From the NCBI GenBank assembly GCA_030390025.1, contig CM059431.1, positions 135,534,001 to 135,598,000 of the forward strand: DNA of 64,000 nucleotides. Reading direction: 5' to 3'. The translations under genes were made by a program, and so were the position numbers. The stretch's first letter is position 1. Each line of letters starts with the position of its first letter. Shown here piece by piece: positions 1 to 64,000 of the stretch. The DNA comes from Squalus acanthias (taxonomy: Eukaryota). The notes under the pieces were generated by a model. That model did not search any database. It had not been told where the DNA came from and saw only the letters and a list, made by a program, of their open reading frames with translations.

Positions 1-256
1 TCCTTCTCTTAAAACTTTGTCTCAGCAGCTTTTCCCTGCTTCCCAAAACCCTTTTTTTCCACTTGCTTTGCTGAGTTTTCAGATTGCAACTTAGATCACT
101 TTCCCTCTTTTGTACCACTTTCTTATTTTGAACTGATTGCCTTTGATAGGCTAACAGCCATATTGCCTTATACCATGCCTCCTTTCCTGATGGACCTTCT
201 GTCCATGCCTTTACTTGCTTTGCTGCATTCACATTTTGTCCTTGCTTATCCGCCAT
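1..256 (-). CDS. N-terminus of a probable gag ORF of an LTR retroelement, open to the window edge
   Basis: ATG at 256 in strong Kozak context (acaATGG), 29 nt downstream of the PBS. Hand translation MADKQGQNVNAAKQVKAWTEGPSGKEAWYKAIWLLAYQ... has no stop for 85 codons. The gag label rests on position only. Confidence 0.55.
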   Translation of the reverse strand, partial: MADKQGQNVNAAKQVKAWTEGPSGKEAWYKAIWLLAYQRQSVQNKKVVQKRESDLSCNLKTQQSKWKKRVLGSREKLLRQSFKRR

Positions 257-285
257 TGTTATAAAAAATACTTTTTTCCCTCAAG

Positions 286-303
286 GCCCCTTCATGGTCG
301 CCA
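286..303 (-). promoter_or_regulatory. Primer-binding site complementary to tRNA-Arg(TCG)
   Basis: Minus strand TGGCGACCATGAAGGGGC versus TGGCGACCACGAAGGGAC (recalled vertebrate tRNA-Arg-TCG 3' end): 16/18, both differences G:U-compatible. Lies 4 nt after an LTR-type terminal CA at 308. Confidence 0.8.
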
Positions 304-307
304 ATTT

Positions 308-1025
308 TGTCGGACTTTCTACTACTACTGTTTGAACCTCGAGAATTACAAATAAGCGTAACAATGACAGATAAGATTGTTATAAATGAAATTATCTTTA
401 TTCACACTACAGTTTAAAAATTCAAGCTTACATAGAAGCACCCTCGGCAATGCATATGCCCACAGTTTATTAATTTGCCCTGGCAATATATATGCCCACA
501 GTTTAATAAGTCCGTACATAGAAGTACACTCAGCAATTCATATGCTCCGCAGTTTAGTCAAACATACATAAAAAATACTCCTCAGCAATATCTATGCTCT
601 ATGTTTGACGTCCATACATACATACACTCCTCCACGGGTGATCAGTCTGGAAGAAGTGGTAGGCTGCAAACATTGACTGGCCAGTCAAACAGCTTTCGTT
701 GTCCCTTTTTTTTGAATCTTTGCGCTTCTGTGTCTTTCCTTTATAGTGCCCTCTGGCATGGGCCCCCTCGTATATCTTCATTTGCCTCCCCCTGATAGGT
801 CAGTTTCACTCCCAACCATCCCTGATTGGAGTTCCCTCTGCATGGCACGTTCATGTTCCTGTGATGTGTGTGGAGGCAGGACTTCCTCTTCATCCAGTGC
901 CTCACCTTAGTGTCCATGTGGTCTTCCAAACAAAGGTCCATATGCTGACCCCCTCCATTTTGAATCCTTACAAAGGGCCACATGCTGACTTCCTCCATTT
1001 TGAATCCGTCTGTTATCATCTCACA
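308..1025 (-). mobile_element. 5' LTR of an LTR retroelement (ERV-like or Gypsy); far boundary uncertain
   Basis: Minus-strand order CCAAT (829-825), TATAAA (745-740), AATAAA (402-397), terminal CA (308), PBS. The TG start at about 1025 is a guess. Confidence 0.6.
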
Positions 1026-1680
1026 ATTCATTCGCAATTTTGATCTCCACACGGTACCAGTGGTGTTATTATGTGTATAGCAGCTTACAACTGTTTCCTG
1101 AGATATAATCATATTATGAATTAGACTAACACTTTTCAGTTTAGAAATAATACCTAGTGAATGTAGCAGCAAAAGTACTTCAGTGGTTTGTTCACTGGTA
1201 TTCTCTTTCAGTTGCTGCTCAGATCGGTTACATAATGCCTTTTTCATTCACAGAGCGATTGACCTCGGTGAAAATAACAACATGTGAAGGTAGTATAGAC
1301 CTTAAGCATATAACATATGCTACTTAAGTTGCTAAATACATGTCTCAATCTTGCTGCCAACTGCAGAGTGCAGGAACCAGTTAACGTGGCTCCTACAGTT
1401 TGGTGAGATGGTTTCTTGAGTGACTTTGGGCAGGGCGGGAAGTTTAGATCCTGCAATGATTTTTTCCAGCAAATGCTGACAGGCTGACACAGGTTAAAAA
1501 AAACACTGTTGTCCACATGAAACACAGATGGTTGGCATGTATGCTTTAATTCTCCCATCTCCCGTCTATAATTAGCATCTAGGCCCTAAATCACCTGTAA
1601 ACACTATAACCTTCATGGTCATAGACTCAGATGGTCCCTTTTATTCCCTGACTTTTTGACATATTGTTCTTTTATTTCCT

Positions 1681-1845
1681 GGTAACTTTGACTTTGTGCA
1701 ATAGTGTAAAATGGGTAATAGCGAATCGGCAGCCTATTTTACATCTCTCCTGATTTTTATTTCCATTGATTGCAATGCAAATAAAAATCGGGAGAGATGT
1801 AAAACAGGCTGCCGATTCACTAGCACCCAAAGTCAAGATTACTCC
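1681..1845. repeat. Palindromic MITE-like hairpin
   Basis: gaatcggcagcctattttacatctctcctgatttttatttccattg pairs with caatgcaaataaaaatcgggagagatgtaaaacaggctgccgattc around about 1770; weaker outer arms. Confidence 0.7.
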
Positions 1846-2339
1846 CATTGACTTGTGTTCAAGGAGAGTTCCATGGACAATAACAGCCCTACAGTACAGA
1901 ACATGGGTTAAACGTACAATGCTCCTGGTCTGGCTGCTGAAGAAATTATTTGTCACGTAAGCCTAAGAAAATATACCTATAAATTAAGGCATCCTCTTTG
2001 ATTATGTCAATTTCTCTAATTATGCTTTATTAATCTCTGTAGGAAATCAGTCTAGTATTGGACCTTAATACTCTCCAATCATGTGTATCTTATGCAGAAT
2101 TTTATACATAAGAACAAAAATTCTGTTGGGGTTCTGCCAGTCTCCGGCTGTAACTCTGGCAGAAAACCAGTGGAACCCTTGGGAATTTCAGCCTGATAAT
2201 CTTTTGTAACAACTTTAGTGAATCAGTTGATTTCTTTGTGTCAGTCTTAACATGCTTCATTCAAATCTACATCTAAAGTTGCATTTGATAACTAGTTGTC
2301 TTCCTGTCATTTATTTTAGTTACATACAAGATTTTTCCA

Positions 2340-2893
2340 CTTTGGAGTATTGTGTCCAATTTTGGGCACCGCACTTTAGGAAGGATGGGAAGGCCTTAGA
2401 GAGGGTGCAGAAAAGATTTACGAGACTGATTCCAGGGATGAGAGACTTCAGTTATGTGGATAGACTGGATAAGCTGTGTTTGTTCTCCTTAGAGCAGAGA
2501 AGGGTGAGAGGATATTTGACACAGGTATTCAAAATCATGAGGAGTCTAGACAGAGTAGATAGAGAGAAACTGTTCCCATTGGCAGAAGGTTTCAGAACCA
2601 GAGGAGACAGTTTCATGGTGATTAGCAAAAGAACCAATGGATACATGAGGAAAATCGTTTTCCCCAGCAAGTTGTTAGGATTTGGAATTCACGGCCTGAA
2701 AGGGTGATGGAGGCAGACTCAATCGTGGCTTTCAAAAGGGAATTGGATAAGTACCTGAGGGGAAAAAATTTGCAGGGCTACGGGGAAAGGGCGGGGGATT
2801 GGGACTAGCTGAAGTGCTCTTGCAGAGAGTCGTCATTGGCTCAACGGGCCAAATGGCCTCCTACTGTGCTGTAACCATTCTATGATTCTATGA
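2340..2893 (+). mobile_element. CR1 LINE 3' fragment
   Basis: LEYCVQFWAPHFRKD...LERVQKRFTR and a terminal (ATTCTATG)n tail; closely similar to 52735-53225. Confidence 0.92.
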
Positions 2894-3268
2894 GTATACT
2901 TCTGCACTTTAATATCAAAATTTCTAACCAGTGCAGTGCTCTTTATACTTTTGTTGCCAATTTAATTCAGAGGCATCAGTATTCATATGGCAACTATGTT
3001 GCTTTAAATTATTTTACGACAAGGATGCTTATCCATCTCTTTTTCATTGGAGTATTGTGGGTCAAGAGTTCACATGGTATTGTTATTCATGCTAAGGCTT
3101 CTTTGCAAGTAATCAACCTGCACACTGGAATCATGAGCCATTTCCAGAAAACGTCCAGCATGAAATAGGGATATGAATTTGTTGATTGTTTACGGATTCA
3201 TCACACTTATACCAATCCTTAACTTAGATTGTTAATGTAGTGGATTAGTATTGATTCTGTGAATAAAC

Positions 3269-3431
3269 GGCTTGAATTTCCATGGTGGTTTCCGGTAGAA
3301 AATCGGTGGAACTCCCAGAGAAATGGTGCAACCTGTGGTTCTTTAGCCACTTATACTATTCTCCGGGGGTTCAGCTGATCTCCCACTAAATTTATGGCTG
3401 CAAATTTGGAGAACCCTGTGGAAATTAAGGA
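3269..3431. mobile_element. Degenerate short MITE (Harbinger-like); related remnant at about 2118-2193
   Basis: Imperfect TIRs ggcttgaatttcc / ggaaattaagg. Confidence 0.4.
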
Positions 3432-3644
3432 CAAAAGCTTTTTTATTGTGATAAATGTTGATCGAACTCTTAAGATCCAAGGGTTATTTGTAAAGACCTT
3501 ATTAATTTATAATATTTTAGTTGAGCAGAAAGCAGTAAAAAAAAAGGTTACAAACAAAAATTATAATTTTTGAGATTTCTGAGAGAAATTATTGCAGCTT
3601 TCTTCTATCACAGGTAAGTTTTTCATATGTAGAAAAAGTAGTAC

Positions 3645-6600
3645 TATTGAGGCAGGGTGATTGAGGGCCGGTATGTCAGCTGCAGGCTGATGAGGGGTCT
3701 GATCCCTGAGTAAGGCTGTGATCCATTAAGAATCTCTCCTTCAAAAATAATTGCACCTGGAGTGGGATACCTGGAGTGGTAGTACCTGGAGTGGGAGTAC
3801 CTGGAGTGGGAGTACCTGGAGTGGGAGTACCTGGAGTGGGAGAACCTGGAGTGGGAGTATCTGGAGTGGGAGTACCTGGAGTGGGAGTATCTGGAGCGAG
3901 AGTATCTGGAGCGGGAGTACCTGGAGTGGGAGTACCTGGAGCGAGAGTATCTGGAGCGAGAGTATCTGGAGCGAGAGTATCTGGAGTGAGAGTATCTGGA
4001 GTGGGAGTAGCTGGAGTGGGAGTACCTGGAGTGGGAGTATCTGGAGCGAGAGTATCTGGAGCGGGAGTATCTGGAGTGGGAGTATCTGGAGTGGGAGTAC
4101 CTGGAGTGAGAGTACCTGGAGTGGGAGTATCTGGAGTGGTAGTACCTGGAGTGGTAGTACCTGGAGCGGGAGTACCTGGAGCGGAAGTATCTGGAGTGGG
4201 AGTATCTGGAGCGGGAGTATCTGGAGCGGGAGTACCTGGAGTGGGAGTACCTGGAGTGGGAGTACCTGGAGTGGGAGTACCTGGAGTGGGAGTATCTGGA
4301 GTGGGAGTATCTGGAGTGGGAGTATCTGGAGTGGGAGTATCTGGAGTGGGAGTACCTGGAGTGGGAGTACCTGGAGTGGGAGTATCTGGAGTGGGAGTAC
4401 CTGGAGTGGGAGTACCTGGAGTGGGAGAACCTGGAGCGAGAGTATCTGGAGCGAGAGTATCGGGAGCGGGAGAACCTGGAGTGGGAGTATCTGGAGTGGG
4501 AGTATCTGGAGCGAGAGTATCTGGAGCGAGAGTATCTGGAGCGGGAGTAACTGGAGCGGGAGTATCTGGAGTGGGAGTATCTGGAGTGGGAGCATCTGGA
4601 GTGGGAGTATCTGGAGTGGGAGTACCTGGAGTGGTAGTACCTGGAGTGGGAGTATTTGGAGCGGGAGTATCTGGAGTGGGAGTACCTGGACTGGTAGTAC
4701 CTGGAGTGGGAGTATCTGGAGTGGGAGTATCTGGAGTGGGAGTATCTGGAGCGGGAGTACCTGGAGTGGGAGTATCTGGAGTGAGAGTACCTGGAGTGGG
4801 AGTATCTGGAGCGAGAGTACCTGGAGTGAGACTACCTGGAGTGGGAGTATCTGGAGTGGGAATATCTGGAGTGGGAGTATCTGGAGTGGGAGTATCTGGA
4901 GTGGGAGTACCTGGAGTGGTAGTACCTGGAGTGGGAGTACCTGGAGTGGGAGTATCTGGAGTGGGAGTATCTGGAGTGGGAGTACCTGGAGTGGGAGTAC
5001 CTGGAGCGGGAGTATCTGGAGCGAGAGTATCTGGAGTGGGAGTATCTGGAGTGGGAGTATCTGGAGTGGGAGTACCTGGAGTGAGAGTACCTGGAGTGGG
5101 AGTATCTGGAGTGGGAGTACCTGGAGTGGTAGTACCTGGAGTGGTAGTACCTGGAGCGGGAGTACCTGGAGCGGAAGTATCTGGAGCGGGAGTATCTGGA
5201 GCGGGAGTATCTGGAGCGGGAGTACCTGGAGTGGGAGTACCTGGAGTGGGAGTACCTGGAGTGGGAGTACCTGGAGTGGGAGTACCTGGAGTGGGAGTAT
5301 CTGGAGTGGGAGTATCTGGAGTGGGACTATCTGGAGTGGGAGTATCTGGAGTGGAAGTATCTGGAGTGGGAGTACCTGGAGTGGGAGTACCTGGAGCGGG
5401 AGTACCTGGAGTGAGAGTATCTGGAGCGAGAGTATCTGGAGCGGGAGAACCTGGAGCGGGAGTATCTGGAGTGGGAGTATCTGGAGTGGGAGTATCTGGA
5501 GTGGGAGTATCTGGAATGGGAGTACCTGGAGCGGGAGTATCTGGAGCGAGAGTATCTGGAGCGAGAGTATCTGGAGCGGGAGTACCTGGAGCGGGAGTAC
5601 CTGGAGCGGGAGTATCTGGAGTGGGAGTATCTGGAGTGGGAGCATCTGGAGTGGGAGTATCTGGAGTGGGAGTACCTGGAGTGGTAGTACCTGGAGTGGG
5701 AGTATCTGGAGCGGGAGTATCTGGAGCGGGAGTACCTGGAGTGGTAGTACCTGGAGTGGGAGTATCTGGAGTGGGAGTATCTGGAGTGGGAGTACCTGGA
5801 GCGGGAGTATCTGGAGCGGGAGTATCTGGAGCGGGAGTACCTGGAGTGGGAGTATCTGGAGCGAGAGTACCTGGAGTGAGACTACCTGGAGTGGGAGTAT
5901 CTGGAGTGGGAGTATCTGGAGTGGGAGTATCTGGAGTGGGAGTATCTGGAGTGGGAGTACCTGGAGTGGTAGTACCTGGAGTGGGAGTACCTGGAGTGGG
6001 AGTATCTGGAGTGGGAGTACCTGGAGTGGGAGTACCTGGAGTGGGAGTATCTGGAGCGAGAGTACCTGGAGTGGGAGTATCTGGAGCGAGAGTACCTGGA
6101 GTGAGACTACCTGGAGTGGGAGTATCTGGAGTGGGAATTTCTGGAGTGGGAGTATCTGGAGTGGGAGTATCTGGAGTGGGAGTACCTGGAGTGGTAGTAC
6201 CTGGAGTGGGAGTACCTGGAGTGGGAGTATCTGGAGTGGGAGTATCTGGAGTGGGAGTACCTGGAGTGGGAGTACCTGGAGCGAGAGTATCTGGAGCGGG
6301 AGTATCTGGAGTGGGAGTATCTGGAGTGGGAGTACCTGGAGTGAGAGTACCTGGAGTGGGAATATCTGGAGTGGGAGTACCTGGAGTGGTAGTACCTGGA
6401 GTGGTAGTACCTGGAGCGGGATTACCTGGAGCGGAAGTATCTGGAGCGGGAGTATCTGGAGCGGGAGTATCTGGAGCGGGAGTACCTGGAGTGGGAGTAC
6501 CTGGAGTGGGAGTACCTGGAGTGGGAGTACCTGGAGTGGGAGTATCTGGAGTGGGAGTATCTGGAGTGGGAGTATCTGGAGTGGGAGTATTTGGAGTGGG

Positions 6601-9600
6601 AGTAGCTGGAGTGGAAGTATCTGGAGTGGGAGTATCTGGAGTGGGAGTACCTGGAGTGGGAGTACCTGGAGCGGGAGTACCTGGAGCGAGAGTATCTGGA
6701 GCGAGAGTATCTGGAGTGGGAGAACCTGGAGCGGGAGTATCTGGAGTGGGAGTATCTGGAGTGGGAGTATCTGGAGTGGGAGTATCTGGAATGGGAGTAC
6801 CTGGAGCGGGAGTATCTGGAGCGAGAGTATCTGGAGCGAGAGTATCTGGAGCGGGAGTACCTGGAGCGGGAGTACCTGGAGCGGGAGTATCTGGAGTGGG
6901 AGTATCTGGAGTGGGAGCATCTGGAGTGGGAGTATCTGGAGTGGGAGTACCTGGAGTGGTAGTACCTGGAGTGGTAGTACCTGGAGTGGGAGTATCTGGA
7001 GCGGGAGTGTCTGGAGCGGGAGTACCTGGAGTGGTAGTACCTGGAGTGGGAGTATCTGGAGTGGGAGTATCTGGAGTGGGAGTACCTGGAGCGGGAGTAT
7101 CTGGAGCGGGAGTATCTGGAGCGGGAGTACCTGGAGTGGGAGTATCTGGAGCGAGAGTACCTGGAGTGAGACTACCTGGAGTGGGAGTATCTGGAGTGGG
7201 AGTATCTGGAGTGGGAGTATCTGGAGTGGGAGTATCTGGAGTGGGAGTACCTGGAGTGGTAGTACCTGGAGTGGGAGTACCTGGAGTGGGAGTATCTGGA
7301 GTGGGAGTACCTGGAGTGGGAGTACCTGGAGTGGGAGTACCTGGAGTGGTAGTACCTGGAGTGGCAGTACCTGGAGTGGGAGTACCTGGAGTGGGAGTAC
7401 CTGGAGTGGGAGTACCTGGAGTGGGAGTACCTGGAGTAGGAGTACCTGGAGTGGGAGTACCTGGAGTGGGAGTATCTGGAGTGGGAGTACCTGGAGTGGG
7501 AGTATCTGGAGTGGGAGTATCTGGAGTGGGAGTACCTGGAGTGGGAGTACCTGGAGTGGAAGTACCTGGAGTGGGAGTACCTGGAGTGGGAGTGCCTGGA
7601 GTGAGAGTACCTGGAGCGAGAGTATCTGGAGCGGGAGAACCTGGAGTGGGAGTAGCTGGAGTGGGAGTATCTGGAGTGGGAGTATCTGGAGCGAGAGTAT
7701 CTGGAGCGAGAGTATCTGGAGCGGGAGTACCTGGAGCGGGAGTACCTGGAGCGGGAGTACCTGGAGTGGGAGTATCTGGAGCGAGAGTATCTGGAGCGAG
7801 AGTATCTGGAGCGGGAGTACCTGGAGCGGGAGTACCTGGAGCGGGAGTATCTGGAGTGGGAGTATCTGGAGTTGGAGTATCTGGAGTGGGAGTATCTGGA
7901 GTGGGAGTATCTGGAGTGGGAGTATCTGGAGCGGGAGTATCTGGAGCGGGAGTACCTGGAGCGGGAGTACCTGGAGCGGGAGTATCTGGAGCGAGAGTAC
8001 CTGGAGCGGGAGTACCTGGAGCGGGAGTACCTGGAGCGGGATTATCTGGAGCGGGAGTACCTGGAGTTGGAGTATCTGGAGTGGGAGTACCTGGACTGGG
8101 AGTATTTGGAGTGTGAGTACCTGGAGTTGGAGTATCTGGAGTGGGAGTATCTGGAGTGGGAGTATCTGGAGTGGGAGTATCTGGAGTGGGAGTATCTGGA
8201 GCGAGAGTACCTGGAGCGGGAGTATCTCAAGCGGGAGTACCTAGAGCGGGAGTACCTGGAGCGAGAGTACCTGGAGCGGGAGTATCTGGAGCGGGAGTAC
8301 CTGGAGTGGGAGTATCTGGAGCGAGAGTATCTGGAGCGAGAGTATCTGGAGCGGGAGTATCTGGAGCGGGAGTACCTGGAGCGAGAGTATCTGGAGCGGG
8401 AGTATCTGGAGCGGTAGTATCTGGAGCGGGAGTATCTGGAGCGGGAGTATCTGGAGTGGGAGTATCTGCAGTGGTAGTATCTGGAGTGGGAGTATCTGCA
8501 GTGGTAGTATCTGGAGCGGGAGTACCTGGAGTGGGAGTACCTGGAGTGGGAGTACCTGGAGTGGGAGTATCTGGAGTGGGAGTACCTGGAGTGGGAGTAC
8601 CTGGAGCGGGAGTACCTGGAGTGGGAGTACCTGGAGTGGGAGTACCTGGAGTGGGAGTATCTGGAGTGGGAGTACCTGGAGCGGGAGTACCTGGAGCGAG
8701 AGTATCTGGAGCAAGAGTACCTGGAGCGGGAGTACCTGGAGCGGGAGTACCTGGAGTGGGAGTACCTGGAGTGGGAGTACCTGGAGTGGGAGTACCTGGA
8801 GTGGGAGTACCTGGAGCGGGAGTACCTGGAGTGGGAGTATCTGCAGTGGTAGTATCTGGAGCAAGAGTACCTGGAGTGGGAGTATCTGAAGTGGTAGTAT
8901 CTGGAGCAAGAGTATCTGGAGTGGGAGTACCTGGAGTGGGAGTATCTGGAGCGAGAGTATCTGGAGCGAGAGTATCTGGAGCGGGAGTACCTGGAGCGGG
9001 AGTACCTGGAGCGGGAATATCTGGAGTGGGAGTACCTGGAGTGGGAGTATCTGGAGCGAAAGTATCTGGAGCGAGAGTATCTGGAGCGGGAGTACCTGGA
9101 GCGGGAGTACCTGGAGCGGGAGTATCTGGAGTGGGAGTACATGGAGTGGGAGTACCTGGAGTGAGAGTACCTGGAGTGGGAGTACCTGGAGTGGGAGTAC
9201 ATGGAGTGGGAGTACCTGGAGTGAGAGTACCTGGAGCGAGAGTATCTGGAGCGGGAGAACCTGGAGTGGGAGTATCTAGAGTGGGAGTACCTGGACTGGG
9301 AGTATTTGGAGTGTGAGTACCTGGAGTTGGAGTATCTGGAGTGGGAGTATCTGGAGTGGGAGTATCTGGAGTGGGAGTATCTGGAGTGGGAGTATCTGGA
9401 GTGGGAGTATCTGGAGCGAGAGTACCTGGAGCGGGAGTATCTGGAGCGGGAGTACCTAGAGCGGGAGTACCTGGAGCGAGAGTACCTGGAGCGGGAGTAT
9501 CTGGAGCGGGAGTATCTGGAGCGGGAGTACCTAGAGCGGGAGTACCTGGAGCGAGAGTACCTGGAGCGAGAGTATCTGGAGCGGGAGTATCTGGAGCGGG

Positions 9601-12600
9601 AGTATCTGGAGCGGGAGTATCTGGAGCGGGAGTATCTGGAGTGGGAGTACCTGGAGTGGGAGTATCTGGAGTGGGAGTATCTGGAGTGGGAGTACCTGGA
9701 GTGGGAGTACCTGGAGTGGGAGTACCTGGAGGAGGAGTACATGGAGTGGGATTACCTGGAGTGAGAGTACCTGGAGCGAGAGTATCTGGAGCGGGAGAAC
9801 CTGGAGTGGGAGTATCTGGAGTGGGAGTACCTGGACTGGGAGTATCTGGAGCGAGAGTATCTGGAGCGAGAGTATCTGGAGCGGGAGTACCTGGAGCGGG
9901 AGTACCTGGAGCGGGAGTATCTGGAGTGGGAGTACCTGGAGTGGGAGTATCTGGAGCGAGAGTATCTGGAGCAAGAGTATCTGGAGTGGGAGTACCTGGA
10001 GCGGGAGTACCTGGAGCGGGAGTATCTGGAGTTGGAGTATCTGGAGTGGGAGTATCCGGTGTGGGAGTATCTGGAGTGGGAGTATCTGGAGTGGGAGTAT
10101 CTGGAGCGGGAGTACCTGGAGCGGGAGTACCTGGAGCGGGAGTACCTGGAGCGGGAGTACCTGGAGCGGGATTATCTGGAGTGGGAGTACCTGGAGTTGG
10201 AGTATCTGGAGTGGGAGTACCTGGACTGGGAGTATTTGGAGTGTGGGTACCTGGAGTTGGAGTATCTGGAGTGGCAGTATCTGGAGTGGGAGTATCTGGA
10301 GTGGGAGTATCTGGAGTGGGAGTATCTGGAGTGGGAGTATCTGGAGCGAGAGTACCTGGAGCGGGAGTATCTGGAGCGGGAGTACCTAGAGCGGGAGTAC
10401 CTGGAGCGAGAGTACCTGGAGCGGCAGTATCTGGAGCGGGAGTACCTGGAGCGGGAGTATCTGCAGTGGGAGTACCTGGAGCGAGAGTATCTGGAGCGGG
10501 AGTATCTGGAGCGGGAGTATCTGGAGTGGGAGTATCTGCAGTGGTAGTATCTGGAGTGGGAGTATCTGCAGTGGTAGTATCTGGAGCGGGATTACCTGGA
10601 GCGGGAGTATCTGGAGCGGGAGTATCTGGAGTGGGAGTATCTGGAGTGGGAGTACATGGAGTGGGAGTACCTGGAGCGGGAGTACCTGGAGTGGGAGTAC
10701 CTGGAGTGGGAGTATCTGGAGTGGGAGTACCTGGAGTGGGAGTACCTGGAGTGGGAGTACCTGGAGCGAGAGTATCTGGAGCAAGAGTACCTGGAGCGGG
10801 AGTACCTGGAGTGGGAGTACCTGGAGTGGGAGTACCTGGAGTGGGAGTACCTGGAGTGGGAGTATCTGCAGTGGGAGTATCTGCAGTGGTAGTATCTGGA
10901 GCAAGAGTACCTGGAGTGGGAGTAGCTGAAGTGGTAGTATCTGGAGCAAGAGTACCTGGAGTGGGAGTATCTGGAGTGGTAGTCTCTGGAGCAAGAGTAC
11001 CTGGAGTGGGAGGACCTGGAGTGGGAGTACCTAGAGTGGGAGTATCTGGAGTGGTAGTATCTTGAGCAAGAGTACCTGGAGTGGGAGTACCTGGAGTGGG
11101 AGTATCTGGAGTAGGAGTATCTGGAGTGGGAGTACCTGGACTGGGAGTATTTGGAGTGTGAGTACCTGGAGTTGGAGTATCTGGAGTGGCAGTATCTGGA
11201 GTGGGAGTATCTGGAGTGGGAGTATCTGGAGTGGGAGTATCTGGAGTGGGAGTATCTGGAGCGAGAGTACCTGGAGCGGGAGTATCTGGAGCGGGAGTAC
11301 CTAGAGCGGGAGTACCTGGAGCGAGAGTACCTGGAGCGGCAGTATCTGGAGCGGGAGTACCTGGAGCGGGAGTATCTGGAGCGGGAGTACCTGGAGCGAG
11401 AGTATCTGGAGCGGGAGTATCTGGAGCGGGAGTATCTGGAGCGGGAGTATCTGGAGTGGGAGTATCTGCAGTGGTAGTATCTGGAGTGGGAGTATCTGCA
11501 GTGGTAGTATCTGGAGCGGGATTACCTGGAGTGGGAGTACCTGGAGTGGGAGTACCTGGAGTGGGAGTACCTGGAGTGGGAGTACCTGGAGCGGGAGTAC
11601 CTGGAGTGGGAGTATCTGCAGTGGTAGTATCTGGAGCAAGAGTACCTGGAGTGGGAGTATCTGAAGTGGTAGTATCTGGAGCAAGAGTATCTGGAGTGGG
11701 AGTACCTGGAGTGGGAGTATCTGGAGCGAGAGTATCTGGAGCGAGAGTATCTGGAGCGGGAGTACCTGGAGCGGGAGTACCTGGAGCGGGAATATCTGGA
11801 GTGGGAGTACCTGGAGTGGGAGTATCTGGAGCGAAAGTATCTGGAGCGAGAGTATCTGGAGCGGGAGTACCTGGAGCGGGAGTACCTGGAGCGGGAGTAT
11901 CTGGAGTGGGAGTACATGGAGTGGGAGTACCTGGAGTGAGAGTACCTGGAGTGGGAGTACCTGGAGTGGGAGTACATGGAGTGGGAGTACCTGGAGTGAG
12001 AGTACCTGGAGCGAGAGTATCTGGAGCGGGAGAACCTGGAGTGGGAGTATCTAGAGTGGGAGTACCTGGACTGGGAGTATTTGGAGTGTGAGTACCTGGA
12101 GTTGGAGTATCTGGAGTGGGAGTATCTGGAGTGGGAGTATCTGGAGTGGGAGTATCTGGAGTGGGAGTATCTGGAGCGGGAGTATCTGGAGCGAGAGTAC
12201 CTGGAGCGGGAGTATCTGGAGCGGGAGTACCTAGAGCGGGAGTACCTGGAGCGAGAGTACCTGGAGCGGGAGTATCTGGAGCGGGAGTATCTGGAGCGGG
12301 AGTACCTAGAGCGGGAGTACCTGGAGCGAGAGTACCTGGAGCGAGAGTATCTGGAGCGGGAGTATCTGGAGCGGGAGTATCTGGAGCGGGAGTACCTGGA
12401 GTGGGAGTATCTGGAGTGGGAGTATCTGGAGTGGGAGTACCTGGAGTGGGAGTACCTGGAGTGGGAGTACCTGGAGTGGGAGTACATGGAGTGGGATTAC
12501 CTGGAGTGAGAGTACCTGGAGCGAGAGTATCTGGAGCGGGAGAACCTGGAGTGGGAGTATCTGGAGTGGGAGTACCTGGACTGGGAGTATCTGGAGCGAG

Positions 12601-15600
12601 AGTATCTGGAGCGAGAGTATCTGGAGCGGGAGTACCTGGAGCGGGAGTACCTGGAGCGGGAGTATCTGGAGCGAGAGTATCTGGAGCAAGAGTATCTGGA
12701 GTGGGAGTACCTGGAGCGGGAGTACCTGGAGCGGGAGTATCTGGAGTTGGAGTATCTGGAGTGGGAGTATCCGATGTGGGAGTATCTGGAGTGGGAGTAT
12801 CTGGAGTGGGAGTATCTGGAGCGGGAGTACCTGGAGCGGGAGTACCTGGAGCGGGAGTACCTGGAGCGGGAGTACCTGGAGCGGGATTATCTGGAGTGGG
12901 AGTACCTGGAGTTGGAGTATCTGGAGTGGGAGTACCTGGACTGGGAGTATTTGGAGTGTGGGTACCTGGAGTTGGAGTATCTGGAGTGGCAGTATCTGGA
13001 GTGGGAGTATCTGGAGTGGGAGTATCTGGAGTGGGAGTATCTGGAGTGGGAGTATCTGGAGCGAGAGTACCTGGAGCGGGAGTATCTGGAGCGGGAGTAC
13101 CTAGAGCGGGAGTACCTGGAGCGAGAGTACCTGGAGCGGCAGTATCTGGAGCGGGAGTACCTGGAGCGGGAGTATCTGCAGTGGGAGTACCTGGAGCGAG
13201 AGTATCTGGAGCGGGAGTATCTGGAGCGGGAGTATCTGGAGTGGGAGTATCTGCAGTGGTAGTATCTGGAGTGGGAGTATCTGCAGTGGTAGTATCTGGA
13301 GCGGGATTACCTGGAGCGGGAGTATCTGGAGCGGGAGTATCTGGAGTGGGAGTATCTGGAGTGGGAGTACATGGAGTGGGAGTACCTGGAGCGGGAGTAC
13401 CTGGAGTGGGAGTACCTGGAGTGGGAGTATCTGGAGTGGGAGTACCTGGAGTGGGAGTACCTGGAGTGGGAGTACCTGGAGCGAGAGTATCTGGAGCAAG
13501 AGTACCTGGAGCGGGAGTACCTGGAGTGGGAGTACCTGGAGTGGGAGTACCTGGAGTGGGAGTACCTGGAGTGGGAGTATCTGCAGTGGGAGTATCTGCA
13601 GTGGTAGTATCTGGAGCAAGAGTACCTGGAGTGGGAGTATCTGGAGTGGTAGTCTCTGGAGCAAGAGTACCTGGAGTGGGAGGACCTGGAGTGGGAGTAC
13701 CTAGAGTGGGAGTATCTGGAGTGGTAGTATCTTGAGCAAGAGTACCTGGAGTGGGAGTACCTGGAGTGGGAGTATCTGGAGTAGGAGTATCTGGAGTGGG
13801 AGTACCTGGACTGGGAGTATTTGGAGTGTGAGTACCTGGAGTTGGAGTATCTGGAGTGGCAGTATCTGGAGTGGGAGTATCTGGAGTGGGAGTATCTGGA
13901 GTGGGAGTATCTGGAGTGGGAGTATCTGGAGCGAGAGTACCTGGAGCGGGAGTATCTGGAGCGGGAGTACCTAGAGCGGGAGTACCTGGAGCGAGAGTAC
14001 CTGGAGCGGCAGTATCTGGAGCGGGAGTACCTGGAGCGGGAGTATCTGGAGCGGGAGTACCTGGAGCGAGAGTATCTGGAGCGGGAGTATCTGGAGCGGG
14101 AGTATCTGGAGCGGGAGTATCTGGAGTGGGAGTATCTGCAGTGGTAGTATCTGGAGTGGGAGTATCTGCAGTGGTAGTATCTGGAGCGGGATTACCTGGA
14201 GTGGGAGTACCTGGAGTGGGAGTACCTGGAGTGGGAGTATCTGGAGTGGGAGTACATGGAGTGGGAGTACCTGGAGCGGGAGTACCTGGAGTGGGAGTAC
14301 CTGGATTGGGAGTACCTGGAGTGGGAGTATCTGGAGTGGGAGTACCTGGAGTGGGAGTACCTGGAGCGAGAGTATCTGGAGCAAGAGTACCTGGAGCGGG
14401 AGTACCTGGAGCGGGAGTACCTAGAGCGGGAGTACCTGGAGTGGGAGTACCTGGAGTGGGAGTACCTGGAGTGGGAGTACCTGGAGTGGGAGTACCTGGA
14501 GTGGGAGTACCTGGAGTGGGAGTATCTGGAGTGGGAGTATCTGCAGTGGTAGTATCTGGAGCAAGAGTACCTGGAGTGGGAGTATCTGAAGTGGTAGTAT
14601 CTGGAGCAAGAGTACCTGGAGTGGGAGTATCTGGAGTGGGAGTACCTAGAGTGGGAGTATCTGGAGTGGTAGTATCTTGAGCAAGAGTACCTGGAGTGGG
14701 AGTACCTGGAGTGGGAGTATCTGGAGTAGGAGTATCTGGAGTGGGAGTATCTGGAGTGGTAGTATCTGGAGCAAGAGTACCTGGAGTGGGAGTATCTGGA
14801 GTGGTAGTATCTGGAGCAAGAGTACCTGGAGTGGGAGTATCTGGAGCGAGAGTACCTGGAGCGGGAGTAACGGGAGCGGGAGTACCTGGAGCGGGATTAT
14901 CTGGAGCGGGAGTACCTGGAGTTGGAGTATCTGGAGTGGGAGTACCTGGACTGGGAGTATTTGGAGTGTGAGTACCTGGAGTTGGAGTATCTGGAGTGGG
15001 AGTATCTGGAGTGGGAGTATCTGGAGTGGGAGTATCTGGAGTGGGAGTATCTGGAGCGAGAGTACCTGGAGCGGGAGTATCTGGAGCGGGAGTACCTAGA
15101 GCGGGAGTACCTGGAGCGAGAGTACCTGGAGCGGGAGTATCTGGAGCGGGAGTACCTGGAGCGGGAGTATCTGGAGTGGGAGTACCTGGAGCGAGAGTAT
15201 CTGGAGCGGGAATATCTGGAGCGGGAGTATCTGGAGCGGGCGTATCTGGAGCGGGAGTATCTGGAGTGGGAGTCTCTGCAGTGGTAGTATCTGGAGTGGG
15301 AGTATCTGCAGTGGTAGTATCTGGAGTGGGAGTACCTGGAGTGGGAGTACCTGGAGTGGGAGTATCTGGAGTGGGAGTACCTGGAGTGGGAGTACCTGGA
15401 GCGGGAGTACCTGGAGTGGGAGTACCTGGAGTGGGAGTACCTGGAGTGGGAGTATCTGGAGTGGGAGTACCTGGAGTGGGAGTACCTGGAGCGGGAGTAC
15501 CTGGAGCGAGAGTATCTGGAGCAAGAGTACCTGGAGCGGGAGTACCTGGAGCGGGAGTACCTAGAGCGGGAGTACCTGGAGCAGGAGTACCTGGAGTGGG

Positions 15601-18281
15601 AGTACCTGGAGTGGGAGTACCTGGAGTGGGAGTATCTGCAGTGGTAGTATCTGGAGCAAGAGTACCTGGAGTGGGAGTACCTGGAGTGGGAGTACCTGGA
15701 GTGGGAGTATCTGGAGTGGGAGTATCTTGAGCAAGAGTACCTGGAGTGGGAGTACCTGGAGTGGGAATATCTGGAGTAGGAGTATCTGGAGTGGGAGTAT
15801 CTGGAGTGGTAGTATCTGCAGCAAGAGTACCTGGAGTGGGAGTATCTGGAGTGGTAGTATCTGGAGCAAGAGTACCTGGAGTGGGAGTATCTGGAGTGGG
15901 AGTATCTGGAGTGGGAGTATCTGGAGTGGGAGTATCTGGAGTGGGAGTACCTGGAGTGGGAGTACGTGGAGTGGGAGTACCTGGAGTGGGAGTACCTGCA
16001 GTGCGAGTACCTGCAGTGCGAGTATCTGGAGTGGGAGTATCTGGAGTGGGAGTATCTGGAGTGGGAGTATCTGGAGTGGGAGTACATGGAGTGGGAGTAC
16101 CTGGAGCGGGAGTACCTGGAGCGGGAGTATCTGGAGTAGGAGTATCTGGAGTGGGAGTATCTGGAGTGGGAGTACATGGAGTGGGAGTATCTGGAGTGGG
16201 AGTACCTGGAGTGGGAGTATCTGGAGTAGGAGTATCTGGAGTGGGAGTACCTGGAGCGGGAGTACCTGGAGTGTGAGTACCTGGAGTGGGAGTACCTGGA
16301 GTGGGAGTACCTGGAGCGGGAGTATCTGGAGCGAGAATACCTGGAGCGAGAGTACCTGGAGCGAGAGTACCTGGAGCGAGAGTACCTGGAGCGGGAGTAT
16401 CTGGAGCGGGAGTATCTGTAGCGGGAGTATCTGGAGCGGGAGTACCTGGAGCGGGAATATCTGGAGCGGGAGTATCTGTAGCGGGAGTATCTGGAGCGGG
16501 AGTACCTGGAGCGAGAGTATCTGGAGCGGGAGTATCTGGAGCGGGAGTATCTGGAGCGGGAGTACCTGGAGCGGGAGTATCTGGAGCGGGAGTATCTGGA
16601 GCGGGAGTACCTGGAGCGGGAGTACCTGGAGTGGGAGTACCTGGAGTGGGAGTATCTGGAGTGGGATTACCTGGAGTGGGAGTATCTGGAGTGGGAGTAT
16701 CTGGAGTGGGAGTACCTGGAGTGGCAGTATCTGGAGTGGGAGTATCTGGAGCGGGAGTATCTGGAGTGGGATTACCTGGAGTGGGAGTATCTGGAGTGGG
16801 AGTATCTGGAGTGGGAGTACCTGGAGTGGGAGTATCTGGAGTGGGAGTATCTGGAGCGGGAGTATCTGGAGTGGGAGTATCTGGAGTGGGATTACCTGGA
16901 GTGGGAGTATCTGGAGTGGGATTACCTGGAGTGGGAGTATCTGGAGTGGGAGTATCTGGAGCGGGAGTATCTGGAGTGGGAGTATCTGGAGTGGGAGTAT
17001 CTGGAGTGGGAGTATCTGGAGTGGGATTACCTGGAGTGGGAGTATCTGGAGTGGGAGTATCTGGAGCGGGAGTACCTGGAGCGGGAGTACCTGGAGTGGG
17101 AGTACCTGGAGCGAGAGTACCTGGAGCGAGAGTACCTGGAGTGGGAGTACCTGGAGTGGGAGTAACTGGAGTGGGAGTCTCTGGAGTGGGATTACCTGGA
17201 GTGGGAGTATCTGGAGTGGGAGTATCTGGAGCGGGAGTACCTGGAGCGGGAGTACCTGGAGCGGGAGTATCTGGAGTGGGAGTATCTGGAGTGGGAGTAT
17301 CTGGAGTGGGAGTACCTGGAGTGGGAGTACCTGGAGTGGGAGTATCTGGAGCGGGAGTACCTGGAGCGGGAGTACCTGGAGTGGGAGTATCTGGAGTGGG
17401 AGTATCTGGAGCGGGAGTACCTGGAGTGGGAGTACCTGGAGCGGGAGTACCTGGAGCGGGAGTACCTGGAGTGGGAGTACCTGGAGCAAGAGTACCTGGA
17501 GCGGGAGTACCTGGAGTGGGAGTACCTGGAGCGGGAGTACCTGGAGTGGGAGTACCTGGAGCGGGAGTACCTGGAGCGGGAGTACCTGGAGCGGGAGTAC
17601 CTGGAGTGGGAGTACCTGGAGCGGGAGTACCTGGAGCGGGAGTACCTGGAGTGGGAGTATCTGGAGCGGGAGTACCTGGAGTGGGAGTATCTGGAGTGGG
17701 AGTATCTGGAGCGGGAGTACCTGGAGTGGGAGTATCTGGAGTGGGAGTATCTGGAGCGGGAGTACCTGGAGTGGGAGTATCTGGAGCGGGAGTATCTGGA
17801 GCGGGAGTATCTGGAGCGGGAGTATCTGGAGCGGGAGTATCTGGAGTGGGAGTACCTGGAGCGGGAGTACCTGGAGCGGGAGTACCTGGAGCGGGAGTAC
17901 CTGGAGCGGGAGTATCTGGAGTGGGAGTATCTGGAGTGGAAGTATCTGGAGCTGGAGTACCTGGAGCGGGAGTACCTGGAGCGGGAGTACCTGGAGCGGG
18001 AGTACCTGGAGCGGGAGTACCTGGAGCGGGAGTACCTGGAGTGGGAGTACCTGGAGTGGGAGTACCTGGAGCGGGAGTACCTGGAGTGGGATTTTCCCCA
18101 GCCAGGTCAACATAAAAGCTGAGTTTCAGGGGAAGTAAGGGTGAGAGAGGCTGGGAGTTGAAGAGCTAAAAGATGTGTTGTGACCTTGCTTTGTGTTATG
18201 TGCTTTAAAAAAAAAAGGTGTTTGGAACTTGGATTGATCAAGGGCTACTGTTGGTGAAAGATGGTAGGACCTTGCAACACA
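3645..18281 (+). mobile_element. Putative 5' LTR of a Gmr1-like Gypsy element, split by the 15-bp array (about 3645-3769 plus 18091-18281)
   Basis: GC content rises at about 3645 (TATTG..); taattgCACCTG precedes the array; CATAAAAG at 18111; ends ...ccttgcaACA/CA at 18279-18281. Removing the Harbinger (18283-20057) joins this end to a tRNA-Leu PBS and gag. Confidence 0.55.
3756..18090 (+). repeat. Giant minisatellite, about 955 x 15-bp units, consensus GGAGTA(C/T)CTGGAG(T/C)G
   Basis: Every 60-nt line from 3781 to 18061 starts in the same unit phase. Variation is by substitution, mainly at two C/T positions. Confidence 0.99.
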
Positions 18282-18282
18282 T

Positions 18283-20057
18283 GGGCCGCAATTTCGCCAG
18301 CCATGGCGAGTCCAGTGCTGCCGGAGCAGACAGCGACATCAAACTCCGTACCAGTCTTCATCCCGCCTCCTCCAAGCGATTTTGCCCTGATTGAGCTTGC
18401 TAAGCCCGCCCTTTGAGGTTCCCGGCCAATTAAAAGGAAGCGGGTCTGATGACGTTATCTGATGACGCGTCATCAGCTGGTTTCCTTAAAGGGGCCATGC
18501 CCACATTCATTTTGACAGTTGTGCTGTCAGTGTTCTGAAGCATTGAGGTGCTGCAAACACTGACAAGCACTGCACAAAGGTGCAAGGCTGCATCTAGGCT
18601 CTCCCATGACTCCCTCCATATGCTGATGGAGGGAGTCACAGCATGCAGGGAGGTCCTCTTCTCTTCCAATGGGCGGAAGAGACCTCCCCAAGATATCAAC
18701 GCAGCCTGGTTGCACATTGCACAGGAGGACACAAGCAGGGATGCCATCAGGAGGACCAGGCTGCAGTGACACAAACCTTTCAATGATCACGGTAGATCAC
18801 GAAACGTTACTGCCAAGCCACACTCAACCTCATCCTGCTGTGCCACTCATCACATCCCCATCACTCTGCCTTCCCTACCCTACTCCTGCACATCTTTCCT
18901 CACACCAACTTACCTTGCACCTCCACCGATCCCTCTCTATCTACGCAATCACTTCCCCATCTCACTAGCCACCCCTCACCCTCACCCTCATCCTACTGCA
19001 AGCATATCAACTAACAACACACAAGGGTAGGCACTTGGGTGTTTTAGACAATATTCATGGGAAGTTTCTGTTAATGTGCTGTCAAACATTGAAATCTTTA
19101 CTTTGAACACTTTGCATTCTTCGACAGATTTGTGTGCACCTTTGGAAGTGGCTTAATGAGTTGCAGTGAATGGTGAGACATAACGTCCCCCCCTCCCCAC
19201 AATGGTGATGAGTGTGAAAGGAATGGCTTGGACATTGTAGGGATGCTTTATGGTGCTGGTGTGGGGTGGTGTCAACCTGGTAGATCATGTGTACAGTGAA
19301 ACAAATCTGGACATGGTGAGGCCATCGTTGGTGTCCCAGGCAGCAGTGTGCTTGGGTGATGATGCACAGTGTCCGGTGCAGCATCAGGTGATTGTGGAGA
19401 AGGTTGGTGTGGATGTTGGTGCTGCTGGTGTGCCCACTGATGCTGGTTTTGGGGCTGATCGTGTTGGGATTCTGAGGACTAAAGTGAGATTCTTTCAAGG
19501 GCACCGATCCTGATGGAATAGATGGCAGGTGAGGTTGAGATGACAGAAGCGATCTGTCAATGTTGAGATAGGTTGTTCCAAGGAGGTGACAATGGATAGA
19601 GAGAATACTCCAAGCACTTCAAAAGTGCATAAAGCTCAAGAGTGGGTTCCAAATCATTAATGCTCCAGCTTCTGACATTGGAAAGTGACCAGCTGTAAAA
19701 TGGTAGCTTTTAAACCACTTTTGCAGCTGTCACCTATTCAAAGAAATGGAGAGTTGTTCAGAACCCGACATACTTACCTGGCGTGATCCCCGAGTGATGG
19801 GAACCTCATGGAAAACTTGGGAAAATGCTTTGTACCTGGGAAAATGATGATTAAATTGCTTTAAACACCCTCTTAACGAACACAATTGCATGGCCCACCG
19901 CTTAGTGCCGGGTCTGCAAAGCGCAGGCAGAGCCGGCACTAGGGAAACTCACAAGGAGGCGGGTTTTGAGAGGGATACCATCCCGCTGTCAATCTTTTGA
20001 TTTTGACAGTGGACCTGCCTCCGAACCCGTCCTCTGAGCGTTGGCAAAATTCAGCAC
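18283..20057 (+). mobile_element. Non-autonomous PIF/Harbinger element with a Myb/SANT-like remnant
   Basis: Imperfect TIRs gggccgcaatttcgcca / tggcaaaattcagcac. 18548-18790 encodes RLSHDSLHMLMEGV..EVLF..AAWLHIA..RRTRLQ*HKPFND (Myb_DNA-bind_5-like). Confidence 0.7.
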
Positions 20058-20058
20058 C

Positions 20059-20080
20059 AGGTGTCAGAAGTCGGATCGAA
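20059..20080 (+). promoter_or_regulatory. Primer-binding site complementary to tRNA-Leu(CAA)
   Basis: aGGTGTCAGAAGTcGGATCGAA versus TGGTGTCAGAAGTGGGATTCGAA (recalled tRNA-Leu-CAA complement); ATG follows at 20099. Confidence 0.7.
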
Positions 20081-20098
20081 TCTCTAACAAAGAAAAAG

Positions 20099-20610
20099 AT
20101 GAACCCAATGGAGGAAATATTGAGAGAACTGGTGCGGACTACACAAGCTCTGTAAGAGGCCCATGGGACCGCAGAAGAGAGGACCACAAAGCTCCTTGAG
20201 GTCCAGCAGGAGACCACCCGGCTACTAGTGAACCAGGTTGTCCAGAGTCTGGGAGAGATTGTGGAATTGAGACAGTGGCAGGGCCAAATGGAGGGGCTGG
20301 AATCCTCCTTCCATCCTATCCAAGCCAGTCTAATGCTGAAGAAAATTATTTGAGAATGATGTGGAGGCATACCTCAGCTTTTGAAAGATCTGTAGAGTGG
20401 GAGAGGTGGTCACAAGACCAATGGACTGGCATTGTGGCACCTTTCTTAGCGGCCGATGCTAAGAAGGCCTACTTTGACCTGTAGCCATAGGCGGCAGCCA
20501 ACTACCCACAGTTCAAGGCAGAGATCCTCACCAGGGCTGGTCAGATACCCTACATTCTCCAGGCCACGCAATCCTGGGCGACCCCCGAGTCCAAAGAATG
20601 GGACTGGATT
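20099..20610 (+). pseudogene. Gmr1-like Gypsy gag remnant, N-terminal part
   Basis: MNPMEEILRELVR...ENDVEAY/AFERSVEWERWSQDQWTGIVAPFLAADAKKAYFDL*..NYPQFKAEILTRAG matches the pre-SCAN Gag motif pattern of vertebrate Gmr1-like elements. Stops and frameshifts present. Confidence 0.75.
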
Positions 20611-23600
20611 CATAAGAACATAAGAAATAGGAGCAGGAGTAGGCCATAAGGCCCCTCAAGCCTGCTCCGCCATTCAATAAGATCATGGCTGATCATTGAC
20701 CTCAACTCCATATCCCTTGATTCCCCTAGAGTCCAAAAATCTATCTATCTCAGCCTTGAATATACTCAAAGACTCAGCATTCACAGCCCTCTGGGGCAGA
20801 GAATTCCAAGGATTCACAACCATCTGAGTGAAGAAATTCCTCCTCATCTCAGTCTTAAATGGCCTACCCCTTATCCTGAGACTATGCCCCCTAGTTCCAG
20901 ACACTCCAGCCAGGGGAAACAACCTCTCAGCATCTACCCTGCCAATCCCCTTCAGAATCTTGTATGTTTCAATGAGATCACCTCTCATTCTTCTAAACTG
21001 CAGAGAGTATAGGCCCATTCTACACAATCTCTCATCATAGGACAGCCCACTCATCCCAGGAATCAATCTCGTGAATTTTCATTGCACCGCCTCCAAGGCA
21101 AGTATATCCTTCCTTAGATAAGGAGACCAAAACTGTGCACAGTACTCCAGGTGTGGTCTCAGCAAGGCACTATATAATTGTAGCAAGAATTTCTTAGGTA
21201 GTCTTCTTTGGAAGATCAAAACCAATGCATCCACTATCTTTTCAGCTGCCTCTTTTAGAACCCTAGGATGTAGGCCGTCAGGTCCAAGGGATTTGTCGAC
21301 TTTTACTCCCATTAGTTGCTCTAGTACTTTTTCTCTACTTATATTAATTACATTAAGTTCCTCACCGTCATTAGACCCTTGGTTCCCCACCATTTTTTAT
21401 ATGCTTTTTGTGTCTTCTACTGTGAAGACAGATATAAAATAATTTGTTTAACGTTTCTGCCATTTCCTTATTCCCCATCATAATTTCTCCTGTCTCAGCC
21501 TCTAAAGGACCAACGTTTACTTTTGCTACCATTTTCCTTTTTACATACTTGTAGAACACTTACAATCTGCTTTTATATTTCTTGCTAGTTTTCTCTCATT
21601 CTATTTTTTCCCTTTTTATCAATTTTTTGGTCAACCTTTGCTGGTTTCTGAAACTCTCCCAATCCTCAGGCTTACTATTATTCTTTGCAACATTATAAGC
21701 CTCTTCTTTCAATCTAATGCTATCCTTAATTTCTTTAGTTAGCCACGGTTGGATGACTTTTCCCATGGAGTTTTTGTTTCTCAATGGAATGTATTTTTGT
21801 TGAGAATTATGAAGTATTTCTTTAAATGCTAGCCACTGCTTATCTACCGCCATACCGTTTAATATATTTTTCCAATCTACCTTAGCCAACTTGCCCCTCA
21901 TACCTATGTAATTGGCTTTATTTAAGTTTAAGGGGGAAAAATTCAGTTGGTTGCGCCTCCCGTTAGCGCCTTAAGAGGGCGCTAATGGGGCGCAAAGCAA
22001 CTAGCGCCCGGGCGCGTCAATGTTTGCGCCGCTCGCGAAATTAACTAGACATTTTGTGGCGGCGCTAAACACTATCGCCACGATCTCCTGCACCGGCAGA
22101 TCGTGACGTCAGTCGAGTGCGCAACGCCCCGGTAGCGCCCGGTGCGGATATTGAGTGGCGCCCCCTGCCTTACCGCCTGCCGCTAGGAATGACAGGTTGA
22201 GGGGAGCGTTTTGCAGTCAGGAAGGGACTGGCGGAGCGCTATTTAAAGGCGACCGCTTCCTGCCTTTTTTTGTTGGTGACATTTTTGAACCACGCATTCT
22301 GAGAGAGAGAGAGAAAGACTTCTGGAGAGATTCAACGATGTGTGAAGGAGTTTTGGGTACTGAGCAGCACTTTGCAGGTTCATTTTGACTTGCCCTTTCT
22401 TGTATCGATTTAGAAGAGACTGTGGGGGTTGCACTCTGAGCTCTTTCCCTGGTTCACTCCATTGTTCTTTCCAGCAGATTTGATGTACAGGTCTCTCCAG
22501 GCCAAGATTCAAGGCTGCAATGAGCAGGATGTGGATGGAAAGCAAGATCAACCCACCCCTTTAAGAACTGTCTGGCGCCATTGTGTCTGTGTTCCATTGC
22601 TGACTGACATCACATGGGCTTCACCAGCGCTTTGAGTTAGCGCCTCGCTCCTCGGCCTTTGCGCCTTAAGACAGATGTGTAGTGCATGATTTAGCGCTCC
22701 AATCACCTCCAGGGGCGATAAAAGTCAAGTTTGCAGTCGGAAGCGATTATTAGCGCCAGGCGCTAATCTTTGCGCCCGGCCGATAATTGCACCCCAAACG
22801 GGGCGATACTGAATTTTTCCCCCTAAGACTCTAGTTTCGGACTTTGGCAAGTCACTCTCAAAATTAATGTGAAATTCTATCATATTATGATCACTCTACC
22901 CCAGAGGATCCTTTGCTATGAAATTGCTAATTAACCCTGTCTCATTACACAGTACAAGATCTAAAATAACCTGTTCCCTGGTTGGTTCCATGACATATTG
23001 TTCTCGGATACTGTCCCGAATGCATTCCATGAACTCTTCCTCCAGACTACCTTTGCCAATTTGATTTGTTCAGTCTATATGAAGATTAAAGTCCCCCAAG
23101 ATTATTACATTACCTTTGTTGCAAGCTCCTACTAATTTTTGATTAATATTCTGTGCAATGGTATAGCTTCTGTTAGGGGGCCTGTATACTACTCCTACCA
23201 GTGTTTTCTGCCCCTTGTTATTCTTTATCTCCACCCATACTGATTGTACTTCCCGATCTTCCGAGCCAAGATCCTTTCTCGCTACTGTCCTTATGTCATC
23301 CTTTATTATCAGGGCTACGCCACCTCCTTTTCCATTCTGCCTGTCTTTTCGAAATGTCAAGTATCCTGGAACACTTAGTTCCCAACCTTGGCCAGCTTGC
23401 AACCATGTCTCTGTAATGGCTATTAGATCAAACCCATTTATCTCTATTTGTGCCACTAGTTCGTCTATCTTGTTACAAATGCTTTGTGCATTCAGATAAA
23501 GAGACTTTAATTTACATTTTTTATCATTATTCCCTGCTTTGACCTTATTCTCTGCTGCACTGCTACCATTAAACTCTCTGTCCCTTCCTGTCAAACTCTG

Positions 23601-23709
23601 CTTATTTTTACCCAAATCACTGCACTGCTCTATTGCCTTGACCTTTCTCTTTAGATTTCTAAATTTCCCTTCTCCTGACCCCTCCCCCCCTTTTTTAGTT
23701 TAAAGCCCT
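20611..23709 (-). mobile_element. CR1 LINE with an internal deletion of most of RT (about 21200), interrupted by a MITE
   Basis: APE motifs LYLNAQSI..AITETW..GDFN (23070-23615), RT C-terminus (20683-21200), (TTCTTATG)n tail at 20611; possible ATTC target duplication. Confidence 0.92.
21932..22823. mobile_element. PIF/Harbinger-type MITE, 892 bp
   Basis: Perfect 16-bp TIR GGGGGAAAAATTCAGT and TAA TSD (21929-31 / 22824-26). Confidence 0.93.
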
Positions 23710-24110
23710 ATTCTGGGCGGATAAAACACCTGGGGGGACAAAAGGGTGCTGAAAAGCGGTTAAGGGACTTATGCGTGTGGCCCATGTATCTACAAATCCT
23801 GGGAGAAACAGGAAACAAGGGGCCGATGTGATCAGTGGGGTCATGTTGCGGCACATTGACCAAACCAGAAGGTGCCCATGCAATGCAGCCCCGGGGATTC
23901 TGGGGATGCCAGCAGGGGTTACCTGAGTTGGGTAGTGAAGCTTGTAAACTATGTGGAAGCTGCTCAGCCCTTCCTAGAAACAATAAAGGTGAATGGAAAG
24001 GAGGTGATGGCACTTACTGACTCGGAGTGCAGTAAACCTAGTTTCCGTAAGTCTAGTACGGCCTTCAGGTCTCGACCACGTGGCTAAACCGGGAGTCATG
24101 TGCGTACAAT
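23710..24110 (+). pseudogene. Gypsy gag zinc knuckle and protease remnant, continuing 20099-20610
   Basis: RCDQWGHVAAH*PNQKVPMQC (degenerate CCHC), then PFLETIKVNGKEVMALTDSEC (aspartic protease LDSG-like motif). Confidence 0.72.
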
Positions 24111-26054
24111 TTTTTATTCGTTTATGGGATGTGGGCGTCGCTGGCAAGGCCAGATTTTATTTCCCATCCCTAATTGCCCCTGAGAAGGTGGTGGTGAGCC
24201 ACCTTTTTGAACCACTGCAGTCTGTGTGGTGAATGTACTCGCACAGTGCTGTTAGGTAAAGAGTTCCAGGATTGTGACCCAGCGACGATGAAGGATCGGC
24301 GATATACTTCTAAGTCAGGATGGTGTGTGACTTGGAGGGGAACTTGGAGGTGGTGGTGTTCCCATGCGCCTGCTGCCCTTGTCCTTCCAGGTGGAAGAGG
24401 TCGCGGGTTTGGGAGATGCTGCCGAAGAAACCTTGGCGAGTTGCTGCAGTGCATCGTATAGATGGTACACACTGCAGCCACGGTACGCCAGTGGTGGAGG
24501 GAGTGAATGTTTAAGGTGGTGGATGGGGTGCCAATCAAGCGGGCTGCTTTGTCCTGGATGCTGTCGAGCTTTTCTTGAGTGTTGTTGGAGCTGCACTCAT
24601 CCAGGCAAGTGGAGAGTATTCCATCACGCTCCTTACTTGTGCCTTGTAGATGGTGGAAAGGTTTTGGGAAGTCAGGAGGTGAGACACTCGACACAGAATA
24701 CCTAGCCTCTGACCTGCTCTTGTTGCCATAGTATTTATGTGGCTGGTCCAGTTAAGTTTCTGGTCAATAGTGACCCCCAGGATGTTGATGGTGGGGGATT
24801 CGGTGATGGTAATGCTGTTGAATGTCAAGACTCTCGCTTGTTGGAGATGGTCATTGCTTGGCACTTGTGTGGTGCGAATGTTACTTGCCACTTATCAACC
24901 CAAGCCTGAATGTTGTCCAGGTCTTGCTGCATGTGGACATGGACTGCTTCATTATCTGAGGAGTTGCGAATGGAACTGAACACTGTACAATCATCAGTGA
25001 ACATCCCCACTTCTGACCTTATGATGGTCATTGATGAAGCAGTTGAAGATGGTTGACCCAGCGATGATGAAGGAACAGTGATAAATTTCCAAATCAGGAT
25101 GGTGTATGACTTGGAGTGGAACTTGGAGGTGATGGTGACTTCGAGGGGAACTTGGAACTGATGGTGTTCTAATTGCCCTGAGGAACTCCTGCAGTGATGT
25201 CCTGGGGCTGAAATGTTTGGCCTTCAACCAGCACAACCATCTTCCTTTGTGCTAGGTAGGACTCAAGTCAGTGGATAGTTTTCCCTCTGATTCCCATTGA
25301 CTTCAATTTTACTAGGGGTCCTTGATGCCACAATCTGTCAAATGCTGTCTTGATGTCAAGGAAATTCAGTTCTTTTATCCATGTTTGAACAAAGGCTGTA
25401 ATGAGGTCGGGAGCCGAGTGGTCCTGACGGAACCCAAACTGAGCATCGGTGAACAGGTTATTGGTGAGTAAGTGTTGCTTGATAGCACTGTCAACGACAC
25501 CTTCCATCACTTTGCTGATGATTGAGAGTAGACTGATGTGGCGGTAATTAGCTGGGTTGGATTTGTCCTGCTTTTTGTGGACAGGACATACCTGGGCAGT
25601 TTTTCACATTGTCGGATAGATGCCAGTGTTGTAGCTGTACTGGAACAGCTTGGCTAGAGGCGCATCTAGTTCTGGAGCACAAGTCTTCAGCATGATAGCT
25701 GGGATGTCATTGCCCATAGCCTCTGCTGTGTCCAGTCCACTCAGCCATTTCTTTATCATGTGGAGTGAATCGAATTGGCTGAAGACTGGCTTCTGTGATG
25801 GTGGGGACCTCAGGAGGAGGCCGAGCTGGATCATCCACTCAGCACTTCTGGCTGAAGATGGTTGCAACCGCTTCAGCCTTGTCTTTGCACTCCTGTGCTG
25901 GGCTCCACCATCATTGAAGATGAAAATGTTCAGGGAGCCTCCACCTCCAGTTAGTTGTTTAATTGTCTACCACCATTCACGACTGGATGTGGCAGGACTG
26001 CAGAGCTTTGATCTGCTCCGTTGGTTATGGGATCGCCTAGCTCTGTCTATAGTA

Positions 26055-26249
26055 GTGAGAAGTCGCACAACACCAGGTTATAGTCCAACAGCTTTATTTG
26101 AAATCACAAGCTTTTGGAGCCTTCGTCACCTGACGAAGGAGCAGCGCTCCGAAAGCTTGTGATTTCAAATAAAGCTGTTGGACTATAACCTGGTGTTGTG
26201 CGACTTCTCACTTTTGTCCACCCCTGTCCAACACTGGCATCTCCACATC
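26055..26249 (+). mobile_element. Penelope-like terminal fragment with inverted pseudo-LTR
   Basis: 12-bp TSD CTGTCTATAGTA (26043-54 / 26250-61); 67-bp arms 26054-26120 and 26146-26212 with one mismatch. Confidence 0.85.
26126..26162 (+). ncRNA. Minimal type I hammerhead ribozyme motif
   Basis: TCAC-CTGACGA-A-GGAGC agc GCTCC-GAAA-GC-TT-GTGA: stem I, conserved core, stem II and palindromic minimal stem III. Confidence 0.78.
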
Positions 26250-27496
26250 CTGTCTATAGTATGCAGCTTCCGCTGTTAAGCATGCATGTAGTCCTGTGTT
26301 GCAGCTTCCCCAGGTTAGCACCTCATTTTTAGTTACGCCTGGTGCTGCTCCTGGCATACTCTTCTACACTCCTCATTGAACCAGGGTTGGTCCCCTCGCT
26401 TGATGGTAATGATAGGGTGAGAGACATGCTGGGCCATGAGGTTACAGATTGTGGTGGAATACAAGTCTGCTGCTGATGGCCCACAGCACCTCATGGATGC
26501 CCATTTTTGAGCTGCTAGATGTGTTCTGAATCTATCCCATTTAGCATTAGCCAAACAACATGATGGAGGGTGTCCTCAGTGTGAAGACAGGACTTCATCT
26601 CCACAATGACTGTGCGATGGTCACAGCTACCAATACTGTCATGGACAGATGCATCTGCGACAGGTAGATTGGTGAGGACGAGGTCAAGTAGGTTTTTCCC
26701 TCGTGTTGGTTCTCTCACCATCTGCGGCACACCCAGACTGACAGCTATGTCCTTCAGGACTCGGCCAGCTCAGTCAGTAGTGGTGCTACCTAGCCACTCT
26801 TTGTGATGGACCAAGACTTCTAGACCTTGAGTATTATATACAAAGTGCTGACTTCTAATCCACAATAATTGTCTGTGTAGAGTGTAATAGGTAATACAGA
26901 TCAGGATCAATCACTTGTTGATTTGAGTTAGCTTTAGTGTTCATGGGATAGAAGGAGGAAACTGGCCTTAACAGCCGGCACTAAGATGTTGAATTTCAGG
27001 CCCTATGGCCTAGACATTTGGTGGTTTATCACCACCCGTTACCGCCATAATCGGGTGAAAAAATGGCAGCTGCCGCTCTTCCGCCAGTTAGCGGCTGGTC
27101 CCATGGCTGCCGCCATTTTCAGGTGGCTGGCAGCAATCACTAAAATCATTGAAATGAAGCAGATCGTGACATCAGTGAGTGTGCAATGCTCACTTGACGT
27201 CCAATCTGCGAGTTTGGACTTTGCTGCTCCACTTACCGGCATGCCTGAACTACTACGAGCTGAGCAAACGTTGAAAAGCAGGAAGGAGGCTCCAGCAGTG
27301 TATTTAAAGGGATCATCAGCAACTACTTGCACCTGACATGTTTCTCTGGTTTGACTAGCTCTGTGCAACTTTCTGCAACTCCAGCAGCTTTATTAACTTC
27401 TTTCAAGGTTCTAAGGTAACAGGGAGTGTTGTTGCAAATGGAGAATGCCTTCATTCTTATTTAAAGGCTTCTGCTCACAACACTTGCTCACAGTCA

Positions 27497-28620
27497 TGGG
27501 GGCTGTACTGGCAGTCCCCCTTGTGCTTGACTAACTTCGAGAGAGAGGGAGTGGTGGCAGCGAAGAATTCGAGAAGATGCGCACACAGGGAGGAGGAGGA
27601 GGGCCAGGAGGCCTTACCCACCTAGGGCCTTCGGAGAGCACTTCTCGTATATCCATTCAAGCAAGGAGCAGTGTATTGGGAGTCTCCTCTTCACCAAGGA
27701 GCTGGTCACAGAACTCTGCCACCTCCTGCAACCAGACCTGCAGCCTGAGAGCAGGGTGACCACAGCTCTCCCAGTGGCAGTCAAGGTCACTATTGCCCTC
27801 AATTTCTTCACCAGCAGATCCTTCCAGTCTGCAGCAGGAGACATAGCTAACATCTCACAGTTCGCCGTCCATCGCTGCCTCTGGGACGTCACGGAGGCTC
27901 TCTACACCAGGAGAAGGGATTACATTTTCTTCTCTCTGAGCAGAGAGAAGCAGGACGAGCACACATGTGGCTTTGCCAGGATAGTGGGCTTCCCCATGGT
28001 GCAGGGCGCCATCAACTGCACACATGTGTCTTTGCAGGCACCGTATAGCAATCCTGAAGTCTTCCGTAACCACAAAGGCTACCACTCACTTAAGGTGCAG
28101 TTGGTGTGCAACCACGCCCAGTGCTTCCTGATGGTCAATGCCCGCTATCCTGGCAGCAGCCATGATGCCTTCATCCTGCATCAGTTCGGTGTGCCAGCAA
28201 CCTTCCAGCCACCACAGCAAACCCGAAGGCGGCTGCTTGGAGACAGGGGCTATCCGCTCTGCACCTGGCTCATGACTCCCCTTCGCAACCCCACCACTCG
28301 TGCCCAGCACGCATATAATGAGAGCCATGTTTCCACCAGGAGCATCATCGAGAAGACCATCGGGCTGCTGAAGCAACGGTTCTGCTGCCTTGATCGCTCG
28401 GGAGGAGCCCTCCAGTACCGGGTGTCCCATTTCGTGGTGGTCTGCTGCATGCTTCACAACTTGGTCATCATGAGGGCACAGCCCTTGCCTCCAGGGATTG
28501 CTGGGACCAGCTCAAGAGGAGGGAGAGGGAGAGGAGGAGGAGGAAGAGGAAGAGCAGGCAGCCAATCCCCCTTCTAGACAGGCTACCCGTGAATGCCTCA
28601 TCGGACTCCGATTCCAATGA
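27497..28620 (+). pseudogene. HARBI1-like DDE transposase
   Basis: ORF 27756-28577: ALNFFTSRSFQ, GFPMVQGAINCTHV (first catalytic D replaced by N), YPGSSHDAFIL, LGDRGYP, IEKTIGLLKQRF. N- and C-terminal parts are frameshifted. Confidence 0.92.
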
Positions 28621-29939
28621 ATAAAACCCCAGATCTCCGTTGCTCACCACTTCGGCATTATACCATCCCTCTGTCATGGAATATCACGGCGTCCTCCTGG
28701 GCACAAAGCTGAAATGACAGACGCCACAAAAGATTCCCCCCAAAATTAATAAATTTATCAAAAATGACCGCACATATTTACAGTAAAAATATGAACTAAT
28801 TGTGCAATCCCTTAATGCCTGTTATTCATGTACCTTTTCCTACTCTAGTGCTCCTACAAAATACTCTCCTAGTTGCTGCAGCTTGGCTGGTGGAAGGCTG
28901 CTGTGTTTCCATGGGGGGGACTTCAGATGGCCTTGCAGGAAGACCTCAAGCAGCTTTGGCCCTAAAAGGCCTGGCTGCAATCTGCACCACCTCAGCATGG
29001 ACGGCAGCAGTCTGCGCTGGCTGGCTCACAGGCATCGGCAAGGCTGAGACTGCATGAGAGTTGTCTGCACTTCTGCTGCAGCACTAAAACTTTGGGTCGC
29101 TTCCACCTGTGCTGCAATGGCAGCCGCAACATCGCCCATCACATGCAGCATCACGTCTGGTCGACACGGTCTCTTTGAGAGTCTTCCACCAATTCCAACC
29201 TGGAAATCCTGGGCTCCAAGCTCTGTGCAAAGCACAATGCAATGTTGGAGGCAGACCCCTCCAGTCTCCTTGACATTGCCATGAGATTCTCTGGCAAGCT
29301 TACCATTGCACCGATCAATTCAGTGTGCATGCTCATCACCCTTCTTCTGAAGGCCGCCCCATCGAGGTCCTCATCTGAGTCCTGTGCAGCAGAGCTGTTG
29401 TGCAAGCTCGCCCTCAGGGGAGCTGACCTCCGAGCTACCCTTTCCCCTGGCCTTGCTGCAGCCCACTCGTGCCCGGTGCCTCACCCTGTGCAGATCCCGC
29501 TACTACACTATCCTCTAACGTACGTGCAGTGCCAGTTTCTGAGCTGGTGTCTGCGAGTGACAGAGGCAGTGATGCAGATATGCATGCATACAGCATCAAT
29601 AGCTTGAGAGTGTTAAGAGATTGTGGGATGAGGGGAAAGTGGGATGTGAGAAGGATTAGGAATGAGCATACCATTGTTGTACCCAAGGGATTCAACCTCG
29701 CCGGCAGCTACGACCTCTATGATCTGCCGCCCAATTATCTGCAGAACTCTCTCCTCCAGCTGACTGAGGTCCTGAATATCAGCCTGTCTCCCGCCTGTCT
29801 GCTGCTCCTCCTTCTGATTGTGAGCCACCTTGGCCTGCAAGAGAAAGAGAAATGTGTGAGTGAGTGTGGTGCAAAGTGTTTAGGTGATGTGCCTACAATA
29901 GTTGAATAGCTGACATTGTGTGCAAAGTGTGAGATGTGG

Positions 29940-30062
29940 GTGAGTTCCAGACCCCCACCAGCCTCTGGGTGAAAAAAATTCTCAACTCCCCTCTAAACCT
30001 CCGACCAATTACTTTAAATCTATGCCCCCTGGTTATTGACACTTCTGCTAAGGGAAATAGGT
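29940..30062 (-). mobile_element. Small CR1 fragment in the Myb intron
   Basis: LFPLAEVSITRGHRFKVIGRRFRGE; similar to 30507-30630. Confidence 0.7.
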
Positions 30063-30299
30063 GGTAAGGTTGTGAGGGTGAAATGAAGTCATGATTTTGA
30101 GGTGTGATTGGTGATAGGTTGAGATTGTTGGTAGGTGAGTTCTGGGGGTGTGGTGCATTGAGCTGTGTGTAAGGCTTGTGGTGCAGATGGTGGGATATGG
30201 CATTTGCTGAAGCCTTCACTCACCTTGACTACTCATGTGAGGTCATTAAACTTCTTTCAGCTCTGGATGGCCGACCTTGGTACCACAGTGCTGGCCGTC

Positions 30300-31473
30300 A
30301 CATAGAATCATAGAATCATAGAAATTTACAGCACAGATGGAGGCCATTCGGCCCATCTTGTCCATGCCGGCCGACAAAGAGTTATCCCGCCTAATCCCAC
30401 TTTCCAGCACTTGGTCCGTAGCCTTGTAGGATACGGCACTTCAAGTGCATATCCAAGAACTTTTTAAATGTGATGACGGTCTCTGCCTCTACCACCCTTT
30501 CAGGCAGTGAGTTCCAAACCCCCACCACCCTCTGGATGAAAACATTTCTCCTCAAATCCCCTCTAAACCTCCGCCCAATTACTTTAAATCTATGCCCCCT
30601 GGTTATTGACACCTGCTAAGGGAAATAGGTCCCTCCTATCTACTCTATCTAGGCCCCTCATAATTTTATGCATCTCAATTAAGTCTCCCCTCAGCCTCCT
30701 CTGTTCCAAAGAAAACAACCCAAGCCTATCCAATCTTTCCTCATAGCTAAAATTTCCCAGCCCAGGCAACATCCTCGTAAATTTCCTCTGCACCCCCTCC
30801 AGTGCAACCACATCCTTCCTGTAATGCGATGACCAGAACTGCATACAGAATTCTAGCTGTGGCCTAACTAGTGTTTTATACAGTTCAAGCATAACCTCCC
30901 TGCTCTTATATTCTATGCCTCGGCTAATAGAGGCAAGTATCCTGTATGCCTTCTTAATCACCTTATCTACCTGTCCTGCTACCTTCAGGGATCTGTGGAC
31001 ATGCACTCCAAGGTCCCTCTGATCCTTTGTATTTCTCAGTGTCCTACCATTTATAGTGGGATAAGGATATTGCCTTGTTAGCCCTCCCCAAATGCATTAC
31101 CTTACACGTCTCCGGATTGAATTCCATTTGCCACTTTTCTGCCCACCTGACCAGTCCATTGATATCTTCCTGCAGTCTGCAGCTTTCTTCTTCATTATTA
31201 ACCACACGGCCAATTTTTGTATCATCTGCAAACTTCTTAATCATACTTCCTACATTCAAGTCCAAATCATTGATATATACCACAAAAAGCAAAGGACCCA
31301 GTATTGAGCCCTGCAGAACCCCAGTGGAAACAGCCTTCCAATCACAAAAACCCGTTGAACATTACCCTTTGTTTCCTGCCTCTGAGCCAATTTTGGATCC
31401 AACTTGCCACTTTGCCTCGGATCCCATGGGCTTTTACTTTCATGACCAGGCTGCCATGCGGCACCTTATCAAA
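30300..31473 (-). mobile_element. CR1 LINE 3' part
   Basis: YINDL..KFADDTK, LYKTLVRPQLEFC; (TTCTATGA)n tail at 30300. Confidence 0.92.
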
Positions 31474-32253
31474 AACGTGCGGTTATCTCCAGCCACATCC
31501 TTCGGGAGGTGTGTGGTGAGGGCTTCCTTCCAGTCTGTGGGAAGAGGACAGCCCGCCTCCTCTTCACGGCCACAACCACTGCCTCCAGAGCTGTGTCAGA
31601 AAATCTCTGGGCTCTCTCCCTTTGAGGATGCTCTGCCATGGCTTTGCAGTTCTTTATTTTGTTCTTCTTCGTCCTCTTCTTCTTCTTCTTCTTCAATGCA
31701 CCTCCCTTTTAAGTATTGAATAAAGCCTGTGCCACACATGACTGGGAATTAGACTGGCTCCGATATTGGTCCACCTCTTGAGCGTTAAGCCAATGAGCAA
31801 CAGTTTTAGTGCTGAAATCATGACTATAATCATGTTAATGAGGAGTGAGCATGAATTTTTTGTGCTACCTAGACCATTTTGAGGTGGTGCAGCTTAACAT
31901 CATTCGGCCTTAACACTGCCCGTTTCATGGCTATATCCAATTTCTAGGCCTATATATCTCACTGTTTTAAATTGTTTACTGTATGTTGATCTAGCTTAAG
32001 TGAATAAAACTATTTTTTGGTTTAAAGTCTTGTCTCAGTTTGATAAGTGTTTATCCAATCTGCCAATCAAAGAGAGGAGAATTCACATGGTGGCATATGA
32101 TGCATTTTTCAGAGTGAGGGTTTTCTGTAATGATCCCTGGGCTTCACTATTGTTTACCTGTATATTGGGCAGAAAAGGAACACTCCAGATTGCAGGAGAT
32201 ATAAGGTCTCCTTACAAGAGTGGCAAATTAAATTATACCTGAAAAAATATCTT

Positions 32254-32875
32254 GGGGTAGAATTTCGAGTGCACCCATTCCTTGCACCTGAATGGTAAGG
32301 ACCAAGGCCACATTTCAATGGAACAGCAAGCCAGCAAAGAGTAAACCAAGATCAGGCCGATCAGCGCCGCAGCACCTCTCAGGTAAGTGAATCCGGGGTT
32401 CACGAAATAGGAGGCTGGGAGGTGGGGGTGGGGGGTGGGGGGACATAGGAGGTCAAGGAGGGGACATCGGAGACTGGGGAGGCACCACGTTCTTTAAATG
32501 TGGGGTCAGGAGGAGCATTCCTGCTCCTACCAACTCCATGTTCAGGTACGTAAATTTCAAAAACTTACCTTGTAGTTCCAGACCCAAGGTCTGATTTTAC
32601 TGAGTCCAGCTAGTGCTGGGGCCAGCTGCCTCAGGGTAAACCAATTTTGTAGTGGGGGGCCTCAAACAAGTGTTAGGCCCCTTATTTGCATATGCAAAGG
32701 GCCTAATGTCGGTTTTAGGCATGGGTCCTGTATGCCTATTTTTCCTTCATCAATATGGCTGGTGACACACATCCGGATGGAAATAGGCGCATGTTTTCTG
32801 CCCACTATATTGGGGGCTCAGTAGGCCAATTAGCACTCGAAAAATGGTCACCGCATTGCTGAATTTATAGACCCT
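32254..32875. mobile_element. Degenerate Harbinger-like MITE
   Basis: GC-rich island in AT-rich DNA with ggggtagaatttc / gaatttatagaccc-like ends; weak. Confidence 0.35.
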
Positions 32876-35296
32876 ACTGCATAAACCCAAAAAGATGCGA
32901 CAGATATATTTGGAATAAAAGAAAAAATGTAGATTAGTTTCATTTTCTCTTAAATTTTAGACATTTAGTTACCCTCACTATAAAAACTCACATACTAAAT
33001 GCTGAGATGGACCATAAAGGTGCTTCTTCATGTTACCTGCCAACATTTATTTATTCATTTACATAACTCTGATATATCAAGGGAACAAATGTATTTATCT
33101 AGTTATAGGGGGTTAGGAAAACACTATGACCTAGAATTTCCTAGAGTAGGTTGGATTATGTATATTTTCCAATGATTGTATTAAAATAGATTGTGCTGAC
33201 ATGGTGTCGAAGGGTTTAAAAATCTGCCAATGGTCTGATCCTGCCAGAAACAGTGAGAAGCATGGCCAGCTGTTTATAGGCAGACTGGTAAAACGTTACT
33301 GTAAAAAGTGTTTCCCAGCTGCAGAAATTACTGCTCATACCCTCCAGACTCTTTAGGCTCAAAATCCTCTCCCTTCCGTCTGTCTCAGCTGATGCTGGCA
33401 GCTAATGCACCTCATAAATTCTTAGTCTAACTTACCCAGAGTGCATTAGTGATGAAAAGCAGGCAATGTGCTGCTGAAATGCGCCAATGCCCATTTTGAC
33501 ATGTGCAAATGAGTCAGTCAGGACTCATCCAGCGGATCACATAAAGGCCATAAAAAGGTGAGGGAACTCCAGCAATGCGTTTTAATGGTGGAAATTGGGT
33601 GTAAACAGCTTCTGCCCCACTTTCTTGCCAGAAAAAAATTCCTGCTTCATTTATGGTGAGCAAATTCACCCCTCTATTTATTGATATTCCAGAAACTGAT
33701 CAAAATACAATGATATCAGTTTTACCGAGCGGAACTATTTGAAGTTCGTTTTAAAATCTTCTCAGTGGAGGTGCAGCCCCTCCTCCATAGCCTGCCCCAG
33801 TACCCTCCTCCTTGCAATAGCATAGTCTACACCTCACCACAAGCAATGACATAGGATCATTTCTGGAAAACCAAGTATATTTCTTAAAGAATTTTTGTCC
33901 ATGTGTAATGTCATGAGAGATCAAGGAGAATATTAAATGTTTCTATCCATGAGCTTCTTACCAACAATTACTTCCACTGAACTCAAACAGAAAAACGGGA
34001 CAATACAAATGAGTTTGGGTAAAACCTGTTCAATGTAAGTTTGTAGATTTGAATTCCTGCCTTTAATTAATACTCCTTTATTTTATATCCAAAATAGGGT
34101 CAAGGAACTTTATCATTTTCAGTTTGAGGTACAGTAACTGAAGTAATGTTCAAGATTTCATATTCTGCAATATAAATGTAGCTTACTACTCTTTGTATGA
34201 ATTACAATTTCATACTGGTCTAGATTTGAAATATATTAGGAAGGGTAAATTAAATTAAATATCGAAAAGCAAGGTAAAAACATTGATCATGTCACAAAAG
34301 ACAAATAAAAATGAGTAGAATAGAAGAAGAAAATCTTAGTGGTCATTTATTAGGAAGCAAATTTGGATTGTTTTCTATTTCAATACGAGCTATAAAATGA
34401 CAAAGAAGCATCTATGATAACTCTTCCTTTTGTCCCACAGCAAGCATTCTAGATCATGTTGCTTGTAGACATAAAAAAAATAATGAAAGCCAAATTTTTT
34501 GTCAAGAAACTGGTTGCAAACTATAAGGGAATCATCAATCTATCAGAGCGTTAACTGTGTCTGCACTGAATCACTTTCAGTTCAAAGCTGTGAGACAGCA
34601 TTCATGATTTTTATGAATATTTCTTAGGAGTTAACAGCATCAATGACAATTATTGTTTGTGTGTTTTCTAAAAAGCATTTTAATAAGCATGAATGCTGCA
34701 TTAATATGGGAAAACATAGACTTAAATGATTGGGACCAGGGACAGTCATTTTATAATGACAATTCAGAAGACTGAAAAACTGTATTTTGAAATATCTTGG
34801 CAATGCATTTGTTAACATTGGATACTCATTTTATCAACAACACACGTTTTATCTGCATTGTAGCAAATAAACAAGTTGGTTAAAAATGCAAATCAATATT
34901 CACAATTAGTTTTCAGTTTTACTTTAATGTACAATTCCATAATTAATTAATTCACGTAGTATTCTTCCTTCCAATTTTACAGACTGCTACAAATTTTTTT
35001 TTTTTTTAAATACTCTCTCTCAATGGTTTCACAGCAATTTCCATAAGAGAATTTCATCCACTATGATCTGAGCTGTAATCTTTACACTGATCTGCCCTTG
35101 GAGAGCCCAAGGGTCAACAATTACCCTATTTGTAGAAAACTGCACACCTGGTTAAACGGTAAATCTTGCTATGCTACCACTATCTTTAAACTAGCGGAAT
35201 ATCAGATGCAGTCTAAAACATTTTATGTGATAAAGTACCAAAAATATTTAGTTACAATGAGATGGAGACATTAAACATAATTCATTGGATACGAGC

Positions 35297-37125
35297 AAGA
35301 ACAAACAATAACTTGCATTTATATAGCGCCTTTAACATAATAAAACGTCCCAAGGCGCTTCACAGGAGTGTTATCAAAAAAAAAAAATCAAAATTTGACC
35401 CCGAGCCATATAAGGAGATGTTAGGACAGGTGACCAAATGGAGGAGAGGGAGGCAGAGAGAATTAGCGAGGGAATTTTGGAGCATAGGGCCGAGGCAGCT
35501 GAAATCGGAGATGCGCAAGAGGCCAGAATTGGAGGCACGCACAGATCTCGGCGGGTTGTAGAGCTGGTGGAGGTTACAGATATAGGAAAGGGTGAGGCCA
35601 TGGAGAGATTTGAAAACAAGGATGAGAATTTTAAAATTAAGGCATTGCTGGACCAGGAGCCAATCGCCTGCAGCGATGGGTGATTGGGACTTGATGCAGG
35701 TTAGGATACAGGCAGCAGAGTTTTGGATGAGTTCAAGTTTACAGAGGATACAAGGTGGAAGGCTGGCCAGGAGAGCATTGGAATAATCGAATCTAACAAA
35801 AGGCATGGATGAGGGTTTCAGCAGCATATGAGCTGAGGCAGAGGCGGAGATGGGCAATGATACGGAGGTAGAAGAAGGCAGTCTTGGTGATGGAGATGAT
35901 ATGGGGTTGGAAGCTCAGCTCAGGGTCGCCAAGGTTGCAAATAGTCTGGTTCAGCCTTAGACAGTGGCCAGGCAGAGGGATGGAGCCGATGTCTAGAGAA
36001 CAGAGTTTGTGGCAGGGACCGAAGACAATGGCCAGAATTTTCAGAGGTAAGAATGGGTGGGTTGGAGGCGTGGGGGGAAGAGAAAGTTGAAAAAATGTGA
36101 ACCCCGACCCCAACCCCAACCCGCCCACTTTCACCTTTCACTCCGGCGAGATGGGGGGGGCGCGGGTGGGCTGCCAACCCACTGACAAGAGACGGGTTGG
36201 TAATTTAGATAATATATTGAGGCCTGAAGCCTGTACTTTAATCTGCTTTACAGGTTTTACTGCAGGCAACTGGGGATCCCGGGGCTCAGGATTCCCGGTG
36301 GCTGCAACGAGGTGGCCTCAGCCTCGGGGAGCAATCCTTGTGGGCCGCGAGGAGCAGGAGTGCTTCCCGCCCAGCCCCCCCAAGCCTGGCCCTCCCCAAG
36401 GTTGGGGTTCGGAACCCCCCTGGGATCAGATCCCCCCCGGGCCTGGAACACTGCCCCCCCTGGGGATCGCAACTGAGCCCTGGGGTCGGGAATCAGACGC
36501 CCCCTCCCTGGGCCTGGAGCAACGCCCCCCCCCACGCCCCCGGATCGCAATTCAGGCCCGGGGATCGAACCCACCCAAACCCCCCTGGGCCTGGAACACA
36601 CCCCACCCCCGGATTGCAATTCAGCCCTGGGGTTGGGGATCGAACTCCCCCTCCCTGGGCCTGAACAACCCCCCCCCCCCCCCCCACTCCCCCGGATCGC
36701 AATTCGGCCCAAGGGTTGGGGATCGGACCACTCCGGGCCTGGAGCACCCCTACCCACGGGCTTGGATCCACCATCCTGGGCCCAGCACTTACCTGTTGCT
36801 GTGGCCTCTTTCTCCGAGTTCCCCGCACGAATGGAAGCCAGCCTGTCAATCAGCCTGACTTCCGGGTGAGGAACCCACCCTTAACGTCGCACGCTCGCTG
36901 TGGCTCCACAGTGTGCCGGAAAACCCGAACTTCCGTATTCTCGCCATCTCCTGGGACCCCCCACACCGTAAGGGTAGGACCTGGGAAAATCCAGCCCATT
37001 AAATGACTTTGAAGAAATTTCTGTCTTCCAATACTGGATATCAGACAAGCAGCGTGACCAATCAGAGGCAGTGGAGGGGTCGAGAGAGATGGTGGCAAGG
37101 TAGAGCTAGTTGGTGTTAGCATAAA
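35297..37125 (-). mobile_element. L2 LINE 3' part, interrupted by a MITE
   Basis: AAETLIHAF, FDYSNALL, LELIQNSAA, FKILILVFKSLHG; L2-type tail aacttgcatttatatagcgccttt..aaggcgcttcac. Confidence 0.88.
36031..36997. mobile_element. Harbinger-like MITE with GC-rich internal tandem repeats
   Basis: Ends ggccagaattttc / gaaaatccagccc; L2 sequence resumes on both sides; about 60-70-bp units GGATCGCAATT..CCTGGGCCTGGA at 36400-36760. Confidence 0.6.
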
Positions 37126-37310
37126 TCTAGTCTCCCCACATAACTGAAGTCCCTCACCCTGGTATCATTCTAGTAAATCTCTTCTGCACCCTCTCTAAGG
37201 CCTTGACATCCTTTCTAAAGTGTGATTCCCATAATTGGACATGATACTCCAGCTGAGGCCTAACCAGTGCTTTATAAAGTTTAGCATAACTTTCTTGCTT
37301 TTGTACTTTA
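37126..37310 (-). mobile_element. CR1 RT C-terminal fragment
   Basis: Reverse strand reads LNFIKHWLGLSWS, a frameshifted LYK.LVRPQLEY..VKALERVQKRFTRMIPG. Confidence 0.75.
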
Positions 37311-37732
37311 TGGGGGAGAGATTCGAGTTCAGCAGGAAAGTTGCTGGTGTCACCGGCAACTGGAGTTAACGGCCGCTGAAAATGGCAGCAATGCTAACGG
37401 AGCAACATTCATCTGGGAGGTTGGGGATTGGTGTCGCAGCGCTTACCTTCCATGCAACGCCATCCGACCCAAAGTTCCTGTCCAGGTGCGGCATTCGAGC
37501 TTCACACAGCCTCTGGAAGCGAGGCTGAGGAGCTCGCAACAAATTGTGGGCAATGAAAAGGCCTCTGAAGTAATATAAATTAAAATGCAATGAAACAATG
37601 CAGTTTTCAGTCCTGTCTGCCTTTCAAAAAAAAATTAACATTAAACAGAAAATATTCAGCTCTTAAAGCTGAATCCCCTTCTTAACCTCAAAAAATGTGA
37701 AAAGTGCTTCAGCACAAGCACAAATGGCTCAG

Positions 37733-38222
37733 CAACAAGAACAACAACAACAACTTGTATTTATATAGCACATTTAACATAGTAAAACATCCCAAGGCGC
37801 TTCACAGGAGTATTATAAGACAAAAAATTGACACCGAGCCACATAAGGAGAAATTAGGGCAGGTGACCAAAAGCTTGGTCAAAGAAGTAGGTTTTAAGGA
37901 GTGTCTTAAAGGAGGAAAGAGAGGTAGCGAGGCAGAGAGGTTTAGGTAGGGAATTCCAGAGCTTAGGGCCTAGGCAACAGAAGGCCCGGCCACCAATGGT
38001 TGAGCGATTATAATCAGGGATGCTCAAGAGGGCAGAATTAGAGGAGCGCAGATATCTCGGGGGGCTGTGGGGCTGAAGGAGATTACAGAGATAGGGAGAG
38101 GCGAGGCCATGGAGGGATTTGAAAACAAGGATGAGAATTTTGAAATTGAGGTGTTGCTTAACCGGGAGCCAATGTAGGTCAGCGAGCAAAGGGGTGATGG
38201 GTGAACGGGACTTGGTGCGATT
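37733..38222 (-). mobile_element. L2 LINE 3' part
   Basis: ITPLLADLHWLPVKQHLNFKIL..GGRAF..GPKLWNSLP..FKTLLKT; (CAA)n tail. Confidence 0.92.
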
Positions 38223-39620
38223 TAGGACAACATCACCAGGGCTGTCACTGCTAGCAGTGTTGCCCCCACCCCCTGGCTCCAGTGCCCAAAGAAGTTTCAT
38301 GACCTCAGGCCACTGGTCAAGGTCAGTGAATGCATCTGCAAAAGCCACCTCCTACCAACTGCACCACTAGCCTCACACACTGCTCAATGCATGATCCCCA
38401 ATCACTCACCTACCAACAATCTGCACCAATCACAAGACACACCTCCCATTCCTAGCCTCACCTCACCCCCTTGGAGGAGATGGTGCTGGCCATTCTTGGC
38501 AGGGGCATGGCTGAGACCTTGGCTAGCAGCAAGGCTGAAAGGGTACAAGATATTGGTATCCTCATACGTTATCCTCCTTCTGGCATGCACCTCTTGCTTT
38601 TCCGCCTTTCCGTCACCACAATTCCACCCTTTTGCCTTCCTCATTTCACACACCCAAGAAATGCAGCCTGCCCAGCCAGTGGGTGATTAAAATGAGGGAG
38701 TGGAGAGTGAAGAAGAAGAAGATTGATTTGTCACTCCAAGCGACCAGCTCCTCAAGGTCAACCAGCAAGGTCATTTGCAGTGTCCCCCACTGAAATTCAG
38801 CTGCTTTCCACCAGCCATGCTGCAGCCACTGCATGACATCAGTAGGATGGGCAAAGGCACACACAAGACAGTCACTAAGAGAGTGCATACGGGTGATGAG
38901 TTGATTTCTTGATGTCACAATGGATGGATGGATAGATGTATAAAATTGGATTGGAAAGTTTGCTTTGTGGTGGCTTTTATTTCAGCATCGTGGCCAAGAG
39001 GACGTTATGATGGTCAATAACAGAAAGAAGGTAAAGTTTGGGACTAATGTTGTAAGGAAATTTGGGGTTGTGGTGACTGGGACCACAGGCTGATGATTCC
39101 ATCCCGGATATCCCAGCCACAAAGGGGCTGTCTGGGATGCATCCTTCTGTCTGATTCCTCCTCTTCTGCTTCCTCCTCTTCGGCATCCTCCTCTTCATAG
39201 TATTCTTCTTCCTTCTGCGAGCAGATGCTGTAAATGTGAAATGCCAGCATAAAATGCTGGAAATACTCAACTGGTCAGGCAGCATCTTGACCTGAGATGT
39301 GAACTCTATTTTTCTCTCCTTGGATGTTGCCAGATCTGTTGAGTATTTGCAGCATTTTCTGTCTTCTCAAAGGCCTTCATTTACCATCCGAGCCCTTGCA
39401 AGCATCCAGCAGCACTTCTTACACATACACAAAAAAATTTTCACATCTATTGCAGCAAGCCAATACTTCAATAAAATTTAAAAAAAGTCCAAAAGCTTAA
39501 ATACAAACTTACCTGAAAGATTTGTGTGTCCCTTTAAGAGGTGTTGACATCGCCACTGTCAGCCTGCTTGCACTCCAGGTTAACCTGGCGTGCTTAGGAC
39601 CCAGCGCTGAATTTTAGTCA
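38223..39620. mobile_element. Highly degraded Harbinger remnant
   Basis: Minus-strand acidic EEE..RQPL tail like the other two transposases (39100-39220); Myb-like fragments at about 38270-38560. Confidence 0.45.
39224..39363. mobile_element. Old inverted Penelope pseudo-LTR fragment
   Basis: aaaatgctggaaatactcaac / gttgagtatttgcagcatttt inverted arms; similar to the 39827 family. Confidence 0.55.
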
Positions 39621-39826
39621 AGGTAGATGTTAATGTTCAATATTACATTCATATTTCTACTTTGACTGTTTTCTTATGGAATATATTCTAAAGGTTAGTT
39701 CAGTTATCAATTAGGTTTTGTATATCTGGTCTGAAATTCGTCCCTTTGATGAGTCATGCCTGCCTAATAACAAATTTCTTCTTTGGAAAAATTACTGGTT
39801 TCTGCTGTGAAGATGGATTATATTAT

Positions 39827-39963
39827 TACGATAGCAAAATACTGCGGATGCTGGAAATCTGAAATAACAACAGAAAACGCTGGAAAAACTCAGCAGGCCA
39901 GGCAGCATCCGTGGAGAGAGAAAGAGAGTTAACGTTTCAGGTCGATGACCTTTCGTCAGAACT
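39827..39963 (-). mobile_element. Penelope-like mini-insertion with hammerhead motif (39963-39927)
   Basis: 12-bp TSD GGATTATATTAT (39815-26 / 39964-75). Reverse complement appears identical to 61271-61407. Confidence 0.85.
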
Positions 39964-40119
39964 GGATTATATTATGATTGAGTAATGGAATAAGTAGCTT
40001 TTTTTATTAATTAAAAAAGAGGAACACATGATCCATTGTACTCTGTGCCCTGATGAACATTGAAATTTGTTGTACGCTCCTCATACACATTCACATTGGC
40101 AGCCACTGTTATATTCATG

Positions 40120-42074
40120 ATGTGAGGAGGGATGATATGTTAGAAGGATCATAAAATGAGGCCCTATGGGTTGAACTGAAGAACAAAAAGGGGCAATCAC
40201 ACTGCTGGGAGTGTACTATAGACCCCCAAATAGTCAGAGGGAGATAGAAGAGCAAATATGTAGGCAGATTTCTGAAAAGTGCAAGAACAATAGGGAAGTA
40301 ATAGTAGGGGATTTCATCTACCCTAATATTAACTGGGATAGAATCAGTGTAAAAGGTATAGAGGGGGCAGAATTCTTAAAATGCATTCAGGAGAACTTTT
40401 TTTAGCTTGTATGCAGCAAGCCCAACAAGAGAGGGGGCAGTTCTGGACTTGGTTTTAGGGAATGAAGCTGGGCAGGTGGAAGGGGTATCAGTGAGAGACC
40501 ATTTTGGTGGTAGTGATCATAATTCAGTTAGATTTAGTGTAGTTATGGAAAAGGACAAAGATAGACCAGGAGTAAAAGTTCTCAATTGGGGAAAGGCCAA
40601 TTTTGATAAGCTGAGATGTCATTTAGCAAAAGTGGACTGGAAACAGCTACTTGAAGGTAAATCAGTGTCAGAGCAGTGGGAGGCATTCAAGGAGGAGATA
40701 GTGAGGGTTCAGAGCAAACATGTTCCCACAAAGAAAAAGGGTGGGACTTATAAATCTACAACCCCCTGGATGTCAACAGGCATAGAGCGTAGGATAAGGC
40801 AAAAAAGGGAAGCTTATGTCAGATACTGAGAGCTAAATACTGCAGAAAGTCTAGAGGAGTATAGAAAGTGCAGGGGTGAAATTATAAGGAAATTAGGAAA
40901 GCAAAGAGAGGGCATTAAAAATATTGACAAGAAGCATCAAGGAAAACCCAAAGATGTTTTATAAATACATAAAGAGCAAGAAGATAACTAAAGAAAGAGT
41001 AGGGCCTATTAGAGACCAAAAAGTAACCAGTGTGTGGAGGCAGAAGACGTGGGTATGGTTCTTAATGAATACTTTGCGTCTGTCTTCACAAAAGAGAGGG
41101 ACGATGCAGACATTGTAGTTAAGGAGGAGGTGTGTGAAATATTAGATGAGATAAACATAGTGAAAGAGGAAATATTAAGGGGTTTAGCATCTTTGAAAGT
41201 AGATAAATTGTCAGGCCCGGATGAAATGTATCCCAGGCAGAGAAGCAAGGGATGAAATAGCGGAGGTTCTGACCATCATTTTCCAATCCTCTCTACAGGC
41301 GTGGTGTGGTGCCAGAGGACTGGAGGACTGCTAACGTTGTACCATTGTTTAAAAAGGGAGAAAGGGATAGACCGATTAATTACAGGCCAGTCAGCCCAAC
41401 CTCGGTTATGGGCAAATTACTGGGAAAAATTCTGAGGGAAGTATTAATCATTTGGAAAGGCACAGATTAATCAAGGACAGTTAACATGGATTTGTGAAGG
41501 GAAGGTCGTGTCTGACTAACTTGATGAATTTTTTGAGGAGATAACAAGGTGGGTCGATGAGGATAGTGCATTTGATGTGGTCTACGTAGGGTTTAGCAAG
41601 GCTTTTGACAAGGTCCCACATGGCAGACTGGTCAAAAAAGTAAAAGCCCATGGGATCCAAGGGAAAGTGGCAAGTTGGATCCAAAATTGGCTCAGTGACA
41701 GGAAGCAAAGGGTAATGGTCGACGGGTGTTTTTGTGACTGGATGACTGTTTCCAGTGGGGTTCCGCAGGGCTCAGTATTAGGTCCCTTGCCTTTTGCGGT
41801 ATATATCAATGATTTAGACTTCAATGTGGGGGGCATGATTAAGAAGGTTGCCAATGATACAAAAATTTGCCGTATGGTTGATAGTGAAGAAGAAAGCTGT
41901 GGAATGCCAGAAGATATCAATGGACTGGTCAGGTGGGCAGAAAAGTGACAAATGAAATTCAATCTGGAGAAGTGTGAGGTAGTGCATTTGGGGAGGGCTA
42001 AAAAGGCAAGGGATTACACAATAAATGGTAAGACACTGAGAAGTGTAGAGGAACAGAGAGACCTTGGAGTGCAT
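40120..42074 (+). mobile_element. Old CR1, part 1 (APE to RT); continues at 47628-47736 and 49574-50151
   Basis: YYRPPNS, LDLVLGN, KAFDKVPH, GVPQGSVLGP; reading ..RDLGVH resumes at 47628 with tgcat at both junctions. Confidence 0.9.
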
Positions 42075-42204
42075 AAGAACATAAGAAGTAGGAGCAGGAG
42101 TAGGCCATATGGCCGCTCGGGCCTGCTCCGCCATTCAATAGGATCATGGCTGATCCGAACTTAGACTCACGTCCACTTCCCTGCCCGCTCCCCATAACCC
42201 TTAA

Positions 42205-42783
42205 AAGAACATAAGAACATAAGAAATAGGAGCAGGAGTAGGCCAATCGGCCCCTCGAGCCTGCTCCGCCATTCAATAAGATTATGGCTGATCTGATCCT
42301 AACCTCAAATCTAAAGAACACAAGTAGGAACAGGACCCGGCCACTCAGCCCCTGGGCCCGCTCCGCCACCCACAGGGCCCTGACCGATCCGAACTCAGCC
42401 TCATGTCCAATTTCCTGCCCGCTCACCGTAACCCCTAATTCCCTTTACCTCTAGGAAACTATCTATTTCTGTTTTAAATTTATTTAATGATGTAGCTTCC
42501 ACAGCTTCCTGGGGCAGCAAATTCCACAGACCTACTACCCTCTGAGTGAAGAAGTTTCTCCTCCTCTCAGTTTTGAAAGAGCAGCCCCTTATTCTAAGAT
42601 TATGCCCCCTAGTTCTAGTTTCACCCATCCTTGGGAACATCCTTACCGCATCCACCCGATCAAGCCCCTTCACAATCTTATATGTTTCAATAAGATCGCC
42701 TCTCATTCTTCTGAACTCCAATGAGTAGAGTCCCAATCTACTCAAACTCTCCTTATATGTCCACCCCCTCATCCCCGGGATTA
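42205..42783 (-). mobile_element. 5'-truncated young CR1, same subfamily as 47737-49573
   Basis: MRGWTYKE..GYGERAGNWT nearly identical to the end of ORF 47728-49374, with the same 3'UTR. Confidence 0.9.
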
Positions 42784-45720
42784 TCAGCTAGGAAACTGTC
42801 TATCTCCATTTTAAATTTATTTAATGTCGCAGCTTCCACAGCTCTCTGAGGTAGCAAATTCCACAGACCTACTACCCTCTGAGTGAAAAAGTTTCTCCTC
42901 ATCTCAGTTTTGAAACGGCAGCCCCTTATTCTAAGATTATGCCCCCTAGTTCTAGTCTCACCCATCAGTGGAAACATCCTCCCCCCCTCCACCCGATCAA
43001 GCCCCCTCACAATCTTATATGTTTCGATAAGATCGCCTCTCATTCTTCTGAATTCCAATGAGTAGAGGCCCAACCTACTCAACCTTTCCTCATAAGTCAA
43101 CCCCCTCATCTCCAGAATCAACCGAGTGAACCTTCTCTGAACTGCCTCGAGAGCAAGTATATCTTTTCTTAAATATGGAAACCAAAACTGTACACAGTAT
43201 TCCAGGTGTGGCCTCACCAGTACCTTGTACAACTGAAGCAAGATTTCCCTGCTTTTATACTCTATCCCCCTTGCAATAAAAGCCAAGATTCCATTGGCCT
43301 TCCTTCCTGATCACCTGCTGTACCTGCATACTAACCTTCTGTGTTTCATGCACCAGGACACCCAGATCCCTTTGTACTGTAGCACTTTGCAGTTTCTTTC
43401 CATTTAGATAATAACTTGCTCTTTGATTTTTTCTGCCAAAGTGCATAACCTCACACTTTCCAATATTATATTCCATCTGCCAAATTTCCGCCCACTCACT
43501 TAGCCTGTCTATGTCCTTTTGCAGGTTTTTTATGTCCTCCTCACTCACTGCTTTTCCTCCCATCTTTGTATCGTCAGCAAACTTGGATACGTTGCACTTG
43601 GTCCCCTCCTCCAAATCGTTAATATAGATTATAAAGAGTTGGGGTCCCAGCACTGACCCTTGCGGAACACCACTAGTTACTGATTGCCAACCCGAGAATG
43701 AACCATTTATCCCAACTCTCTGTTTTCTGTTAGATAGCCAATCTTCCACCCATGCCAGCATATTACCCCCAATCCCGTGATTTTTTATCTTGTGCAGTAA
43801 TCTTTTGTGTGGCACCTTATCAAATGCCTTTTGGAAGTCCAAATACACCACATCCACTGGTTCCCCTTTATCCACCCTGTTTGTTACGTCCTCAAAGAAT
43901 TCAAGCAAATTTGTCAAGCATGATTTCCCCTTCATAAAACCATGCTGACTCTGTCCGATTAAATTATGCTTATCCAAATGTCCTGTTACTGCTTCCTTAA
44001 TAATGGACTCCAACATTTTACCAACCACAGATGTTAGGCTAACTGGTCTATAGTCTCCAGCCTTTTGACTACGTCCCTTTTTAAATAAGGGCGTTACATT
44101 AGCAGTTTTCCAATCTGCTGGGACCTTTCCCGAATTCAGGGAGTTTTGGAAAATTACCACCAATGCATTCGCAATCCCTACCGCTGCTTCTCTCAAGACC
44201 CTAGGATGTAAGCCATCAGGTCCAGAGGATTTATCCGCCTTAAGTCCCATTATCTTACCGAGTACCATCTCCTTAGTGATTTTAATCGTGTTTAGCTCCT
44301 CCCCCCCATAGCCCCCCGTTTGTCCAGTGTTGGGATATTTTTAGTATCCTCTACTGTAAAGACTGATTCAAAATATTTGTTCAGCGTATTTGCCATCTCA
44401 GTGTTCCCCACTACTAATTTCCCGGTCTCGTCCTCTAAGGGACCAACATTCACTTTAGCCACCCTTTTTCTTTTTATATAACTGTAGAAACTCTTGCTAT
44501 CTGTTTTTATATTTTTTGCTAGTTTACTTTCATAATCTATCTTCCCCTTCTTAATTAATCTTTTAGTTATTCTTTGCTGGCTTTTAAATGCTTCCCAATC
44601 TTCTATCCTCCCACTAGATTTGGCTACTTTATATGCCTTTGTTTTCAGTCGGATACTATCCTTTATTACTTTACTTAGCCACGGATGGCTGTCTTTTCTT
44701 TTACGCCCCTTTTTCCTCAGTGGAATATATTTTTCTTGTAAGTTGTGAAATACCTCCTTGAATGTACACCACTGCTCCTGTACCGTCTTACACCTTAATC
44801 TATTTTCCCAGTCCACTTTAGTCAACTCTGCTCTCATACCTTCATTGCCTCCTTTATTTAAGCTTAGTACGCTGGTTTGAGATCCAACTCTCACCCTCCA
44901 ACTGAATTTGGAATTCAACCATGTTATGGTCACTCATTCCAAGGGGATCCTTTACTAGGACATTTTTTATTAATCCTGTCTCATTACACAGGACCAAATC
45001 TAAGATTGCCTGCCCCCTGTTTGGTTCAGTAACATACTGCTCAAGGAACCCGTCCCTAATGCACTCTATGAACTCTTCCTCAAGGCTGCCCTGCCCAATT
45101 TGATTTGTCCAGTCAATATGAAAGTTAAAATCTCCCATGATTATAGCTGTTCCCGTATTACAAGCCCCAACTATTTCCTGATTTATACTCTGACCAATAG
45201 AGTTACAACTGTTAGGAGGTCTATAGACTACGCCCACTAGTGACTTTTTCCCCTTATTATTCCTTATCTCCACCCAAACTGTTTCACTATCCTGATCCTT
45301 TGACCCAATATCATTTCTCACTATTGCAGTGATTCCATCCTTTATTAACATAGCCACCCCACCTCCCTTTCCTTCCTGTCTGTCCTTCCTAATAGTCAAA
45401 TACCCCTGGATGTTTAGTTCCCAGTCATGGTCACCTCGCAGCCATGTTTCTGTAATGGCCACCAGATCATACCCATGTGTAGTTATTTGTACCGTCAACT
45501 CGTCTATTTTGTTACGAATGCTGCGTGCATTCAGATAAAGAACTTTTAAACATGTTTTGTGACAATTCATTCCTGCTTTTACCCCCTTTACTACTTTACC
45601 TTTATATATTCTGTCCCTTCCTGACACGCTCTGGTTTTTAATTTCCCCACTGCTAATTTGCTCTATTGCCTTCTCTGCTGACATTTTTGTTCTTCGCTCT
45701 CTTGAAACCTCCCCCCCCAC
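42784..45720 (-). pseudogene. CR1 ORF2 (APE endonuclease plus reverse transcriptase), few frameshifts
   Basis: ORFs 44854-45720, 44292-44933, 43255-44268 and 42753-43286 are colinear: ITETW, GDFN, SDH, YRPVSL, QHGF, FADD. Confidence 0.93.
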
Positions 45721-45724
45721 TAAT

Positions 45725-46667
45725 TAGTTTAAAGCCCTCTCTACAGCCCTAGTTATTCAATTCGCCAGGATTCTAGTCCCAGCACTGGCCAAGTGAAGTC
45801 CGTCCCAACGGAACAGCTCTCTCCCGTCCCAGTACTGGTGCCAGTGTCCCAAGAAGCAAAACCCATTTCTCCCACACTAGTCTTTGAGCCACTCATTTAA
45901 CTCTCTGATTTTATTTACCCTAGCCAAATTTGCTCATGGCTCAGGTAGTAATCCAGAGATTATTACCCTTGTGGTTCTGCTTTTTAATTTGGCCCCTAGC
46001 TGCTCATACTCCCTCAGCAGAACCTCTTTCCTTGTCCTATCTATGTCGTTGGTACCAACATGGACCACGACAACTGGATCCTCCCCCTCCCACTCTAAGT
46101 TTCTCTCCAGCCCAGAGGAGCTGTCCTTAACCTTGGCACTGGGCAGGCAACACAACCTTCGGGACTCTCGTTCTCGGCTGCAAAGAACCCTATCTATCCC
46201 CCTTATGATACTATCCCCTACCACTAGAACATTTCTTTTTACTCCCCCCACTTGAATGGCCTCCCGTTCCACGGTGCTGTGGCCAGGTTGCTCATCCTCC
46301 CTGCAGTCCCTGCTCCCGTCCTCACAGGGAGTAAGAGCCTCGAACCTGTTGGACAAGAGCAAGGCTGCGGCTCCTCCAACACTACCTCCTGGATCCCCGT
46401 ACCTGCCTCACTCATAGTCACACCCTCCTGTCCCTGACCACAGACTACATCTGAATTAGTTAATCTAATTGGTGTGACTGCTTCCTGGAACACAGAGTCC
46501 AGGTAACTCTCCCCCTCCCTGATGTGTCGCAGTGTTTGAAGCTCATCAACACGGAGCCGGAGTTCCTTGAGCAGCCAACACTTACTGCAAATGTGATCAC
46601 CGTGAGCATCAATGGTGTCCACCAGCTCCCACATATTGCAGCAGTAACACATCACCTGCTCTCCCAT
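45725..46667 (-). pseudogene. CR1 ORF1 (N-terminal zinc finger plus SGNH/GDSL esterase-like domain), frameshifted
   Basis: CYCC..HICSKC, LSNRFEAL, VLVVGDSIIRG, VVVHVGTNDI. Confidence 0.88.
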
Positions 46668-46967
46668 TCTATGTAATTAATTAAATTTATTAATATTTTT
46701 TAAATACCCTCTGCCCCGCCTGATGAATATCACACCTTAGAAACTATAAACCACAGAGTTTAAGTTTAAAAAGAGAGAAATACTCACCAACCAATTACTT
46801 ACCTGCTTTCTGGTGACATCACACCTCGATTATTTTTTACCTCTCTCCCTCCCTCCGAGTTCGGAGACTGGTTTCTGGGGCCTTTTAAACCCTCTGCCGC
46901 CGCCTCGCCTCACGCAGGTCCGCCGCCGCACCAGGAAGCTGACAAAGATGGAAAAAGGAAGTCCGTC

Positions 46968-47327
46968 CTACCTACCTACCTCTCTACCTCTCTACCTCTC
47001 TACCTCCCTACCTCTCTACCTACCTACCTACCTCTCTACCTACCTACCTCTCTACCTACCTCTCTACCTACCTACCTCTCTACCTACCTACCTACCTACC
47101 TACCTACCTACCTACCTACCTACCTACCTACCTACCTACCTACCTACCTACCTACCTACCTACCTACCTACCTACCTACCTACCTACCTACCTACCTACC
47201 TACCTACCTACCTACCTACCTACCTACCTACCTACCTACCTACCTACCTACCTACCTACCTACCTACCTACCTACCTACCTACCTACCTACCTACCTACC
47301 TCTCTACCTCTCTACCTCTCTACCTCT
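46968..47327 (+). repeat. (CTAC)n microsatellite in the CR1 5'UTR
   Basis: Pure TACC run about 47081-47300, flanked by CTCTAC variants. Confidence 0.97.
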
Positions 47328-47736
47328 CTGTTCCAATCTGCACTCTAGTCTCCCTTATTTATACTGCTGAGATTTAAATAAGTGAGCTCTCTCGCAGTTA
47401 CAGAACCAGATTAGATTAGACCAGTTAATTAATTAATTACTCTCACCTGCTCTCCAGCACAGAGCTTGCTTAGCCCTGCCCAAGCCTGGAAGAAACTTAA
47501 AACTTGAACAGTAAATTTAAATGCTAATTGCAAGCACACAAGACTAGAATTTATAAAAATAAGAGATTAACCTTTAAGATTTACTCCCTCACTCACCAAA
47601 CTCGCAGCTGAACACTCTGTTCCAATCTGCATGTCCACAGATCCCTGAATGTAGCAGAACAGGTGGATAGGAAGACAGGATACTTTCCTTTATTAGCCAA
47701 GGCATAGAATATAAGAGCAGGGAGGTTATGCTTGAA

Positions 47737-49573
47737 ATATTTAGTCTTTCAGTCTTTACGGTAGAGGACACTAAGAATATCCCAACACTGGACAAACAGG
47801 GGGCTCTAGGGGGGGAGGAGCTAAATACGATTAAAATCACTAAGGAATTGGTACTCAGTAAAATAATGGGACTCAAGGCAGATAAATCCCCTGGACCTGA
47901 TGGCTTACATCCTAGGGTCTTGAGGGAAGTGGCAATAGGGATTGTGGATGCTTTGGTAATAATTTTCCAAAATTCCCTGGAATCAGCAAAGGTCCCGGCA
48001 GATTGGAAAACTGCTAATGTAACACCCTTATTTAAAAAGGGTAGTAGGCAGAAAGCTGGAAATTATAGACCAGTTAGTCTAACATCTGTGGTGGGTAAAA
48101 TTTTGGAGTCTATTATTAAGGAGACAGTAACGGAACATTTAGATAAACATAATTTGATAGGACAAAGTCAGCATGGCTTTATGAAGGGGAAATCATGTCT
48201 GACAAATTTGCTTGAGTTCTTTGAGGACATAACGTACAGGGTGGATAAAGGGGAACCAATGGACGTAGTGTATTTAGACTTCCAGAAGGCATTCGACAAG
48301 GTGCCACATAAAAGATTATTGCTCAAGATAAAAAATCACTGGATTGGGGGGAATATTCTGGCATGGGTGGAGGATTGGTTATCTAACAGGAAGCAGAGAG
48401 TTGGGATAAATGGTTCATTCTCGGACTGGCAACCAGTAGCCAGTGGTGTTCCGCAGGGGTCGGTGCTGGGTCCCCAACTCTTTACAATCTATATTAACGA
48501 TTTGGAGGAGGGGACCGAGTGTAACATATCAAAGTTTGCAGATGATACAAAGATGGGAGGGAAAGTAGAAAGTGAGGAGGACATAAAAAACCTACAAGGG
48601 GATATAGACAAGCTGGGTGAGTGGGCAGAGATTTGGCAGATGCAATACAATATTGGAAAATGTGAGGTTATGCACTTTGGCAGGAAAAATCAGAGAGCAA
48701 GTTATTATCTTAATGGCGAGAAACTGGAAAGTACTGCAGTACAAAGGGATCTGGGGGTCCTAGTGCAAGAAAATCAAAAAGTTAGTATACAGGTGCAGCA
48801 GGTGATCAAGAAGGCCAACGGAATGTTGGCTTTTATTGCTAGGGGGATAGATTATAAAAACAGGGAGGTATTGCTGCAGTTATATAAGGTATTGGTGAGA
48901 CCGCATCTGGAATACTGCATACAGTTTTGGTGTCCATACTTAAGAAAAGACATACTTGCTCTCGAGGCAGTACAAAGAAGGTTCACTCGGTTAATCCCCG
49001 GGATGAGGGGGTGGACATACAAGGAGAGGTTGAGTAGATTGGGACTCTACTCATTAGAGTTCAGAAGAATGAGAGGCAATCTTATTGAAACATATAAGAT
49101 TGTGAAGGGGCTTGATCGGGTGGATGCGGTAAGGATGTTCCCAAGGATGGGTGAAACTAGAACTAGGGGGCATAATCTTAGAATAAGGGGCTGCTCTTTC
49201 AAAACTGAGATGAGGAGAAACTTCTTCACTCAGAGGGTAGTAGGTCTGTGGAATTTGCTGCCCCAGGAAGCTGTGGAAGCTACATCATTAAATAAATTTA
49301 AAACAGAAATAGACAGTTTCCTAGAAGTAAAGGGAATTAGGGGTTACGGGGAGCGGGCAGGAAATTGGACATGAGGCTGAGTTCGGATCGGTCGAGGCCC
49401 TGTGGGTGGCGTAGCGGGCCCAGGGGCTGAGTGGCCGGGTCCTGCTCCTACTTCTTGTGTTCTTTAGATTTGAGGTGAGGATCAGATCAGCCATGATCTT
49501 ATTGAATGGCGGAGCAGGCTCGAAGGGCCGATTGGCCTACTCCTGCTCCTATTTCTTATGTTCTTATGTTCTT
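47737..49573 (+). mobile_element. Young 5'-truncated CR1 with an uninterrupted RT and C-terminal frame (ORF 47728-49374)
   Basis: 548 codons without a stop, all RT motifs, (TTCTTATG)n tail. The ATG is borrowed from the host CR1. Confidence 0.95.
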
Positions 49574-50151
49574 AAATGTATAAAACACTAGTTAGGCCAC
49601 AGGTAGAATACTGCGTACAGTTCTGGTCATCACATTGCAGTAAAGATATGATTGCACTAGAGAGGGTACAGAGGAGATTTACGAGGATGTTACCAGGACC
49701 GGAGAATTTTAGCTATGAGGAAAGATTGAATAGGCTAGGGTTGTTTTCTTTGGAACAGAGGAGGCTGAGGGGAGATTTAATTGAGGTGTATAAAATTGTG
49801 AGGGGCCTAGATAGAATGAAGAGGAAGGACCAATTTCCCTTAGCAGAGAGGTCAATAACCAATGGGCATAGATTTAAAGTAATTGATAGAAGGATTAGAG
49901 GGGAGTTGAGGAGAACCTTTTCACCCAGAGGGTGGTGGGGGTCTGGAACTCACTGCCTGAAAAGGTGGTAGAGGCAGAAACCCTCATCACATTTAAAAAG
50001 TACTTGGATTTGCACTTGAAATGCCGTAACCTACAAGGCTACGCACCAAGAGCTGGAAAGTGGGATTAGGCTGGTTGGTCTTTTTCGGCTGGAACAGACA
50101 CAATGGGCCGAATGGCCTCCTGCTGTGCCATAAATTTCTATGATTCTATGA
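49574..50151 (+). mobile_element. Old CR1, 3' end
   Basis: YKTLVRPQVEYC..; tail ttctatgattctatga. Confidence 0.9.
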
Positions 50152-50309
50152 CCATGCACTGTTCTTCCTCCCCTATTCCCTCACTTTACCACCATCCTGA
50201 TTTCAACAACCCCTGAAAATCTCTTCTCTTCAATCATTTTTTTATCCTCCTTGTTCTTTTTGTTCCCCTTTCCCTTCTGCTTCATGTCCATTTTCACCCA
50301 GTAACCTAT

Positions 50310-51375
50310 AAAATGTGCTGAGACATCTGGAATTAAAACAGAAAATGCTGTAAATATTCAGCAGGTTAGGCAGCATCTGTGGAGAGAGAAACAGAGTTCA
50401 TGTTTCAGGTCGATGATCTATCTTCAGAACTGGAAGAAGTTCGAGATTTAACAGTTTTTAAGCAAGTAGAGATCCAGGGAAGGGGGACGAAAAAACAAAA
50501 GGGAAGGTCTGTGATAGGGTGGAAGGCAGGAGTAACTTAAATGACAAAAGGGATGATGGCGCAAGGCAAAACGGGGTGGTAATGGGACAAGTAAAAAAAC
50601 AAAAGATGGGTCTAGAGAAGCTGTAAATGGCAACGGCAGAACCATTACCAGCACCTGCTGTCTGAAAAAATGGGAGCAGTGTTTATGATCTGAAGTTATT
50701 GAAATCAATGTTGAGTCCGAAATGTCGTAAAGTGCTTAATCGCAAGATGAGGTGCAGTTCCTCGAGCTTCTGTTGAGCTTCAATGGAATAATACGGAAGG
50801 CCAAGGACAGAGAGGTCAGAGTCGGAGTGGGACGGAGAATTAAAATGGCAAGCGACCAGTAGCTCAGGGTCATGCTTGTGGACTGAAGGAGGTGTTCAGC
50901 AAAGCAATGACCCAATCTGACATTTCCAATGTAGAGCAGACCGCATCATGAGCAGCAAATACAGTATACTAAATTGAAAGATGTAAATCGCTGTTTCACT
51001 TGGAAGGAGTGTTTGGGGGCCTGGACGGTGGGAAGGGAGGAGGTGAAAGGGCAGGTGTTGCATCTCCTGCACTTGCACAGGGAGGTGACGTGGGAAGAGG
51101 AGCAGGTGTTGGGAGAGACGATAGAGTGGACCAGGGTGTCATGGAGGAAACAACCCCTTCGGAATGCTGAAAGAGGTGGGGAGGGGAGGGGAGGAGATAT
51201 TTGGTGGTGGCATTGCGCGAGAGGTGGCGGAAATGGTGGAGGATGATCTGTTGAATGTGGAGGCTGGTGAGGTGGAAGATGGACAAGGGGAACTCTATTG
51301 TGGTTCAGGGAGGGAGGGGAAGGTGTGTGGCCAGAAGTGCGGGAAGTGGGAAGGACGCGGTTGAAGGCCCTATTA
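50310..51375 (-). mobile_element. Penelope-like element 3' part with GIY-YIG endonuclease remnant and pseudo-LTR
   Basis: Reverse strand reads CKCRRCNTCP..FQVKQRFT..NLVYCICCS*CGLLYIG; decayed hammerhead core at about 50395-50431. Confidence 0.85.
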
Positions 51376-53225
51376 AGTGAAAAGGAAAATAAGAGGGGAA
51401 AAGAGAGAGTATGAGAATAGAATGGTAGCTAGCATAAAAGAAAATCCAAAAGTCTTCTATAGGCATATAAATAGTAAACGGGTCATAAGAGGAGGGGTGG
51501 GGCCAATTAGAGACCAAAAAGGAAACCTACGCACGGAGGCAGAGGGCATGGCTGAGGTACTAAATGAGTACTTTGCATCTGTCGTCACCAAGGAAGAAGA
51601 TGCAGCCATAGACATAGTGAAGGAGGAGGTAGAGGAGATACTGGATGGGATAAAAATTGATAAAGACGAGGTACTAGAAAGGCTGTCTGAACTTAAAGTA
51701 GATAAGTCATCAGGACCAGATGGGATGCATCCTCGGACGCTGAGGGAAGTGAAGGAAGAAATCACGGAGGTACTGGCCATAATCTTCCAATCATCCTCAG
51801 AAATGGGGTGGGGGTGGGGGGAGGGTGGTGCCAGAGGATTGGAGAATTGCAAATGTTACACCCTTGATCAAAAAAGTGTGTAAAGATAAACCCAGCAACT
51901 ACAGGCCAGTCAGTTTAACTTCAGTAGTGGGGAAGCTTTTAGGAACAATAATCAGGGAAAAAATTAACAGTAATCTGGACAAATGTGGATTAATTAAGGA
52001 AAGCCAGCACGGATTTATTAAAGGCAAATCGTGTTTAACCAACTTGATCAATTTTTTTGATGAGGTAACAGTGAGGATTGATGAGGGCAATGAAGTTGAC
52101 GTGGTGTACATGGACTTCCAAAAGGCATTCGACAAAATGCCATATAATAGGCTTGCCAGCAAAGTTGAAACCCATGGAATAAAAGGGACAGTGGCAACAT
52201 GGATAAGAAATTGGCTAAGTGATAGGAAACAGAGAGTAGTGGTGAACCGTTGTTTTTCAGACTGGAGGAAGGTATACAGTGGTGTTCCCCAGGGGTCGGT
52301 TCGAGGACCACTGCTTTTCTTGATATATATTAATGACTTGGATGTGGGTGTACAGGGCACAATTTCAAAGTTTGCAGATGACACAAAGTATAGTGAACAG
52401 TGAGGAGGATAGTGATAGACTTCAAGAGGACATAGACAGGCTGGTGGAATGGACGGACACATGGCAGATGAAATTTAAGGCAGAAAAGTGCGAAGTGATA
52501 CATTTTGGTAGGAAGAATGAGGAGAGGAAATAAACTAAAGGGTACAATCCTAAAGGGGGTGCAGGAACAGAGAGACCTGGGGGTATATGTGCACAAATCG
52601 TTGAAGGTGGCAGGGTAGGTTGAGAAAGCAGTTAAAAAAGCTTACGGGATCCTGGGCTTCATGAATAGAGGCATAGAGTACAAAAGCGTGGAAATTATGA
52701 TGAACCTTTATGAAACACTGGTTTGGCCTCAACTGGAGTATTGTGTCCAATTCTGGGCACCGCACTTTAGGAAGGATGTGAAGGCTTTAGAGAGGGTGCA
52801 GAAAAGATTTACGAGAATGATTCCAGGGATGAGGGACTTCAGTTACGTGGATAGACTGGAGAAGCTGAGGTTGTTCTCCTTAGAGCAGAGAAGGTTGAGA
52901 GGAGATTTGATAGAGGTATTCAAAATCATGAGGAGTCTAGACAGAGTAGATAGAGAGAAACTGTTCCCATTGGCAGAAGGGTCGAGAATCAGAGGACACA
53001 GATTTAAGGTGATTGGCAGAATCTGGAATGCACTGCCCGCAACAGTGGTGGAGGCAGATTCAATCATGGCTTTCAAAAGGGAATTGAAGGAAAAATTTTG
53101 CATGGCTACGGGGAAAGGGCAGGGGAGTGGGACTAGCAGAACTGCTCTTGCAGAGAGCCGGCACAGGCTTGACAGCCGAATGGCCATCTTCCGTGCTGTA
53201 ACCATTCTATGATTCTATGACTTCT
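51376..53225 (+). mobile_element. CR1 LINE, RT and 3' end
   Basis: VDKSSGPDG, NYRPVSL, KFADDTK; (ATTCTATG)n tail. Confidence 0.93.
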
Positions 53226-53298
53226 ATCAGTAATTGATCTTTATACGTCCCTTTTTATTGATGTTTAAATATGTCTGCAGGAACATATGTAGAGACTT

Positions 53299-56200
53299 GA
53301 GGGAAGCAATTGGTCTCTGTAGCACACTTTTTTTTAGGCACTAGACTGCCTCCTAACGGTGGAAAATGGCATCCGGGCTGTGCGCGCATGCCGGACGCCA
53401 TCTTGTTGAAGGGGTATGCGTGCGCGCACCGCGAAATCGCAGAGCAGGCAGATTATGATGTCAATCAGTGTGCAACGCTGATTTGACACCAGCGCTGCCA
53501 TTTTTGAATGCAATGCTCCTGCCTATGTCCTGCCTTAACTTCGCAGAGCTGAGCATGGCATTAAATGACATGAAGGACCCACCAGCGCTACTTAAAGGGA
53601 TCATGACTTACCTGCACGTTAGTTGCTGGATTATTTCTCCTGCTGCTGGCGTAATTGTACACATTTTTCAGCTTTCCTATACTTGCCTAAAGTTTCAATA
53701 GTGTACAGGGAGTGATCTGGCTGATGCTATGTACATTTTTTGTTGATTTAAAAGCTTGTGCTCAAACAAGTTGCTTCCAGACATGGGTGGCCTGGTCGGC
53801 CTTCCTCTTGGAATTGAACGTGACTGGGGAGAATGAAGAGAGTCCACACAGAGCAGGACAAGTTGCTTGAAGAGGGAGGAGGAGGAGAAAGAGGGGGACA
53901 AGGGCTTTCAGCTGGAGGCCATTCGGGAACAATTCTCTTACCTTAACTTCAGCCAGGACCAATGCGTGTGATGTCTTCGCTTCACTAAAGAGGTCGTGAC
54001 TGAAATCTGCCTACTGTCTGCAGCCACTAATGCGACCTCAATGCCAGGTAAGGACCACATTGCCCGTGGCTGTCAAGGTGACCGTGGCTCTTAACTTTTA
54101 AGCTTCTGGCTCCTTCCAGGCAGCTGCTGGAGATATAAGCAGCACATTACAGTTTGCAGTACACTGCTTCATAAGTGAAGTCACTGAGGTTCTCTATACA
54201 TAGAGAGAGAGCTTCACTTCATTCCCTCTTGCCAGAGACAAGCAGGTGGAGCGAGCACAATTGTTTGCACAGATTGCAGGCTTCCCCATGGTGCAGGGTG
54301 CCATTGACTGCATGCACATTGCCTTGCATGCACGTCTTCTGAATTTGGCCATTTTCGTGAACTGAAAGGTGCAGCTGGTATACGACCACAGGCAGCTTAT
54401 CATGCAGATGAATGGTTGTTATTCTAGCAGTAGTAACGATTCCTTCATTCTGCGGCGGTCCTCTGCCACCTGTATTTGACAAAGTCAAAGGCTGCCTACT
54501 GGGAAACAAGGGTTATCCACTCATGACATGGCTCATGACTCCGGTCCAGAACCTACGCACACGTGCACAGCAGGCCTACAATGAAGGACATGCTGCCACA
54601 AAGAACAATATGGAGCACACCATCGGCGTCCTCAAGCAAAGCTTCCGCTGCCTGGACTGCTCTGGAGGAGCCTTGCACTACTCAGCTGAGTAGGTATCAA
54701 GAACTGTGGTAGTATGCTGCATGCTGAACAACCTGGCCATTATGAGGGTACAGCCCTTGTCACCATCTATCAGGCGAGATACTGAGGAGGAGGAGGAGGA
54801 GGAGGAGGAGGAAGTGCAACTAGAGGTGGAGGTACAGGAAGTGGAAGGGAGGCTACAACGTAGACAGCCCCTTTCTGCCTGGGCTCTATGTGATGAAATA
54901 ATTAATGAGTGATACCAGTAACCTCAACCGCACCTCCCCATTCACCAATAGTCCCATACTCCTTTCCTTTCCTCTATCACTGACCATTATATCATTCTCT
55001 TTCCGAAAGCACCAAAATAAAACCACCAGAAAATGCACATTCAAAGCCATTTCCAAATTTATATGTTCAATCATGACATAATGCATACAAAAATAAACTA
55101 ATCACCCTGTGCACTCCCTTCGTGCCCATCTTCCGTGTGCCTTTGCCTCTCCTAGTGCTCTTATGAGCAGCTTCCCCGGTGGTTGCAGCATGGGTGCTGG
55201 AAGGCTACTGACCTCCAATTGAGAAAACAACAGATGGCCTTGGAGGACGGCCTTGAGCAGTTCTGGGCCCAGAAGGCTGGCTTCAGACTGCACCATCTCA
55301 ATCTGAGCTGGTTGACAGGCAACAGCCAGGGCACTGGCAGTGTGGCAGGGGATGGAGCAGGAATGCTGTCCTCATGAGAGAGGAAAGCAGGTTCGTGCTC
55401 CATGGAGCCACTGCCATTCTCCAGGGGCGACGTCTCAGCAAGCCAAATAATCTGTTGCAGAACAGGTTGATGGACTGCTGTGATACCTTGGAAGCCGCTT
55501 TGAACAGTGCTATCCAGAGCCATGATGGCAGCAGTCTGAGCTTGTATGGCAGCAGCCTGCGCTTCCACTGCAGCACTCAGACCTTTGATGGAAGCTGTTT
55601 GTGCTACAATCAGATGCTGCATCATGGTGGGTTCCACAGGTATGCTGATGGAGGTGACCACCTGTTCCATGTTGGAAAGGATGGGCTCCAAGCTCTGTGC
55701 AAAACCCTGTGCCAAGTTAGTGCTGGACTCCTCCATGCTCTTTGACATTGAGCGCAGCCTTTCTGGCAGGCTTTCCAGTGCATCAAGTATTTGACTATGT
55801 ACACCCATCAACCTTCTTCTATAGCCTGGCCTATCGAAGTCCTCATCTGCGTCCTCTGCAGCAGAACTAGTGTGTGACTAGCTGGCACCTGCGCTACACT
55901 TGGAGCAACACTCCTGGCATTGACCTCTACCGCTACTTGTTCCCACTTCCTCCTGAGCATCTGTCTGGAGGGCCTTCTGGCCCCCTGCAGACACGGGATG
56001 TCTCTCCTTCTTTTTACCTCTTGCACCTCCAATACCTCCAGTGCAGTGTCTGAAAACCTTGGTGCTCGCTCTCTCACATGTTCAGCCATTGCTCAAAGTA
56101 TCACAGTACAGTTTTCAAATGACTCCCACCATGTCTTGCAGCCATGATGCACCTCCCCCATAAGAGGTGCAGGCTGCCTGCAATATCGGACCTACTGCTG

Positions 56201-56322
56201 ATGCATGCAGCCAATGAACAGTGCGGGTAGCTGCACGCAGCAATCATGTAAAATAGCAGGCATGTGTTAATCGTGTGCCAAGATCCCCACGCCTGTTTCT
56301 GAGGGTTAGCCAATTTCTCCCT
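53299..56322 (+). mobile_element. Second Harbinger transposon: decayed transposase on + (about 53783-54910), Myb on - (about 56089-55160)
   Basis: Imperfect TIRs gagggaagcaattgg / ccaatttctccct; GFPMVQGAIDC, LGNKGYPL, EHTIGVLKQSF; MAEHVRERAPRFSDTALE. Confidence 0.85.
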
Positions 56323-56871
56323 CTTAATGTACGTAATATGTATGTACTTTCTTTTATCATGTACACACAAAACCTTTATTTGTTAGGAATTTTTATGAAT
56401 GTTTAGAAGGTTGGAATATCTGTGGATGTTAATGTAGAAAATGTGATGTGATTTATTTTGACAGTCTGAACACAGTTGAGGTTAATTAGATACAAGTAAC
56501 TGTTTGCTGCTTTTTCCCTGTGCAGTGCTGAAATACACTGTGAGGCATATTCTTTGCTAATTTTAATTAAAAAATTATGACTTAATTTGCATTAGGTTTT
56601 ATATTCATTATCACCTCACAAAACAATATATTTCATTGTGCAAATTACTCTGAAATATTTGTTTCATTGTTGTACTTTTAAGCCCAGACAAGTAACTTAT
56701 TTTCATAGTGCAGAAACAGGTCATTGTTCCTATATTGGCTGGCTTTTTGCATCTACCCAGTATATTCCTTCTGAATTTATTTTTCTACATTTAGATTCAG
56801 TGAAAAATTGTCCCAATCAGGTACTGCATTTTAAAGATAAGTAAGTTGCTATTGGTTGTGCCTTCAAATCC

Positions 56872-57327
56872 AACTTCAAAGACTTGCATTTATATAGCGC
56901 CTTTCACGACCACCAGACGCTTTACAGCCAATGAAGTACTTTTCAAGTATAGTCACTGTTGTAATGTAGGAACCACAGCAGCCAATTTGCACATAGCAAG
57001 CTCCCAGAGACAGCAATGTGATAATGACCAGATAATCTGTTTTTGTTATGTTGTTTGAGGGATAAATATTGGCCAGGACACCGGGGATAACTCCCTGCTC
57101 TTCTTTGAAATAGTGCCATGGGATCTTTTACATCACCTGAGAGGGCAGACGGGGCCTCAGTTTAACATCTCATCTGAAAAACAGCACCTCCGACAGTGCA
57201 GCACTCCCTCAGTACTGCACTAGAGAGTCTGCCTAGCTTTATGTGCTCAAGTCCCTGGAGCAGGACTTGAACCCACAACCTTCTGACTCAGAGGTGAGTG
57301 TGCTACCCACTGAGCCACAGCTGACAC
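56872..57327 (-). mobile_element. Deu-domain tRNA-derived SINE with L2 tail (SacSINE1/AmnSINE1-like)
   Basis: Head GTGGCTCAGTGG..GGTTCAAGTCC; central CAGTACTGAGGGAGTGCTGCACTGTCGGAGG..AAAGATCCCATGGCACT; L2-type 3' end. Family name from recall. Confidence 0.8.
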
Positions 57328-57344
57328 AAAAATGAACACAAAAA

Positions 57345-57446
57345 TCTATGCTGACAGTTCAGTGCAGTACTGAGGGAGTGCTGCACTATCGGAGATGCCG
57401 TCTTTCAGATAAGACGTTGAACCGAGGCTCTGTCTGCTCTTTCAGG
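57345..57446 (+). mobile_element. Fragment of the same Deu-SINE, opposite orientation
   Basis: agtgcagtactgagggagtgctgcactatcggag is the reverse complement of about 57190-57222. Confidence 0.75.
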
Positions 57447-60400
57447 TACGGTAGTATAGTGGTTATGTTACTGGACTAGTAATCCAGAGGCCTGGACTAA
57501 TGATCCAGAGAAAGTGTTCAAATCCCACCAGGGCAGTAGGGGAATTTAGATTCAGTTAATAAAATAAACCTGGAATAAAAAAGGCTAGCATCAGTAATGG
57601 TGACCATTGTCGTTAAAAAAACATGTGGTTCAGTGATGTCCCTTAGGGTAAGAAACCTGCCATCCTTACCCAGTCTGGCCTATATGTGGCTCCAGACCCA
57701 CAGTAACATGGTTGACTCTTAACCGCCCTCTAAAATGGCCCAGCAAGCTACTCAGTTGTATCAAACCGCTACAATAAAATATAATGAGAATAAAACCAGA
57801 CAGACCACCTGGCATCGACCTAGGCATTGGATTTGGACACGACAAAGGCAACACAGCCCAGTAAGCTCTGCAAAGTCCTCTTCACTAACATCTGAGGATT
57901 TTTTTTAAAATTCATTTATGGGATCAGTGCGTCGCTGGCAATGCCAGCATTTATTGCCCATCCCTAGTTGCCCTTGAGAAGGTGGTGGTGAGCCGCCTTC
58001 ATGAACCGCTGCAGTCCGTGTGGTGATGGTACTCCCACAGTGCTGTTAGGTAGGGAGTTCCAGGATTTTGACCCAGCGACGATGAAGGATCGGCGATACA
58101 GTTCTAAGTCAGGATGGTGTGTGACTTGGAGGGGAACTTGGAGATGGTGGTGTTCCCATGCGCCTGCTGCCCTTGTTCTTCTAGGTGGAAGAGGTCGCGG
58201 GTTTGGGAGGTGCTGCCGAAGAAGCCTTGGCGAGTTGCTGCAGTGCATCTTGTAGATGATACACACTGCAGCCACGGTACACCGGTGGTGGAGGGAGTGA
58301 ATGTTTAAGGTGGTGGATGGGGTGCCAATCAAGCGGGCTGCTTTGTCCTGGATGGTGTCGAGCTTCTTGAGTGTTGTTGGAGCTGCACTCATTCAGGCAA
58401 GTGGAGAGTATTCCATCACACTCCTGACATGTGCCTTGTAGATGGTGGAAAGGCTTTGGGGAGTCAGGAGGTGAGACACTCGCCACAGAATTCCCAGTAT
58501 TTGACCTGCTCTTGTTGCCACAGTATTTATGTGGCTGGTCCAGTTAAGTTTCTGGTCAATGGTGACCCCCAGGATGTTGATAGTGGGGGATTCGGTGATG
58601 ATAATGCCATTGAATGTCAAGGGGACTCTCGCTTGTTGGAGATAGTCATTGCCTGGCACTTCTGTGGCGCGAATGTTACCTGCCACTTATCAGCCCAAGC
58701 CTGAACGTTGTCCAGGTCTTGTTGCATGCGGGCAATGATTGCTTCATTATCTGAGGAGTTGCGAATGGTGCTGAACACTGTGCAGTCATCAGCGAACACC
58801 CCATTTCTGACCTTATGTTGGAGGGAAGGTCATTGACGAAGCAGCTGAAGATGGTTGGGCCTAGGACACTGCTCTGAGGAACTCCTGCAGCGATGTCCTG
58901 GGGCTGTGATGATTGACCTTCAACCACCACAACCATCTTCCTTTGTGCTAGGTATGACTCCAGCCAGTGGAGCGTTTTCCCCCTGATTCCCATTGACTTC
59001 AGTTTTACTAGGGCTCCTTGATGACAGACTCGGTCAAATGCTGCCTTGATGTCAAGAGCAGTCACTCTCACCTCACCTCTGGAATTCAGCTCCTTTGTCC
59101 ATGTTTGGACCAAGGTTGTAATGAGGTCAGGAGCCGAGTGGTCTTGGTGGAACCCAAACTGGGTATCAGTGAGCAGGTTATTGGTGAGTAAGTGCCGCTT
59201 GATAGCACTGTCGATGACACCTTCCATCACTTTGCTGATGATTGAGAGTAGACTGATGGGGCGGTTGGATTTGTCCTGCTTTTTGTGGACAGGACATACC
59301 TGGGCAGTTTTCCACATTGTCAGATAGATGCCAGTGTTGTAGCTGTACTGGAACAGCTTGGCTAGAGGCGCGACTAGTTCTGGAGCAAAAGTCTTCAGCA
59401 CGATAGCCGGGATGTTTTCGGGGCCCATAGCCTTTGCTGTATCCAGTGCGCTTAGCCGTTTCTTGATATCACGTGGATTCAATCGAATTGGCTGAAGAAT
59501 GGCTTCTGTGATGTTGGGGACCTTGGGATCAGGCCGATATGGATCATCCACTCGGCACTTCTGGCTGAAGTTGGTTGCAAACGCTTCAGCCTTGTCTTTT
59601 GCACCCACGTGCTGGGCTCCACCATCATTGAGGATGGGGATATTCTTGGAGCCTCCTCCTCCTGTTAGTTGTTTAATAGTCCACCACCATTCACGACTGG
59701 ATGTGGCAGGACTGCAGAGCTTTGATCTGATCCGTTGATTGTGGGATTGCTGAGCTCTGTCTATAGCATGCTGCTTCCGCTTTTTAGCATGCATGTAGTC
59801 CTGTGTTGCAACTTCCCCAGGTTGGCACCTCCTTTTTAGGTACGCCTGGTGCTGCTCCTGGCATGCTCTTCTACACTCATTGTTGAACCAGGGTTGGTCC
59901 CCTGACTTGCTGGTTATGGTAGAGTGAGGGATATGCCGGGCCATGAGGTTACAGATTGTGGTGGAATACAATTCTGCTGCTGCTGATGGCCCACAGCGCC
60001 TCATGGATGCTTGGTTTTGAGCTGCTAGATCTGTTCTAAATCTATCCCATTTAGCAAGGTGGTAGTGCCACACAACACGATGGAGGGTGTTCTCAGTGTG
60101 AAGATGGTACTTCGTCTCCACAATGACTGTGCGGTGGTCACTGCTGCCAGTGCTGTCCTGGACAGATGCATCTGCGACAGGTAGATTGGTGAGGATGAGA
60201 TCAAGTAGGTTTTTCCCTCTTGTTGCTTCACTCACCACCTGTCGCAGGCCCAGACTGGCAGTTATGTCCTTCAGGACTCGGCCAGCTCGGTCAGTAGTGG
60301 TGCTACCAAGCCACTCTTGGTGATGGATATTGAAGTCCCCCACCCAGAGTACATTCTGTACCCTTGCTACTCTCAGTGCTTCTTCCAAGAGGTGCCAACT

Positions 60401-61103
60401 TGTGCCAAAATTGGGAGAGCTGTCCCATTTACTAGTCAAGCAACAACTTGAGATAGTTATACTCACAGAATCATACATTTAAGCCAACGTCCCAGGCTCC
60501 TCCATCACCATCCTTGGGTATACCCTGTCCCACCAACAGGATAGACCAACCAGAGGTGGCGACACAGTGGTAGTCGGAAGGAAGTGGCCCTACGAGCTCT
60601 CAACATTAACTCCAAACCCCATGAAGTCTCATGACATCAGGTCAAACATAGGCAAGGAAACCACTTCAGCTGCTGAATCAGTACTCCTACATGATGAACA
60701 CCACTTGGAAGAAGCACTGAGGGTACGAAGGGCATAGAATGTACTCTGGGTGGGGGACTTCAATGTCCATCACCAAGAGTGGCTCGGTAACACCACTACT
60801 GACCGAGCTGGCCGAGTCCTGGAGGATATAGCTGCCAGACTCGGCTTGCAGCAGGTGGTGAGAGAACCAACACGAGGGAAAAACCTACTTGAACTCATCT
60901 TCACCAATATACCTGTCACAGATGCATCTGTCCATGACAGTATTGGTAGGAGTGACCAACACACAATCATTGTGGAGATGAAGTAACGTCTTCACACTCC
61001 CTTCATTGTGTTGTGTGGCACTACCACCGTGCTAAATAAGATAGATTCAGAACAGATCTATCAGCTCAAAATTGGGCATCCATTAGGCGCTGTGGGTCAT
61101 CAG
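57447..61103 (+). mobile_element. 5' part of LINE family B: tRNA-like head, leader and APE domain, split by an antisense copy of the same family
   Basis: A box 57452-62 and B box 57516-25. CKVLFTNI*G (to 57898) continues in frame as LVPKLGELS..IVILTESY at about 60399, then GDFNVH..SD. Confidence 0.75.
57899..60396 (-). mobile_element. LINE family B copy with a long open APE-RT frame (most of ORF 58676-60478)
   Basis: GDFNIH, LDLILTN, SDH, RPISLLS, QFGF, LDIKAAFDRV, GVPQSSVLGP; FADD after a frameshift; poly(A)-like tail at about 57900. Confidence 0.92.
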
Positions 61104-61191
61104 GGTGTAAGAGGAGGGTTGGGGCCGATTAGGGACCAAAAAGGAGACCTACACATGGAGGCAGAGGGCACGGCTGAGGTACTAAATGAGT

Positions 61192-61404
61192 TCCCCTTTG
61201 TTCTCTTATCCCCTCCCCCTTTTCCCAGCTTTACTCTGGCCTTAAATCTATTTGATTTCCGGCTCTTCACAGTTCTGACGAAAGGTCATCGACCTGAAAC
61301 GTTAACTCTCTTTCTCTCTCCACGGATGCTGCCTGGCCTGCTGAGTTTTTCCAGCGTTTTCTGTTGTTATTTCAGATTTCCAGCATCCGCAGTATTTTGC
61401 TATC
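61192..61404 (+). mobile_element. Penelope-like mini-insertion
   Basis: 13-bp TSD GTACTAAATGAGT (61179-91 / 61405-17). Confidence 0.87.
61271..61307 (+). ncRNA. Minimal type I hammerhead ribozyme motif
   Basis: AGTT-CTGACGA-A-AGGTC atc GACCT-GAAA-CG-TT-AACT; predicted cleavage after GUU at 61303. Confidence 0.8.
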
Positions 61405-61546
61405 GTACTAAATGAGTACGTTGCATCTGTCTTCACCAAGGAAGAAGATGCTGCCAAAGACATAGTGAAAGAGGAGGTAGTGCAGATACTGCATGAGATA
61501 AAAATTGATAAAGATGAGGTACTAGAAAGGCTGTCATAGAGTCATA

Positions 61547-62436
61547 GGGGGAGAAATTCAGTATCGCCCCATTTGGGGCGCAATTATCAGCCGGGCGCAA
61601 AGATTAGCGCCTGGCACTAATTATCGCCACTGACTGCAAACTTGACTTTTATCGCCCCTGGAGGTGATTGGAGCGCTAAATCAGGCGCTGCACACCTCTC
61701 TTAAGGTGCTAACGCCGAGGAGCGAGGCACTACCTCAGAGCGCTGGCGAAACTCATGTGGTGTCAGTCAGCAATGGAACACAGAAACACTGGCGCCGGCC
61801 AGTTCTTAAAGGGGAGGGTTGATCTTGCTCTCCATCCACATCCTGCTCATTGCAGCCTTGAATCTCGGCCTGGAGAGACCTGTACATCAATTCTGTTGGA
61901 AAGAACAATGGAGAGGACCAGGGAAAGAGCTCAGAGTGCAGCCCCCATAGTCTCTTCTAAATCGATGCAAGGAAGGTCAAATCAAAATGAAACTGCAAAG
62001 TGCTGCTCAGTACCCAAAACTCCTTCACACAGTGTTGAATCTCTCCAGAAGTCTCTCTCTCTCTCTCTCAGAAAGCGTGGTTCAAAAATGTCACCAACAA
62101 TAAAAGGCAGGAAACGGTCGCCTTTAAGCGCTCCCCCAGTCTCTTCCTGACTGCAAAACGCTCCCCTCAACCTGTCGTTGCTAGCGTCAGGCGGTAAGGC
62201 AGGGGGCGCCACTCAATATCCGCTCTGGGGCGATACCGGGGCGTTGCGCACTCAACTGACATCACGATCTGCCGGCGCAGGAGATCGTGGCGGTAGTGTT
62301 TAGCGCCACCGCAAAATGTCTAGTTAATTTTGCGAGCGGTGCAAACATCGCCGCGCCCGGGCGCTAGAGGCTTTGCGCCCCATTAGCGCCCTCTTAAGGC
62401 GCTAACGGGAGGCGCAACCAACTGAATTTTTCCCCC
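61547..62436. mobile_element. Second copy (inverted) of the 21932 Harbinger MITE
   Basis: TIRs GGGGGAGAAATTCAGT / ACTGAATTTTTCCCCC, ATA TSD; inserted in a CR1 (CATAGAGT)n tail. Confidence 0.93.
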
Positions 62437-63653
62437 ATAGAGTCATAATGGCACAGAAGGAGGCCATTTAGCCCATTGAGTCTGTGCTGGCTCTCTGTAG
62501 AGCAATCCAGTCAGTCCCATTCCCCCGCTCTATCCCCGTAGCTCTGCAAGTTTATTTCCCTCAAGTGCCGATCCAGTCTCCCCTTGAAAACATTGAGTGT
62601 CTCCGCTTCCAGCACTTCCGTTGGTAGTGAGTTCCAGGTCCTCACCACTCGCTGCGTAAAAATGATTTTCCTCACGTCCACCCTGTATCTCTTGCCCAAA
62701 AGCTAAAATCTGTGTCCCCTAGTCCTTATACCATCAATTAGTGGGAACAGCCTTTGCCCATCTAGCCTATCCAAACCCGTCATAATCTTGTACACTTCTA
62801 TCAAATCACCCCTCAACCACCTTTGCTCTGCACACTCTTTAAAACTGTGCCATTAAGTGTATATTGCCTCTCCCTGTTCCTTCTGCCAAAATGCATCACC
62901 TCACACTTCTCTGTATTAAATTCCATCTGCCACTTGTCTGCCCATTCTGCTAGACTTTCTATGTCCTGTTGCAGTCGATTGATATCATCATCACTGTTTG
63001 CCACACCCCCAAGTTTGGTATCATCAGCAAATTTAGAAATTATCCTCTGTATTCCAATATCCAGGTCATTTATATATATGAAAAAAAACAGTGGCCCCAG
63101 CACTGACCCTTGGGGAACACCACTGTCTACCATCTTCCAGTCTGAAAAACAGCCATTTACCACAACTCACTGTTTTCTATCCTTAAGCTAATTCCTTATC
63201 CAAGCTACCACTGAGCCACCTATTCCATGAGCCTCAATTTTGTTAACCAGCCTTCTATGTGATACTTGGTCAAACGCCTTCCGAAAATCCATGTAGACAA
63301 CATCCATTGCATTCCCTTCATCAATCCTCCCTGTTACTTCATCAAAAAATTCAATTAGATTAGTCAAACACGATCTGCCTTTTACAAATCCGTGTTGGCT
63401 CTCCTTAATTAGCTTAAACCTCTCCAAATGCCCGTTAATTTTTTCCTTGATTATTGTTTCTAAAACTTTACCCACCACTGATGTTAAACTGACCGGCCTG
63501 TATTTACTAGGATTGTCCTTAAACCCTTTCTTGAACAATGGTGTCACATTTGCCACTTTCCAATCCTCAGGCACATCCCCGGCATCTAGGGAAGATTGGA
63601 AAATTATGGCTTGTCCTTCTGTTATCTTCTCCCCCAATTCCCTTAGCAACCTA
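62437..63653 (-). mobile_element. CR1 LINE RT and 3' end with an internal deletion at about 62825
   Basis: YRPVSL, QHGF, KFADDTK, FTQRVVRTWNSLP; the tail continues at 61534-61546. Confidence 0.9.
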
Positions 63654-64000
63654 GGAGGAGGAGGTGGATCTGTGTGGGAGCGGCAGCAGGACCTGAGAGA
63701 AGGCAGAGCGGCCATAAAAGAGCACTGCAGAGGAGGCCTGACACCGGAGGAGGCGGACCTGTGTGAGAGCGGCAGCGGGACCTGAGAGAAGGCGGAGCGG
63801 CCATAAAAGAGTGCTGCAGAGGAGGCTGTGAGTTGGGAAAGAGTCCGAGAGCGGGAGCAGTCAAACAACAACTGCGAAACCGCTAAAGTGATGTCACAAC
63901 CAGGAAAGGAGCTGATTGGTAAGTAGGACCTGGTGAGTATTTCTACAGTCCAGTCATTGAAATAAAAGTAAGGCCTCTAGTTTAGAGTAAGTAGTGTTTA
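63654..64000 (+). mobile_element. Probable CR1 5'UTR with about 79-bp tandem units
   Basis: Two copies of gagcggcagc..gacctgagagaaggc..gagcggccataaaagag; GTGATGTCAC, GGTAAGT and GGTGAGTATTT as at 46778-46822 (-). Confidence 0.6.

Follow-up and report, generated by a model that had tools for sequence, protein, structure and literature searches.

The window, a stretch of 64,000 nucleotides of the Squalus acanthias genome (G000:C7:135534001-135598000), contains a minisatellite that very probably grew in place, at a single locus, from a 15-bp stretch (the seed) in the 5' LTR of an old, broken retrotransposon, which by the domain order of a family copy appears to be of the Gmr1 type. TRF reports one array at 3757-18091 with a period of 15, 955.7 copies and 90% matches, and tiling divides it into 956 units of 15 bp and 82 unit types, spanning 14.3 kb of the plus strand (3756-18091) with nested block duplications. 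The first unit (3756-3769) has 14 bp and the last is incomplete; from 3770 to the end of the array the unit phase is unbroken, with no indel across 955 units. The units TCTGGAGTGGGAGTA (n = 202) and CCTGGAGTGGGAGTA (n = 198) are the commonest. Columns 1 and 8 of the unit are two-state (T/C), and the remaining columns deviate from their commonest letter by 3.4%. At columns 8-9, 352 of 955 units have a derived CpG and 29 a CA variant, perhaps a sign of decay driven by methylation.

When the 3.7-Gb genome was searched with the exact unit pattern of the window, a search that could overlook strongly diverged arrays, all matches (386/386) fell inside this array. Long arrays of the unit with a GTA junction occur at one locus and those of the unit with a GGA junction at one duplicated locus, not at many loci. 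The array is a single-locus minisatellite and not a satellite DNA family. An earlier note on this DNA had seen in it the birth site of a satellite; the traceable origin in an LTR stands, the satellite family does not. An occurrence of the array at many loci with unrelated flanks, which the note had named as the case against its reading, was not observed.

The sequences on either side of the array are the two arms of one dispersed LTR family. The 5' arm (3648-3755, +), by position the upstream part of U3, matches the family at 79-87%, and its start aligns with the family start; the 3' arm (18092-18279, +), which holds the TATA-like CATAAAAG (18111-18118) and ends in CA at 18279, matches other copies at 77-87%. 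Searched alone, the left arm gave 113 candidates, of which 40 were scored (79-87% apart from a self-level match), and the right arm 151, again with 40 scored (77-87% apart from self). In 45 of 48 non-self loci (three loci were fetched twice), the two arms occur on the same strand and in order, at a spacing of mostly 16 or 31 bases, corresponding to one or two seeds. The unit is hence a stretch of the host element itself, flanked by colinear arms of that element. Minus the array, the window LTR consists of arms of 108 and 188 bases, or ca. 311 bp with one seed. This bears out the earlier proposal of a 14.3-kb minisatellite inside a retrotransposon LTR whose flanks recur together in many copies with TG..CA ends and an adjacent primer-binding site. 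The ~315-bp size and the CA end given there hold, while the limits shift to 3648, instead of 3645, and 18279.

As also described before, the array starts within a CACCTG box (3754-3759, +) and ends ca. 20 nt before the TATA-like box, with 19 bases between its end and CATAAAAG. The box is single, spans the left junction and does not recur within the array (one occurrence at the junction, none inside), so the amplified part is the G-rich stretch beside it. Of the proposed ~955-fold amplification of a promoter-proximal LTR motif, the amplification of the seed in place is retained, and by position, beside the TATA-like box of the family, the seed would be promoter-proximal; the CACCTG box was not amplified. 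The right junction is short by about 5 bases. At the left junction, a contig from a public sequencing run bridges the LTR arm and the first array units (3667-3800), and this junction is therefore not an assembly artefact. The summed contig depth of the first units versus the flank is ~1000x in run X1 and ~2000x in run X3, which does not amount to a copy number. Contigs of the public runs mismatch the window at up to four flank positions (3082, 3141, 3548 and 3645), which may be alleles or assembly errors. Small parts were also seen in runs X6 and X7, which are labelled as other organisms and are left out of the dating of the array. The sequencing runs listed include no RNA run and are uninformative on expression.

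Behind the LTR, the remains of a dead element are found. The remainder of a primer-binding site complementary to the 3' end of tRNA-Leu(CAG) from the same genome, with one mismatch, lies at 20060-20076 (+), in line with the earlier note; the site itself is split by an insert at 18283-20056 (+, end approximate). This multi-copy, non-autonomous DNA-transposon-like insert gave 3587 candidates (40 scored, 89-93%) and has imperfect inverted ends common to other copies; a Myb-like remnant (E 0.01) lies below the Pfam cut-off, the target duplication is ambiguous and no transposase is seen in it. The insert is likely derived from a Harbinger element; the name given to it before (at 18283-20057) is supported only in part, by the shared ends and the weak Myb-like remnant. 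Elsewhere in the window, a 348-codon open frame at 27531-28577 (+) matches DDE_Tnp_4 (E 8.8e-31), a Harbinger-type transposase. The expected gag follows the primer-binding site as gag-like DNA at 20099-20610 (+), 81-84% to two-LTR or primer-bearing family copies, but it is broken, with stops in all frames. Family homology breaks off at 20609, where one or more LINE-like insertions (20611-23713, -) with RT- and endonuclease-like minus-strand frames, read by eye, split gag, and it picks up again at 23714 with the second part of gag and the start of a protease-like region, ending at 24108 (23714-24108, +), the last part of the element found. Pfam gave no match in the three gag/protease pieces of the window, and ARAGORN found no tRNA gene there. 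Neither a partner LTR nor pol was found in the window, in 10 kb upstream or in 110 kb downstream; the copy is without its 3' end, and the target duplication is known from the family.

Other copies show what kind of element this was. The family LTR is dispersed, starts with TG, ends with CA and has a length of ~315 bp. Among 37 clean-ended copies, 33 remained after removal of those with a primer site or purine tract; 14 of these carry an exact 4-bp target duplication, and 23 do so if one mismatch is allowed; shuffling gives a mean of 4.3 and a maximum of 11. The family primer site complements the 3' end of a tRNA-Leu(CAG) gene of the same genome, called by ARAGORN in two of six loci fetched. 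Matches to a tRNA-Leu 3' end recur every 1.15-1.16 kb at G000:C13:49.376-49.404 Mb and on C575, likely a tandem tRNA gene array. In the family sample, six elements have two LTRs around gag-pol, which the window copy does not; their paired LTRs differ by 9-20%, and the family is therefore old. One two-LTR copy was examined in full (L089). On one strand it holds Integrase_H2C2 at 4459 (E 4.6e-5), rve at 4749 (E 0.014), Integrase_p58_C at 6458 (E 0.0016), RVT_1 at 6880 (E 2.3e-6) and RT_RNaseH after 6950 (E 7e-21); except for RNase H, these domains score below the Pfam cut-offs because they are short, broken pieces. Integrase thus precedes reverse transcriptase and RNase H, and against the PDB the RT/RNase H region has only two matches, both Ty3 RT entries. 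By this domain order, the family would be a Gmr1-type member of Ty3/Gypsy. In another two-LTR copy (L088, 7448-8443, +), a 331-codon coiled-coil-like frame without a clear Pfam match stands in the place of pol; the replacing stretch also occurs in L093 (about 78-80%), and the two may represent a non-autonomous subfamily with captured host coding sequence.

For a census of the seed, 128 stretches were collected by searches with the arms or with a junction pattern of 20 letters, which had 97 matches, and 117 distinct LTR copies passed the anchor filter, a sample of the family in which truncated dimers are scored as one seed. One seed is present in 91 copies, two in 22 and three in one, and one copy each has 41, 367 and 956 (a looser first count, with duplicates not yet removed by coordinate, gave 81/23/1 for one, two and three seeds). 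The single seed expected from the earlier reading is thus the rule for 91 of the 117, with two seeds in 22. Units ending in GC are named U1 and units ending in GG U2. The monomers comprise 61 U2 and 8 U1; the dimers comprise 14 U1-U2, 2 U1-U1 and 3 GT-GG, in which GT replaces GC, and the trimer is a U1 trimer. A dimer with a GGA junction (GG-GG) is not found among the 22. In one of the six two-LTR elements, the two LTRs differ in seed number (two versus one). A single clade for the two-seed state was considered and rejected, as dimers do not cluster on a tree of 67 of the 117 copies (135 of 500 shuffles were as low). Most subfamily markers could not be scored, and the unconstrained LTR tree is weakly resolved, with 4 of 64 inner branches starred. 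A third family copy, at G000:C3:162474.7-162476.3 kb (L173, L124), carries a 47-bp x 35 array derived from its own 5' end.

The two other long arrays of the same 15-bp seed lie on contig C3267, with 367 units at G000:C3267:2214.7-2220.2 kb (L082, L083) and 41 units at 2438.6-2439.2 kb (L044). Both are in 3' LTRs, behind RT/RNase H-like DNA; neither a partner LTR nor pol was found for them in the stretches fetched. The copies belong to an inverted duplication of >12 kb, in which the long blocks outside the arrays agree at 96.6-98.4%; as halves of one segmental duplication they are counted as one expansion event. Nearly identical outside the arrays, they hold 367 versus 41 units, so array length changes in place, a comparison between paralogues, not individuals. 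The junction reads GTA in 902 of 955 window units and GGA in 292 of 367 and 31 of 41 units on C3267; genome-wide, the non-T junction pattern has 49 matches, all in the two C3267 arrays, and the window and C3267 types share only 3 unit types. In the LTR arms, the window copy differs from the C3267 copies by 16.6-17.7%, close to the family median of 17.8%, whereas the C3267 copies differ from each other by 2.0%. Because the junctions differ and one clade holding all three array-bearing LTRs is rejected (p-AU 0.005; 56 of 117 copies, right arm only), the expansions in the window and on C3267 are taken to have arisen independently.

These observations suggest a course of events. Its starting point is a dispersed LTR family with one or two seeds per copy, whose arms now flank the array, and the monomers, dimers and U1 trimer of the family represent intermediate states. 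A dimer offers 13-14 bases of homology, so slippage could collapse or extend it. In the window, a U1 with a C>T change would have been amplified, giving the GTA junction, and on C3267 a U2, giving GGA; as no dimer with that junction exists among the 22, the C3267 arrays may stem from a fresh monomer duplication. Inspection of the seed and its surroundings shows agreement of no more than 1-2 bases at a 15-base offset, and flanking repeats do not explain the first dimer. Long growth then left duplicated blocks. The longest block repeated exactly comprises 57 units, and 30 shuffles gave no more than 8; further duplications span about 85 and 181-185 units, with nested ones near 60. Blocks of 1.3-2.7 kb exceed what simple slippage can give and therefore suggest, by established minisatellite behaviour, unequal exchange or conversion, probably between chromatids or alleles that were out of register. 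The difference between the long duplicated blocks, 3.5-5.4%, is much smaller than that between paired LTRs (9-20%), and the blocks are much younger than the element. Growth would have followed insertion, at a time well after the family had ceased to move, and would have been neutral drift; as no partner LTR of the window insertion was found, this timing rests on the family and the C3267 pair. Overall, the likely mechanism is slippage that began at a two-copy seed, with unequal exchange afterwards; slippage and exchange are told apart by the repeat pattern alone, and the array is likely without function.

The same block structure raises the question of whether the array is real but its length or arrangement an artefact of assembly. 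Blocks of 57 and 43 units are duplicated exactly, and the support comes from assembled contigs, not from array-spanning reads. However, the 3.5-5.4% difference between long blocks, the unbroken phase without an indel over 955 units and the left junction bridged in a public run make such an artefact unlikely. Somewhat less probable still is that the expanded LTR works as a regulatory element, its amplified G-rich motif acting as an enhancer or promoter booster, as suggested for LTR10 VNTRs, either on the retained TATA-like box or on a host gene. The seed lies about 20-35 bases before a TATA-like box, where upstream promoter elements are often situated, and the TATA-like CATAAAA is kept in 74 of 117 LTR copies. 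Yet the amplification leaves out the CACCTG box, the 82 unit types show free variation, two insertions and stops disrupt the element downstream, and no host gene was identified in a search of limited depth. The upstream LTR arm is now 14.3 kb away from the TATA-like box.

The existence of three array-bearing LTRs, and the scattering of the dimer state through the family (22 of 117), which probably spread by retrotransposition, could also mean that the array itself resided in the U3 of an active element and was spread in this way, as is thought for LTR12 internal repeats. We regard this as very unlikely: two of the three belong to a single segmental duplication, the third has another junction and another LTR lineage, and 114 of 117 copies have at most three seeds. 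Insertion or copying of a pre-existing satellite from elsewhere into the LTR would account for the missing bases at the right junction and for a GTA junction in place of the usual GCA or GGA of the family, but it is extremely improbable, as the unit pattern occurs at no other locus and the unit is the family's own seed at its exact place, where 3 of 22 dimers already read GT. That the array is a mucin-like coding exon, with 1 stop in one minus-strand frame versus 11-84 in the other five, can practically be dismissed, since the open frame has no Met, both common polymorphisms alter a residue and the flanks are LTR DNA. This frame (8227-18165, -), 3312 stop-free codons of Pro/Thr-rich, PTPGT-like pentapeptides that gene predictors could miscall as a mucin, follows from the unit itself; its openness is compositional, as no common codon is one change from a stop (by inspection).

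Tentatively, the 15-bp seed may be inherently unstable, a reading we consider possible without favouring it. One genome would then hold, at one homologous position, a whole birth series (1, 2, 3, 41, 367 and 956 units), and the two long expansions, independent of each other, would each have fixed another register of the same dimer. If so, about 110 unexpanded copies could serve as controls for what triggers growth to 14 kb, a sequence change or the chromosomal place. The seed may resemble the Jeffreys minisatellite core and GC-box motifs, a likeness on which nothing here is built. A G-quadruplex was considered as the cause and rejected, as the seed lies outside the six best G4Hunter windows in both natural LTRs checked; the array has a G4Hunter mean of 0.69 and no canonical three-G pattern.

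Long single-locus minisatellites are common in this genome. Arrays of at least 300 bp are present in 13 of 122 short loci (298 kb). Enrichment of arrays in the LTR family was rejected: an estimated ~1.7 are expected in 117 LTR lengths, and 2 were found besides that of the window. The family is not enriched overall; what stands out is the use of the same 15 bases twice. Several long arrays were seen in stretches picked beside array-bearing loci, a biased choice. A 41-bp x 923 array of 37.6 kb at G000:C7:135605.7-135643.3 kb (L158, L186-L189) lies to the right of the window, beginning 7.7 kb past its end and about 54 kb from the 15-bp array; its right flank is LINE-like, and its left flank has no match among the fetched loci. 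C3267 also carries arrays of 16 bp x 500 or more (L081, 3-7950, at least 7.9 kb) and of 36 bp x 303 (L196-L197, 2341.5-2352.4 kb, 10.9 kb).

Minisatellites born from transposable elements and LTRs have already been reviewed in print, and no new process is proposed here. In a partial search of main texts, made without a query by element name, nothing was found on this LTR family or on LTR-born minisatellites in sharks. Notable are the unusually complete birth series and the replicate expansion of the same seed. Most long minisatellites are untraceable to a seed, whereas here the ancestral state persists in >100 sister LTRs; as these survive and the seed expanded twice, birth and growth can be compared against natural controls. 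With regard to the host, integrase upstream of reverse transcriptase is described as the defining order of Gmr1-like Ty3/Gypsy retrotransposons (PMC3587641; on Gmr elements see also PMC3424704 and PMC11117352). The two-LTR family copy agrees with this order and has a Ty3-like RT/RNase H; unlike these elements the window copy has lost pol, and the likeness is based on domain order and PDB matches.

According to a human survey restricted to units over 20 bp, 7,276 of 31,472 minisatellites derive from transposable elements, and Alu-derived arrays average about 2.3-2.4 units (PMC3389668); the window array, in contrast, reaches 956 units of 15 bp. For LTR12, the same source reports that copies with more units are rarer and proposes stepwise growth (PMC3389668), and in the shark family, too, loci become fewer with rising unit number. 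Human LTR10A/F contain an internal VNTR with an AP1 motif and units of 28-30 bp, variable across the subfamily and backed by enhancer data, with expansions of thousands of bases reported in tumours (PMC466953). In both cases a short U3-type stretch is repeated a variable number of times across LTR copies; here, however, 113 of 117 copies hold one or two seeds, and the shark case is known from its sequence alone. The model of Haber and Louis, as given in PMC6947457, places a duplication first, followed by slippage, conversion or unequal exchange, and needs flanking repeats of 5-10 bp. The order of duplication and then growth agrees with our proposal, but with only 1-2 matching bases at the 15-base offset, the model leaves the first duplication unexplained.

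Close parallels are single-locus minisatellites expanded inside an LTR, with two separate arrays from related LTRs, as in the mouse. The mouse Ms6-hm and Hm-2 have units of 4-5 bp, compared with 15 bp here. They lie in MaLR LTRs (PMC6947457, PMC9659126), whereas the host in the shark appears to be an LTR of the Gypsy/Gmr1 type. In squamates, independent satellite arrays are reported to have arisen repeatedly from parts of one interspersed element (PMC10702118); there the host is a SINE and the arrays occupy many loci in many species, unlike the window array, but repeated, independent births from one element appear to be common to both.
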